A stretch of DNA of 63,533 nt, counting the filler, from Octopus bimaculoides (lineage: Eukaryota): assembly GCF_001194135.2 (NCBI RefSeq). It is 5 parts of 5 records of this genome, joined end to end, with 100 filler letters (N's around TTAATTAATTAA, not from the genome) between each part and the next. Parts side by side here need not be neighbours in the genome. Positions count along the whole stretch, not along the records: positions 44,582 to 56,633 come from NC_068997.1; 4 more parts are not named here. The stretch is one strand, 5' to 3'. Shown one piece after another: positions 1 to 63,533 of the stretch. Position 1 is the stretch's first letter. Each line of letters opens with the position of its first letter. Below the pieces are notes generated by a model that saw only the letters and a list, made by a program, of their open reading frames with translations, had not been told where the DNA came from and made no database searches. Position numbers and translations under genes: made by a program.

Positions 1-45
<45 letters not shown>

Positions 46-225
46 GCTGTTGTTTGTTCCTTCTCGAGCCATGCCTGGCTCATAAGGCCAGTTTCCTGGT
101 TTCATTGGCATATACGTTCCCCCCACCCGTCGTAATATATGCATATATATATATAGGTTAAATAAAATGAGGCAACAAACCCAAGGCAGTGTGAAATTTC
201 TAGAAATTTTATGAAGAGAAGGGTA

Positions 226-273
226 GTCTTACACCTGTTTTATGGTTATAAAAGATATCTCATCATCAGAGAC
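226..273 (-). ncRNA. Decayed minimal type-I hammerhead ribozyme motif in a Penelope-like terminal repeat fragment
   Basis: Minus strand reads gtct-CTGATGA-(stem II remnant)-AAAAC-aggt-GTA-agac. Stem I gtct/agac is intact; GAAAC is mutated to AAAAC. Confidence 0.5.
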
Positions 274-1685
274 GATGTGAGAGAGTTAAATAGAGGAAAA
301 CAGTAAAGTTCAATATAAGAAGTTATTTTGGAAAGGGACAGCTATAGGAAGTATAAAAGGAAATATAGAAATAAAAATAAAGATATATGTTGGATGTTAA
401 ACTTACTGTTCCATTATCCAAGGGATGTGTTGTGTAGTACTGGTGATTATAAACCACCAGTAAATGTTGTTGTTACACGTAGATAGTCGTGGAACTCATA
501 TTTTGTTATTACAAATGGATAGTGCGCAGGTATTAATTCCATGTGGCGTTCATTTTGAACACCACATAATATATATACATATATATATATATANNNNNNN
601 NNNNNNNNNNNNNNNNNNNNNNNNNNNNNNNNNNNNNNNNNNNNNNNNNNNNNNNNNNNNNNNNNNNNNNNNNNNNNNNNNNNNNNNNNNNNNNNNNNNN
701 NNNNNNNNNNNNNNNNNNNNNNNNNNNNNNNNNNNNNNNNNNNNNNNNNNNNNNNNNNNNNNNNNNNNNNNNNNNNNNNNNNNNNNNNNNNNNNNNNNNN
801 NNNNNNNNNNNNNNNNNATATATATAACACCATATATGTGTGTGCGTGTGTGTGCGTGCGTAAATCATCATTAAATAATTGATATCACCTCTCCACCACA
901 TTTAGAGTTGTCCTGATTTATAAGCACCAGTAAATGTTGTTGTTACAGTCTACCCTGGTATCTTATTTACTATCACTATATATTAAAAAAAAAACCTTAA
1001 AAAAATATTCCATGCTATGTTAGTATCTCAAAACAATCTTATAAATAATTCTTGCCTGTTACGATAGGTGGAGCCACTATTTCTAGCAGGTTATTTCACC
1101 TACTAAAAATAGGGGATAGTCACAGCTGGAATGTCTTTCACCATTTGTTTTCTCTATTAATATTGACAAACAACCTACGTGAAGTTCAGGCAATTTTAAA
1201 TTTATAAATATGTTAAAATTTTTACGGTAAAACATCATTTGTTAAAGCCTAACTAAATGTGATGGCTGCTAAACCGCCCTCCCTGATAATCATTCCCACA
1301 TCTTTCCTATAAATCTAGGGAGAAAGAAGATGGTCGGATGGTGAACCCTGCTGGCCGAACACTAACTGACGTTTAAACATAAAAGCTATCCGAAACTTGA
1401 AGCAGAGGTTAAGAAGTCAGCTCACATTCCATATAAAAGAAATAACAACCTATCTATACAATAGACTTCATTAAAAAAAAACTTCTTCATATCTGTCAAG
1501 GGTCACGGCGATTGAGAAAATTTAATGATACCTGTTCATAAAACACCTTCCTATTGATGTTGCACTTGTTAGCTTCAAACAAGTGACTGAAAGTAAAAAT
1601 GTAGTCGACAGAGGTGACACGAACTCATAGCAACGTTAAAAATAATTCAATAGAGATAGACTATTGAATAGGAAAACAGGAGAAA

Positions 1686-2542
1686 TACAAGGGAAAGTCA
1701 CAAATTATATGCACCCTTGCTTCTGTAATTTATAAAAATAAAAGTAGTGATTGAACAACATCATTTTCCACATAGTCGCCTGGCTTTCCAATGCACTTCT
1801 AGTGGTCCATAAGTTTGTTTATACCATCGGAGGTTTTGGGTTGGTCGCGCAGCCATTTATGCACTGCTTAAATTCTATACTCTACCTTTTGGATTCTGGC
1901 TGGAAGTGATGGACCCAAGTCTCATATCCTGTGGCTATTCTCTCAAAAAAACTTCACTTTCATCACTGTAGCGGTTGAGTAAATGCTGACAGATCTCCAC
2001 ACATGGGCACAGATTTTACAGAAGTGAAGCTTTGTCGTAGATGATTTCGAATGCAGAACCATGACTAATTTGCAGAAAACATGCCACCTCATCGATGGTC
2101 ACTCGTCGGTTTGCCAGAACTATCTCTCAAGCTTGTTGAATCTTTATGCCAGTCGTGGAGATTGATGGGCATCCTACTCCCCATTCGTACTTCACGCTTT
2201 TCTGGCTATTTTTAAAATTCTCGATCCCCTCGTATACACTTCTGCGCGGTAGAGCGCTGTCTCCCGCATTGTACAGAAATCTTGCGATGAATTTCGGTCC
2301 CTGACACACCTCCAGAACAGAGAAATCGAATCACTGCTCTCTGTCCTCCTTTAGTGTACACTGCAAGGGAAGCAGCCATATTTACTCTGTAACACAAGAA
2401 AGAAAAGCGAAGTGATCAAAGTTGAACCTGGGTTACGTAGCCACAAGATTACCACATTTTAGCACGTGACCACTGATGGCAATGAGGCCAACCTAAAGAA
2501 AGTCATGGCGAAAGTGCGGGTAATTTTTGACTTCCCCAAGTA
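1686..2542 (-). mobile_element. Internally deleted mariner (Tc1/mariner) DNA transposon
   Basis: 29-bp terminal inverted repeats beginning with TA (TACAAGGGAAAGTCACAAATTATATGCAC at 1686; reverse complement of the right end TACTTGGGGAAGTCAAAAATTACCCGCAC; 22/29 match). Frameshifted transposase pieces: QRAVIRFL, ALPRRSVYEGIENFKN, WVHHFQPESKR, and C-terminal HKWLRDQPK / GDYVE. Confidence 0.88.
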
Positions 2543-3806
2543 GTACTCCCTACACGTGATAGTGGGTACTACTAGATATACACGCGCACACAAATATATA
2601 CATCCGATGGTCTCTTTTCAGTTTCTGTCTACCATATCCATTCATTAGGATGTTGTTGGCCCGGGCTGCAGTAGAACACTTGCCTATGGTGTAGTGCAAT
2701 GAGACTGAAACCGAAACCACGTGGCTGGGAAGCAAACTCCCAACCGCACAGCTCTACTCTCTCACATTATGTGTGTTTATGCGTGCGTGCGCGCGCGTGT
2801 GTGTGTGTGTGTGTGGTATAGTATATATATATACATAGATGTACGTACTGTAAATATCTATACATATTGTAAAACAACTATACATAAAAACAGTTAAACA
2901 TGTAAAACATACACACTATATAATATATATACATATTATATATACATACATTAGATGTAAATATTAGAAAATATTGTCATCTGCAACATTGAATGACTGC
3001 TGATTATGCCTATTGTAAAATCTCATAGGAAATTCACCGGAATGATTTTCTATGATTTCTCCAAGCTCACACAAAGAATATAATTTGATATTTTAAGATA
3101 AAGATGTATTATTTAATCAAGTCCATTCTACCCCGGGTAACATTTAATTCAACAGACCGTAAAGCTAAATGTATCGAGTTATGATACACGTCGCTCGTAC
3201 ACCAGACACAGCTTCTACCACAATTGTCATTCTTTCAATCAATATAGTTTCTCATAACTGGAATGTCTTCCAGTGAATTAAACCGAGTTGCTTTTTCTTT
3301 TCTTTCTCGAGGGAGTTGTATTTTATAATGAATAAGCACCACATCCGCACACAAATACACACATCTACACACGCACACATATTCACACCCATATAATCAC
3401 ATATATACACTCGTTACAACAAACTACGATGTGCGTGGAAGTGTTGTTGATTGCAAAATAGAAGAAAATGAATTAATATTTCTCCCTAAACACTGTTTTT
3501 CAGTAACTCATCGAGATTAACATGTCTTATGAATAAAGTCGATAAATCTCGTGTATTGAATGATAATGACTAACTGTCTTCGTTGAAGAACGTCATTCAT
3601 TGACTGTCAAACTCCTTCTGAATAAATTCCCAAACAAATCGACCAATGAACTAACATCAACACAAAATTGATCAAATATCGTTGAAACTTTGTCCGATTT
3701 CAGTGTAGGAAAGTTACTTAAGTACTTGAACTATGTTCAAAATTTCGAAGTTTTCAATTTTATTTTCATTTAACTTACATGGAACAACTTATTGCTTTTG
3801 CCATTG

Positions 3807-3855
<49 letters not shown>

Positions 3856-6581
3856 ATCATCATCATCATATCATCATCATCATCATTTTCATCATCATTA
3901 TTACTATTTGGTGATCCCAGTCGAAACAGACCTCTTCTTAGGGCTAACAAACCTAAGTCTCTTGACTATGTCATTAGAATAGAGGACTTTACAAGATCTA
4001 CCACCAGGTGACCAAGGTCCCCTATAGAAATTAACTCATCTTTTACTTTAGTGACCAGTGATACGAATCCCGTGATGTGAGTGCTAAAGTCCCATAAATT
4101 TATTTTGATGTTCTATTTGTGTTCCACGCAATATTTTTTCCTACGTATAAGTGGAGTGTAACAAACTTTTAGTAGACTGTAATGTCTTTTGGGGTGTGTC
4201 TCTCCAAAGATGAACTTTCTTCAACAGAAAATATCGTCCACAACTACTCTAAAAGATGAAGGAGGCATTAGTTGATGTAGTTTTAGAAATATTATGCCTG
4301 AATAAAAGAATGAGTGGACTCATCTAGGAGGTTTTATATTGAAAACTCATTTTATTGATTTAATACATCAAATTTGTGTCAACCAAATCTAAAATATAAC
4401 AATGTAGTATTTTACGTTGAGGTTAAACCAATGAAATGACATAGTTATGCAAGGTAAGCTGTTATTCATGTTTGTAGCTGAGCCAAACAGTCAGTAGTCC
4501 TGGCTATCATCGTTTGTTCGTTAAACTATTTTGTTTCCAGCAATGAATCACATAAAGCAAATTACTAAACATATAATTTAACAGTAAGTCGAGGTCACAC
4601 GCGAAAACTCATGCTTTCAGAACTAATATTAAGCTATCAAATGTTGAGACCTGTTACATTCGATACCGTAATATTAGTTCGGGATGTATCGTTTGTGCAT
4701 GACTATGTTACTTTTTACTGGTGTCTCAAATATTAGATTTACTCCCAGATGTAGATTACAGCAGGTATTTCAGTGAACAAATATAAAGGCGCACCCAGCT
4801 ATTGTATTACTGATGGTGAGTAAGGAAGAATGATTATATATATCTTCGTATTATTATATGAAAGTTATATTTGAAAAAAAAGACGAATCTGTTTGAAGAC
4901 AATAATTTTATGGCAAATTTCACTGTTATGTTTTCTTTTTTAATTTATCAAGATGACATATTTTTCGTTTATGCAAGATGTAAAAATGAGGTCATAAAGT
5001 TCTCCTGTGACTTTATTCACTTTTGATATATAATATTCGCATGAAGCTTATCAGTTTCATGGTGGATGTTGTAAGTATGAACATGATACTTAAAGCCTTT
5101 AGAGTTTTAATATTTAGTGCAAACACGATAGAATGGATCCGCAATAGTTTTAGCTAAATTCCTCCATAAACTATGAATTGTCAACCAATTAATGCACCAT
5201 TGTACATTAATTGACACACTTTTGCATGTTATCTGTGAGACAGACAGAAAATGGAAAAGAGCAGCCTGGATGAATAGTTGGGGGAAAACATGGTAAAGAA
5301 GAGAGCTACTCGGCTACGAGATTGCTAACGTGTAGGTGAGCTATTTCAGTCGATAATGAGCTTCTTGTGTGTGTTTTTCCCTAGTAAGTAACAAACGCTG
5401 ACACATAAAATGTCCGACAAGTCTACCCATTTACTTCGATAAGCTTAACCCACTGGAGTAAGTGAGCAGCAAGTATTCCACGTGTCTGACCAATTCGACA
5501 CAATCAGTTCAGTTTAATTCGATTTTCCATTGAATGTCCAGAAGACGAATAAGAAATTATTCAGTGTCTTATGCTCTTCACACGTAGGAGCTATATAGCT
5601 CTACAGACAACATTTATGAAACTTCCTCTGTACCTAGTATCTTTGTCTCGAAATTAAATTTCTAAACCAATGTTATTCATTTTAACTATGAAAAATCTGA
5701 CAAAAAAAATTAATAAACTCAGCAGAAACCTAGTATTTATCTTACTGAGAACACATTACGTATTTCTTGGAAACTGACATTATTAACAAATCTTTTATTT
5801 TTACTCAAATTTACGATTTCTTTATACATAATAGTTGTAAATTACTAAAACTCTTGTAATTTCTTCTGCAGTCTATTTTTAAAAGCGATGTTGATGCTGC
5901 CATATTTGATGTAGTAAATCAAGATATTTTATATTAAAATTGATTATCAAAATTAGTAATTAGTGTTGATGATGATATTAAAAAGACAGTTTGGGTAAAA
6001 AACTGGAAAGTAGTACTTTTCTTTGATGTGTCAGGATGTGTGATGGACGAGGTTCTGCCGTGCTGTTCTGTATCTCCGCTGCTATTTCTTGATATTTGCT
6101 CTGACTGGTGATCTCTTATTTTTACCCCATATAAATCCGCCTACTCTAGCCTTTTAAGGATAGGGGTTTTCCTCTCTGGTCAAGACTTTATCAACTCCAA
6201 GTGCCACTCAAAGTGGAGGGGAAGAAAGTGTAGAGCGGCCAACCAAAGCGTTTGTTTTCGAATTGTTGGTGAGAACAGCGAGAACACCGTAGCTAGTTGA
6301 GTGTATATAGGAGGAGGAAACTGGATGGCAGAATGAACTGGGACTTTATATAAAGTTTTCCCCTGAATTAATCTACATGGCTTTTCCTGCCTATTGAGGA
6401 CTCCTCTCGTTGACTTTTTTTTTATTATCGATTATCTTTGTTGATTTCACGTTCTTTCTTATCTATCTACTGACTGTAATGTCTCCGGTTGTTGTAGAAG
6501 TCATTGTGCGGTGAAAGTTGATGTGAAGCAGTATTGTTGAAGAGTCGTAAAAATTACTTTGCAGCATTTGTTCCTGTATTT

Positions 6582-6733
6582 TACAATCTGAGTTCAAATT
6601 CCACAAAGTCGGCTTTGTCTTGCCTCCTGTCAGGATCGATAAAATAAGTACCGGTCTGGTACTAGGATCGATGTAATAGACTACATCCCCCACCGCACCA
6701 AAATTTCAGGCTTTGTTTCTATAGTAGCAAGAA
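6582..6733 (+). mobile_element. SINE family 2, partial degenerate copy
   Basis: CTGAGTTCAAATTCC B-box segment and GATAAAATAAGTACC core, shared with the 57650 copy. Confidence 0.7.
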
Positions 6734-7756
6734 TTGTTACTACTATTATGTTTTGGTTTTGCTTTAATCTATATGAGTTGCACCGGTCTCAACCAGAGAC
6801 TGCTACCATCACCCACTCGATACAAGTCTCATCAGTCTTATTCTACTGATGAAGAAATGTGTTCCAATGAAACTACTGATGCTATGGAAGGGAGCACGAG
6901 AAAAATTCCAAAGTGGCCATCCATTCTGAAAGAAAGTTCACAACGATATTTAACTCTTTAGTCTTCAGATTACTCTGTCAAATGCAATACTTACTTTTTG
7001 TCGTTCATTGCTCGAAATAAAGAGTAGAAGGACAGCCAACAACTGATGGAGAGTCGTTTTTGATGTTACTTGTCTTATTTTCCATTGTTTCTCTCGTTCT
7101 TTGCGTACTCAGCGTTATTTACGTATTTCATGTTGTTTACATTTTGTGACGTCCTGTACACATATATGCATACCTATATAGACATACCTATATAGATACA
7201 TATGTATGTATATACATATATANNNNNNNNNNNNNNNNNNNNNNNNNNNNNNNNNNNNNNNNNNNNNNNNNNNNNNNNNNNNNNNNNNNNNNNNNNNNNN
7301 NNNNNNNNNNNNNNNNNNNNNNNNNNNNNNNNNNNNNNNNNNNNNNNNNNNNNNNNNNNNNNNNNNNNNNNNNNNNNNNNNNNNNNNNNNNNNNNNNNNN
7401 NNNNNNNNNNNNNNNNNNNNNNNNNNNNNNNNNNNNNNNNNNNNNNNNNNNNNNNNNNNNNNNNNNNNNNNNNNNNNNNNNNNNNNNNNNNNNNNNNNNN
7501 NNNNNNNNNNNNNNNNNNNNNNNNNNNNNNNNNNNNNNNNNNNNNNNNNNNNNNNNNNNNNNNNNNNNNNNNNNNNNNNNNNNNNNNNNNNNNNNNNNNN
7601 NNNNNNNNNNNNNNNNNNNNNNNNNNNNNNNNNNNNNNNNNNNNNNNNNNNNNNNNNNNNNNNNNNNNNNNNNNNNNNNNNNNNNNNNNNNNNNNNNNNN
7701 NNNNNNNNNNNNNNNNNNNNNNNNNNNNNNNNNNNNNNNNNNNNNNNNNNNNNNNN

Positions 7757-8065
7757 GAAATTAACGTGCAAGTGACTGAGCACTCCACTGACACGTGTAC
7801 CCTTAACGTAGTTCTCGGAGATATTCAGCGTGACACAGTGTGACAAGGCTGACCCTTTGAATTACAGGCACAACAGAAACAGGAAGTAAGAGTGAGAGAA
7901 AGTTGTGGTGAAATAGTACAGCAGGGTTCGCCACCATCCCCTGCCGGAGCCTCGTGAAGCTTTAGGTGTTTTCGCTCAATAAACACTCACAACGCCCGGT
8001 CTCGGAATCGAAACCGCGATCCTATGACCGCGTGTCCGCTGCCCTAACCACTGGGTCATTGCGCC
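7757..8065 (-). mobile_element. tRNA-headed SINE family 3 (3' end lost in gap)
   Basis: Minus strand starts GGCGCAATGACCCAGTGGTTAGGGC (A box) then GGTTTCGATTCC (B box). Body matches 38264-38505. Confidence 0.85.
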
Positions 8066-8330
8066 TCTACATGTATATATACATACATATAAATTAGAAA
8101 TGGAAACTAAAACAATAAATTAGACAATTAAATAATTTAATCATTAAATGATAAAGTCAATTTAATTGATTTATTTTATACAAACAAATGACACATCTCA
8201 TAAATTACTGCTGCTTCCATTCCATTAATAAAAACAAGAATAATAAGATACCGTTTAAATATAATGAAGTTTCATCAGATCGACATATCTGCTCAAAATA
8301 TCTATATATTTGTGTGTCAGTGCTTGCCTT

Positions 8331-8519
8331 CCACCACCATCGCTTGACAACCAATGTTGGTGCGTTTACGTCACCGTAAATTAACCGTTCGGCAAAAGAT
8401 CCCAATAGAATAAGTACTACGCTTACAAAAAATAAGTCCTGAGTCGATTTCTTTTTCGACTAAAGGCGATGCTCTAGCATGGGCGCAGTCGAATGACTGA
8501 AACAAGTCAAAGAATAAAA
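8331..8519 (+). mobile_element. SINE family 1, 3' half
   Basis: CCACCACCATCGCTTGACAACC...AATGACTGAAACAAG matches the 3' half of the 62526-62903 copy. Confidence 0.8.
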
Positions 8520-8552
8520 CAGTAAAAGAATATATAAGCATGTATATATATG

Positions 8553-8586
<34 letters not shown>

Positions 8587-8675
8587 CAATTAAATAATTT
8601 AATCATTAAATGATAAAGTCAATTTAATTGATTTATTTTATACAAACAAATGACACATCTCATAGGAGATGGAGT

Positions 8676-8855
8676 GGCGTAGGAGTGGCTGTGTGGTAAG
8701 TAGCTTGCTTACCAACCACATGGTCCCGGGTTCAGTCCCACTGCGTGGCATCTTGGGCAAGTGTCTTCTACTATAGCCTCGGGCCGACCAAAGCCTTGTG
8801 AGTGGATTTGGTAGACGGAAACTGAAAGAAGCCTGTCGTATATATGTATATATAT
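8676..8855 (+). mobile_element. tRNA-headed SINE family 1, 5' half
   Basis: A-box-like TGGCTGTGTGG and B-box-like GGTTCAGTCCC; matches the 5' half of 62526-62903; runs into (TA)n and a gap. Confidence 0.85.
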
Positions 8856-9728
8856 NNNNNNNNNNNNNNNNNNNNNNNNNNNNNNNNNNNNNNNNNNNNN
8901 NNNNNNNNNNNNNNNNNNNNNNNNNNNNNNNNNNNNNNNNNNNNNNNNNNNNNNNNNNNNNNNNNNNNNNNNNNNNNNNNNNNNNNNNNNNNNNNNNNNN
9001 NNNNNNNNNNNNNNNNNNNNNNNNNNNNNNNNNNNNNNNNNNNNNNNNNNNNNNNNNNNNNNNNNNNNNNNNNNNNNNNNNNNNNNNNNNNNNNNNNNNN
9101 NNNNNNNNNNNNNNNNNNNNNNNNNNNNNNNNNNNNNNNNNNNNNNNNNNNNNNNNNNNNNNNNNNNNNNNNNNNNNNNNNNNNNNNNNNNNNNNNNNNN
9201 NNNNNNNNNNNNNNNNNNNNNNNNNNNNNNNNNNNNNNNNNNNNNNNNNNNNNNNNNNNNNNNNNNNNNNNNNNNNNNNNNNNNNNNNNNNNNNNNNNNN
9301 NNNNNNNNNNNNNNNNNNNNNNNNNNNNNNNNNNNNNNNNNNNNNNNNNNNNNNNNNNNNNNNNNNNNNNNNNNNNNNNNNNNNNNNNNNNNNNNNNNNN
9401 NNNNNNNNNNNNNNNNNNNNNNNNNNNNNNNNNNNNNNNNNNNNNNNNNNNNNNNNNNNNNNNNNNNNNNNNNNNNNNNNNNNNNNNNNNNNNNNNNNNN
9501 NNNNNNNNNNNNNNNNNNNNNNNNNNNNNNNNNNNNNNNNNNNNNNNNNNNNNNNNNNNNNNNNNNNNNNNNNNNNNNNNNNNNNNNNNNNNNNNNNNNN
9601 NNNNNNNNNNNNNNNNNNNNNNNNNNNNNNNNNNNNNNNNNNNNNNNNNNNNNNNNNNNNNNNNNNNNNNNNNNNNNNNNNNNNNNNNNNNNNNNNNNNN
9701 NNNNNNNNNNNNNNNNNNNNNTATATAT

Positions 9729-9816
9729 CCTTTTATGTCTCAGTCATTTGACTCTGGGCATGCTGGAGCACCGCCTTTAGTTGAACAAATTGACCGCAGG
9801 ACTTATTCTTTGTAAG
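9729..9816 (-). mobile_element. SINE family 1, 3' fragment
   Basis: Reverse complement of the family 1 tail (CAGTCATTTGAC...GCTGGAGCACCGCCTTTAG). Confidence 0.7.
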
Positions 9817-10246
9817 CAAAAGAAAGATGGACGGTGGTCACGTGTGAGCAACGTGAGAGAGGAAAAAGAGAAAGACGGGGAGAGAGAGAGACAGCTAGAA
9901 AACGGTCAAGGGGAGAAAAAGGGAATGAGAGAAGGATGGGAAAGAAAACAGTATAGAGTAGATTCACATCAAAAAGATTAAGATAGACTAATTTGGAAAT
10001 GGATGCGTGACGTTCCATTAAATAAGTAATATATATGTGTGTGTATATATATATTTGCATATATGGATACAGGACGTCACCAATTGCGTAAACAACATGA
10101 GTGCGAAAACAAACGAGTTAAATACGCAAACAACGATATACATATATATGTATATATATATACATGATGTATGTATATATATGTGTATATATATGTGTGT
10201 ATTTATATATATATACACACATATACATATATATGTATATATAAAC

Positions 10247-10308
<62 letters not shown>

Positions 10309-11039
10309 TTCGTGGTAACCTAAATGTATAAATGTATATATACATGTGTGTGTGTGTGTTTGTATTTGCGTGTGTGTGTGAGTGTGTGTGTGTGTGTGGG
10401 AAGTCTTCTATCATATTGTTAAGCAGACCTTGTGAGTAGATTTGGTAGATGGAAACTGAAATAAGACCTCTGTATGTATGAATGAATGCGTGTACATGTA
10501 CATGTGTGCGTGCGTGTGTGCGTGTGTGTGTATGTGTGTGTATATACGCGTACATGCATTATGTGGACGATACTTTCAACCAATTCCTTACAACCGTATC
10601 TGATTTTTCAAATACTTCAATCCATTGTATGCACCTATATTTACTATTTGCTTCAATGTCCTGTCCCTTTGCATTGATGCGCCATTTTATATAATCAATA
10701 GAACTGTCGGCATTTTTGCCGACACGGGTCTGCTAGTTTTATGGTAATATATGGTAGATTATTTAAGGCTTCTTTTAACTTTTCTTTCGAGAGAAATGTT
10801 TCTTCAATTTTTCGTACGGAAAGATTTTATGGCATTAGTGAATCATCGGTGTGTTACAACAATGAGAAAATTTCTCAAAAATGGAAGTTCCCTTTTTATC
10901 CCCAATTAAGATAGCTTTACTTAAGATAGGATACAAAATATACGTTGACCTGGGAGTGGTCTAGATGCCTGTTCACTTGCTCACGACATTGCGTCAGTAG
11001 ATGTAGATAAGAAGAGAAGGATGCAATTGATAATTTCTG

Positions 11040-12520
11040 ACCCATACTTCAAACAAATGCAGAATATAAAGTTTTAGACGAAAGCGTTAGCCAAGTGGTA
11101 GGCTCTTGTTGATAATGTGGTCAAGAAAACGCAGATCTATACAACACGGAAAGATCTGTCCACGATCAACTTAGCTTCAAGCGATTCGTCGTTGAGGGAG
11201 TAGGTAAGAAATCTGATTTCTATTGAGCTCTGTTCAAGTTGGATCAAAGGAAAGCATTCGATGGGGTCGAGCTTCGTAACTTGGCAGCTGTTTTTAAGAA
11301 AACCTGTATTGATTCCATTTCGTGAAGCTGTATTATTTCTATGTACCGCAATATCTGATCTATGATTAAGCTAACTGACTACTTGTCTGATTCTGGTATT
11401 GATATTTTCTGGGTCGTTCATATGCCTATCTACAATGGTAATGTGTCAATAACTTTATAGATGTGGTTGCGTATCAGTTGTGCCAAATACAAATACTGTG
11501 ATAGTCACATGCTTTGCAATTCCTTAGCTTTTTAGCTAGCTTTCTCATCATTATAATCATATAGCATTACTGTATTAATTAAAACATTCTTGTCATGGAA
11601 AGTTATATTAGGCTTATGAGAGCTTAGATTACTTATTTGTTTAATGTGAAAAAGGCATGTTCCACTTGTACCAGGATCGATAAGCTACCAACACCCTCTA
11701 CGCGGAGGGTTCAGTATAATGTGTCTAATAAAGCATAGTTATACGATGGAGCTGCGGCATATGTAGATATAACTGAGCAGGGAGAAAGGCTGCAGTATAT
11801 GTAGAAATAACTGAGCAGGAGAGAATTATGCTTATATATGTATATTGTACGTAAGGCTAGTTTTCTCGCAGCTAGTTTCTCCGATGGAGCTCCTGTCTTG
11901 AGTTAAGCTAAGACCAAATTTAGGCATCTGACATCAGGAATGTTCTCACGCGCTCAAAGTCTGTAAGAGCCGGATAATGCGTCAATCGTTACATTTTTGT
12001 AGGGGATTAGTGATGGATAAAAGCGACAACATTCCAAAGGAAAGTCTGGAAGTCGACTGGGACGAAGAATAGCCGATTCCACAGAATTTTTCAGCTTGGT
12101 GTACGATAGATAACTTCCAGAGATTCTTCACCTGCCAATGCACCAGGGTTGCACTGGCAGTTCGAGGGGGAAAAACAAAAAAATCTCTATAAGTGCGATA
12201 GGACCATATTTGTCTAAGATGTGCATACAGCGTCGAAATTGCTCTTCGTCCACTCGGTTGGGACCCAAGTATTGCTGGCCTGTGGAGTTATTTCAAACTA
12301 CTGTTGTGTGTAGGATGAATCTAGCTATCGACCGAATTCCTCAAGAATATCACATCCCCACATTCTTTTGGCGTAGAAGGACAGGCAGGTTTCCTCTGCC
12401 TACGGTCACAGTCAACGAGATTGTATGGTGGACAAAGCTGAAATCACGAAAGACATCCACTTACCTCTTCGGTTTGGCCCTTCTCAACTTTTAAGTTCAT
12501 TTTGGAAATACTGGTGGATT
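11040..12520 (+). mobile_element. Degenerate L1/Tx1-clade LINE ORF2 relic (RT N-terminal part and C-terminal cysteine-rich part)
   Basis: Stop-interrupted translation SVHDQLSFKRFVVEGVGKK...ALFKLDQRKAFDGVELRNLAAVF (RT LD..KAFD.V motif) at ~11155-11300. Later DNFQRFFTCQ..ALAVR, ICLRC, FLCL and NEIVWWTKLK at ~12100-12490. Clade assignment is from memory. Confidence 0.6.
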
Positions 12521-12542
12521 TGCTGAATATTATTTTTATTAA

Positions 12543-12986
12543 GTGAGAGAACAGTGCATGCCATCAAAATGATGCTAGGATACAAATATACGAAGCCCAA
12601 TATACCCATCATGACTAACCGCCTGAAAAGCGTACATCAGGCACATGCATCACTACCATATGTGCGCGATGTGGTGATCTCATATCAAGATGAACAGCGT
12701 TTGACTTTGCAAGTGGGGACCAATTAGAATTTTCTTTAGGTCGAGTAGCCTATACCGCTCAAAAGGTCCCTGGATAAGGGTTGTTTATCCTCACCACTAC
12801 TCCTGCTCGTGATCAGAGATGCACGTATCATCAGCCACTAAGGGTTACGATCAAGTAACTGACAAGCAAATCTGAGGTATTGAGCGTATATTTGTTGTAG
12901 CCCATCTTTTACACCAAGATAATAACACTTTCAATCTGTACAGATCAGAAGCCATAAGAGCCACTGCCTTGTACTGCATCAAGGCA
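12543..12986 (-). mobile_element. Family A non-coding retroposon, copy 1 (internal deletion of ~100 bp)
   Basis: Homologous to 13402-13945 and 17100-17654 with the same 5' end; flanked by ATT/GTT repeats. Confidence 0.85.
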
Positions 12987-13055
12987 ATTGTTACCATTAT
13001 TATTGTTGTTGTTGTTGTTATCTTCATCATCGTCATCATCATCATCATTATTATT

Positions 13056-13132
<77 letters not shown>

Positions 13133-13134
13133 AA

Positions 13135-13351
13135 GGCAGCTAACTGACAGAATAGTTGGCAGGCTGGGCGAAATGCTTGATAGTATTTCGTCTGTCTTCA
13201 CGTTCTGGTTTCAATTTCCGCCGAGGTCGACTTTACCTTTAATCCTCGCTGCGTCGATAAAATAAGTACTAGTTGAACACTGGGGTGGATATGATCAACT
13301 TACCCTCTACCCCTGAACTTGCTGGCATTATGTCAAAATTTGAAATGATCA
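13135..13351 (+). mobile_element. SINE family 2 copy
   Basis: GGCAGCTAACTGACAGAA head, GAGGTCGACTTT, GTCGATAAAATAAGTAC core; ends in (ATT)n. Confidence 0.8.
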
Positions 13352-13357
13352 TTATTA

Positions 13358-13401
<44 letters not shown>

Positions 13402-13945
13402 GAATAAGAGGGCATTGCATGCCATCAAAGTGACACTGGGGGACAATTATACGAAGCCCAGTATACCCGTCATGACTACCCATTTAATAAGGGTACACCA
13501 AACACATGCATCACAACCATATGTGAGTGACATGCTGAGTTCATTAAGATAAACAGCGCATAGCCTTGCAAGTGGGGACCAGTTAAAATTTTCTTCAGGT
13601 CGAGTAGACCACCCTGCTCAAAAGGTCCCTGAACGAAACAGCCGTGTTTCCAGAGATGAATTATTCAAATCTCAGGGAATTCCTCTCAACACATGGCTAT
13701 GATGCTCACCCACTACTTCTCCTCGTGATCACAGATGCACATATCGTCAGCCACCAAAGGACATACTCAACTGGTTATGGTCAAGCAACTGACAAGCAAA
13801 TCTGTATAACCGAACAGAATATTTTCTCTAGCCTATCTGTTATACCAAGACAAAACATGTACATGATAACACTCCAATCAATTAAGATCAGAAGCCATGA
13901 CATCCAGAATCTAAGATAGCCAGTGCCTGGTACTGCATCAGGGCA
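13402..13945 (-). mobile_element. Family A non-coding retroposon, copy 2
   Basis: Near full-length match to 17100-17654; (AAT)n tail on the minus strand at ~13350-13401. Confidence 0.88.
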
Positions 13946-13972
13946 TTTGTTGTTATTGTTGTTGTTGTTGTT

Positions 13973-14810
13973 ATTTTATGTTTGACTTTTGCTTTGCATT
14001 TGTACAAGTTGGCTTCAAGTCTCACCCAGAGACCTCAAGGGACAAGTTAGGACAGGGGTGGGGAAACTATTTAGTGCGGCGGGCAAAAATTTTGAATGAA
14101 AAAGACCCGCGGGCGGACCAAAAATTCTAACACTTATATCTCTGTAAATCTTGGATATATCCATGTATAATTTGATATGCATTAATAAAGATAAGTTTAA
14201 CACATTAAATTAACGCGTAACATCTTCATTAACACCACCACTGAATTTAGGACGTTTATATAACTTATGGGGTATTCATGTTTTTCAGCTAGAGTGTAGT
14301 TGGGTCTCAAGGGGATGGTACAAACCTAGCAATATGTGTTTTGTTGTGAAAATAAATTTTCCATTCAAATGGCAATTACTGGACGATTTCTGTTCGAGTG
14401 TAACCGTTTTAAGTCGCAGTGGAAACGAGGCCTATGTCGCAAATAGGCATACGAATATTGTATAAATTTTATAATTGAAAAATTTATTATATTTTGTACA
14501 CACGAATATATCGGCCAGCGGGTGCAACAGAATGAGCGGGCGGGAGTTTCCCCACTCCTGAGCTAGAAGTTCAAGTTGGTGTTATGACTAGCGTGACATA
14601 TATTTTGCTTTTGCACAGAGTATTGTTCTAGAAAATCTCTGTCTAAACAAAAGAAAATTAGAAGTTTGTATTAAAAATAACTATATTATTATTGTTATTA
14701 TTCGATTCAAGCATGTTACATGGTTCCACGCGAACCAATCTTGCGACATTGTCATGTTTTCTCTTAAATTCTCTCTGTGCCAATTTGCTGCATTCCCTTA
14801 AATAAGTTTT
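13973..14810 (-). mobile_element. Deleted R4/Dong-type retrotransposon remnant (family B 3' end plus coding fragment), interrupted by a hAT MITE
   Basis: 13973-14052 and 14561-~14640 match 19268-19400. 14700-14800 encodes RECSKLAQREFKRKHDNVARLV, resembling the C..LA...Y..RHD.VA motif of RLE elements. Confidence 0.65.
14053..14560. mobile_element. hAT (Charlie-like) MITE, 508 bp
   Basis: TIRs CAGGGGTGGGGAAACT and (reverse complement) CAGGAGTGGGGAAACT. 8-bp flanks AGTTAGGA / AGCTAGAA each differ by one base from the uninterrupted site AGTTAGAA at 19342-19349. Confidence 0.88.
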
Positions 14811-15232
14811 TGTTGCTTTTGTTGTTATTAATGCCATCACTGTCGTCATGGTCGTAATCAATCTTCATTATTATCAATAATATTAATACGCCAATTAGTT
14901 TTTTGTACGTAACTGATGCGTGTGTCACGCTTAAGAGAAAGAAATTGTTGAAAGAAATTTTGTTGCTTACATAAAATTTTTTAACTAGATGTCTTGTAAT
15001 TTCTGGAAGAGATTTGAAATTACCACCTACTTGTCAACACCCATGCCTACGAGGACACCGAAACAGCAACAAGCTTAATGAGAAAATTAAGATACTTAAA
15101 TTTAATGCGTGTGTCGAGCAAGGGAGAGAGGAAGTGAGAGAGGAAGAGAGAGAGTGAGAGGGGTGATTGATAGGTATTTGAATTCCTTTCTACGACTGAA
15201 CTGAAATTGACTCCTGGCTATTAAAGGCCCAG

Positions 15233-15282
<50 letters not shown>

Positions 15283-15766
15283 TTGTTTTAGGTCTTCTAC
15301 CCATTTGAATTCGGTCATACACCAGATAACATGTTAAGTCTTATGTTCCGAAATTTAAATTTTTAATTTGTGTTAATTATAGAATTACACTTCAGCTAAA
15401 AAAAACATCTTTTGGCTTTCGAATACAACTTTTTCTTTCTCTTTCTATATCTTTTGTTAAGTTAGAATTTCTCTGTTTTGGTTAGGATTTTTGAAATTAC
15501 ATTTTTCTTGCATCAAGCAATTGACGAAAACATAAAAAAAAATTAAATTCATAGAGCCGAACAAAATCAAAAATATCAATTCTATTTTTTCCCTTTACTT
15601 TACTTTCATACAATATAATTACCGTACCCTATATACTGTGTCCTTGCATATTGGATGAGAATCTCAGAAATATTTTCACCTTTTAAACAAAAACTGTCTA
15701 ATACATTCGTATATGTTTTTCAATTGAAACACTCAGAATCATTTTGGAGATTTATTGTTTTAATAA

Positions 15767-16075
15767 CAAGTCTTAAAATATGGAGAGCGTCAGCGTAGAA
15801 GGAGAGAACGGTTGTGCGAGGAACAGAGGGAGGAAATAAGGAATCAATATCGCGCGAGGATAAGACAGAGAAGAAACGAAATAAGCCAAGAGGAGAGGGA
15901 GCGTATCCTACGGCATAGGAGGGAAAGAAATCAGCAAAGGACAAAACAAATGAGCCAGGACCAAAGCGAAGTGTGTTTTCAAAATAAGAGAGTTAGAGAT
16001 CAACAGAATCGAGAACGCATGAGTCAAGAGCAAGTGCAGCTGTACTTAGAAAGTATGAGAAACAGAGCTGGGTTT
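15767..16075 (+). pseudogene. Open frame with 23-residue charged helical repeats (STPR-like; Helitron-associated or host exon)
   Basis: EEQREEIRNQYRARIRQRRNEIS / QEERERILRHRRERNQQRTKQMS / QDQSEVCFQNKRVRDQQNRERMS are each exactly 23 aa, with partial repeats on both sides. Confidence 0.55.
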
Positions 16076-16157
16076 CTCACGGCATACCAGCAAACCACAA
16101 AATCGCACCAGCTAGCATCACCACCACCTCCAATCTCGTCATATATATATGTGTGTG

Positions 16158-16199
<42 letters not shown>

Positions 16200-16259
16200 C
16201 GTGTGTGTGTATGTGTGTATTTATGTGCATTTGTGTCTGTTTGTCCCCCACCACCATTG

Positions 16260-16395
16260 ATATGAGATCACCATGTCACCCACATATGGTTGTGATGCAT
16301 GTACCTGGTGTACCCTTATCAGACGGATAGTAATGATGGGTATACTGGGCTTCGTATATTTTACCCCAGTGCCACTTTGATGGCATACACTGCTC

Positions 16396-16443
<48 letters not shown>
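16260..16443 (+). mobile_element. 5'-truncated family A copy with (AAT)n tail, inserted into a SINE family 1 tail
   Basis: 16260-16395 equals the 3' ~136 bp of family A, followed by (AAT)16. Host SINE sequence CCACCACCATTG resumes as GCTTGATAACC after the tail. Confidence 0.85.
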
Positions 16444-16444
<1 letters not shown>

Positions 16445-16767
16445 CTTGATAACCGATCTTAGTGTGTTTGCGTCCCTGTAGCTTAGCTGTTCAGCACAAG
16501 AAAGTGATAGAATAAGCACCAGGCTTACAGTGAATAAGTCCAGGGGTCAATTTCTTCGACTAAAGGGTGGTGCTCCAGTATGGCCACCGTCAAATGACTG
16601 AAACAAGTAAAAGAATTAAAAAATACGTGAAAAACGTTCCGTACCACTAAACCAAGAAGGTGCTCTGAATTTAAGGCTAAATAGTAATTTTGCTTATGTT
16701 ACCGTAACTGAGATATATAGTTATCGGTTTTACACTTCTTTCTATATTCTGTAACTGTTGCAATATA

Positions 16768-16981
16768 CTTTTCTACTATAGGCACAAGTCTTGAAATTTT
16801 GTGGGGGAGGGAGCCAGTCAACTAGATCGACCCCAGTACGCAGCTGGTACTTAATTTATCGACACTGAAAGGATGAACGGCAAAGTCGACCTCGGCAGAA
16901 TTTGAACTCAGAACGTAGACAGACGAAATACCGCTAAGCATTTCGCCCAGCGTGCTAACGATTCTGCCAGCAGGCTGCCTT
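16768..16981 (-). mobile_element. SINE family 2 copy with degenerate 16-bp TSD
   Basis: Full family 2 body; flanks TAACTGTTGCAATATA (16752-16767) and TAACTGTCACAATATA (16982-16997). Confidence 0.88.
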
Positions 16982-17099
16982 TAACTGTCACAATATAAAA
17001 ACATTTCTAATGGCACCAGCACACAATTTACAGATGCTTACATTTTTTATATTTTCCATGAATTTTTCACAGCTCCAGCAAGTTACTATTATTATTATT

Positions 17100-17653
17100 G
17101 AGTGAGAGAGCAGCGCATGCCATCAAAGTGACACTGATGTACAATTATACGAAGCCCAATATGCCCATCATTACTACCCGTCTGATAAAGGTACACCAGG
17201 CACATGCATCACGACCACATGTGCGCAACATGGTGATCTTATATCAAGATAAATAGCGCACGACCTTGCAGGTGGGGCCCAGTTAGAATTTTTTCAGGTT
17301 GAATAGCCCATCCTGCTCAAAAGGTCCTTGAATAAGGTTTGTTTAAGGATGATGAACAAAACACCCGTGTTTCCAAAGGTGAATTATTCAAACCCCAAAG
17401 AATTCTTCTCAACACATGGCTATGATGCTCCCCCACTACTTCTGCACGTGATTAGAGATGCACATAACATCATCCATTAAGGGACATGCTCAACTGGTTA
17501 CAGTCAAGCAACTGACAAGCAAATCTGTGGTATTGAGTAGAATGTTTTCTGTAGCCCATCTTCTATACCAAGACAAAACAATGTACATGATAACACTTCC
17601 AATCAGTTAAGATCAGAAGCCATGAGAGCCACTGCCTAGTATTGCATCAGGGC

Positions 17654-17654
<1 letters not shown>
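17100..17654 (-). mobile_element. Family A non-coding retroposon, copy 3 (555 bp, apparently complete)
   Basis: Same ends as copies 1 and 2; sits between two ATT tracts. Confidence 0.9.
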
Positions 17655-17735
<81 letters not shown>

Positions 17736-17738
<3 letters not shown>

Positions 17739-19210
17739 TACTTTCAACCTGCAAGTTTGATACAATCACTTGCCGAGATACACCTAGCGTCCTAGGGCGA
17801 ATGAAGGAAAAGAGATGTTACAGTATGACTGAAAGCTTGGGGAAGGGAAGTGGCAGAGGCAGTAGCGAAATATCTTCATGTAATACAACACTGACATTTA
17901 AACTCATCGGGTTTTACTAAGGATGTGGGTAGTATTTGTCAGCACAATCTTTTGAATTTCTCTGAGACATGGTTCTCCTGGGATATTATCTAGATGCTTT
18001 TGACACCCGTTTCTTATCATACCTAAGGCACCCACAATAACAGGAACAGTTCTCGCTTTAAGATGCCACTTCTCTTGTATTTCAATTTCCAGGTCCTTAT
18101 ATTTACTTAATTTGTCAATTTCCTTTACAGATATATTTTTATCTATTAGTCCACAGATATCTTCTTCCCAGTCTTTAATGACTCTGTCTGGTCAATTTTC
18201 CTGGATCGTTCTGTTGGTGTTGACTGGAAAATCCCAGAGGATAGTGACATTTTTACCTTCAACGACTGGCTCAGGATGATATTCATACCAGTAAGCAGTA
18301 GTGTTTACATATTTTCCAGTGTAAATACTGTCCGACACTATCGTGGTGATATTTGTATTCGTTTGCAGAACCTGCATTTAGAGTCATAACCGTTTTGAAG
18401 AACGCTAGCCTGGTAGTTTTTGGTAAGAGGGCTTTGGTCTTGTGCCGCCAATAGGAAACTTTCAGCCTCTGATTTCAGTCCTGACCTTCTCATCCACTTA
18501 TGGATTGTTACTTGGTCTAGCTCAGCATTTCGGGTTTGAAGTATATACTGTCTATGTAAAGGCTTCTGGCTCCATCGCTCCTCAATTTGTTTCTGCCCAT
18601 TCTTTTTGCAGTTTGTTTTATCTGTTTCGCTTGTTTGGAGGCAATGGTTTCAGATTTTTCACCTAATTCAGGGTTAATGCCAAGTTCCCTTGCGAATTTG
18701 CAAGCTTTCTTGACAATAGAATGTGATTTTCTGCTGCTTTCGTGTTTGCACATAGGCCGCAGCATCCAGTCCTCTGTACTAGATTAATAAATGTTCATTG
18801 ATATTGTGGGGGTCATAGCACAGTTCTACCTGCATCATTCCTCTACCCCCATTAGTTCTAAGTAGGTACAGACAATCAACGTCTATTTTGGGGCGGTGCA
18901 TGTTCTTAGATGTTAGTAGTTTTCTTGTCTTCCTGTTCAGGCGTTGGAGTTCTGTAAGATTCCAGTTAATGATGTTAAAACTGTATTGGACTACTGGAAG
19001 AGCCAGGGTGTTAATGGCTTCTATGCAACTTTTGGAGTTGAGTTCAGTTTGTAGTATGAGTTTTACTCTCCTGTAATACACGTTTCAGTTCAGTTTTTAG
19101 TATGAATTTTACTTTCCTGTATGATCCTTTCAGTTCATGAGTCTTACTCTCCTGTAATACCACTTTCGGTTCAGTTTGTAGTATGAGAGTTACTCTCCTG
19201 TAATACTCCT

Positions 19211-19212
<2 letters not shown>
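17736..19212 (-). mobile_element. 5'-truncated R4/Dong-clade non-LTR retrotransposon (RT C-terminus, RLE endonuclease, 3' UTR, (AAT)n tail)
   Basis: YYRRVKLILQTELN...AINTLALPVVQYSF...RKTRKLLT...LYLLRTNGGRGM; ILWDFPVNTNRTIQEN*PDRVIKD...KLSKYKDLEIEI...VPVIVGALG; ends EIQKIVLTNTTHILSKTR*. The R of the RPD motif is a stop (likely CGA>TGA). Confidence 0.9.
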
Positions 19213-19267
<55 letters not shown>

Positions 19268-19269
<2 letters not shown>

Positions 19270-19458
19270 TTATGTTTGACTTTTGTTTTGCATTTGTACA
19301 AGTTGGATCCAAGTCTCACCCAGAGACCTCAAGAGACAACAAGTTAGAAGTTCATGTAGGTGTTATGCCTAGGGTACCATATATTTGGATTTGTACAGTT
19401 TTGTTCAAGTGAATGTTTAAGAAACCATAAGAGAATTATGTGTTTGCTTTAAAATTTG
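19268..19458 (-). mobile_element. Family B 3' end (probable second R4/Dong subfamily), cut by an assembly spacer
   Basis: Matches 13973-14640; followed on the minus strand by (AAT)n at 19213-19267. Confidence 0.65.
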
Positions 19459-19558
19459 NNNNNNNNNNNNNNNNNNNNNNNNNNNNNNNNNNNNNNNNNN
19501 NNTTAATTAATTAANNNNNNNNNNNNNNNNNNNNNNNNNNNNNNNNNNNNNNNNNNNN
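19459..19558. other. Artificial scaffolding spacer (44 N + TTAATTAATTAA + 44 N); identical spacers at 44482-44581, 56634-56733 and 62414-62513
   Basis: Four identical 100-bp blocks; the 12-mer has stop codons in all six frames. Confidence 0.97.
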
Positions 19559-20363
19559 CTGCCGTCGCCATTTTCTTCGTATACAAATTACTGTACACGC
19601 TCACAACAAATACAACAATAATAGCTATAACAACAACATCAGCAAGTTCCATCGACAAAATATTAATGTCTTTGAAGTACTTATTGATTGTTGCAGTAGA
19701 ACTATAAATCTCGACAATATTCCAATTAGATAATAAACATAAAACTATATTAAACATTAAGTGGCTTCTTTAGTGATACAGATCCATTAATTGAATGGAG
19801 TAAGTAAAAAATATATTAAAGTACAGCATAAACGACGAATACATTCTCAGAACACATGCACATAATTGTAAATTCAAATTTTCATGCACGTACATATACA
19901 TACATGTATGAACACATACTCATAATACACAGAATCATTTGTAAATTCAAATATTCATACAGGACATATATATATATATATATACACGCACACACGCATA
20001 TGAATAAATGAATACATATCGTATCTGTGTTTCTTCAAAGCACAAACACGCATAGAGATAGACATGTCCATACATTCAAGCAGTCAAACGCATGTTTCCA
20101 TGCATTTCTACTCACATATTTTCAGAATAAGGTCCTCTAAAGACAAACGTTATCACAGCAACAGGCATACATATTTGGATGCGTCAAGGCACATACACGC
20201 ACAGGCACTAATACATAGTTACACTCACATATAGACCTTTGCACACACACATATATGTGTGTATGTATGTATATAAATTATATATTATACTTAACGTACA
20301 TGATACGTACACTTTTATATATGTGCATGTGTATATAAGTGTGTATATGTATGTGTATCAATC

Positions 20364-20455
<92 letters not shown>

Positions 20456-20750
20456 ATGCACCTATACAAATGTGTGTGTGTGTGCGCGCGTGTGTGTGTG
20501 TGTGTTTGTATAACCATGTTTGTATATGTGTCTGCATATACGTATACATTAATGGAGAGAGTAGGGAGAGGGAATTAAAAAAGATAACGACAGATGTGTA
20601 TATAGAATTCTACACAATGTGATTGTCTCTCTCCCTCTTTGTGTATTTATTTATACTAGCTAGGCTCGTGAAAGCCCCACGGAAAACATATAAAATGTAA
20701 GCCTCTGTAAATAGTGTACTGGTGCCACGGGACATGTTTGTATATTATGA

Positions 20751-20895
20751 CCGTCTGTCTTTACATTCTGAGTTCAAATTCTGCCGAGATCGACTTCGCC
20801 TTTCGTCCTTTCGGGGTCGATAAATTAAGTATCAGTTGTGCACTGGGGTCGATCTAATCAACTGGCCCCCTCCCCACAAAAAAATCAGGCCTAGA
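20751..20895 (+). mobile_element. SINE family 2, 5'-truncated
   Basis: CTGAGTTCAAATTCTGCCGAGATCGACTTCGCCTTTCGTCCTTTCGGGGTCGATAAATTAAGT. Confidence 0.85.
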
Positions 20896-22140
20896 AAAGT
20901 ATATTGTGACAGTTGTAGGATATAGAAAGTAATGTAACATGAATGACTATATAATCCATCCAAAATATCTCAGTTACACAAACGTAAACTGCATTACTAT
21001 TTAACCTTAAAATACATCGAACATATTCAAAGAACCTTAATGTACAAATTGAAAGGCAAAAGAACGAAATAATAAATGGATTTATGAATGAAAGTTTGGT
21101 AATTGCGTTCATTTCCACCATGTGACACTAATTATTGCAAACATGTTTTAAATAATCTGCACTATATACACCCACAAATACATATGTCTCGAGTTGTAGC
21201 TGTAATTCAAAGGGGCCAGCCTTGTCATATTCTGTGTGAGGCTGAATCTCCTTGAGAACTACGTTAATGTTATGGATGCCTGTGAAGTACTCAGATATTT
21301 GTAAGTTAATTTTATCCTCGTGTGGTAATGAAAAGTGAAATTGACATCCAGTAGTTGCTGTGTGTATGTATCTATGTATGAGCTTTTCTTTGGATTTATG
21401 TATCTACTGTCTCTCTCACTAACTTTTTCTTTCACTTCCTTTATGTCCCTCTCTCTCCCGCTTTTGATTTAACAACGTGTATATGTATCTATGTATCTTC
21501 TTCTCTTGCGATGTGATAAACCGTTTGAAAACACAAAACGAACGCCGTCCCCACTCACTGTCTCTTTCACTCTCTCTTTCTCTCTCTTTCTCTCTCACTT
21601 TTTCTCTCTCTCACACTTTCTTTCTTTCTCTCTTACGTCCTCTCTGAAAAATTTTAAAACACAAAACGAACGCTGTCACCGCTCACTGTCTCTTTCACTC
21701 TCTCTCTCTCACACTCTCTCTCTCACTTCCTCTCTGTCCTCCTCTCTCTCGCTGTACCACTTCTTTGAAGTAAGTGTGACGCACACGACAAGTACGTACA
21801 AAAACAAAATGTTACTGTATGAATATTATTAATGGTTGCACATTATGTAATGCGTAAATAGCTAAGTAAACAGATATATAGTGTGTATATGTCTGTAAAT
21901 CTATAAATCTTGATTAAAATTTTGAACATAGTTATTTCTAACACAAAAGAATAGACTGTTAGACGAATGAAACATTCAGCTCCGGATCCATAGCTTAAGT
22001 GTGAATTTGTATCCAAATATTTGGAAAGTAAAAGAAAAAAAAATCGAAGGCCGCACGTGGAACTCGCGTCGCCACCTCCCGGTCTCCTATAAAACTGACA
22101 GATCTTCTACCATGAGGTATAATTAATCAATTGGATACCT

Positions 22141-22380
22141 TTATCCAATATAGAATCTATAAATAACACAGGGGAACAATTTTGAACATAGTTTCTGTTG
22201 AATTTGATTTTCACTTTGCTCGTCACTTATTGGACTATGATTTTCAGGGAAGTAGTCCAGATGACTGTACAGGAAATGCACTTTTACACTCATGTTGCAG
22301 CCCAGTGCTCGAAAACTGGTTGACAGGGTCTGCACAAGTTCATAATTTGATGGCTTCCTATTTCCCAGGAAATCAGACAT
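22141..22380 (-). mobile_element. CMC-superfamily (Chapaev3-like) transposase fragment
   Basis: FLGNRKPSNYELVQTLSTSFRALGCNMSVKVHFLYSHLDYFPEN...SDEQ matches the remembered K.HFL.SHLD.FP.N...SDE.GE motif. Confidence 0.6.
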
Positions 22381-22444
22381 ACCTGCAACAAAAGCATTAA
22401 CAGAACGAGAAGTTGCTTTGTTTTGCTAAGTTGTTTTTTATCTT

Positions 22445-22765
22445 TTACTCAATTCAGTCATTAGACAGCGGTCATGCTGGAGCACCAGCTTTAAGAATTT
22501 TTACTCGAATGAATCATCACCAGTATTTATTTAAGCCTGGTAATTATTTTATCTGTCTTTTGCCTAACCACTAAGATATAGAGACGTAACACCAACACCA
22601 GTTGTCAAGCGGTGGTGGGGAAAAAACACAGACACAAAAGCACACCAACACATATATAAAGGACTTCTTTCAGCTTCCAGCTGGAAACTGTATTAGAAGA
22701 CATTTGCTAAATGTGCCACACTGTGGGACTGAACCCAGAATCATATGGTTGGGAAGTAAGCTTCT
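22445..22765 (-). mobile_element. SINE family 1, degenerate copy
   Basis: Reverse-complement matches to both the head (GTGGGACTGAACCC) and the tail (CAGTCATT...GCTGGAGCACC). Confidence 0.7.
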
Positions 22766-23850
22766 TACCAATCATTTAAACGAAGTTTGAACTTGTGACC
22801 GCGAGTGTTACGATGCATAGTCAACTAACATTCAATCAGACTTGAAGTCTGTTATCAAGGACAGAAATATCTTTGAGAAATATGGAATATTCTCAGATGC
22901 ATCAACAAATCTCATGGAAAAACGGAAAATAAGAATGCAGAAAGTGTGCTGTTACTGACAATTCACATAACAAAGATAAATATTTTGTATAACTTTTTCC
23001 TTTCATAAATCCCAAGTAATTCTGTTGGCTGAAAAAAATAAATTGCAAATGTATATTGAATATGACTGAATATGATGCGTAGATGCCAGGGGAATATGTG
23101 CTGTGTGTCACATGTGATATACTGGACAGGCAAAGGGTTAAATCACAGACAAACCATTCCAGTCTTTTATTAATGATATAGATCAAACTCAGTACCCAAG
23201 TTTTCGTTAAAACTCTATATATCATTGAAGTCATTATCAGCAAGATATTAAAGTAAATCAACAAAAACAAGGCAAATAGCGATACGTCATTTTGAGTAAG
23301 ACATATTATTATTGGCTTTACGAGTGCGTTTCTTTCTGTCTTAGTCGTGTAAAATCTGCATTACGAATCATATGTTCTCATCAAATCCTAAGCTTTGCAA
23401 ATCCCACAGACAGTCTTTTAGGTGAAAACCACTTTCTAGCATCGTTAGTGCATTTCAAGTAACAAACACAAGGCGCCAATATTTCGTCTTAATCACCTAT
23501 GGCACAACTGACATAAGCGTAATAAAGCTTCTTAATGCGTCCTGTAATCTCCCATCGATATTTTAATAAAGTTATTTTACCACAAATATCACAGAGTCTA
23601 TCAGTATGAGTCGTGTGCGTGCAATGTGTCATATTCCAGTATCTACACAAGTTAGACAATTGTAATAGTAACCTCCTCTTATTTGCAAACAAAGAACTTT
23701 TAATACGAATTAGACAACCAGGGGAAAGAATATTTAAATCTCCCCCCTTTTTTTAATTACAATTTGTCAATAATAGTTTTATTAGTGAATCTGATAATGT
23801 AATATACCATTTTGTTCCAAGTGTTCTCAGCTGTAAACTTATAATATTAA

Positions 23851-24015
23851 TGATTCAAAATTTTGGCACAAGGCCAGCAAATTTGCGGGAGGGGGGAAGT
23901 TGATTACATCAAGGTCAGTGCTCAACAGGCACTTATTTTATCAGCCCCGAAATCAATAACGGGAAAGTCAACTTCGTCGGGGTCTGAACTCAGAGCATAA
24001 AGACGGGTGAAATGG
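23851..24015 (-). mobile_element. SINE family 2, degenerate copy
   Basis: Reverse complement of the core (CACTTATTTTATCAGCCCCGAA...TGAACTCAG). Confidence 0.65.
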
Positions 24016-24693
24016 TGTTAATAAAACTGGGAAAAACAATGTTAGGCAGGGAACTGTGTTGGAAGTGACTGGATTTTTTAAAATATATGGTCACGTATGA
24101 ACGATCAATTATTCAATCCGTGGGTGACAGTTATTAAAGAGGCAGTATGACCACGTTGTTAACTATATTATGTTGAATTGAAGGACTTGGCCCCTTCATT
24201 TTGTTAAGGAACTCTTTCCAGTCTTACACAGCTATCACTATTTATAGGGCATCCTATCCTTTGGGTACCATTAATAACTAAACATTTATTCGGTCACAGG
24301 CTAGAAACAATAGACAATTTGATTTATTGACCGACGCCCTACTCACTCGGCCATAAACAGTTTCCAATATTTGTAAGTGATATTTATTTTTTGACAAAAG
24401 TAATCAATATTACAATCAATAAACACGCTGATCTTCAGAAATATTATTCTGTTCCTATGAACAACATCCCCATGCCTCTTCTGGATATATTTTAGTAGTC
24501 TGATTCAGACACTGTGTATTACTGGTATTCTTATGTAAATTTGTAATCCTGGAAATCCATTTGTGGATCTGTGAGAACAATGGAATAAAGATATATTTAA
24601 AATTAATGCTTTTGTATTTACGCTGTATTTTATTTAATCACTTTGAACGTCTGTTTAAAGCTGGTAAACCATGATAAACTAAGGAAAATACAT

Positions 24694-25703
24694 AATATTG
24701 TGGATTTTTTTCCTTTCCATGGGCAGCTCGATTGATTAATTTTCTTTAACTAAACACTTTGAAACTTCGTATACTGGTAGAATGTGTCATTTAGAACATC
24801 TTTTACTCTCAGCGTTGTTGAGAAAAGTTTCTATTTACGAAGTTATTTTGTGTTAAAATTCTCGTATTTCGGTAATTTCAACCAATCAATGGCGTATTCA
24901 TCTGAATAAAATTATTGCTGTTGCTTGTCAACAATAACTATCGATGGGGTATATTTCGTTTGTCACTATTATTTATGACATCGTGCGTTTGTACTGGTTT
25001 TAGCTCCAAGGTTTTAGGGTTAGGGTTAGGGTTTAGGGTTAGGATTTTAGGGTTAGAGTTAGGGTTTTAAGATTAGGTTTGGGCTTTTAAAGTCAGAGTT
25101 ACGGAAAAAAGTGAAAAATGAAGAAATTGGAGGGGAAGGGCGAAAAAATTTCAAAATTTCGATTTTTGGCAATTTTCCGGAATCTCCGTAACCGAAAAAC
25201 TGGATTTTAGGCAAAAAAAAAAAAATTATAAAAAACAATAATTTGCGAGAAAATGGGGGAGAGGATTACGGGACGAAGTCTTTTCGATAATAGTAGCTGA
25301 AAAACAGGAAAAAAAAACCCACCTAAAAGCAGTAGAAATGCACGAACGATTATGGTGGTGTCATGAAGTAAACATGCTTCAGATACACTCGTTTATTCAT
25401 ATGAACGTAACTGAGATTAAATATGTCATAAATCACAGTAATAAACAAAATTTACACCGCCGGAAGTTGTTGACAAACAACAGCAGTAATTTTATTCAGC
25501 TGAATACACGACAACGATTGGTTGAAATTACCGAAATACAACTTCAACACGAAATAACTTTGAAAATAGAAACTTTTCTGAACAACGCTAAGAGTAAAAG
25601 ATGTTCTATATGACACATTCTACCAGTATACGAAGTTTCAAAGTGCTTAGTTAAAGAAAATTAATTAATCGAGCTGCCCATGGAAAGGAAAAGATCCAAT
25701 ATT
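24694..25703. mobile_element. Foldback/MITE-like element with ~285-bp inverted arms and internal TTAGGG repeats
   Basis: 24694-24981 is the reverse complement of 25423-25703 with scattered differences; degenerate TTAGGG tract at ~25011-25082. Confidence 0.85.
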
Positions 25704-27914
25704 ACTTACACAAAAGAACAAACAAAAAAGAGAAAACTAGAAAAAAGGTAAGAGTGAGAGAGAGAGAGAGNNNNNNNNNNNNNNNNNNNNNNNNNNNNNN
25801 NNNNNNNNNNNNNNNNNNNNNNNNNNNNNNNNNNNNNNNNNNNNNNNNNNNNNNNNNNNNNNNNNNNNNNNNNNNNNNNNNNNNNNNNNNNNNNNNNNNN
25901 NNNNNNNCAGTCGTATTTAAAAGGAATAAACCACTAAATGTTCGAGTATCCGCCGTTTTAAGATTTTTCTATAGTTGATTTCGGGAACATTCACGTAATT
26001 TCTGAAACACCAACGTATAACTGATTTCGGGAACATCCACGTTTCCATCAAATCATTTCAAACTTCTTAAAAACGGGATTATATAATCTGAGATATCCAT
26101 GGCTACAATGTTTTTCATTATATCTTTGCTCGACCTGGTTAGACCCGAGGTCAAACAATGATAAAATCAACAATGACAACAAAAGCTATTAGATGCTTCC
26201 TCGTTGATAATTTTGTTTTTTGTTTTTTTTACTGCTGGTGGCACTATAACAATTATTGTTGTTTATATTGTTGCTAATGTTGTTGACACTGTTATTATTG
26301 CTGTTAATTTTTTTGTCACTATTGTTTTATCATTACGTTTTCTGAAATTACTTTTTCTGAAATTGTTGTTACAGTTGCTAATATTGTAATCGTTGCTGTT
26401 ACTGTTCATATTATTGTAGCTGCTAATGTTGTTAACGTACTTATTAGTGTTTTAATTAATACTGTTACTAAGGTTATTATGGATGGTGTTAATGTTATTG
26501 TTGCTTATGTAGTTGTGGTTGTCATCGACGATGTCTTAAGTGTTACCGTTGTTAAGAAGTGAATTGCTAAAATAAATGCGATAAACATAATGCATAATCA
26601 TTATTTCCACGAGAGACCTGAATTCATGAAAATCAGTGCATATCCATTTCCATGAACGCCGAGAAGAGATACATGTCGCTTCGGATAAGGCGCAAGTCTT
26701 TTACATGCAGAACATATGATATATTGCCAGAACATATCATCCTGGTTCAAACTGCTCATTGATCTTGAAGTACAAAAGATTATGGATCTTGCCCGAAGCA
26801 CTGCGAAATATTTTGAAACAGACACGAACTCACGATTTATGCTATTGGATGTCGTCTGCTTTAAACAATCAGCCATTTTGCCGCACAAAGATACAAAGCA
26901 AAATAACAACAACAAAAATGAGAATAAAATATAAAATATGTTATTTAAGTTTGTGTAATACATTATAATGTTATTTCATAGAATATAACGTAATAAAATT
27001 ATATTATATAATAAAGTAGGAAATCATATAAACGAAATATGGTGTAATAAAAGAACAACGTAATATGTTGAAACTCTAAGTAACAAGTTTCTACGTCAGC
27101 TGCGATATGAAAACTGTTATACCCGGTAGCAACAATTTCAATTCCCTTCTACGATCATTTTATCTATTTCTACACAAGCATCAGGATAAATGACATAATC
27201 ACCAAGTAAACGGGTGATTAATTGTTAGGTAGGAAATCAACATTAGAAAACAAACATGGTTTATAAAATGTTCTCTATTAGTTGTCTTTTACTTGTTTCA
27301 GTCACTGAACTGTGGCCATACTAGGGCCTGTGTTTAAGGGTTTTAGTCAAACAAATTAACTACTATACTTATTTATTTTGAAGTCAGGTACTTAATATAT
27401 AAATATCTATTGGCGTACCGCTGAGCTACAGAAGCGTAAACAAGCCAACCCCGGTCAAGCGTGGTAGAGGAACTAACCTAGATACAATGATATATGCAGC
27501 AAGAGTGTTACAAATCATATGACAAGAAGTAACTTTGGAAATATACTTTTGCCACCCTGGATAATACCAGGAAATCCGGCATATATGTAATTATTATAAT
27601 TTAACATTTTATCAGATTTATTGGTGTTTATATAAAAATAATGAAATGAATAGTAATTAAAGAAATATTCATTACCTTAAAATAAAATAAAATGAAACGA
27701 ATTCATCATTTGCATAACTCCTCTCATACCTACTGCTATTTACTTCCTCCCTTCCTCTGCATCTGTCTTTCTCTCTCTCTCTCATTGTATGTGTTCGAAG
27801 CTGTACGTATCTTGGATTTCGAACTCAGAGTATGCACTTACAATCTTTCTCATACAGTGCTAAATGCAGTCGTAAATGGTTGCAACACATTGTTAATTGT
27901 ATGGCCATTATCAA

Positions 27915-28260
27915 CAAAGAAACCCAAAACAGGTATGTAGGGCATATAGACAGCTCGTTCAACAATCGATTTCACCAACATAACACCTTCTTCTGGCACC
28001 GCTTCATGAAACACACTCAAAAAATATTGCAGTCTCTAGGAATAAAATATAAATATTAAATGACCAATTTTATACTTGGCAATGTTTTGTGGAATTGTGT
28101 CCAAGAACTGTTACCCATGCAGCACATTTAAGATCTGTAAAATAGCTATCTGTGAATACCTAATTCTGAGCAGAAAATATATCATTTCATAATGTCACCA
28201 AATACGGATAATTGTTTTTGAAAATATTACGGGAAACAAAAAAAGCTGCAGCATTTATGT
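27915..28260 (+). mobile_element. Possible Penelope-like GIY-YIG endonuclease relic
   Basis: RYVGHIDSSFNNRFHQH resembles YIG.T...F..R..QH; downstream CSTFKICKIAICEYLILS resembles the C..C..EK..IL segment; frameshifted. Confidence 0.4.
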
Positions 28261-28603
28261 GTTGGTGTAGTGTCTAGTATTTGACATTGCTCAGCATCAT
28301 GCATCACATGATCACTCTGAAAGAAAATAATGTATTCATGCGTTGAACCATCAAGGAATCCGAGCATAATAATGAGATGTATAATTTTTCAATTTCTTTC
28401 AGCGATAGTAATGGAAATGAACTTAAAATATGTAGGAATGTGTTTTCAATGAAAGAACGAAGGCAGAAGACATTTCTATAGCCATTATTGAGAATATTTA
28501 TAGTTACTAATAAAAGTTTAGCAGTCACTCGCAAACGAGTATGACATGGTAGTTTGTACAATGCTTCTGCCAATTGTTTTAGCAGAACACCAGAAATGTG
28601 GTA

Positions 28604-28696
<93 letters not shown>

Positions 28697-29812
28697 ATTA
28701 GTCGGTTGGTATTCATTTCCAGCTGAATAAAATAAAGCAAAGTGAAATGATGTGTCATGTTCAAGGACGCAATGCGCTGCCTGGTCAAGGAATTGAACAC
28801 ACGAACTAATGATCATCGACCCAACACTCTAAATACTAGGTGATGCGCTTCAGATTATAGTTGCTATTATCACTGTAACGAATGCGGTAAGTGAGGTAGA
28901 AACCTTTGCAGGAGAAAAGCACACCACTACTAACTTCATGGACGCCAGCTTTAGCTCAAATCAAAGAAAATTCATAGTCATTTATACGATTTTGTCCCGA
29001 ACAATAACAGAAGGGGCTACACGTTCAAAAGATGTCAGCTGACATAATGCTTAGAGGACTGAACATCGTAGATCAAACCATGGTACTGAGTTTCAAAGTG
29101 CAGCAGTTTGAGGAAAGAAGCCGTTAGAATAAAAGCACTTATGACTAAGCGCAACAGAAAATACAGGGTACATAGGAAGAAAAGCAGTTGACATGTTAAA
29201 AGGTTTCTAGTCAGGGTACTGGACCCTAAACACAAATTCTTGTCTAATTTCATTTTTCAGTTCAGAGAAGAATGAGTTCAAACCACCACAGAATTTAGTT
29301 TGGGGACAAATTCACATGTAACTACTAAACGACAAAAGAGAAAGATTTCAGTAAGGCCAAGATGATCGAAAGACCTTTTCTGCAGTTGGTAACAGAAACT
29401 GAAAGGTGTAGTCCAAGCAAGTTCAAACTGTGCTATTTCCACACATTACTCATTGAGGTTTCATTAATAATTTTTAACATGCTAACGTTGAATAATACTG
29501 AAACATATATTCAGTTATCTTCTGTACTTGTTGAAATAATTACAATAATACTACTAGTTGAGTTAATATTTTCTCTTCCTCGCTGCTGAATAAATGTTTC
29601 TAATATTGTTCTTTCTTTACCGCATAAGTGCGTGTAATAAATTTTTTATATTCTCTACATGATGCATTTCTCGCTTGGTTTATTAACAAAACGTTTAGTT
29701 ATTAATTATTTAAATGAAAGATATTATACTTTAGAAGGAAAAGCATGGAAAAATACGCGGAGAGTTACATTCGGAAACAATTGAGATTGGATGTTTCAGC
29801 ACGTTTCATCTC

Positions 29813-29874
<62 letters not shown>

Positions 29875-29959
29875 AATATTGTGAGTTGTGACCCGACTAA
29901 GAATTTAAACAAGAAAAAAAGTGGCAAAGTAATTTTATTAATGTGACGAGAGAAAGTGT

Positions 29960-30163
29960 GGTGAGCTGGCAGAATCGTCAGCGAGTCGGAAAAATGCTTT
30001 ACTTCCATACCTTTACGTATTGAGCTCAAATCTTGCTGGGGTCAAATTTGATTTTCATCTGTTCCGAGTCGATAGAATAAAATGCCAGTCAAGTACTCTG
30101 GTCAATGGTATCAACTAACCCCCTTCCCGAAATTTCCGTCTTTGTGCCAATATTAGAGACAAT
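29960..30163 (+). mobile_element. SINE family 2, degenerate copy
   Basis: GGTGAGCTGGCAGAATCG head and GTCGATAGAATAAAATGCCAGT core. Confidence 0.75.
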
Positions 30164-31235
30164 GAATGTGATGAAAACCAGGTTGAAAAGGAAATAAATT
30201 ATTAAGGCTGCATACAGAATAGAAAACCAAGTTCATTTCCGAACTAGAAGATAGGAATAATAAAGGTAAACGTGACATCACCCCCCCCCACACACACGTA
30301 TAGTTTATTGAGCGAGTATGCTTATCTTGCGACTCGATGTTCATGCCATTGCTCTCTCTCTCTCTCTCTCTCTCTCATTCTCTGTCTATCTATCTATCTA
30401 GAGAGATAAATAGGTACATAGATGATAGATATTAGATAATAATTTATTCAATATATAATGCATGTGTAAAAATATTCGTATTTGTGCGTGTTATCTTATA
30501 TTATACTACGTGCTATATATTTAATATATTCAAATTGTTGTCCAAATGGATTCAGTAATCACTCATAGTACTTCGTTCTTTTTAATATATACGAATAATA
30601 CGAAAATGAAGTGCCTCGCTTTATATGTTAAATAGAATGTGCGTTGTGTGTGTGTGCACGCGTCGATGTAAATGCATGTAAAAATATGTTTCCCCTCCTA
30701 CATATTACGGAGATACCGAAGCTGAAACTTGGTGATAAAACAATCATCTTCTTGTGATATATACACAATCTTCACTACATCTTCTCTTTAATACCATCCA
30801 TTCTGTGTTTATGAAGAAGACAAGTGTAAAATCAATAAACTATTTTCGTTAAATTTACATTCGTATTACATCAAATTAAATTAAGTATATGATAGCAGCG
30901 CAGCATGTTAACCGAATAAGGAGAGAAGAATTGCTTTAGAATCATAGCTAATAAATAAATCCCTCATTTGAATCCAACACCGAACGTTAGGATCTGCCCT
31001 GTTAAATCCTCCTTTTTACAATTTAGTGTTAATTCTAGCGATTCTTGCGACAGAGATTTTCAAAATTTCTCAATACAAAATCTGCGGAGTGATTTCGATT
31101 CTCGGATGCAACGGCTTCACTTGCACTTTATACCTGCTATGTCAATTGCAATAGCTTTTACGGGATATCTCATGTACTCGTATTTTAATACATGTTAAAA
31201 TGCATAGATCGCTAACCACTATACACATTTCCCCC

Positions 31236-31405
31236 CTTCCTTGTTTCTCTCCTTGTTTCTTTCTGTGTTTCTTTCTGTGGATGAGCGTAGGCTCGAAACG
31301 TTAAAGGCTTTTTCAATTCCCGAGCGTTATACTAATACATCTGTTTGTTTTCTACACCACCTGACTTCGTCTGTTGTCTTTTTTTTGTGTGAATTCTCCC
31401 TATAT
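31236..31405 (+). mobile_element. Penelope-like terminal repeat fragment with hammerhead-like motif at 31271-31306
   Basis: cttt-CTGTGGA-t-GAGC-gtag-GCTC-GAAAC-GTT-aaag: stems I and II and a palindromic ACGT stem III are present, the core deviates from CUGANGA; abuts (TA)n. Confidence 0.55.
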
Positions 31406-31434
31406 ATNNNNNNNNNNNNNNNNNNNNNNNNNNN

Positions 31435-31474
<40 letters not shown>

Positions 31475-31535
31475 GCAGTTAAATATATGTACGGTCATAG
31501 AGGGACCAACGTTTCGCATCCATAAAGCGCTTAGA

Positions 31536-31613
31536 TTTATAGACGAATCATCAGATTCTAATGCCGGAGGGCCTATAACCTCTGCCATTAGAGTCTGACG
31601 TGTCGTCTATAAA
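31536..31613 (+). ncRNA. Candidate pre-miRNA-like hairpin
   Basis: 34-nt arms 31536-31569 and 31580-31613 pair without bulges: 4 mismatches, 2 G-U pairs, ~8-10 nt loop. Confidence 0.5.
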
Positions 31614-34399
31614 GGTAAGTATGTATATATATACCTGGTGGTTCACCAGAAGCTATAAATCACAGGACTCAATACAAATGTAGAGTATTCCTTACTACAT
31701 TATAACTGAAAGGCTCCGATTTCTAGTAATCAGAGCAGCTCGTTTCTGATCATCAGCTGGCTAAACCGAGCCTGGTTATGTTTTGAATATCCAGTGTTTG
31801 AATATTCTTTTGAAATATGAAATAAAAGTTTGAAAGAAATGCTTATCCAAATGTTCTTCCGTTTAAAAACCTTTGTGAATGACACGTGCGAAAGCTACTG
31901 CTTCAAGCTGTTTGCATACAAAATGTTAACAGCTCATTTCTTTTGTTCAAACTATTGATATCTTGAAAGCTCCCGTTCATGTATGGTTGTACATTATCTA
32001 CAATAGGCTAAGTAATTTCGAATTCATGAGGATTCGTCTCATGCAAGAACCTTATAAACTTCAACAAAGCCGTAGCACATTTTCTGTTAGGATTGATAAA
32101 TCAATGTTTATGCCTGTAACAACGGCTTTTGAATGTGAGCTATGTTGCCCACCATATGTGTTAGGTTGATCACCTTTGTGTGATTCTACCTCTGCGCTGT
32201 ATATTATGATTTTTCTAAATAGTTACCGCAAAAGTTGCAGAATTAACATTAAATTCACCTTTATTTCATGAGGTAACAACATTTTCGTCGCACGATTTTG
32301 TCCCAGATAATGTTTGAGGCCAATGTAGCGCATGTGATTAAAAAAACAAAGGAAAGAAGTTGATGTTGAAAAGAAAAGGCTCGATTTTAGCAGCTGATGA
32401 TCGGAAACGAGCAACTCAGAGTAATGGAAATATGCATTTATAATGCCTTATGTGTGTGCGTATGTATGTATGTATGTATGTATGTATGTACCTGTGAGTG
32501 CGTGTGTGTGTGCATGAGAACAAAGTATGAAATGAGTGGTAGTTTTAAGGAATTAAAGCAACTTATAAAATATATAGGTAACATATTGAAGAGAGAGAAA
32601 CCAGGATAGATTCGAAGGCAAAAGTTCTGATTCATGTAGTTGACAGGTACACTCTGGGAGGAGACAGAAATGAAGTCTTTAGCGCTGATTTGACTTAGGT
32701 GTACATTGTATGTACCAATTGTATATTCGTCCTTTTGAAATCTTGTTATTCATCGCGCGAACACACACTCACACACACACATATACATACAGAGATTAAT
32801 TGAAAAATATATTTAATATATTATATGTACATATATAGAAATATTCGTGTTTGTGTGTTATATATTATATCTAATATTTAATACACATACAGATACTCAT
32901 AGAAGATATCACGGTGTCGCGAGTACGCCGATTATTTATTCACAATAACTATGAATTATTTAAGAATAACCACAGCAAGCCTCAATGTGATTTTATCGAT
33001 CTACGATTGGAAAGTCCACAAGCGTGTTTATTCTCCGCCAGTTAGAGAACTTGATTAAGATATATATATATACCCTTCAATGTCAATAACTGTTCCAAAT
33101 AACGCAAGTTTAACTGATGTGAACCATCACCAGGTTCTTTAAAACCAATTTTATTACTGAGATCAAGCGGTCATCACTTCATGGCTTCTTCTTTTTATGG
33201 AGTACAATGTTGACGCTCGATGCGAGTAAGACTATTGTGGTTATTTAGATCCAAGCCGGCTCTAAAATAACAAATCTTTAAATAAAGGATTTCAAGTCGT
33301 GACCATCACACATTTTTCCTGTGTGTAGAGAGCCTAAGACCACTTTAACCAACGTGTTCTTTTCTAAAGACGGTCAAGTGTGATTTGAAGATGTGTCGAC
33401 TAATATTTCTAGACGGTCAAGCGCCCAGTTGTTGTTTAGATTCATGTGAGCCCTGATCCATCAAACCTTTGATCGAAGACTTTACACCTGTAACCATCCC
33501 GACTTTTGCAAGGTGTAGGAAACACAAATCTATATTATAAAAGTGTTGCTTGTGATGGCAGTAGGATGTGATTTGAAACGACATTTGGCAGTTAATTCTT
33601 GAAATTCGAAAGCCCATTTTGAGATTCAGTTGTTGTTCTTAGGGGCTTGTTCCAGACGCTGTGAACTCGACAACGCAGTGTTTAGGTCTAGTGAGACCAT
33701 TGACGATCTTTTCTCTTTACTGAAAGTATCTCTGCAGCTGCTGCTGCGATTGTTGTTGTTGTTGCTGCTACTGGTGTTGTTGTTGCTGTTACTATTTTTC
33801 TTAGTGCTTCTGATGTAGCCTTCCTTTGTTGATATAATTGTTGTCGACGACCTCGATGTTGTCGTGTTTATATTTGTTTGATGTTATTCACTGTAAAATT
33901 GTCGCTGCAAACGCTGGTCTTGGTGCTAGTGATGCCGGTGGTGTTTGTTGTTTTGGTACTAGTGATGTTAGTACTGCTTTTGTTCTTCCTGTTGCTGCTA
34001 ATTTTGTTCTTCTTCCTATTGTTATTACTGCTGTTGTTGCACGTTTCACTTATTCAAGATAACAATGGATTATTTTGCACAGCTTTCTAATACTTCGAGT
34101 CAATTTACTAATAGCTTGACCTAGGAAAAATACCTTGCCAAATACTCTGGCTGTAAGCCAGTAAAGAACTTTTGGTCGATAATTACATCGATCGATCAAT
34201 AATTACATGGATAGATACAGAGATACAGAGATATACAAATAGACAACAGCCAAACAGACAGGCAGAAAGACAGACAGAGAGACAGGCAGGCAGGCAGGAA
34301 ACTATGTTGATATGCAGAGCAACTGATAATTATTATATTGATAGACAGACAGGTAGAGAGAAATATACGTACATACGTGTATACACACACACACACACA

Positions 34400-34485
34400 C
34401 TGCGTGTGTGTGCATGTGCATATGTGTATGTGTATATGCATATTATATCTGCATATATATATATAAATATGCATATATATTTATG

Positions 34486-34565
<80 letters not shown>

Positions 34566-34662
34566 TACATATATATATGCATATACATACATATATATAT
34601 ATACATACGTACATATATATGCATATATACACATGCATATTTATTCATACATATATAAATAC

Positions 34663-34713
<51 letters not shown>

Positions 34714-34719
34714 CATACA

Positions 34720-34753
<34 letters not shown>

Positions 34754-34814
34754 CATACATACACATATATATACATACATACATTGATACATACATACAC
34801 ACACACACATATAG

Positions 34815-34890
<76 letters not shown>
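34400..34890. repeat. Compound (TA)n/(TACA)n/(TAGA)n microsatellite; representative of many similar tracts (e.g. 3809-3900 ATC, 10130-10560 TA/TG, 28606-28694 GA, 36407-36495 ATT, 39955-40050 GT)
   Basis: Direct reading. Confidence 0.97.
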
Positions 34891-34893
<3 letters not shown>

Positions 34894-35648
34894 ACGATTG
34901 ACTGATTGATTAAGAAATAAGTAACTCTGGAAATTGATAAACAGTGCAAGATAGATGTAGAAATTGATACACATACATACACATATGCTAAAAGTCTCCT
35001 CTTACACCCTCACACATTCACTCTCTCTCTCTCTCTCTCTTTCTTTCTCTCTCTCACACACACACTGACGCAAATATTCGCTGTGTTATACCTGGCTGGC
35101 TTGTGAAACGAATACATAGACCAAGATAACTCAAGATAGCTGAGATAGGCTGCCAGACTGATAAAAACCAAAGATTAGAAGAGAAAACTGGTGTAGATCC
35201 TAAAACACATTCTTAATACATGTTAGTTTGTATTGGTAACAATGGAACCGGCATGGAAAGTAATGTGAGCAGATGTCTGCTGGAATTCGGTATTTCCACC
35301 TGGGCTATTCCATTACAGATATTCACACGCTTATATGGGTACGCTCGTGTATTTGTTTGTTTGTATGTGTGTCTGCAAATGTATGAGTATATATCTGCTT
35401 TAATATGTATATCATACATACGTAAATATCTATGTACGTATGTATGTATCTATCTATCTTGATACTTATCTCGATAGAAATGTGTATCTGTGTATGTGTG
35501 TGTGTGAAGCTATCCCTGAGATGTATGTATATAAATATAATCATAAGTATATCTGTACCCACAGATACATACACACACACACACGTGTCCATATCTGCAT
35601 TAGTATGTTTATGTACATACTTAGAGAAATACACATAAAATTAAAAGA

Positions 35649-35689
<41 letters not shown>

Positions 35690-36406
35690 TATATATGTGT
35701 AAATGAACACACATAAAGTTATAAACAAAATAATTCCCACATGACTCAAAGTTTCCTTTTTATTTCTGTAGTTATGTGTAATAAACGTTTCTAGAAATAT
35801 CAAGGAAAACGCGGGGAAATATGCAAAATTAAACGCAAACACACATTTACAACGCGCGCGTGCGCATAAAGTTAAAACCACATACGCTTCCATTACGTGC
35901 TATGAAAGCTTTGAAGAGCAAGAAAGGGGAAATAGTAAAAGATATGGGAGTTTACTAAATACAATATTTGTAGAGTGTAGAGGCAGTGGAGAAGCCACAA
36001 AAAGTTGGAATGGCGGTGAAGGTTACAGAAATGAAATTTCTAACAGTATGCTTCTCGCATCATGCTATACCGTACAACTTTCTAGAATATTTCCAAATAT
36101 CATTCTATGTAGGTAGCAATGAGAAAATTGCATTTGCCTTCTTCAAGACATACTGTTTACTTACTCAGTATGAATAACTTTGTGGCTTTGTGAGTGGCTA
36201 CTTGAAAAATCCTTCCGAGCGAAATAAAACGGTCTAGAATCAGCAGAAGATACGAAAATATCAGTGAGACCGGAAATCAACCTATGAATTTTTATAGCTA
36301 ACAAAAGAAAAGACGAGAGAGCAATATGTTGGTTGTGTGAGATTATTGATATAAATTGCAGAAGTTGCTATTTTCCATTGGTCGCTTCTCTGCAGATCTA
36401 ACGAAA

Positions 36407-36494
<88 letters not shown>

Positions 36495-37354
36495 TAACAT
36501 CTAGAGAAGTTGACTAAATATAGTTATCTTCTTCGGAATGTATAGAGTTTTTCAAAGGTACGCAAGTAATAAATAGATAGTCATAAATAAATGATTTATT
36601 GAAGCAGAAGCTACCTTGAAAAGCTTAAAAGGTAATTTTTACAATTTGTCTATCGGCTAGAAACAAATCAAAGACCTCTGATCAAGTGATCCATTAAATC
36701 TATGTAAAACTTACAACGAGATTCTCAAGTTACGATATTTGGAGCAATTAAGCAAATGTTTCCCTCTTTCCCTGTACATTAAATAGATGCCAGTGGAAGT
36801 TCTGTGTTATCGTCTATTTTTTTTTTTTCGCACAAAAACACGCACAACATCCACACATGTACACACAATATGCAGACATATACAAGATAAACACATATAC
36901 TCAACATACATGCATATATAGACAACATACATACACACATGCATCCGCTAATATAAATCTTGCATAAATATACAGCCGACTTTCAATACAACTTTTCTTC
37001 ATGTAACCCACCTCTTTAAACTGTGTGCGTGTGTGTGGTGTGTGAGTGGGGGTGGTGTGTGAGTGGGTGTTGTATGTGTGTGTAGTGTGTGAGTGGGTGT
37101 TGTATGTGTGTGTGTCTGTGTGTGTATTATGTTGTGTGTCCCCAGGGGATTTACTTCCTATGTTATTCTATGGGCTGTATACTCAAGCTCTGCTGAATGT
37201 TACACGAAAATATATTTTCTATCAGTTTTTCCGGAGTTGACAATACTTATAAAGCGTTGTCGATAGCCAATGATGTAAGCAATGATATTGCATAATAAAT
37301 GTAGATATATATCATCCTTTTATACTATATGTAGAAAGAAAGAAAGAAAGAGAG

Positions 37355-37394
<40 letters not shown>

Positions 37395-37504
37395 TCACAC
37401 ACACACACATTTAAACATAGACACACACATACTTACGTACTTACGTAAATACAAACATACATAGATACATGCATGCATATAGAGAGAGCGCGGTAGATAG
37501 AAAT

Positions 37505-37549
<45 letters not shown>

Positions 37550-38263
37550 ACAATTAACTTATTGATTAAGCAAATTTAGAAAATATCACAGCTTTTATAA
37601 AAGTTGAATGAAATTTAGATACATTCACGCACAAGGACTAGACAAATGCATCTAGTAACAACTACGCCACACACACAAACACACACAAACACACACAAAC
37701 ACACACTCAAAATATTAGATAATAGGTATAAGTTGGACAACATATATTATAGCAAATAAGAATATAAAACTACCAGCTTCCACATATTCTTCCGTCTGCA
37801 TCTTTGTAGTTTTCGATTTTCTTGCCTACATCTCAATTATAATCAAATTGTTATTATTAAATTGTATTAATTCATTTTAAAATTATACAGAGCTATTTAA
37901 TTGCTTAAATTATTTCAGTCTAGCTTCAAAACATGAATCTTNNNNNNNNNNNNNNNNNNNNNNNNNNNNNNNNNNNNNNNNNNNNNNNNNNNNNNNNNNN
38001 NNNNNNNNNNNNNNNNNNNNNNNNNNNNNNNNNNNNNNNNNNNNNNNNNNNNNNNNNNNNNNNNNNNNNNNNNNNNNNNNNNNNNNNNNNNNNNNNNNNN
38101 NNNNNNNNNNNNNNNNNNNNNNNNNNNNNNNNNNNNNNNNNNNNNNNNNNNNNNNNNNNNNNNNNNNNNNNNNNNNNNNNNNNNNNNNNNNNNNNNNNNN
38201 NNNNNNNNNNNNNNNNNNNNNNNNNNNNNNNNNNNNNNNNNNNNNNNNNNNNNNNNNNNNNNG

Positions 38264-38505
38264 GCGAACCCTGCTCTACTCTTTCACCACAACTTTCTCT
38301 CACTCTTACTTCCTGTTTCTGTTGTGCCTGTAATTGAAAGGGTCAGCCTTGTCACACTGTGTCACGCTGAATATCCCCGAGAACTACGTTAAGTGTACAC
38401 GTATCTGTGGAGTGCTCAGCCACTTGCACGTTAATTTCACGATCAGGCTGTTCCGTTGATCGAATCAACTGGAACCCTCGACGTCGTAAGCGACGGAGTG
38501 CCAAC
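38264..38505 (+). mobile_element. SINE family 3, 3' portion (head in gap)
   Basis: Matches the reverse complement of 7757-7940 and continues to ...GACGGAGTGCCAAC plus poly(A). Confidence 0.85.
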
Positions 38506-38541
38506 AAAAAAAAAAAAAATTAAAATTAAGATCATGAGCTG

Positions 38542-38733
38542 AGTTGGCGAGCTAGTAGAATCGTTAGCACGCTGTACAAAGTGCTTAGCGACATTTCTTC
38601 CGGTTTTACTGAAGTTGAGGTTACTTTGCCTCCCTTCGGATTATAAAATAAGTACCAGTTAAGCACTGGGATCGATGTAATCGGCAAGCCCCTCTCCACA
38701 GAATTTTCAAACCTTGTGCTTATAGTAGAAAAA
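38542..38733 (+). mobile_element. SINE family 2, degenerate copy
   Basis: GGCGAGCTAGTAGAATCGTTAGCACG head and AAATAAGTACCAGTT core. Confidence 0.78.
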
Positions 38734-39207
38734 CTCATGATTGAGCCTCTACTCTAACAACAACGAAATGTGTCAAAACCACCAATGTCACTTGGGTTCT
38801 CGATTTTCACGTGGGGTTTCAATTATGATCGATGCTTGCAGAGATTAAAATTTGAGCCTGAGATCTCCATTTTCTGGAAGCACATAACCCAATTCGAAGT
38901 ACTGCGTTTAATTCAGATCTATAAATTCCCTTTCTCCAAATATTTCCCTCAAAACTTCCTCATTCTAAATGACATTGAATCTGCTTCGAGAAGTGGATTG
39001 TTAATCTAAATTTAATGACATATTTCATATTACTGTGACACTCTATTCTATCGTGGGAGTCCCTATGGCGTCACTCAACGTGTAAGAACAGCTGCAAATT
39101 CCTTCAAATCACACCCTGTTGCCTTGAAAAAAAAAAAAAAACACGCAGTTGGCACACTTCTGATTACAGATTCGTACAATTGGGTTGACCTGAGGGAAAA
39201 CAAGAAA

Positions 39208-39255
<48 letters not shown>

Positions 39256-39949
39256 GCTACTACTGCTGCTGCTACTACTACAGCTACAGCAGCGAATGGA
39301 TTGATCATATCGATGGGAACTCAAACCTGGCGTAGCGAAAGAATTGCTTTGATGTAGTTTTAGTGTTGGCAAAGCAGGATCAGTGTATGCACATGCGCGT
39401 TTTAATAGGTGTGTTTGTATATATGAATATGTGAGGAAGAGTTAATATTGGTTATGAAGTAGAATAGAATATGTATTAAATCTGAATAAAGACTGAACGA
39501 AGGAAAAGGTATTAAGTAATTAAATATCAGAGGAATAAACTGTAGGATCGCAGAAAATTAGCGCTTACAATGAAAGGACGGTTATAGCTTTAGTTGATCT
39601 GTGTTGGCTGGTTCTATAGTTTAATTAGCATTCTGTTTATACTAATATTGTAATGGAAGCTAGAGGGAGATATCTAATAATAGAGTAGTTAGTCTGACAT
39701 TAACACGCGTAATATTTGTTTGCAATGTAGAGTAGTAAAAAAACAAACAAAAACAAGAAGAAAAAACAATAAAAAACAAACGACGATATTTTTGATTATA
39801 AAGCTCAGTACAAATAACTTCCTGGAATCGATAAATCTGTGGGAATATGTCCTTAGTAAGTAAAATGTTTAAAATACTTCTTTAAAATTAGATCTGTATT
39901 GTTTGTTTAAGACTTAGTAAATTCTCCTGGGAATAAAGGATATAGTGTG

Positions 39950-40034
<85 letters not shown>

Positions 40035-40692
40035 GTGTGTGTGTGCGTGTGTTCTTGTAGACTCACAGACAGAGTGGGGAGACAAAGTGTCATAGGAAAA
40101 GAAAGAGAAAAAACACACACACACACACATATATAAAGAGAGAGGAAAATAAAAAGAGAAAGAGAGAGGTAGTGCAATTGTAAAAATTTAATTAATTGTG
40201 TTTCGTTCTTCTAATTTTATCAGTGAAATTTAGTTTCAGAAAAATTTAAAAGAAAATTAAGTAAAATAAAAATGTATGATTTGTCAAAATTGAACGCTAG
40301 AAAGACAAATATAATATATCTTAGCCAACAGAGTAGGCAGCTAGTCGAATCTTTTATTATTGACTTTAGTAAACTAAATTCCAGAGTTTACTGACAGCAC
40401 TGCAGTGTGTATTAGCAACGGGGAAAGTAGATTTATCAAGTTTTTAATAATCAGAAATGATGTTTTATTCCACGTGTAACAAGTTCCATGTGTAACATTG
40501 TAAAGTTCATCCATAAATCACTTTCATTAAAACCTGGTTAATAACTCTGATTTATTGTCTGATAAATTTAGGAAAATAATTTCATTTTATTTCAATTCAA
40601 TTACTTGTCGAGAAGAGGACTCTATATGCAGGATATTATGGAAACAAACATGCCTCGGCTCTATAGTAGATTATGTTACGTAACTCACATAT

Positions 40693-40916
40693 AATCCTTT
40701 CTACTATAAGTACAAGGAATGAATTTTTCTTGGATGGTGGGGCAGTTAATCGATTACATCGATCCTAGTGCTAAGCTGGTAGTTATTTCATCGACCCCGA
40801 AAGGGATGAAAGGCAAAGATGACCACGGCGGAATTTGAACTCAGAACGTAAATATGGACGAAGCGCCGCTAAGCGTTTAGTCCGACGCGCTAAAGATCCT
40901 GCCAGTTTGCTGCCTT
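40693..40916 (-). mobile_element. SINE family 2 copy
   Basis: Reverse complement of the full body (CGACCCCGAAAGGGATGAAAGGC...GAATTTGAACTCAG). Confidence 0.85.
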
Positions 40917-41879
40917 AATCTCAAATGTATGATAAAAGTGACGTCGAATTAATAGATGAAACGGTGTCGTTCGCATTTTGTAACCAACTCTTTATTTCAT
41001 CTGAATCGAAGATGTCTAAACAACCATAACACCAGTTCAAATACGTTTGAGAGATATTTGAATCACTACAGTTTATAAGGGAAGAAAAAATCTCGCTTAA
41101 GACAAAAGCAAGAATATTTTCCTCTATGACAAACGCTTTTACATACTCAAACGTCTCAGCTTGTTTATTCTCATTCGCTGCTTGGTGCATCTACTGAAAG
41201 ATATCTAGCTTTAATAATTCTTCTTTCCGCTTTTCAATCATCTATCTGTAGATAAGTACAATGAGGCGGTAAAATTCATCACCGCAAGTTAAGAGCACTT
41301 CTTAATTGATTGGTCTTATGTCGGCGAACTTAAATCTCACCTTATGATATTGAAGAGGAGAGAAATAGCATCGGTAAGATTATCATCGAAGTTATTGAAA
41401 CGGCAAACCTCGTTTATGACTCACAAAATTTTAAGAACAGCCAATTAATCAAAGTTCATCAGTTATGAATTTCTATAGAAAGTGGCCGAGGCACAGAGTT
41501 CTAATGTGTTATAATATTATATAATACTCTGTTTAATTTAATACTACGTCTAATGGTATGTATATATGTGTTGTGTTTAATGGAGATATGAAAATTGCTT
41601 CAAAAATCAATGTGTATATTTCTGCTGTATTCATCATGACGAATATCAAGAGTTAATGAGAATTTATATAATTTCTCTTGAGATTAAACCTATAAGGTGA
41701 AAGGAAAATAATGAGTTGGTTGTTATAGAAGTAAACAACTATTAACACTTAATGGATATCAATGACAAAATTGATTGCTCGCTAATGTGGATAGCTAGCA
41801 GCGAAACATTTGATGTAAAAGAACGGCTACAATGACAGTAACTACACAGCCTTGGCAAAAGTAGACCTGGGCTCAACAA

Positions 41880-42130
41880 CAGGAACAGAGCTTGTTTTGC
41901 TATTGGCCTGAAGCAACGGATTTGACACGACTTCTTGATGAGTACATCTCTCACTACACTTGGCAGTCATAAGGGAGATAATCCAACTTAGACTGAAATT
42001 TCTTGTCTCAGATTTTCTGGCAGTGGTATAACGTGTGTACCGACCAAGGCTCCCAAGTTTTTCAGCACTAGGCTTCCAAGTCCATACAAATTTATACAGC
42101 AGATTCAAAAGTGCCGACCCCATGCAAGCG
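41880..42130 (-). mobile_element. Possible very old RTE-like LINE relic
   Basis: LLYKFVWTW...FSLSW...SERC loosely resembles LLY.CETWT...L.I.W...VL.R. Confidence 0.25.
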
Positions 42131-44912
42131 TCACTAGGAGTGGACCGTCCCCTCCCCCCAGCTACGCAATTATTTCCATGGATATCATTCAGTTATATTC
42201 ACACATTAATATAATCAAATAGTTTACGTGGCTCTTAGATCTAAATACCAAAAGCTAAGTACTTAATGAGCTTCCTCGAATCTCGGAATCAATATTGTAA
42301 TACTTTTGCGCATAAAACCGTTTCTTCTGCCATGAATCTACTTAGCTGACGTGTCTAATTCCGGAACTTTGTGTAAAAAAAAAGACAAATAATTTATAAT
42401 TTCAAATGATTTAACTTCATCTTATTTATCAAACGGTACTGACAGGTTTATGTCTATAATATAATGATTCTGATTGTGACTTTGGTAAGTTTCACTTTTC
42501 ATTCCTTCGAGCTCAAGAAATCCGTACTTGACCTAGTATGTGTGTATGATCAGCTGATAGGCTGACTGGTAGACAAGAATCAGATGCAAGGTGATGTACC
42601 GAAATAACTTCGCGACTTTCAATCAAATATTTTAGACTGAGACTTGGGCATAGAAATGGCTAAAACTACAAGAAGTATAATGATTAAACCTGATCGGTAG
42701 GGTACTATCAATTTGCTAGAGGTTAAGGGACTAATCGATTGACTATTATCTGATATCAAAATTTTAAATCGATTCATCTCAGAATTAATGAATAAATAAA
42801 CAAAAAAATGAACAGATGCAAAAATGAAATAAAATATTCTTCACCAATATTTTCTTTATTTTCAGTTTTTAATTTTGTCTCACATCAAAATATTCAGACT
42901 GTCTTTTGAACTTATTCCTATTTTCTTGCTTCGTAACTGAGTTGCTATTTTTCTTCTTTTTATATTTATTTCTCTTCGTATTTTACTAATAAATAACCAA
43001 AAGAGGAAATGACGCATAAGACCTTTCAGATTTCGGTTTCTATTCCTTTGTTCAGAAATATTTTCGAAAAATCTCATAGAAAGAGGCAGTCAGCAACAAC
43101 CTAACTTTGATATAACATTCTCTTACTGTTTGCCAACATAACAATCTTGCTCCTGTTCTCCCCCACACCCAAACATCAATAAACAGCTGACTACATCAAA
43201 CCCTGAATAAATTTCTATCAAACACCACATTCATGAATTCGATCAATCATTTCGTATTCTAGGCACTAAGGTTGTTTGGTGGTGCTTCCAAAAACTCAAA
43301 GCCTATTTTCTATTTTAATTATTTTATTCACGCATAAAAGACTGTCCACAACATGATGGGGCTTTTGAATAGTGTTTTGACCTGATAAACATATTTTATA
43401 GATGTTTAGTAAACAGACAGAATCAGTAGCTACTGACATGATAGAGATATCAATAAGATAACCCGATAGACACCAGCAGTAAATTTGGACTAGAGAGACA
43501 GTTAGTAGGAGTTAATTAGTATCGTCTACAATAGACATGATCTATTTAGATAACTCTATGTTGACGTTATCTCAAGTAAAAGAGAGTAGATAGGGGAGAT
43601 AAATAAAGAAGAATATGAAGCGATGGTTTGTAGACGCTGAATAGGAAAACGCTGTAGATGCTGAGTAGACAACCTCGAGATATTGACTGCTTAAAGATAG
43701 ACTTTAGATAACTCCTAAAGTAATATTGCATATACATATTGACTAGAGGGTGACATGATCTAACGACAAATTCGGTAATACAATATCTTAACGAATTTTT
43801 CTGCTAAAAATTGACTCAATTAAATGGATTAAGCTTTTAACCAGATTCATAAAGGTTAGTTATATATTAGCCTAGAGATATTGCTTCTATAATGACTGGG
43901 CGCAAAGTTTGATGAGACAGTCTATGAATGCTAAGACAATTTGTAACAGTTGAATATATAGACACAAACACAACCAATAGGTATCATTTACAAAATATAA
44001 ACTATATGTTGACAGGAGATAAACAATATGTAAAAAAAAGTTGCCTAAAGAGAGACAGTTTTCAGACGTCAATTAGAGAAATTTCATCAAGAAAGTCTAC
44101 AAACCGGAGACGTCTATCCGGAAGCAAGAGCACACAAGACTATGATCGATCATGAATTTAATAAGATATTTTAGTATATGAATGATATAAATAGAATCTA
44201 CCTTATTAAAAAGTAGAAACCAATTGAAACTGGAGAGAAAAAGAGCAAACAAGAATGGGAAAAGAGGAAAAAATTGGGGAAAGAAAATCATAACACATTT
44301 TTCATGCTGATCTATTCAGATAAAATTGAATATTATTCTCATCTCTCTAGCTATTCACACACACACACACACACATAGTATATGTATGATACATATAGCA
44401 TATTTGCAATATGCGTATGCAATATATAACACCTTTAATACATATACATACATATGTATATATATATATATATATATATATNNNNNNNNNNNNNNNNNNN
44501 NNNNNNNNNNNNNNNNNNNNNNNNNTTAATTAATTAANNNNNNNNNNNNNNNNNNNNNNNNNNNNNNNNNNNNNNNNNNNNTTGCACGGGAAACCTGCCT
44601 TTTGTGGCGAATTTACCGATATTATCTAATACTATTTACGGCTTTACTTCGCCATTTTTTTTTGGTTTTGAGACTTGGAGTCTTCGAAGTCAATTTTGCA
44701 GACGATTTCAGAACGAAAGCCGGTCTCCATAGCAACATTGATTTCATTACCCTCCCTTCACCACGGCTTCATAAAGCAGGGAAGGCGGGGAGAGGCGTCA
44801 CACGAACAGGTGCAAGTGTACGCGTGAACCCTAACACCGTTGCCACCAGCAACAACAGCGATATCGTCGCAAAGGCTTCGGACCTCAAGGAAGAGAAACG
44901 CCAACACCACCA

Positions 44913-45113
44913 GACAGACAGACAGACATACAGACAGACAGAGACAGACAGACAGACAGAGACAGACAGACAGACAGATAGATAGACAGACAGACAGATA
45001 GACAGACAGACAGATAGATAGACAGAGACAGACAGACAGACAGATAGATAGACAGACAGACAAATAGACAGACAGAGACAGACAGACAGACAGATAGATA
45101 GACAGACAGACAG
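44913..45113 (+). repeat. (AGAC)n/(AGAT)n compound microsatellite
   Basis: Direct reading. Confidence 0.95.
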
Positions 45114-45120
45114 AATGTAC

Positions 45121-45690
45121 TTGGGGCTGAAACAACAAACCTGAAAACGTAAGTACGAAACAATGGCGACAAAAATGGCAACAGCATGCCTAGAGTCGCA
45201 AAAACATGCCCAAAGCCGCGACTACGTATTCCAAGCCGTAAATACCTGCCGATGCCCGTTTATACGAAACTGCGGCAGTATGTGTGTCGCTGCAGGTATA
45301 AGTACGTACTTGCGGCTGAAACAACAAACCTGAACACGTAAGTACGAAACAATAGCGACAAAAATAAGCTCCACAACGTAAATCTCTACCCGGCGACGCA
45401 ACACAATGCCTAGCGCCGGAAAAACGTGCCCAAACCCGCAAATACATCTTCCAAGCCATAAATACCAGCCGATGCCCGTTTATACGAAACTGCGGAAGTA
45501 TGTGCGTCGCTGCTGCTATAAGTACGTACTTGCGGCTGAAACAACAAACCTGAACACTTTAATACGAAGCAATGGCGACAAAACTAAGCTCCACAACGTA
45601 AATCTGTACCCGGCGATGCAACAGCATGCCTAGCGCCGGAAAAACGTGCCCAAAGCCGCAAATACATATTCCAAGCCATAAATACTAGCC
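45121..45690 (+). repeat. GC/CpG-rich tandem repeat, ~2.7 units (starts 45121, 45309, 45529; 188 and 220 bp)
   Basis: Each unit starts CTTG(G/C)GGCTGAAACAACAAACCTGAA; the complete units end ...TAAGTACGTA or its equivalent. Confidence 0.93.
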
Positions 45691-48600
45691 GAACGGTCAA
45701 AGGAACGAACGTAAGGTCGAACGTACGTAAGCACGTACGTACGAACGAACTATCTTACGTACGTACGTACATACGAACGGACGAACGAAGGAACTAGCAA
45801 ACTAACGTACGTACGTAGCTAAGTGCGCATGAACGAACGGTCGAACGAACGAATGTACGTACGTACGTACGTAAATAAGTACCTAAGTACGTTCGTACGA
45901 ATGAACAAACGAACGTACATACGTACGTACGTACGAACGAACGAACAAACTAACTAAAGAATGAACCAGCGAAAGAACTAACGTACGTACGTACGTATGA
46001 ACGACTGAGCGAGCGAACGAACGAACGTACGTACGTACGTATAAATGAACTAACGAACGTACGTACTTACGTATGAATGAACGAACGAATGAAAGATCGA
46101 ACGAAAGAAGGAACGAACGTACGTAGGTACGAAAACAACGAACAAACGAACAACGAACGAAATTACATATGTAAATACGTATGATCGATCGAATTAACGA
46201 ACAAACATACGTACGTAGGTACGAAAGAATAAGCGAACGAACGTACGTTTGTAAGTACGTACATGCGTACGTACAAACGAGCGAACGAACGAACGAAACA
46301 ACAAAACAACGAACAAACGAACGTACGTTCATACGTACGAATAACTCGTCCATTCGTTCTTTCGTTCGTATGTACGTAATTACGTTCGTTCGCTCGATCG
46401 TTCGTTCGTACTTACGGACTTACGTACGTACCTTCGTTCGTTCGTTCGATCGTTTGTACGTACGTACGTTTTTCGTTCGAACGTTCGTACATACGTACTT
46501 TCGTTCGTTCGTTTATTCGTACGTACGTACGTACATACATATGTACGTTCGGTCGTTCAGTCGTTCGTACGTACGTACATACGTTAGTTCATTCATTCGT
46601 ACGTACGTACGTTCTTTCTTTCTTTTGTTCGTTCGTACGTACCTACGTTCGGACATACGTTCGTTCGTTCGCTCGTTCGTTGGTACGTAGGTTCATCCGC
46701 ACGTTCGTTCGTACGTACATAAATACGTACGTACATTCGTTTGTTCATTCTTTCGTTCGTTTGTTCGTTCGTTCGTATGTACGTCCGTTCGTTGTATGTA
46801 CGTACATTCGTTCGATCGTTCTTAGGTACGGGCGTATGTACGCACATTCCTTCGTTCGCTCGATCGTACGTACGTACGTTCCTTCGTCTGTTCGTTCGAT
46901 CTTTCTTTTGTTCGTGTGTTCGTTCGTTCATTCGTACTTTCGATCGTTAGTTCATTCGTACGTATGAAAGTCCGTACAANNNNNNNNNNTGTTCGTTCGT
47001 ACGTACCTACGTTCGGACATACGTTCGTTCGTTCGCTCGTTCGTTGGTACGTAGGTTCATCCGCACGTTCGTTCGTACGTACATAAATACGTACGTACAT
47101 TCGTTTGTTCATTCTTTCGTTCGTTTGTTCGTTCGTTCGTATGTACGTCCGTTCGTTGTATGTACGTACATTCGTTCGATCGTTCTTAGGTACGGGCGTA
47201 TGTACGCACATTCCTTCGTTCGCTCGATCGTACGTACGTACGTTCCTTCGTCTGTTCGTTCGATCTTTCTTTTGTTCGTGTGTTCGTTCGTTCATTCGTA
47301 CTTTCGATCGTTAGTTCATTCGTACGTATGAAAGTCCGTACAAACGTACGTTCGTTTGTTCGTTCGTTCGCTCCTTCGTATGTACGTACGTACGTTCGTT
47401 CCTTCGTTAGTTTTTTCCTTCTTTCGTTTTTTCGTTAGTTCGTTCGTTCGTTGCTTCGTACGTATGTACGTCCGTTTGTTCATTCGTACGTACGTACTTA
47501 CGTTCGTTCGTTCGGTCGTTCATTCGTTCCTATGTACGTACGTACGATCGTTCGTTCGTTCGTACTTACGTACATTCGTTCGTTCGATCGTTTGTACGTA
47601 CGTACTTTCGTTCGTTCGTTTATTCGTACGTGTGTACGTACGTACATATGTACGTTCGGTCCTTAATTTCGTTCGTTCAGTCGTTCGTACGTACGTACGT
47701 ACATACGTTAGTTCATTCATTCGTACGTACGTACGTTCTTTCTTTCTTTTGTTCGTTCGTACGTACCTACGTTCGTTCGCTCGTTCGTGGGTACGTAGGT
47801 TCATCCGCACGTTCGTTCGTTCGTACGTACGTTCATTCGTTCGCTCGTTCGTATGTACGTCCGTTCGTTGTATGTACGTACATTCGTTCGATCGTTCATT
47901 CGTTCTTAGGTACGGACGTATGTACGCACATTCCTTCGTTCGCTCGATCGTACGTACGTTCCTTCGTCTGTTTGTTCGATCTTTCTTTTGTTCGTACGTA
48001 CGTTCGTTCAATCTTTCTTTTGTTCGTACGTACGTACGTACGTTCGTTCGATCTTTCTCTTGTTCGTACGTACGTACGTACGTTCTTTCGTTTGTTCGTG
48101 TTTTCGTTCTTACGTACGTACGTACTTTCGGTCGTTCGTTCGTACGTACGTTCGTTTGTTCAGTCGTTCGTTCGTTTGTTCGTTCGTACGTACGTACGTG
48201 CGTACGTTCTTTAGTTTGTTCGTTTGTCCGTTCGTTCGTACGTACATACTTACCTACTTACGTAAGTTTGTTCATTCGTTCGTTCGATCGTTCGTTCATT
48301 CGTACTTTCGATCGTTCTTTCGTTCATTCGTACGTATGAAAGTACGTACAAACGTACGTTCTTTTGTTCGTTGTTTCGTTCGTTCGTTCGCTCTTTCGTA
48401 CGTACGCACGTTCGTTCGTTCCTTCCTTCGTTAGTTTTTCCCTTCGTTCGTTTTTTCGTTAATTCGTTCTTTCGTTGCTTCGTACGTATGTACGTCCGTT
48501 TGTTCATTCGTACGTACGTATGTACATACGTACGTACGTACGATCGTTCTTTCGTACGTACTTACGTACGTTCGTTCGTACGTCCGTTCTTTCGTTCGTT

Positions 48601-50939
48601 CTTACGTTTGTACATGCGTACGTTCGTTCGTTGGTTCTTACGTACGCATGTTCGTTCGTTCGTTCTTTTGTTCCTTCGTTCGATCATTCCATCATTTGAT
48701 CCTTCTTCCGTTCGTTCGTTCGTTCCTACGTACGTACGTATGTTCGTTCGTTCATTCGTACGGGCGGTTGTTCGTACGTACGTACCTACGTTTCTTCTTG
48801 AATTCGTTTGTACGATAGTTCGTTCCTTGTTTCGCTCATTCGTTGTTTCTTACGTACGTACTTACGGGCGTACATACGTGCGTACGTTCGTTCCTACGTA
48901 CGTTAGTTCGTTCATTCATTAGTTCGTTCTTTCGCACGTACGTACGTTCGTTCGTACGTACGTACGTAATTACGTTCGTACTTACGTACGTACATACGTT
49001 TGTTCTTTCATTCGTTCGGAGTACTTACGTACGTACGTTCGTCTGTTCGCTCGTACCTTCATTTCGTTTCTTCCTTCGTTCGTTCCTTCGTACGTACGTA
49101 CTATCGTTCGTTCATTCATGTACGTACCTATCGTTCGTTCATTAGTTTGTTCGTTCCTTCGTTGGTACGTACGTACAGACGTATGTACGTTCGTTCTTAC
49201 GAACAAACGTACGTAAGTACGAAGGAACAAACGAACGTAGGTACGTACGTACGTTCCTTCATTTGATCGTATTTTCGTACGTTCGTTCATTCGTTCGTAC
49301 GTACGCACGCACGTACCTACGTTCGTTTGTTGCTTCGTACGTACGTACGTTCATTCGTTCGTTCTTAAGTTCGTTCATTCGTACGTTCGTTTCTGCATGC
49401 GTACGTTCGTTTGATATTTCTTACCTATGTATATACTTACTTACGTAAGTACCTTCGTTCCTACGTACGTACGTTCGTTTTTTCATTTGTTCCTTCGTTA
49501 GTTCGTACGTACGTACGTTCTTTCGTTTTCTCGATCGTTCTCTCGTTCGTTCGTCCGTTCTTTTGTTTCTTCGTTCGATCTTTCGCTCGCTCGTTCATTC
49601 ATTTGTTTGTTTCGTTCGATCATTTGTTCATACGTACGATCGTTCGTTCGTACGTACGTACGTACATTCGTACGTACGTACGTTCGTTCATTCATACATA
49701 TATACGTACGAACATACGTACGTTGGTTCATTCATACATATGTACGTACGAACTAACGAACGTACGTACGAACGAACGAACGTACGTACGTACGAACAAA
49801 CGAACGACCGAAAGAATGAATGTACGTAAGTACGTACGTACGAACGAACAAACGAACGAACGTACGTAAGTAGGTACGTACGTACGAACCAACGAACGAA
49901 TGAACGAAAGAACGAACGATCGAAAGAACGAACAAAAGAACGAACGTACGTCCGATCGAACGTACGAAACTAACGAAGGAACAAACGAACGAACGAAACA
50001 AACAAACGAACGAACGATGGACCGAACGAACGAACGGAAGAAAGAACGGACGAACGAAAGAACAAACGAACGAAAGAATGAATGAACGAACGAACGAAAG
50101 AACGATCAAACGTACGTACGTACGTAAGCACATATGTACGTAGGTACGTACATTCATTCGTTCGTACAAAATAGCGAACGAATGAACAAACTAACTAACG
50201 AACGAACGAACAAATTAACGAACGAACGAAAGGACGACCGAACGCACGTACGTACGTACGAACGAACGAATGGATGTACGTACGAAAGAACGAACGAACG
50301 AACGGAAGAAAGAACGGACGAACGAAAGAACAAACGAACGAAAGAATGAATGAACGAACGAACGAAAGAACGATCAAACGTACGTACGTACGTAAGCACA
50401 TATGTACGTAGGTACGTACATTCATTCGTTCGTACAAAATAGCGAACGAATGAACAAACTAACTAACGAACGAACGAACAAATTAACGAAAGGACGACCG
50501 AACGCACGTACGTACGTACGAACGAACGAATGGATGTACGTACGAAAGAACGAACGAACGAACAAACAAACGAAAGAACGAACGAATAAAAGAACGAAAG
50601 TACGTACGAACAAACGAACGAATGGACGGAAGAACAAACGAACGAACGAAACACACAAACGAACGTACGTACGTATGAACGACCGAACGAACGAAACAAA
50701 CGAAAGGATGAAAGAACGAACGAACGATAGAACGAACGAACGTACGTACATCCGTACGTACGAACAATAGAACGAACGATCAAACGTACGTTCGTACGTA
50801 AGTACATAAGTACGTCGGTACGTACGAACGAATGAACGTACGTACGTACCTACGTTTCTTCGTGAATTCGTTTGTACGATAGTTCGTTCCTTCTTTCGTT
50901 CATTCGTTCGTTCGTTGTTTCTTACGTACGTACATACGT
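45691..50939. repeat. 5.25-kb complex tetranucleotide satellite of ACGT/ACGA (TCGT) variants
   Basis: Almost entirely 4-mers related to ACGT/TCGT, with orientation switches near 46325, 49745 and 50845. Confidence 0.97.
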
Positions 50940-50959
50940 GCACAAATTCGGTGTCCAAA

Positions 50960-51720
50960 CATTCGCACAGTGGCCAGAAAGTCGGGGATCACACATATAC
51001 ACACCAGAAAAAAGTTGGACTTAGGAAGCATCAGATGTGTGTGCAAGAGAGACAACTGTGCTGGTAGTATGGTCATGTGTTGTGAATGGATGAGGACAGC
51101 TGTGTGAAAAAGTGTCACTTCCTAGCAGTAGAGGGAACCTGTGGAAGAGCTAGCCCCAGGAAGACTTGGGATGAAGTGGTGAAGCATGACCATCGAACAT
51201 TGGGCCTCACTGAGGCAACAACAAATGACAAGTGGATCTTTGGAGATATGCTGTGCTTGAGAAGAACCGGCAAGCCAAGTGAGACCATGGCCTCTGCCAG
51301 TGCAGCATAACCGGCCCATTTAAGAGTAGCCTTCAATCATTGGGCAATAAACTGCACTTGCGAAGACCTGTTGAGGCAAGTGGTGGCTAACTGGCACCTG
51401 TGCCAGTGGTACGTTAACAGCACCATTCAAGCATGATCGTTGCCATTGCTGCCCGACTGGCTCCTGTGCCGGTGCCTCATAAAAAGCACTATTCAAGCGT
51501 GGTCAATGCAAGTACCACCTGACTGGCCCTTGTGTCGGTGGCATGTAAAAAGCACCCACTACACTCTCGGAGTGGTTGGTGTTAGGAAGGGCATCCAACT
51601 GTAGAAACTTTGCCAGATCAGATTGGAGCCTGGTGAAGCCTTCTAGCTCGCCAGCCATCAGTCAAATTATCCGATCCATGCCTGCATGGAAAGCAGATGT
51701 TAAACGATGATGATGATGAC
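50960..51720 (+). mobile_element. RTE-clade LINE 3' end with internally repetitive 3' UTR and (GAT)n tail
   Basis: ...YGHVL*MDEDSCVKKCHFLAVEGTCGRASPRKTWDEVVKHD matches the W.GHV.RM...G.R..GRP...W motif; ends GTTAAACGATGATGATGA. Confidence 0.85.
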
Positions 51721-54700
51721 ATACATACATGCAAATAACCCTTAATAGATGAAGTTTACTTCAACATTGATAATATACCTTATCAGATGACATTAAAGGT
51801 TATATATGATGACACTAAAGACAGTTTAATATTAAATATATCATCTTTTAAAATCTAGATGTTGTACAGAACAGACATAATCCAGTTTATATAAATCTAT
51901 AAGAGAATTATGGTGAAGGTTTTCCTCTAAAACTGTCTGTTTCACTGGACTGTTGAATTTTATTGAATAACCTGAGAAATCTTGCCTGGACCAATTAGTT
52001 AGCAAGGTTGTGCATGAAAAAAGAGATTTAGATTCCTGTAGGTAGCAATTTTTTTTCTTTTTATATATGAGTGCAGTCTGTTATGTATATAGATTGAACA
52101 ACACTGATAGCTTCCTGGGTCAATGAAGACTTTTATGAGTGAACATGGTAGATGGACACTCTTCAGCATGCGTCAACATCAATACAAAAGTGCATAATCC
52201 TTCTTATTTTTTTCCAACTTATCCTATTCAAAAAAATACATAGCAGAACTGTCAAATTTTATGAACAGCACGTTTCACAGTTAAATCACAGTAAGGAACA
52301 ATGGGTGTTAGTGAGATGAAAAGATTAGGAATGGCTAAACGTATATAGTGAGAAAAAGAAAATCCCATATCTCTATGGGATGTATTAAATAGAGAGCCAT
52401 AGTGGAAACTTGGAACAAAAATAATATATTAGTTTTTGAAAACACAATTAGAAAATCCAGTGCTGACCAGCTTAAAATAAATGCCTTTACTGGAGATCAG
52501 AGTTAAATAATACTGATTACATTAGGCTATTGATACAGGTCCATGCATCAATAGCCTAGTGTGCAACAGTGCTTCAACGGTTAGCTTAGAAATACACCGT
52601 CTGCTTTATTAAGGGTTGCCTTAGGAGTATGGGTGGCTTCTATCTCTTAAAAATCTAATTCTTCGAGTTTTCCAAATATAACAAGACTTCATCATTCATT
52701 TTATGATTAATGTCAGGTCCTTTTACAAAGTTGAGTTTTACGATAGCTACATTTGAATGTCTACTTTAATATTATGAAAAAGAAAAAATAAGGATTTGAA
52801 GTAAAAAGAAACAAATATCAATTTCAAAATGATTGTTTTCTTTATTCCACAAATTTATACATAAGACATCTGATCTGATAATTTTGGCTCAGAAAAAGTT
52901 GTTATATATGGATTGCAATGTATCACAGATATGCTGTGTAAGATCACAGTTGAAGTTATGTTACAGATGACCTGCTACTTCTGCAACCAGCATATAAAAA
53001 CAATAACTACCGCATCTATTGTAATGACAGTCACGTTTAGATAAAAACTCTATGAAAATGGATGAAATAGTCATTAGGTTTTTAAAAATATTGATTATAT
53101 TACAAGTTATTGTTTTCTCTGGAAAACACAAGGTAACACTCACATAAACGTTACAAATACACCCTGCAACATAATGCATGTATTTAACCTCTTCCATGAT
53201 CAGTAAGGTACAAGAATATCCTGTCTGTCAAATATAACTCAACATATGTTACAAGCTCAGGAAGGGTATACTTATTGCACAGAAATTAACACTTTCAGAC
53301 AATATTTTTAAATGAGTAACTTGTACATTTACATTAGAGTGCTTTATACATATGTTCACACACATCAATGGATGATATTGCAATGCATATATAATAAAGC
53401 ATGCACAACACAAAAATGATTGGAATGTTGTACCAGGAGATAACGTTATAAAATATATTTCATATTACAAAACATGATTTGATATTTAATCATCCATTAT
53501 TTGAATATGAATGGTTTTGTAAATTAAATGATAACAATATATATATATGTTACTATCAACATGAATTTTAACTTGGTCAACACGTTTCATCCATCCTTAT
53601 TTCAAAAAAAAAAAACAAACTCATTTTATGAACCTGACACTAAGTTCTAAGTTAAGTAGAATTTTAGTTTATCAAAACAAGCAACTTTCAATTCAGTTAT
53701 CTTACAGTTAAATATGAATAAGAATAATAATAAAGCTGAAATAAAGAACAAGTATATAATGTGTGTGGTTAATTGACAAAATGAAAAAAATGACCATACC
53801 CTATTAAAACAACATATGATTTCATATCAGGAATCTTGCAAAACAAATATATATATATGTCTTTGCTCCATCAAATAAAGAAGAAAAAAACATGCATATC
53901 TATTACTTCCTGATTTGATGTGAATCCCTTAATTCTTAATTTTTATAAGAAATTATAGAAGTTTATAGATGTTTAAGTCTTTAATCTGCAACAAAGCATG
54001 AATTTTAGTTCTTGTAAATATTGCCATGTTTAATTTCATGCTCTTAAAAGTGAATGTATCTTATATATTCTGAACCAAAAAGATACTTGACACTTTTTGA
54101 CAATACTTTATAAATTGGCTGACATAACTTATCCAAAGGATTGCTTTCATATTAAACGATACAGCTCTAACAATCAACATGTGTGTGTGCGCTCATGTGT
54201 GTGTGTATGTGCACACACAAACAAGTTATAGCAAATTTCTAGTTGATCTAATACAGTAATTTTAAAAGTACAAAGCAAATAATAGGAGGACATGTTATGT
54301 CCAATACAGACAGGTCTATAAATGAGTTACTGAATATAGATTTAGAAGTCAAAAATACTTTCCGATATCATTTAACCCAACATAAGAAGACCAACTTTTT
54401 TGATGAGTCTATAACATAAGGCTGCAAAACATGGCTTTGATTTGAAATATTCAAATTAGATATAGTTATCATTTAAGAAAGTAACAATTACATAAAGGTC
54501 TACTTACGTAAGGATAGTCTGGGACTATTTTTAATGTTACATCTGTTACAAAACACAATTATCTATAAGCTCAAAGAAGGAAAACTGGGGTCAAACTGAC
54601 AGAAATTGAAAAGGATGTCACAATACAAAAAATTGAAGCCCTAAATCTTTTAACTTGCACATTCATTTAATTCAATTATAGTTTTTCAGTATGTTACTTC

Positions 54701-54811
54701 AGCAGCAAATGTTTACACAAAGTAACTCTGACAGTGATTTGGATTTTCTTACAAACAGTTTCTCGGCCGCAAATGATTTGATACAATCTCTGTTGTTATT
54801 CTGTTCCCTTT

Positions 54812-55016
54812 TCAAAAGCTGAAATGGCTACTTCCTCTTAAAGCTTCAAGGTCTAGAATATATGCAGAATTAGACCCATCTTCAAGCTGAGTGATGAAAT
54901 CTTTCAGTTCCAGTTCCTTTCCAAGCTGATACTGAAGACGTATATCTTTGCAGTGTGTTAAAAGTTTCTTTATGTTATCTAAACACTGAGGAGGTTTTTG
55001 TGTCATCTGTTTGTAC
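54812..55016 (-). CDS. Probable terminal coding exon of an unidentified host gene (YKQMTQKPPQCLDNIKKLLTHCKDIRLQYQLGKELELKDFITQLEDGSNSAYILDLEALRGSSHFSF*)
   Basis: Strong acceptor (T)n-ATACAG at 55017, 67 open complex codons to TGA, then ~3 kb of largely repeat-free AT-rich sequence resembling a 3' UTR. Confidence 0.55.
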
Positions 55017-55651
55017 CTGTATAAAAAAAAAAAAATAAATAAAATTTGCATAATTTTAAAATTCTAACTGGTCTTTCAAAAGTATTACAAATACATTAAA
55101 TCTCTCATTCCACTTTTCACAACCCAACAACCGTCTAATATTCAGATTATTCTGGCAAATTTGATACTTATTAATTCTGTTTTGAATTAATCATGCATTA
55201 CCTTGTAATTTTGAGATTTCAATGATGATGTGATTGTATATTTTTAGAATAACATTGTAGGGTAGATGTAAGAGAGCATCGTTTGACAGTTTGAACATTA
55301 CAACAGGTAAAATATTTGGGCTGGAGGTGGCTGGTTGAAATGCGAAAGGTTTGAAAAGAAAAAAAAAATGTTACATGCTAACTATCTGGTCAAATTTTGT
55401 TCTTAAGAAATAACCATTAAGACACCTCGCTCTTTGTCATTTTCTAATAATAAGAACTGCTTGCAGATAATACAGCTATATTGCTTCATTATCTTATAGC
55501 TCCTTTGCACAAATCCTTACAGTACTTTCTCGTAATGACTTTACAAGATGTCAACATTACTACTTCCTTCATCCACTTCTCCAGTAGTCGTAACGAGAGT
55601 TGCATGGGTCTTAATAAATCACCATCAAACGGCAGAAACACGAGGCCTTAC

Positions 55652-55677
55652 CCTGGAGGAAAGACAGTTTGGGACAT
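55652..55677 (-). CDS. Candidate upstream exon (MSQTVFPPG) of the same gene
   Basis: GG|GTAAGG donor at 55651 is phase-compatible with the 55016 exon, giving a 635-nt intron. The 5' boundary is uncertain; the frame is open back to ~55746. Confidence 0.35.
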
Positions 55678-55867
55678 GACGTTGTTAAAGCAATAACCTT
55701 GGTAACCTCTTGAATCAAAGCAATACCCAAGCTGCCTTTCAAAAAGTTATATTTTTGCGCTGTTTACAGTTTCCGTGTACAAGTGCTTTCAAGTGAAGCT
55801 GGGCCAAACCGCTAAATCACCAGGCCGATTTGATTGAAATTTCAGATATGCATTAGGTATGTTCTGC

Positions 55868-55973
55868 GAGATCAGATTGGAGCCTGGTGCAGCCATCTGG
55901 TTCGTCAGTCCTCAGTCAAATCGTCCAACCCATGCTAGCATGGAAAGCGGACGTTAAAAGATGATAATGACGA
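55868..55973 (+). mobile_element. Short RTE-type 3' tail fragment
   Basis: Matches 51615-51720 (AGATCAGATTGGAGCCTGGTG...GCATGGAAAGC.GA.GTTAAA). Confidence 0.85.
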
Positions 55974-57649
55974 TTTCTGCTGCCTTCTATATGATTGATT
56001 ACCTCAAGTATGTTTAATCATAACATTAAAGTGACCAATTCAATGGAAAGGATACCAATTTACAAAACGCATGGCGGCTACGTGTTGCATGAACCTCTTG
56101 AGGGCGACATTCCGACTGTTGACCATTAACCTTCTTCAACTGGGAGCAATCTATCACTCAAGCGGTTCCCTCTTAGGAAACGCTGAAATTGTTCAACTCG
56201 TTCTCTTCCTATACATTTATCTGTGTGCTTTATTCTATGGCTTCATTCGCAAGTGTATGGTTCTAATCTGCACTGGGCTGAGGAGTAAGGTGTTGAAACC
56301 AAGCAACATATCATTTCATACAACAAATGTAATCATAACGACGATCAATGAAACAAATGCATTAAAATAATTACACGAAGAAGTAACTATCTCTTACACA
56401 CCATTACAATTTACATAAAATAACAACACTTAAACAGTCGATAAAACTAAATACATACATCCTCTCTCCCACCATTATATTTTACACCATTACATTTTAC
56501 ATCAAATACAAACTATTCTAAAGCAACAGGTCATTTGACACAACATCTTCATGAGACACGTGTTCTGATTCATCTATTCAGCACCACTACAGTCTTGCCC
56601 ATCTGACATATGGTGAGTAGATGCTATTGTCGTNNNNNNNNNNNNNNNNNNNNNNNNNNNNNNNNNNNNNNNNNNNNTTAATTAATTAANNNNNNNNNNN
56701 NNNNNNNNNNNNNNNNNNNNNNNNNNNNNNNNNATACATTTACTTACATATTCATTTTATGCAATTAAATTAGAATATTTATAATCTTATTAAGGGTAAT
56801 GATTGCAAACTTTCCATGTTGGTGTTTGCATCATTATGACAATGGGTAGTATTAAAGATAGTTAAACATTAACTCGTTTAGTTTAGTGACCATAAAAGGC
56901 AATATTTGGCTTAATGTTTATTTAAATATTTAATAAATTAAATAATACGAACTCATTTAATCAGTGTAATAATATTTACACATCTAGTTGTTGGAATGTC
57001 AAATATATTAAATTTTAATCAATGTTAAGATATTTATTACATTTCGCATTAAAAATTAACATTTAAGTTAGCGCTAAAGTATTTATTGTCTGCAATATTA
57101 TATTACAATATTTGTTTTCTCTCTATCTATCTCTCTATCTCTCTCTCGATCTTTTCTGTCTGTCGGTTAGTCTGTCTATTTACCTATGTCTTTATTTATA
57201 TATGTATGTATACAGCTATGAATGTGTGTGTGTGTATTTATAAATCTATCTGCCTTTCTCTCTCCAAGTAGACAGATAGATAAATAAGTTACATAAATAT
57301 ATAAAAACATGTGTTATCCTTCAATCGTTTCAGGTGTTGGACTGCGGCCTTGGTGGAGTACCAGCTTAAAGGGTCTTAGTTGAATGGATCGAGAGTTCTA
57401 ATTGCTTTTTAAGGATTGGTTCCTATACTTTCGGTCTCATTTGTCGAACCACGTGCACGAATTATTTATTTATAGTGAGCATATTTATGTGTGCTGCAGC
57501 TAATATAGGTGTGCTGCATATTAGGTCGGTCTCTCTGTTTTCCGAACAGGTACATTTATATACATTACATATATACATATATTTATATATACATCCATAC
57601 ATACACACATCACACACACACACACACACGCACACATACACACACTCAA

Positions 57650-57880
57650 GGCGGCGAGCTGGCAGAAACGTGAGCACGCCGGGAGAAATGCTTAGCGGTA
57701 TTTCGTCTACCGCTACGTTCTGAGTTCAAATTCCGCCGAGGTCGACTCTGCCTTTCATCCTTTCGGGGTCGATTAAATAAGTACCAGTTACACACTGGGG
57801 TCGGTATAATCGACTTAATCCGTTTGTCTGTCCTTGTTTGTCCCCTCTGTGTGTAGCCCCTTGTGGGTAGTAAAGAAATA
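57650..57880 (+). mobile_element. Full-length, probably young SINE family 2 copy with perfect 18-bp TSD
   Basis: ACACATACACACACTCAA at both 57632-57649 and 57881-57898. Confidence 0.93.
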
Positions 57881-58318
57881 ACACATACACACACTCAAAT
57901 GCTGACACAGTAATAAAACTGATGCTTCCTATTATGGCAAAAACTTCCCTACCAGTCACTATTCTTTTATTCTTTTATTCCTTTCGTAGGTCTGTCCCCG
58001 AGCCTTATTATACTTTCTACCAATTTTGTTGTCGTTTATGGCTGGAATCGTTCTATGATTGAATTTGTCGCAGATGATCTTCAACGAATGTAACCCTGAA
58101 TGTTTGGCAGCAGATAATCCTTGCGCCTCTTCCTCAATATCAGTTCCTGGAGATTCCTTGATTATTGTAATTATTTCCTTTCCTTATTTGGTTGGTGTTA
58201 GCTCCAGTAACCACCAAGCGATTGTTTTACTTTCCCTGGAAACGAAGATGATTTCTCTAAATTGAGAATTAATCTTGTAAGGTATTTAATATACACATTA
58301 TTCGTTTTCGTTACACAC

Positions 58319-58383
<65 letters not shown>

Positions 58384-58759
58384 TACACAAGCATACATTG
58401 ATTGTGTTTGTATATATGTCTGTAATGGATAGTGTACGTGCTTATGTGTCGGTGTTTTTGTGAAGCTAGTTTTTGCTGACATCTGAAATCTATCCCAAAT
58501 GCTGAAGTAGTGTTTGATGTATTTCAGAGCAGCACATATTTAATGTACGTGCCATTTCCAACATGTAATAAATAGATTGGAATATGATGAAATTTGCTAG
58601 CTGGAATCCGGCACGCAATATACAACACGTGAATGACACCTGCGTTTGTGATGTAATAATAAACCATTAAATCACACACACACACACACATGCATATATA
58701 TATATATATATATATATATACGGTGGGGTGTCGATATCTAGAGGAATATATATGATGTA

Positions 58760-58798
<39 letters not shown>

Positions 58799-59962
58799 CA
58801 AGAGAGGGAGAGAAAGGGATAGACAGGGACTGAAAAGAGAGATATGAGATATAAGGAGAGAAGGAAATATACAAGCAACATGATAAATTGAAAATTTATA
58901 AGGAAAGAAAGCGAATAAGAAGGAAATTGAGACAAAGAGTAGAAATATCTACAAATATTTCCGAAACACACATTTTACATATACGACATTGTATTTCAAA
59001 ATTAATAAGGCTTTCCCCTATTCCTAAGGTAGGAAGCCCCACAAAAACTCTACATTTAAACAATTATGAGTTATAAAATAGCGTTGGAGTTCGCTTGAAG
59101 CATTTTGGTATCGAAGTAGAATTATCGATCCAAAATGGTACAATCAATGTAAATACACATTTATTTGACTGTATTCTGCTGAAGATAGAGCTTTGCGCCC
59201 GAAATATAAAGGTTTTTAAAACTTTTTCGCTTTGTTAAAAGCTTTCCTTATTTCTCATTTCATTCACGTTTCGTTTCTGGAGCTATGAATTATGTTTAAA
59301 TGGGAGATAGAGACAGTTTCGTTTATTTTATTATATTCTATAAATGTATGTAGAACGGATAGTTTCCTCAAATGTTTACAATACACGAAAATGTTAGTTT
59401 TAAAACAACTCCGTCTAACCGTTTGGAAGATAATGAATGAAACTCTATTTCACCGCTAGATTTGCTAAGAATCTCAGACAAATCTCTCTCAAATCATTTA
59501 CAACATCTTAAAAATGAAGGCCACTTGTCGCAAGACAATTAATAAATTGTTGTATGCCAACGGTAAGATTTCAACGAGATTTGATGGAATATTCACAGTG
59601 GCGTCATCAAAAATTAAGTCAAATTTACATCACATAACACTGTATTATCCTAAAAGAGAGCCAGCGAAAATATCTGTTGCTCATTGTAGAATTATTAGAA
59701 TTATTAAAATCTCACAGAAGATTTATTAACCCATGTTAAAATGTATCATATATATCGGATGTTTCAGTCCTGCCTACAATATACTAGGAAAGTAAAAGCA
59801 CTTGTGAGGTTAGAATGCCAATCAATTGTTAATTGGTCTTCACAGTTACCTTCTAGCGGACATCAAGAGAAACTCTATAGTTAAATCTCAAGAATGATGG
59901 TCCAGATAGTATGCTCTATTGCGGTCATTTAAAGCGCTAGAAATAGTTGGGGGATCTTACTT

Positions 59963-60053
59963 ATGGTTGAGGATTATAACCGCCATGCAATGAACGGAAC
60001 AGAATTAGCTTATTTAACGGGAAAGGCAAACAAATCTGGTTCTACTAAACGCG
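59963..60053 (+). CDS. Candidate exon (MVEDYNRHAMNGTELAYLTGKANKSGSTKR), product unknown
   Basis: Open frame ending at a consensus G|GTGAGT donor, phase 1. Confidence 0.3.
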
Positions 60054-60393
60054 GTGAGTGTTCTTTATGCATTTTACACTTGGACGACTGAATTTTAAAA
60101 AATGAAACGAAAGACGTCATTAGGTGAACATAACGAATCTTGCTGGAAGTATTTCGAGGTATTTCAATTTTTCATTGATTATTATGTTATCCAGACTGAT
60201 TGATCCCAATTTCAATGTCGATCTATTTTGGGAGTATTGTGGAATGGAATAATTAAAATAATCTTTGTTTGGTGCGTAATTTCTTGCTTATGGAAAATAA
60301 TAATAGTTGTCCATTTTTCAGGATTGTGTAGAAGAACGCAGGTGGATGAGCATAAACGGAACTAATTAGCGGACGACTATTGCTATTTTGCAG

Positions 60394-60567
60394 ACAGCTT
60401 AGAGCGAAAGGAACCATCAATTTTGGTCGACCTTCTTATAAACGTCAATAGTAACAACGAATCCACACGCAAGCCTACCTTTAATATAGTTCTCAGGAAA
60501 ATTCAGCGTCACATAAAATGTGACAAGGAAGGACCTTTTGTGTACAAGAATTACGCATTTTCGGCAG
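60394..60567 (+). CDS. Candidate 174-nt phase 1-1 exon (DSLERKEPSILVDLL...GPFVYKNYAFSA), product unknown
   Basis: TATTTTGCAG acceptor, CAG|GTGAGT donor, open frame, phase-compatible with 59963-60053. Confidence 0.38.
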
Positions 60568-61249
60568 GTGAGTGCACTGGTGCAATGAGAAATAAAGCGT
60601 CTTACGCAAACCCGCAACGCGTCATCAGGTATCGAACGCATCTAGTGTGTGTGTGTGTAAAATTGTTACCGGTGGATACATTCTCCATTATGGGCTCTAT
60701 ACATCATTAGCGAGCATCGAAGAAAATCTTTCAGGCCTAATGGATAATTTTCAGAAATCTCTCACCTAGCAGTGTTACCGGTTGGGGCAGTGGGGGGGGG
60801 CAATTGGTGACCCGGAATAGACTCTACAGGCATGGTGGTGCAGTTACCTGCTCCTGCCCAAGATGTGCGCTCTCTTTGCCACTGCGTTTCGTCTTTCTCT
60901 TTGTCATTATATATATGGATTATTTTTCCATTTGAGAGCGGTCGGTTTCATGTTTAGTATTCTCGTTTGTGAGAGCGGTTCAGATATCATCATTCTAAAA
61001 TCCATCGTTGAGAGGATGTTGGTGTTAATTTGGCAGAAATTTGCGATGTCTTGAGTGCTCTCGTTATTGTTGTTATTATTGGAAGCGACGAACTATGAAT
61101 CCTTAGCGCCCTTTACGTTCTCCGTTTAAATCCCTCCTTGATCGCTTGGAATATTAATCTATTAGGGGTCGATAAAATAAAGTACCAGTCAAGTACAATG
61201 GTGGATGGCTACGAGTAATCCCCTCCCATTTGAATTCCTACTCGAAGTA

Positions 61250-61440
61250 CTTGTAGCAGCAGCAGCAGCGGTAGTAGTAGTGGCAGTAGTAGTCGTAGCA
61301 GTGGTAGTATTATTATTACTAGTAGTAGTAGCAGTAGTAGTGATAATATTAGCAGCAGCAGCAGTAGTTGTGGTAGTAGCAGCAGTAGTAGTAGTAGTAA
61401 TAGTAGCTGTAGTTTTAGCTCTAGTAGTAAGTAGTAATAA

Positions 61441-61500
<60 letters not shown>

Positions 61501-61534
61501 CTGTAGTTGTAGCTCTAGTAGTAAGTAGTAATAA

Positions 61535-61567
<33 letters not shown>

Positions 61568-61635
61568 CTGTAGCTCTAGTAGTAAGTAGTAATAGTAGTA
61601 GTAGTAGTGGTAGTAGTAGTAGTAGTAGTAGTGGT
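61250..61635 (+). repeat. (AGT)n/(AGC)n compound microsatellite
   Basis: Direct reading; internal recurrence of GCTCTAGTAGTAAGTAGTAATA. Confidence 0.95.
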
Positions 61636-62317
61636 TGTTGTTCTTTGTTGTTTGTTGTTGCAGTCGATGTTGCTTCCATTATTCTTTAGCTCAGGTAAAA
61701 CCTTCTCGTGACTCGAGCAAATTATAAATCTGTCTCAGTAGCTTCTATTTGATGTATGTTATTGCCCTGCCACATACGTGAAGGGAATTGTTGCAGGTAG
61801 GTAAGAGTTTACCACGACTGTTGTTGTTGATGTTGCTGTCGCTGTTATTGTTGTTTGTGATTGTTGCTGCTTTGTTTTTGGAGCCGTTCTTGTTGGTCTA
61901 CTTATGTGTTTTTTTCTACTTTTTCCCTTCTGTTCATAAATTTCTCTTCCCTCACATCCGTCGCTGCCTTCTCGATTTCTTTCCGAGGTGGATCATTACA
62001 TTGTTCTTTATTTCCTTCAATTCAAAATTATTGCCACACTCTTATTATCAAATTATCTGCTTACCCCTCAGCGAACAGGTACTCGCGCAAAATCAATGCC
62101 TGTGTATATATTTTTATGCACCCCACTACACACATATATACTTATATGAGTTTGTATGCATACATATATACATGTGTGTGTCTGTGTGTATGTATGTATA
62201 CATAAATACCTGTATATAAATGTGTATAAATACGTGGGAATAGTTATAGCTATACATATTTGAATATAAACCATGTATAATACATATGCATGTACGTATC
62301 TAGAAATATGTAAGTAC

Positions 62318-62362
<45 letters not shown>

Positions 62363-62525
62363 TATATATTCATATATGTATATATAAATATATATATGCA
62401 TATATATTCATATNNNNNNNNNNNNNNNNNNNNNNNNNNNNNNNNNNNNNNNNNNNNTTAATTAATTAANNNNNNNNNNNNNNNNNNNNNNNNNNNNNNN
62501 NNNNNNNNNNNNNAAAAAAGTGTAT

Positions 62526-62903
62526 GAGTAGTGGTGTGGTTAGAAGCTTGCTTCCCAACCACATCGTTCTGGGTTCAGTCACACTGCGTGGCACCTTGGG
62601 CAAATGTCTTCTACTATGGCCTCAGACCGACCAAAGCCTAGTGAGTGGATTTGGTAGACGGAAACTAAAAAAGCCCATCGTATGTATGCATGTATGTATG
62701 TATGTATTTGTCCCCCCCACCACCACCACCATTGCTTGACAACCGATGTTGATGTGTTTACGTTCCCGTAACTTAACTATTCGGCAAAACAGTCCGATAG
62801 AATAAGTACTAGGCTTACAGAGAATAAGTCCTAGGGTCGATTTGTTCGATTAAAGGCGGTGCTCCAGCGTGGCCGCAGTCAAATTGACTGAAACAAGTAA
62901 AAG
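62526..62903 (+). mobile_element. SINE family 1, near-complete copy
   Basis: tRNA-like head, internal (TATG)n, tail ending GACTGAAACAAGTAAAAG. Confidence 0.88.
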
Positions 62904-63282
62904 AAAAAAAGAGGGGGAAAAGGAAAGAAAATTCACAACGACAATGCCCTCCTCAGTATGTGTGACGTACCTGTTAAGACTATCTTTTGCACTTCCTGCA
63001 TGGATGGTAAGCCAGGAATCATTCTTAAATAATTTTCAGTTCCTTTTTTGATCATTCCAAGTGCTCCTACAATCACTGGTATTGTAACCGTCTTGAGATG
63101 TCACATCTTTTCGATTTCGATGAACCAATCTTTATATTTTCTGAGCTTACAAAATTCTTTTGCTGACTTTCCCCCTTCCCCCAAAATTCCCCCTTGTGCC
63201 AAAATTTGAAGCCATTATTATTAGTATTGTTACGAAAAATTATATTCAGATAATTTCTCATTCGTATGACGTGAATTAGAAC

Positions 63283-63405
63283 ACTTTACCTTTCATCCTT
63301 TCAGGGTCGATAAATTAAGTACAATCGAGTACTGGGGTCAATGTAATTGACTTAACCCCTCCCCCCCACCAAATTCCAGGCCTTGTGCCTATAATGGAAA
63401 GGATT
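63283..63405 (+). mobile_element. SINE family 2, 3' fragment
   Basis: CCTTTCATCCTTTCAGGGTCGATAAATTAAGTAC core; ends in (ATT)n. Confidence 0.82.
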
Positions 63406-63431
63406 ATTATTATTATTATTATTATTATTAT

Positions 63432-63533
63432 TGTACAGCTTCTAACACTGGAGATGTACTGCGGTGTCAGCTGTTCACTACCAGTGAGCTAAGGTAACAC
63501 CTTTTATTTTTCAAGCACCTTCCGGAGTATTCG
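63432..63533 (-). mobile_element. 3' end of a third R4/Dong-type subfamily with (AAT)n tail
   Basis: Minus strand reads RILRKVLEK* (typical TARILRKVL C-terminus), a ~70-nt UTR, then (AAT)n. Confidence 0.65.

Follow-up and report, generated by a model that had tools for sequence, protein, structure and literature searches.

A non-coding, (TAA)n-tailed retroposon family in octopus microsatellites and its probable link to Dong/R4-type elements

Family A, a discrete non-coding retroposon whose 5′ end is fixed and whose tail is (TAA)n, occurs in the window analysed here, a 63,533-nucleotide stretch of Octopus bimaculoides DNA (GCF_001194135.2) in which five parts of the genome are joined by filler. 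It has its own (TAA)n tail and lies head-to-tail with Dong inside TAA microsatellites, so it probably borrows the copying enzyme of Dong.

Results

Our sample of family A consists of four copies, all from one 19-kb piece. Three were reported in the earlier note with correct positions and common 5′ and 3′ ends; a further copy (A4) was absent from its list.

12543-12986, minus strand: family A copy 1 (A1), 444 bp, with internal deletions
12526-12542: degenerate tail of A1, TTAATAAAAATAATATT
13402-13945, minus strand: family A copy 2 (A2), 544 bp
17100-17654, minus strand: family A copy 3 (A3), 555 bp, the longest copy
16257-16395, plus strand: family A copy 4 (A4), 5′-truncated, final 139 nt kept
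16396-16443, plus strand: tail of A4, (AAT)16

A1, A2 and A3 are 80-83% identical in pairwise comparison, begin with TGCC(C/T)TGATGCA and end in ...GGCATGCNCTG(C/T)TCTC(A/T)(C/T)T(C/T), followed by AAT repeats. The 5′ end is the same in these three full-length copies. Six-frame translation shows no consistent open frame, which agrees with the description of family A as lacking a coding relic, and profiles of the six frames had no match among 5.8 billion proteins. ARAGORN detected nothing in family A, and Rfam detected no tRNA, 5S, 7SL or snRNA head, even at E up to 10 with the 5′ halves searched alone. Each full-length copy carries three T4 runs on the sense strand, two of them at matching positions in different copies as judged by eye. 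Family A thus has neither the small-RNA head nor the T4-free body of classical Pol III SINEs and is unlikely to be one; no promoter was found in it.

The insertion of A4 shows what belongs to the element. A4 and its (AAT)16 interrupt another SINE, between CCACCA and GCTTGA, at a site without TAA repeat, and a paralogous copy of that SINE still shows the empty site, CCACCATCGCTTGA, at 8330-8350. The (AAT)16 was therefore brought in with A4, and with the tail as part of family A, the family is a true retroposon. The target was changed by only 0-2 bp, without a long duplication, which fits RLE-type better than APE-type elements. 5′-truncated copies beside full-length ones are a hallmark of target-primed reverse transcription, and family A combines such a copy with its own 3′ tail and an identifiable empty site, as non-LTR retroposons copied in this way do. 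The ATT/GTT microsatellite setting ascribed to family A describes the three full-length copies, whereas A4 sits outside any TAA array.

The arrays around the full-length copies, and one repeat among them, are as follows.

12987-13131, minus strand: composite microsatellite (AAT)11-(GAT)n-(AAC)n at the 5′ end of A1, probably continuing the tail of A2
13132-13350, plus strand (by eye): unrelated interspersed repeat, tRNA-SINE-like by eye
13351-13401, minus strand: tail of A2, (AAT)17
13946-13975, minus strand: (AAC/AAT)n, tail of B1 (below) and 5′ flank of A2
14684-14702, minus strand: short AAT/AAC repeat flanking B1 on its 5′ side
17087-17099, minus strand: tail of A3, a short (AAT)4
17655-17736, minus strand: (TAA)27, tail of the Dong fragment (below) and 5′ flank of A3
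19214-19273, minus strand: (AAT)20, tail of B2 (below) and 5′ flank of the Dong fragment

The 17.8 kb of non-N sequence hold six pure (TAA) arrays of at least four units, and every one directly adjoins an A, B or Dong 3′ end in matching orientation. Together they account for 1.5% of the sequence and are touched by seven element ends, far above chance. AAT/AAC repeats lie directly at the 5′ end of each full-length A copy, and each of the three copies begins right after a whole (T/C)AA unit. The repeat at 13132-13350, with other copies at 6587-6730 and 16780-16984, looks like a tRNA-derived SINE; its orientation was read by eye from A/B-box-like motifs and from its likeness to octopus SINEs, and neither Rfam nor ARAGORN confirmed this reading. 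As it lies, judged by eye, in the opposite orientation, it interrupts an AAT array and does not belong to the train.

The order B-(AAT)n-Dong-(AAT)n-A-(AAT)n, claimed for the minus strand around A3, is what we find, with B2, the Dong fragment and A3 as its members. The Dong fragment has the following parts.

17737-19213, minus strand: decayed, 5′-truncated Dong/R4-type LINE
17737-17903, minus strand: its 3′UTR, with a conserved hairpin at 17757-17800
17907 to ~19084: remnants of the RT thumb, CCHC and RLE frame, with several frameshifts and stops
19041-19213: 5′-terminal part, a 46-bp coding segment present four times in tandem

The frame remnants comprise the thumb, a CRFC... motif and RLE motifs, so that the neighbour of A3, described earlier as RLE-encoding, indeed codes for an R2-like thumb, CCHC knuckle and RLE, with (TAA)n at its 3′ end. 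We found 314 homologues, many with PF00078 upstream. A profile of these relatives matches R2 proteins (E 3e-24) in an alignment that includes the CCHC and PD..D..K segments, and an AlphaFold model of P0001, a relative 83% identical to the fragment, gives TM scores of 0.62-0.70 against R2 structures. The order RT, CCHC knuckle and C-terminal PD-(D/E)xK endonuclease in a single ORF, typical of R4/Dong, fits 17737-19213, the RT domain itself being missing from the window's copy. The fragment lies in (TAA)n and ends in it, with (AAT)20 upstream and (TAA)27 downstream. Targeting of (TAA)n by Dong-type R4-clade elements, taken as established in the earlier note, is documented for insects, molluscs and cnidarians (PMC7998251, PMC3812793), and Dong-R4 families have been reported for octopus genomes (PMC13282606, PMC9115989). 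Our assignment of 17737-19213 to R4/Dong would thus stand on target, architecture and published octopus annotation.

Similar trains occur at loci of relatives of the Dong fragment in other organisms (L001-L004). The 3′UTRs of relatives at L001-L007 end in (TAA)n. L002 contains seven elements with 29-66% amino-acid identity and six arrays on the plus strand, none on the minus strand, and L001, L003 and L004 hold same-strand trains with (TAA)n separators like those of L002. These trains of unrelated family members suit the idea that each tail recreates the target. The short TAA-bounded units at L002-L004 are truncated Dong ends or MITEs, not passengers.

The hairpin of the Dong 3′UTR allowed the other tailed repeats to be classed. 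A covariance model (R1), seeded only with Dong 3′UTR hairpins of other loci and organisms, has 95% of cells paired and 12 compensatory cells, a result equalled by none of 500 shuffles. Its consensus, GCC-YNA-GGNNNC-loop-GNNNYY-Y-GGC, precedes the tail by 20-60 nt. Across other loci totalling 120 kb, all 10 matches at E < 0.1 fall in Dong 3′UTRs, with no off-target match at E < 1, and non-seed Dong 3′UTRs score 15.9-25 bits; the hairpin is present in only about half of 19 sampled Dong 3′UTRs. The three best matches in the window are the Dong 3′UTR followed by the two copies of family B, B2 (20 bits, E 4.4e-4) and B1 (13.2 bits, E 0.057). Since R1 matches both copies, family B carries a Dong-type 3′ end.

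13976-14683, minus strand: family B copy 1 (B1), ~195 bp, split by a MITE; Dong-type hairpin at 13999-14045
14050-14563: MITE inside B1, 514 bp, with 21-nt terminal inverted repeats and a TA target duplication
19274-19458, minus strand: family B copy 2 (B2), Dong-type 3′ hairpin at 19293-19336

B1 and B2 are 89% identical; the piece ends within B2, about 3 nt before the point that corresponds to the 5′ end of B1. The hairpin, which covaries and is common to Dong of a cephalopod-like source, shrimp, coral and further assemblies, is a candidate RNA element for enzyme recognition. It can also serve as a probe that sorts TAA-tailed repeats into Dong-derived and other.

Family A gave a different result. 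Local alignments to the window's Dong 3′UTR, the L001 3′UTRs and family B gave no significant similarity (z about 0), and the R1 hairpin was not found, the best score being 6.7 bits (E 6). Family A thus shows no detectable Dong-type 3′ end, one of the two ends for which the earlier note proposed a comparison with Dong. Parental coding or UTR remnants were also not found by open-frame analysis, six-frame protein search or alignment to the window's Dong family. By eye and post hoc, the layout of family A resembles a Dong end in having a hairpin closed by GCC..GGC and then ATTGTAC; an unbiased k-mer test gave no enrichment of the ATTGTA box (4 of 19 Dong ends, inside the shuffle range). As R1 does not match family A, what ties the family to Dong is agreement in three respects, tail, target and orientation, and its partner may come from another Dong subfamily.

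Bombyx Dong and Ascaris R4 have been shown to begin with an HDV-like ribozyme whose cleavage site is the 5′ junction (PMC3774820). No Rfam ribozyme was found in family A, even at E up to 10 with the 5′ halves searched alone, a result that tells little, as the 5′ ends of full-length relatives at L002 are also unflagged by Rfam. A loose HDV-type descriptor gave no solution common to A1, A2 and A3; this descriptor matched half of shuffled sequences and carries no positive-control validation.

Discussion

On balance we favour the explanation that family A is a ~555-bp non-autonomous non-LTR retroposon of (TAA)n arrays, most likely copied by a Dong/R4-type enzyme. The RNA of family A would end in (UAA)n and be copied by target-primed reverse transcription, with most insertions entering, in fixed orientation, a (TAA)n array that is already present and was often left as a tail by a previous insertion. 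The enzyme would most likely come from a Dong/R4-type LINE with a restriction-like endonuclease, which would nick the (TTA)n strand so that the nicked end could pair with the template's (UAA)n tail. With the new (TAA)n tail that it leaves, every insertion would rebuild the target, so that mixed head-to-tail trains of Dong, B and A would grow inside the microsatellite. Of the SINE- or SIDE-like passenger of Dong envisaged in the earlier note, the discrete, non-coding, tailed retroposon, co-oriented with its neighbours in TAA arrays, remains; the passenger part stays probable, with the lack of a detectable Dong-like 3′UTR or hairpin, and the non-TAA site of A4, counting against it.

These last two observations would also be expected if family A depended on a different (TAA)n-ending LINE, I-like or of another APE type, and lay near Dong only as both create or enter TAA-rich tails. 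Indeed, tails of TAA repeats are not unique to Dong and end other LINE clades too, for example the I element (PMC3747384). We nevertheless regard this partner as unlikely: there is no such LINE within the window, A4 has no target duplication, the 5′ ends of A1, A2 and A3 are flush and in phase with the (T/C)AA repeats, and the A copies are co-oriented with Dong-type ends.

The neighbourhood of the full-length copies raises the prospect that family A is instead a downstream segment carried by Dong-type elements, through 3′ transduction or as a long two-part 3′ region with internal (TAA)n, its apparent common 5′ end arising from joining at the internal repeat. Two of the three full-length copies (B1-A2 and Dong-A3) lie directly downstream of a Dong-type 3′ end and (TAA/CAA)n array, the 5′ flanks of A1 and A2 are both rich in (AAC)n and alike (82% over 63 nt), and the lack of a promoter-like head or ribozyme would be natural for such a segment. 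However, what lies upstream differs between the three arrays (Dong 3′UTR, family B and the tail of A2), and the Dong hairpin is ~20 nt from (TAA)27, as in relatives whose tails precede other elements, which identifies (TAA)27 as Dong's own tail. In addition, B1 and B2 are 89% alike while A2 and A3 are only 80% alike, so the B-A pairs were not copied as one unit. This origin therefore appears improbable.

Segmental or tandem duplication of a microsatellite-rich block, rather than transposition, would account for the similar order of B, array and A in two clusters, yet it is already contradicted, and scarcely credible, given unrelated flanks beyond the arrays, SINE copies common to the surroundings of both clusters in opposite orientations, the clean insertion of A4 with its identifiable empty site, and unequal divergence between element pairs.

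Returning to the retroposon reading, we found no promoter or ribozyme in family A, which makes read-through from upstream train members a serious possibility for the source of its RNA. A bolder version, which we hold to be quite doubtful, is that family A is a '(TAA)n-bounded cassette' that needs no promoter, ribozyme or LINE-derived recognition element: the train would be transcribed as one RNA, the Dong enzyme would prime at any (UAA)n pairing with nicked (TTA)n, and microhomology between repeats would let the cDNA be joined at the next (UAA)n upstream. If so, any sequence between two arrays of a transcribed train could multiply into a distinct family of its own, with a 'fixed' 5′ end.

If family A does ride on Dong, it would be a non-autonomous partner of a microsatellite-targeting RLE LINE, of which we found no description in the searchable literature. 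It would then bear on template choice by R4/Dong (3′UTR structure versus tail-to-target pairing), on the growth of TAA microsatellites into mixed element trains and on the origin of some of the 'unclassified SINE' families, many of which are reported in octopus genomes (PMC13282606).

Among known systems, L1 3′ transduction resembles the read-through idea for family A in that downstream sequence is copied after read-through of the element's own end; the transduced segments are unique flanks, whereas family A is a recurrent family with the same repeat on both sides. The I factor of Drosophila (I clade) has, like family A, an RNA with a (TAA)n tail at its 3′ end (PMC3747384), but is an autonomous element of APE type without specificity for (TAA)n targets, and no I-like LINE was seen in the window.

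Classical SINEs, which according to Ohshima and Okada reportedly have a LINE-derived tail, are also short non-autonomous retroposons ending in the tandem-repeat tail of their partner. Family A differs from SINEs in having no tRNA, 5S or 7SL head, T4 runs at which Pol III would be expected to terminate, no part at either end demonstrated to derive from a LINE and, at 555 bp, a length that is long for a SINE; mollusc LP-SINEs (PMC4758252) share with it the lack of a small-RNA head.

The (TAA)n-specific R4-clade LINEs Dong (Bombyx mori), DongAg and DongBg (PMC3812793, PMC7998251, PMC3774820) are matched by the window's LINE fragment in RLE architecture, (TAA)n tail and target, and head-to-tail order. 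Family A has the same tail, target and orientation as Dong-type LINEs but encodes nothing. The tested 5′ ribozyme of Bombyx Dong cleaves exactly at the (TAA)n junction (PMC3774820), while none was found in family A and the 5′ end is missing from the Dong copy of the window.

The R2 SIDEs are short, internally deleted R2 elements (Eickbush and Eickbush 2012, PMC3414825). They keep the 5′ HDV-like ribozyme and 3′UTR of their parent, whereas neither a ribozyme nor a Dong-like 3′ module was detected in family A, which would thus differ from them in having no recognisable parental ends. Like family A, they are non-coding, a few hundred bp long, precise at the 5′ end and spread through target-primed reverse transcription. 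They depend on a site-specific RLE LINE and insert at its target, a likeness that probably extends to family A, with rDNA as the target of R2 SIDEs and a microsatellite as that of family A.

Family A is a discrete, TAA-tailed retroposon

The elements discussed here lie in one 19-kb piece of the window, as follows.

Family A, family B and Dong-type features
12543-12986, minus strand: family A, copy A1 (444 bp, with internal deletions)
13402-13945, minus strand: family A, copy A2
13976-14683, minus strand: family B, copy B1, split by a MITE
16257-16395, plus strand: family A, copy A4, the last 139 nt only, followed by pure (AAT)16
17100-17654, minus strand: family A, copy A3, the longest at 555 bp
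17737-19213, minus strand: fragment of a Dong/R4-type LINE
17757-17800, minus strand: hairpin in the 3'UTR of that LINE
19274-19458, minus strand: family B, copy B2, with its 5' end past the edge of the piece

BLAST and MAFFT confirm the three minus-strand A copies described in the earlier note, with the same coordinates, both termini in common and 80–83% identity; A4 is a fourth. Identity is fairly even along the element (0.75–0.91), peaking in the first 120 nt and leaving the 3' end without special conservation. The earlier view that A shows neither an evident coding relic nor a convincing tRNA B box also stands: no reading frame stays open from copy to copy, a six-frame profile of the three copies matched none of 5.8 billion proteins, and ARAGORN and Rfam searches of the 19-kb piece found in A no tRNA, 5S, 7SL, snRNA or ribozyme, Rfam staying negative on the isolated 5' halves of A3 and A2 with lax filters and E up to 10. 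Each full-length copy carries three sense-strand T4 runs, making full-length Pol III transcription of A unlikely. Fold z-scores for the 5' 120 nt and 3' 140 nt range from −1.5 to +0.6, and the long hairpin predicted by RNAalifold in the 3' 140 nt has only one compensatory pair. Two conserved A motifs, scanned as exact patterns, turned up no further copies in JGI metagenomes, GTDB genomes or IMG/VR, and ten ORFs of the piece are absent from the protein collection.

The most informative copy, A4, splits another SINE, a paralogous copy of which, at about 8330, reads CCACCACCATCGCTTGACAACC, while the split SINE reads CCACCACCA[TT..A4..(AAT)16]GCTTGATAACC. The site had no TAA repeat beforehand, the 5'-truncated A arrived with a 48-bp AAT tail, and the target changed by two bases at most, with no target duplication. 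From this insertion it follows that A is a retroposon copied through target-primed reverse transcription of an RNA ending in (UAA)n, and that A prefers TAA arrays without requiring them. That A is a discrete, non-coding, TAA-tailed retroposon found in trains with Dong-type elements is well supported.

TAA arrays and trains

The 19-kb piece is AT-rich eukaryotic DNA, densely populated by microsatellites and short interspersed repeats and broken by three assembly gaps (N runs at 594-817, 7223-7756 and 8856-9721). Its SINE types appear Octopus-like. Surveys of octopus repeats include Dong-R4 LINEs as well as unclassified SINE families in the hundreds (PMC13282606, PMC8967140, PMC9115989). Among other features, a perfect 81-bp direct repeat (8122-8202 and 8584-8664) surrounds a 381-bp segment that includes a SINE tail and AT/AG microsatellites, and could represent either a target duplication of unusual length or an artefact of assembly beside the gap at 8856. 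A decayed mariner-type transposase relic with frameshifts and stops lies at about 1900-2415 on the minus strand (HTH-like N-terminus ..QRAVIRFL..GVSGTEIHRKI.., then ..RRVTIDEVA..ISHGSAFEII..), and an R/E/Q-rich open frame at 15767-16140 on the plus strand (..EEQREEIRNQYRARIRQRRNEISQEERERILRHRRERNQQR..), whose exact sequence is absent from the protein collection, leads into a (TG)n tract.

Pure arrays of at least four TAA units number six in the 19-kb piece (1.5% of non-N bases), and all six adjoin the 3' end of A, B or Dong in sense orientation. The placing of A copies in microsatellite is borne out, (T/C)AA repeats being flush with the 5' end in all three full-length copies, where each 5' junction follows a complete (T/C)AA unit. 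The head-to-tail chain of B, Dong and A3 with AAT arrays between them, described earlier for the minus strand, likewise holds as the second of two trains.

Trains of elements, minus-strand reading
Train 1: (AAT/AAC) - B1 - (AAC)n - A2 - (AAT)17 - foreign SINE - (AAT)11(GAT)n(AAC)n - A1 - degenerate tail
Train 2: B2 - (AAT)20 - Dong - (TAA)27 - A3 - (AAT)4

The likeness of A1 and A2 does not stop with the first 28 nt of the element, their (AAC)n-rich 5' flanks being similar too (82% over 63 nt, 12959-13021 versus 13918-13974), unlike the 5' flank of A3, which is pure (TAA)27. The common flank reflects either parallel mutation of the arrays or copying of upstream repeat along with A. The foreign SINE (13132-13350, plus strand) sits mid-array, within the AAT repeats that separate A2 from A1, appears to be oriented opposite to the train, and has further copies at 6587-6730 and 16780-16984. 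By eye it contains A and B boxes of tRNA type, and neither Rfam nor ARAGORN called a tRNA.

The Dong-type LINE and its relatives

The minus-strand fragment at 17737-19213 retains remnants of the reverse transcriptase thumb, a CCHC knuckle and a restriction-like endonuclease, interrupted by several frameshifts and stops. Neither Pfam nor a single-sequence PDB search gave a match for this decayed fragment, and a profile was needed: its stitched translation has 314 homologues, many with RVT_1 upstream, and a profile of 32 of them matches solved R2 proteins (E 3e-24), the alignment taking in the CCHC and PD..D..K segments. The AlphaFold model (pLDDT 89) of P0001, a relative protein 83% identical, matches R2 structures with TM 0.62–0.70. 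The assignment of the fragment to R4/Dong draws on its target, its architecture and the octopus Dong-R4 annotations in the literature. The best relative of the fragment is the 2.1-kb metagenome scaffold L001 (78–83% DNA identity). The window copy is 5'-truncated, its first 173 bp (19041-19213, minus strand) consisting of four tandem copies of a 46-bp coding piece (..EYYRRVKLILQTELN..). These stand directly after the upstream (AAT)20, and could reflect an event at the 5' junction, either slippage or template jumping, or else a later duplication.

Trains are also found at loci carrying relatives of this LINE. In 22 kb of L002 (1-21914), seven Dong-like elements of different families (29–66% protein identity) lie on one strand, each with (TAA)n 90–150 bp past its stop codon, giving six arrays on that strand and 0 on the other; L001, L003 and L004 are arranged similarly. 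The suggestion that each tail recreates the target fits the look of these loci. The trains of L003 and L004 also have palindromic MITEs inserted in their arrays, and short TAA-bounded units there, considered as possible passengers in other organisms, proved to be truncated Dong ends or palindromic MITEs.

A 3'UTR hairpin and family B

Dong 3'UTRs can carry, 20–60 nt before the tail, a hairpin of the form GCC - YNA - GGNNNC - (loop, often TGGGT) - GNNNYY - Y - GGC, with a 6-bp inner stem and an outer GCC/GGC helix. A covariance model of it (R1) was seeded exclusively from other loci.

Seed hairpins of R1 (n=7)
L001: 484-527 and 2078-2121
L002: 11961-12003
L003: 6417-6460
L004: 11686-11729
L005 (Penaeus indicus): 9720-9763
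L006 (Oculina patagonica): 9929-9972

The seeds are paired in 95% of cells with compensatory changes in 12 cells, a figure that is not selection-free, since the seeds were chosen by eye and the hairpin is present in only about half of 19 sampled Dong 3'UTRs. This level of pairing and covariation was reached by 0 of 500 shuffles, and slid controls were 24–45% paired. Across 120 kb of other loci, every R1 match with E<0.1 is a Dong 3'UTR on the coding strand, three of them non-seed matches of 15.9–25 bits. With filters off, the top three matches in the 19-kb piece are the Dong 3'UTR (33 bits, E 4e-8), B2 (20 bits, E 4e-4) and B1 (13 bits, E 0.06), each correctly spaced from its tail; the next match has E 0.46. 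Since R1 finds both B copies, family B carries a Dong-type 3' end, which makes it a short element with a Dong tail or else a Dong copy whose truncation falls inside its 3'UTR; B1 stops at about 195 bp against AAT repeats. The roughly 514-bp MITE inside B1 (14048-14565), which looks like a Tc1/mariner (Stowaway-like) element, has terminal inverted repeats of 21 nt that are 86% complementary, and is flanked by a TA target duplication; its empty site is visible in B2.

Is family A copied by Dong machinery?

In a classical LINE-SINE pair the two elements have their 3' end in common. The earlier proposal of A as a passenger of Dong stood in part: A agrees with Dong in tail, target and orientation and its junctions are in phase, but no Dong-like 3' module was detected in it. 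Local alignments of A to the window Dong 3'UTR, the L001 3'UTRs and family B scored no better than shuffles, and the best R1 match in A reaches 6.7 bits (E 6). An unbiased k-mer test gave no enrichment for an 'ATTGTAC box' seemingly common to A and several Dong 3'UTRs, and a much longer GCC..GGC-closed hairpin in A, followed by ATTGTAC and Dong-like by eye, was a post hoc observation and is not counted as evidence.

The agreement in tail, target, orientation and junction phase, the insertion of A4 without duplication, and the lack of another LINE in sight nevertheless make copying of A by Dong machinery the most economical reading of these four copies from one locus, and the one that we cautiously favour. 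The fixed 5' end of A would find an attractive explanation in a ribozyme, as a tested HDV-like ribozyme in Bombyx Dong and Ascaris R4 cut exactly at the 5' junction (PMC3774820). With a loose HDV-type descriptor the three A copies had no solution in common, and half of the shuffled controls matched; this negative is weak, the descriptor having no positive control, as is that from Rfam, which finds no ribozyme at the 5' ends of full-length Dong relatives either.

It is unlikely, given that no other LINE is in sight, that the partner of A is a different TAA-tailed LINE, a reading with which the missing Dong-like 3' module is compatible. Ranked below it, and doubtful, is transduction-like carriage of A by Dong-type elements, which is compatible with the trains. 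A further reading, also doubtful, is the copying of A from read-through train transcripts simply because (UAA)n bounds both sides, which would explain the absence of a promoter, ribozyme and recognition element in A. Duplication, to which the similar order of B, array and A in the two clusters might point, is highly improbable: the outer flanks of the two clusters are unrelated, the SINE copies common to their surroundings are oppositely oriented, and B1 and B2 are 89% alike against 80% for A2 and A3.

The covarying Dong 3'UTR hairpin, found in LINEs of a cephalopod-like source, of the shrimp Penaeus indicus and of the coral Oculina patagonica, is a candidate template-recognition element.

Follow-up and report, generated by a model that had tools for sequence, protein, structure and literature searches.

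A CpG-dense TWCG array of about 4.9 kb in Octopus bimaculoides that resembles an overgrown compound microsatellite

An array of TWCG tetranucleotides in a 63,533-nucleotide stretch of Octopus bimaculoides DNA (the window, five parts joined end to end, of which positions 44,582 to 56,633 come from NC_068997.1) resembles an overgrown compound microsatellite of unusual composition and not a new kind of element. The reading that we favour, at a probability of roughly 60%, is that of a non-coding array, degenerate and compound, in which tetranucleotide tracts of (TTCG)n and (TACG)n are interleaved, and which lies in intergenic or intronic DNA and has grown from a microsatellite to its present size by ordinary processes. 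The preliminary description had placed a 5.25-kb CpG-rich array at 45691-50939, and an 8-state phase/orientation HMM confirms it with bounds of 45690-50941. As assembled, the array measures 5,252 bp; removal of a duplicated contig overlap leaves a true length of about 4,888 bp, or about 1,200 units with 747-800 CpG. The features of the array and its surroundings are as follows.

44911-45114, plus strand: (ACAG/ATAG)n, equivalent to (GACA/GATA)n, microsatellite of about 53 units (TRF period 4, 53 copies)
45112-45692, plus strand: 220-bp tandem repeat, 2.6 copies at 83-92% identity (TRF period 220; repeat families D5-D7; composition)
45690-50941, no strand assigned: whole (TWCG)n array (HMM segmentation; TRF period 4; CpG statistics)
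45690-46341, minus strand: block 1, A-rich on the plus strand (CGAA/CGTA there, TWCG on the minus strand; HMM orientation R; AT skew +0.39 to +0.46)
46270-46400, no strand assigned: first strand-switch region, centred on the perfect palindrome GAACGTACGTTC (sequence; predicted hairpin of -33.3 kcal/mol, z = -4.43)
46342-49747, plus strand: block 2, T-rich on the plus strand (TTCG/TACG) and including the gap (HMM orientation F; AT skew about -0.5)
46980-47343, no strand assigned: gap of 10 Ns (46980-46989) and an exact 354-bp repeat (46990-47343) of 46626-46979 (354/354 identity)
49640-49803, no strand assigned: 164-bp imperfect palindrome, 80% self-complementary, at the switch from T-rich to A-rich (self-inverted BLAST match)
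49748-50836, minus strand: block 3, A-rich on the plus strand (HMM; AT skew +0.55 to +0.65)
50023-50563, no strand assigned: tandem duplication, period about 268 bp (BLAST, 97% identity, differences all in gap columns)
50837-50941, plus strand: block 4, short T-rich end block (HMM; BLAST; switch-point hairpin z = -2.56)
50942-51005, no strand assigned: 64-bp spacer between the array end and a LINE-tail fragment, without a palindrome

The repeating unit is T-W-C-G, with a per-position consensus of 90% for T, 95% for W, 83% for C and 75% for G, and TTCG (30%) and TACG (23%) together make up 53% of in-register units. TRF reports a period of 4, with 827 copies and 0% indels across 46383-49693. The k-mers that stand for the motifs of the array are TTCGTTCG, TACGTACG and a mixed 24-mer. 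The 5,239 non-N bases contain 800 CpG, or 0.153 per bp, at an observed/expected (o/e) ratio of 3.26 against 0.22 for GpC, and the overlap-collapsed array holds 747 CpG in 4,888 bp, compared with 228 ± 11 when shuffled (1,000 shuffles; z = 45). An earlier estimate of one CpG per 4 bp applies inside perfect runs only, while the mean is one per 6.5 bp and the densest 100-bp window holds 19 CpG; this density would be a property of the unit itself. GC content is 0.433. The surroundings had been described as AT-rich, which holds for the right flank (GC 0.30-0.35, CpG o/e 0.27-0.42) but not for the left (GC 0.47, CpG o/e 1.06). With its head-to-tail unit of 4 bp the array falls within the 1-6 bp of a microsatellite, but at 4,888 bp it lies outside the tens to few hundred bp of a microsatellite tract, and it has the length and internal segmental structure (72-507-bp duplications and orientation blocks) of a satellite.

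The gap at 46980-46989 is an assembly artefact, an unmerged contig overlap. Positions 46626-46979 and 46990-47343 are identical at an offset of 364, and the match stops exactly at the Ns, so the overlap makes the two sides of the gap continuous, and the length as stated exceeds the true one by 364 bp. Since 364 is a multiple of 4, the tetranucleotide phase is preserved across the gap. A 364-bp "higher-order repeat" returned by TRF was rejected, its first two copies being the gap artefact and the others standing at background similarity.

Internally, short runs of the TACG type and of the TTCG type make up a mosaic, with indels in multiples of the unit, segmental duplications and three main strand flips. 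Mean run lengths are 3.4 units for the TACG type and 5.0 units for the TTCG type, about twice the random expectation, and there is a weak periodicity at 40-44 bp. Block 1 comes directly after the truncated third copy of the 220-bp repeat, and block 2 contains a further short flip around 49200-49245. Each of the three main switches is centred on a TACG-type tract and has a predicted hairpin (z = -6.35, -4.43 and -2.56); the most stable, at -54.8 kcal/mol, belongs to the palindrome at 49640-49803 (z = -6.35), where the pivot is made up of TACG/TACA/TATA units. Since the palindrome arms are only 70-83% complementary, these are old events and not fold-back read artefacts. The internal duplications range from 72 to 507 bp and from 81% identity to substitution-free, and all lie at 81-96% apart from the 268-bp pair, whose 273 aligned bases show no mismatch and which differ solely by one 8-bp (two-unit) indel. 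In block 4, 50837-50908 is 96% identical to 48773-48844 (BLAST), and the largest paralogous segment pair has 78 gap columns against 20 mismatches. Alternating purine-pyrimidine runs of at least 12 bp number 74 and total 1,221 bp. With perfect (ACGT)n runs of at most 16 bp and a longest alternating run of 34 bp, the potential for Z-DNA or cruciforms raised at the outset appears limited; the strand-switch points are real imperfect palindromes with predicted folds.

These features suggest a mechanism for the favoured reading, in which the most likely start, judged from the layout, would be an ACGN microsatellite adjoining a few 220-bp core repeats in tandem, the arrangement of molluscan pearl/DTC84/HINE-type elements. 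Replication slippage would lengthen the sub-unit runs and yield indels in multiples of four, and unequal exchange or segmental duplication would copy pieces of 70-500 bp within the array. Fold-back or template switching at the self-complementary (TACG)n tracts may have flipped adjacent TTCG to CGAA, leaving imperfect palindromes behind. Point mutation would meanwhile drive a decay towards A/T in which CpG transitions outnumber any other single class, and the CpGs may persist through turnover faster than point mutation, through most octopus intergenic repeats being unmethylated, or through both. No sequence-specific function is implied by this scheme. Slippage with neutral decay does not explain the strand-asymmetric G>T at the fourth position of the unit, and the size of the array, about 100 times that of any HINE microsatellite described, needs an additional explanation.

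The variant spectrum bears directly on an alternative put forward earlier, namely that the array belongs to a satellite family methylated in the germ line now or once, with the TG and CA units as deamination scars and the array as a mark of heterochromatin. The variant units in question, ACAT, ATGT, TCAT and TTGT, are indeed present, accounting as TACA, TATG, TTCA and TTTG in the TWCG register for 202 of 1,299 units. CG>TG/CA is also the largest variant class, with 175 of 425 de-duplicated single-step variants (41%, against 18% expected with all steps equal), and C>T (88) and G>A (87) show the symmetry predicted by deamination on both strands. In methylated genomes the excess of CpG>TpG/CpA is about 10 fold per site. 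Here, it is modest: the consensus count gives about 3.5-4 fold relative to non-CpG transitions, and the 34 substitutions that separate paralogous segments (nine CpG transitions, nine non-CpG transitions and 16 transversions) give only about 2.3 fold. Deamination does not yield the G>T (84) and G>C (41) changes seen at the same site. G>T at the fourth position is as frequent as G>A and strand-asymmetric relative to the unit, and every GC>AT class is raised, with 285 such changes of all kinds against 55 AT>GC. AT-biased mutation in a genome of 30-35% GC therefore fits this spectrum as well as methyl-C deamination does, and past methylation is possible but not required by a per-site excess of 2-4 fold. 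The unique DNA of the right flank is heavily CpG-depleted (o/e 0.27), as methylation would have it, but 53% of units retain their CG, and the putative family is represented by one observed locus. In SINE copies, CpG transitions occur at 0.088 per site against 0.05, a difference that is uninformative with 3-5 copies. Published methylomes point both ways: methylation affects less than 10% of CpGs in octopus and leaves repeats nearly unmethylated, yet satellites are somewhat higher and in O. bimaculoides are the one repeat class with relatively raised methylation (PMC9476566), so methylation of the array is neither excluded nor shown by them. There is also a mollusc precedent in SSUsat of Spisula (PMC5537241). 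Taken together, we regard a methylated satellite as unlikely.

Quite unlikely, in our judgement, is that assembly produced the array or a large part of its length and arrangement, whether through collapse, expansion or a chimeric join of repeat-rich reads. The assembler did fail at this locus, as the gap with its exact duplicated overlap attests; the junction of both contigs falls within the array, and the 268-bp duplication is free of substitutions. However, each contig joins more than 1 kb of array to non-repeat flank, the exact overlap itself favours true adjacency of the two contigs, and the variants are structured (duplications at 81-96% identity, palindrome arms at 70-83%) in a way that is neither noise-like nor perfectly mirrored. 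LINE and SINE copies 73-82% identical to those of Octopus vulgaris share the right-hand contig with 3.95 kb of array; because the families in the flanks are shared with that species, the flanks are of octopod origin and the contaminant that had initially been considered is ruled out. Far less credible is a functional protein-binding platform acting on a neighbouring gene, either through bZIP-type ACGT cores or as a CpG-island-like pad for CXXC/MBD proteins. The array does hold 273 ACGT cores and 747 CpG in 4.9 kb, denser in CpG than vertebrate CpG islands. The cores, however, are of the form TACGTA/GTACGTAC, with 177 in TACGTA context, and a search of the array for animal bZIP sites returned no CRE (TGACGTCA), no half-CRE, no E/G-box (CACGTG) and only two PAR-bZIP/NFIL3 sites (TTACGTAA), so that the bZIP idea of the preliminary description is not supported. 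The GC content of 43% is under that of a CpG island, unit order varies as expected without constraint, and the 5.7 kb of right flank is without a recognisable gene. Scans of the whole piece against Pfam, for tRNAs and against Rfam gave no signal. For a candidate terminal exon at 54812-55020 (minus strand), neither a homologue nor a Pfam family was found, and thus no gene was identified nearby.

Several other candidate identities were rejected. Coding potential is one of them, since long ORFs occur in several frames on both strands of the array only because perfect units contain no stop codon. A protein search with a 327-aa array ORF returned unrelated low-complexity ORFs of (TTCA/TTCG)n microsatellites, at no more than 59% identity and over partial length, and the sole protein match of TACG/TTCG type was a (GTACGTTC)n octamer on a GC-rich contig of an unrelated eukaryote. 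Telomeric repeats are absent.

Read as a compound microsatellite grown to satellite size, the array provides a clean example in which palindrome-centred flips suggest that a self-complementary unit underwent fold-back template switching, and it flags an assembly error, a false duplication of 364 bp. It may also link the microsatellite modules of transposons to the birth of satellites in cephalopods. It could be speculated, as a long shot, that TWCG arrays occur genome-wide as a class of CpG-saturated simple satellites that is specific to octopods and derived from Helentron-type microsatellite modules, and that they could be the octopus "satellite" fraction with raised methylation. If so, they would form a chromatin compartment of their own, and a sparsely methylating invertebrate would provide a natural test of how very dense CpG in AT-rich DNA is dealt with; if many such arrays exist, or if they occupy set positions or are methylated selectively, they would give direct access to what the sparse methylation machinery of cephalopods does at extreme CpG density.

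No account of a TTCG/TACG array was found in the literature, for cephalopods or elsewhere. CpG islands, as defined by Gardiner-Garden and Frommer, exceed 200 bp in length, 0.6 in CpG o/e and 50% in GC; the array shares the length and the o/e, but differs in its GC of 43%, in being a tandem repeat and in having no associated promoter or gene. Bkm-type (GATA/GACA)n satellites form kilobase arrays of 4-7-bp units through slippage and unequal exchange, and their units lack CpG. The array has the kilobase scale and short units in common with them, and there is a (GACA/GATA)n tract at a distance of 0.6 kb; its own unit differs in being self-complementary, CpG-containing and compositionally rare. Simple repeats make up 8.7-14.7% of octopus genomes (PMC6279123); TTCG/TACG motifs are absent from the ten most abundant simple repeats of O. 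minor, and a 20-kb O. vulgaris locus, the only other octopus DNA compared, contains no TWCG array. SSUsat of the bivalve Spisula subtruncata is, like the array, a mollusc tandem repeat whose G+C and CpG contents exceed those of the genome around it and for which methylation above background comes into question, the array being a candidate only (PMC5537241). It differs as a long-monomer satellite that makes up at least 1.3% of its genome, and its methylation has been measured and its place on the chromosomes is known (PMC5537241), while the array has a 4-bp unit and is known from one locus.

The layout of the locus resembles that of the molluscan pearl, DTC84 and Cg_HINE, non-autonomous Helentron-derived elements in which up to about five core repeats of roughly 160-220 bp adjoin an ACGN/ACNG microsatellite. 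Pearl-type elements are defined by a central array of up to about five core repeats joined at one end to a tetranucleotide microsatellite (PMC3879986), and Cg_HINE elements have mainly 4-nt microsatellites beside tandem repeats (PMC7492417); here, 2.6 repeats of 220 bp (CpG o/e 1.37) abut the array, the third copy being truncated at its start. The order and orientation, (ACAG/ATAG)n, 220-bp repeats and (ACGA/ACGT)n in a mollusc genome, are also similar, and the published microsatellite motifs include ACGA and ACAG (PMC3879986; PMC7492417). The (ACAG/ATAG)n tract sits on the opposite side of the 220-bp repeats from the array, so that, unlike in pearl/HINE elements, tetranucleotide tracts flank the core repeats on both sides. 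Published pearl/HINE microsatellites have 2-13 units, compared with about 1,200 here. Such elements form families dispersed through the genome in many copies, and their flanks are conserved. Their terminal hallmarks (terminal or subterminal inverted repeats and a 3′ palindrome) and a target-site signature were not found within the flanks examined: no inverted match of at least 9 bp connects 44582-45180 with 50930-51120, no hairpin occurs in 50936-51060, and the left flank, cut at the piece edge at 44582, holds only a weak 9-nt pair. A transposon-module origin is thus a matter of architectural resemblance only. With compound imperfect tetranucleotide microsatellites such as (AACG)n.(ACGT)n, the array shares 4-bp units, block-wise mixing and slippage-type indels. 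Its 24-mer compound motif also occurs in 26 metagenome contigs, but only in tracts of 24-130 bp with unrelated flanks; eukaryote-like contigs are among those with the identical 24-mer, one example being a tract of about 130 bp. At 4.9 kb the array is 40-200 times longer than such microsatellites (24-130 bp) and, unlike them, carries the segmental duplications and orientation flips that are features of satellite arrays.

The array, a CpG-dense tandem tract of TTCG and TACG units, (TWCG)n, spans 45690-50941 by Viterbi segmentation with eight phase and orientation states plus background. The preliminary description of a 5.25-kb CpG-saturated satellite at 45691-50939 thus gave a real array and nearly the same bounds, while its length was inflated by a duplication in the assembly. 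Independently of the segmentation, TRF reports period 4 at 46383-49693, with 827 copies and no indels. Read in register as T-W-C-G, the unit has T in 90% of cases, A or T in 95%, C in 83% and G in 75%, with TTCG accounting for 30% of units and TACG for 23%. The 5,239 read bases contain 800 CpG (0.153 per base, observed/expected 3.26), GpC stands at 0.22 of expectation, and after gap correction 747 CpG remain in 4,888 bp, where composition-matched shuffles give 228 +/- 11 (z = 45). At a GC content of 43%, the array falls outside the usual definition of a CpG island. The contrast drawn earlier with AT-rich surroundings holds for the unique right flank (GC 30%, CpG observed/expected 0.27) but not for the left (GC 47%, about 1.1-1.4).

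The array is interrupted by ten Ns, and the 354 bases before them (46626-46979) equal those after them (46990-47343) at every position, with identity ending exactly at the Ns. Among the other duplicate pairs in the array, the closest lacks substitutions but carries one 8-bp indel, and the rest are 81-96% identical. Exact copies that stop at a scaffold gap are the mark of two overlapping contig ends joined without being merged, and the two sides of the gap are therefore continuous. Most likely, the true sequence passes from 46979 directly to 47344, making the array 364 bp shorter than assembled and 46980-47343 a false 364-bp duplication hidden by the scaffold gap; the 364-bp "period" from TRF was set aside as a product of this artefact. 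Since no further N occurs in the part of the window from NC_068997.1 (44582-56633), each contig carries over 1 kb of array in continuity with non-repeat flank. The three dispersed elements of the right flank are:

51006-51505, decayed 3′ tail of a LINE, right of the array, with frameshifts and stops (motifs YGHV..MDEDS..PRKTWDEVV..DLWRYAV)
51396-51719 and 55863-55977, SINE-like element ending in (GAT)n
55140-55352, third dispersed repeat

Read through its frameshifts and stops, the LINE tail matches a single protein at 75% identity, "Hypothetical predicted protein [Octopus vulgaris]", which is evidently part of a transposon that received a gene annotation. Around this protein, a 20-kb stretch of O. 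vulgaris chromosome (L002; GCA_951406725.2) holds 73-82% identical copies of all three elements, those of the SINE-like element at 4173-4493, 6003-6295 and 12595-12650, and that of the third repeat (75% identical) at 12025-12238 on the opposite strand. The flanks are therefore octopod, with octopod repeats in physical linkage with the array, which led us to reject a contaminant. The SINE-like copy at 51396-51719 carries CG>CA and CG>TG changes relative to other copies. Elsewhere in this flank, a short (TG)n followed by (CA)n at 54180-54222 forms a small imperfect palindrome in AT-rich sequence, and a minus-strand ORF at 54812-55020, which ends in a stop codon and follows a poly-pyrimidine tract and AG, resembles a terminal exon; no homologue of it turned up among 5.8 billion proteins, nor any Pfam match.

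Within the array, unit orientation divides the sequence into four blocks, and every main switch between them falls in a TACG-type tract and has an imperfect palindrome centred on it. Internal duplications were read from a self-comparison after the gap artefact had been collapsed.

45690-46341, block 1, A-rich on the + strand (CGAA/CGTA)
46342-49747, block 2, T-rich on the + strand (TTCG/TACG)
49748-50836, block 3, A-rich on the + strand
50837-50941, block 4, T-rich on the + strand
near 46330, switch palindrome 1, GAACGTACGTTC
49640-49803, switch palindrome 2, a 164-bp segment, 80% self-complementary
around 50836, switch palindrome 3, a tract
50023-50303 and 50291-50563, 268-bp tandem copy, no substitutions, one 8-bp indel
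46442-46930 and 47548-48010, duplication, 81% identity
46920-47496 and 48288-48520, duplication, 87% identity
48773-48844 and 50837-50908, duplication, 96% identity

DNA hairpins are predicted at switches 1 and 2 with z = -4.43 and -6.35 (0/200 shuffles as good) and at switch 3 with z = -2.56 (2/200). Fold-back read artefacts would yield near-perfect palindromes, but the arms of the larger ones are only 70-83% complementary, which speaks against this source; that the structure of the array is mainly artefactual is improbable. Inside blocks, runs average 3.4 units for the TACG type and 5.0 for the TTCG type, about twice the random-order expectation, with a weak 40-44-bp periodicity. Perfect runs reach at most 16 bp and alternating purine-pyrimidine runs at most 34 bp. 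Paralogous segments diverge chiefly by gaps, the largest pair showing 78 gap columns against 20 mismatches.

The preliminary description also held that the array is or was methylated and predicted an excess of CG>TG/CA changes. The four variant units it named are the four possible CpG transitions, together 202 of 1,299 units. With the gap artefact and the substitution-free 268-bp copy masked, single-step variants comprise C>T 88, G>A 87, G>T 84, G>C 41, C>A 26, C>G 11, T>A 33, T>C 20, T>G 14, and W>C or W>G 21. The predicted excess is present, as CpG transitions make up 41% of these variants against 18% if steps were equally likely, and per site are 3.5-4 times as frequent as transitions at the T and W positions. 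However, G>T at in-register position 4 across 45690-50941 (TTCT and TACT units) matches G>A in frequency, whereas its complement C>A is rare, an asymmetry that tracks the direction of the unit in T-rich and A-rich blocks alike and that deamination leaves unaccounted for. All G/C to A/T classes are raised (285 variants against 55 in reverse), a pattern that general AT-biased mutation would give in a genome of 30-35% GC, and among 34 real substitutions between paralogous segments (9 CpG transitions, 9 other transitions, 16 transversions), the per-site CpG-transition excess is only about 2.3 fold, CpG positions being about 30% of sites. Bisulfite data for O. bimaculoides place methylation at fewer than 10% of CpGs, mostly in gene bodies, near-absent in transposons and other repeats and somewhat higher in satellites (PMC9476566). 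Given the variant spectrum and this methylome, array methylation is therefore not required by the sequence, and a methylated satellite is a possible but rather unlikely reading. Persistence of CpG is by itself no evidence against methylation, because slippage and duplication can presumably restore intact units at a far higher rate than point mutations destroy them.

Dense bZIP-type ACGT cores had also been proposed. There are 273 such cores, but nearly all lie in TACGTA/GTACGTAC context, and of recognised animal bZIP sites the array contains no CRE, no half-CRE, no CACGTG and only two of the PAR-type TTACGTAA; we regard a binding-site platform as very improbable. It and an artefactual structure are both less likely than a methylated satellite. 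Scans of 44582-56633 for Rfam families, tRNAs and Pfam domains were all negative, and ORFs of up to 327 codons on both strands were rejected as coding, arising solely because perfect units lack a stop codon. Gene callers do run through stop-free repeats: a (GTACGTTC)n octamer repeat at 1170-1500 of a GC-rich eukaryotic contig (L001) was called within a protein-coding gene (P0004).

Our preferred explanation, to which we assign a probability of roughly 0.6, is that the array is a non-coding compound tetranucleotide array. It would probably have started as a transposon-associated microsatellite, grown by slippage, unequal exchange and fold-back switching at the self-complementary sub-unit, and would now be eroding towards A/T. 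The array would be of wider importance if genome-wide abundance, chromosomal positioning or selective methylation were shown. We found no literature description of such a TTCG/TACG array. In a scan of 241 million metagenome records, the 24-mer TTCGTTCGTTCGTACGTACGTACG occurs in 26 contigs, with tracts of only 24-130 bp and flanks unrelated to the window; outside this locus the compound motif therefore exists as an ordinary microsatellite, and what sets the array apart is its kilobase scale. Two near-identical contigs (L011 and L018; Ga0126339 and Ga0126338) open with at least 130 bp of (TTCG)n(TACG)n compound microsatellite (1-130 in each), with variant units of the array's kinds in AT-rich, eukaryote-like DNA; the contig end cuts the tract off, and it may be longer. 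The array motifs are absent from the top ten simple repeats of O. minor (PMC6279123), a species in which (TATG)n, differing from (TACG)n by a single CpG transition, ranks first among non-TA tetranucleotide repeats (89,927 loci, 9.6 Mb; PMC6279123 supplementary Table S13).

Left of the array lie two further tandem tracts:

44911-45114, 204-bp (ACAG/ATAG)n = (GACA/GATA)n tract, about 53 units, Bkm type
45112-45692, 220-bp tandem repeat, 2.6 copies, 83-92% identity, GC 47%, CpG observed/expected 1.37, third copy truncated at the array start

The 220-bp repeat contains GTACGTAC and ACGTAAGTACGAAAC motifs, similar to array units, and is unmatched in L002, the only O. vulgaris locus searched. Helitron-class elements are reported to make up 0.7-3.7% of octopus genomes and simple repeats 8.7-14.7% (PMC6279123), and in the oyster the Helentron-derived Cg_HINE carries mostly 4-nt microsatellites beside tandem repeats, with a 60-bp right flank (PMC7492417). 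Unlike in HINE-type elements, the defining terminal features were not found at the octopus locus: there is no inverted match of at least 9 bp between the array flanks, the left of which reaches only the edge of the piece, and no palindrome in the 64-bp right spacer. The order and orientation are nonetheless like those of molluscan pearl/DTC84/HINE-type elements, running from tetranucleotide tract through short core-repeat array, ACGA/ACGT tract and 64-bp spacer to LINE fragment. Because the layout matches but the terminal features were not found, we hold that the seed microsatellite most likely came from a HINE-type microsatellite module, and we do not count the locus as an established member of this group.
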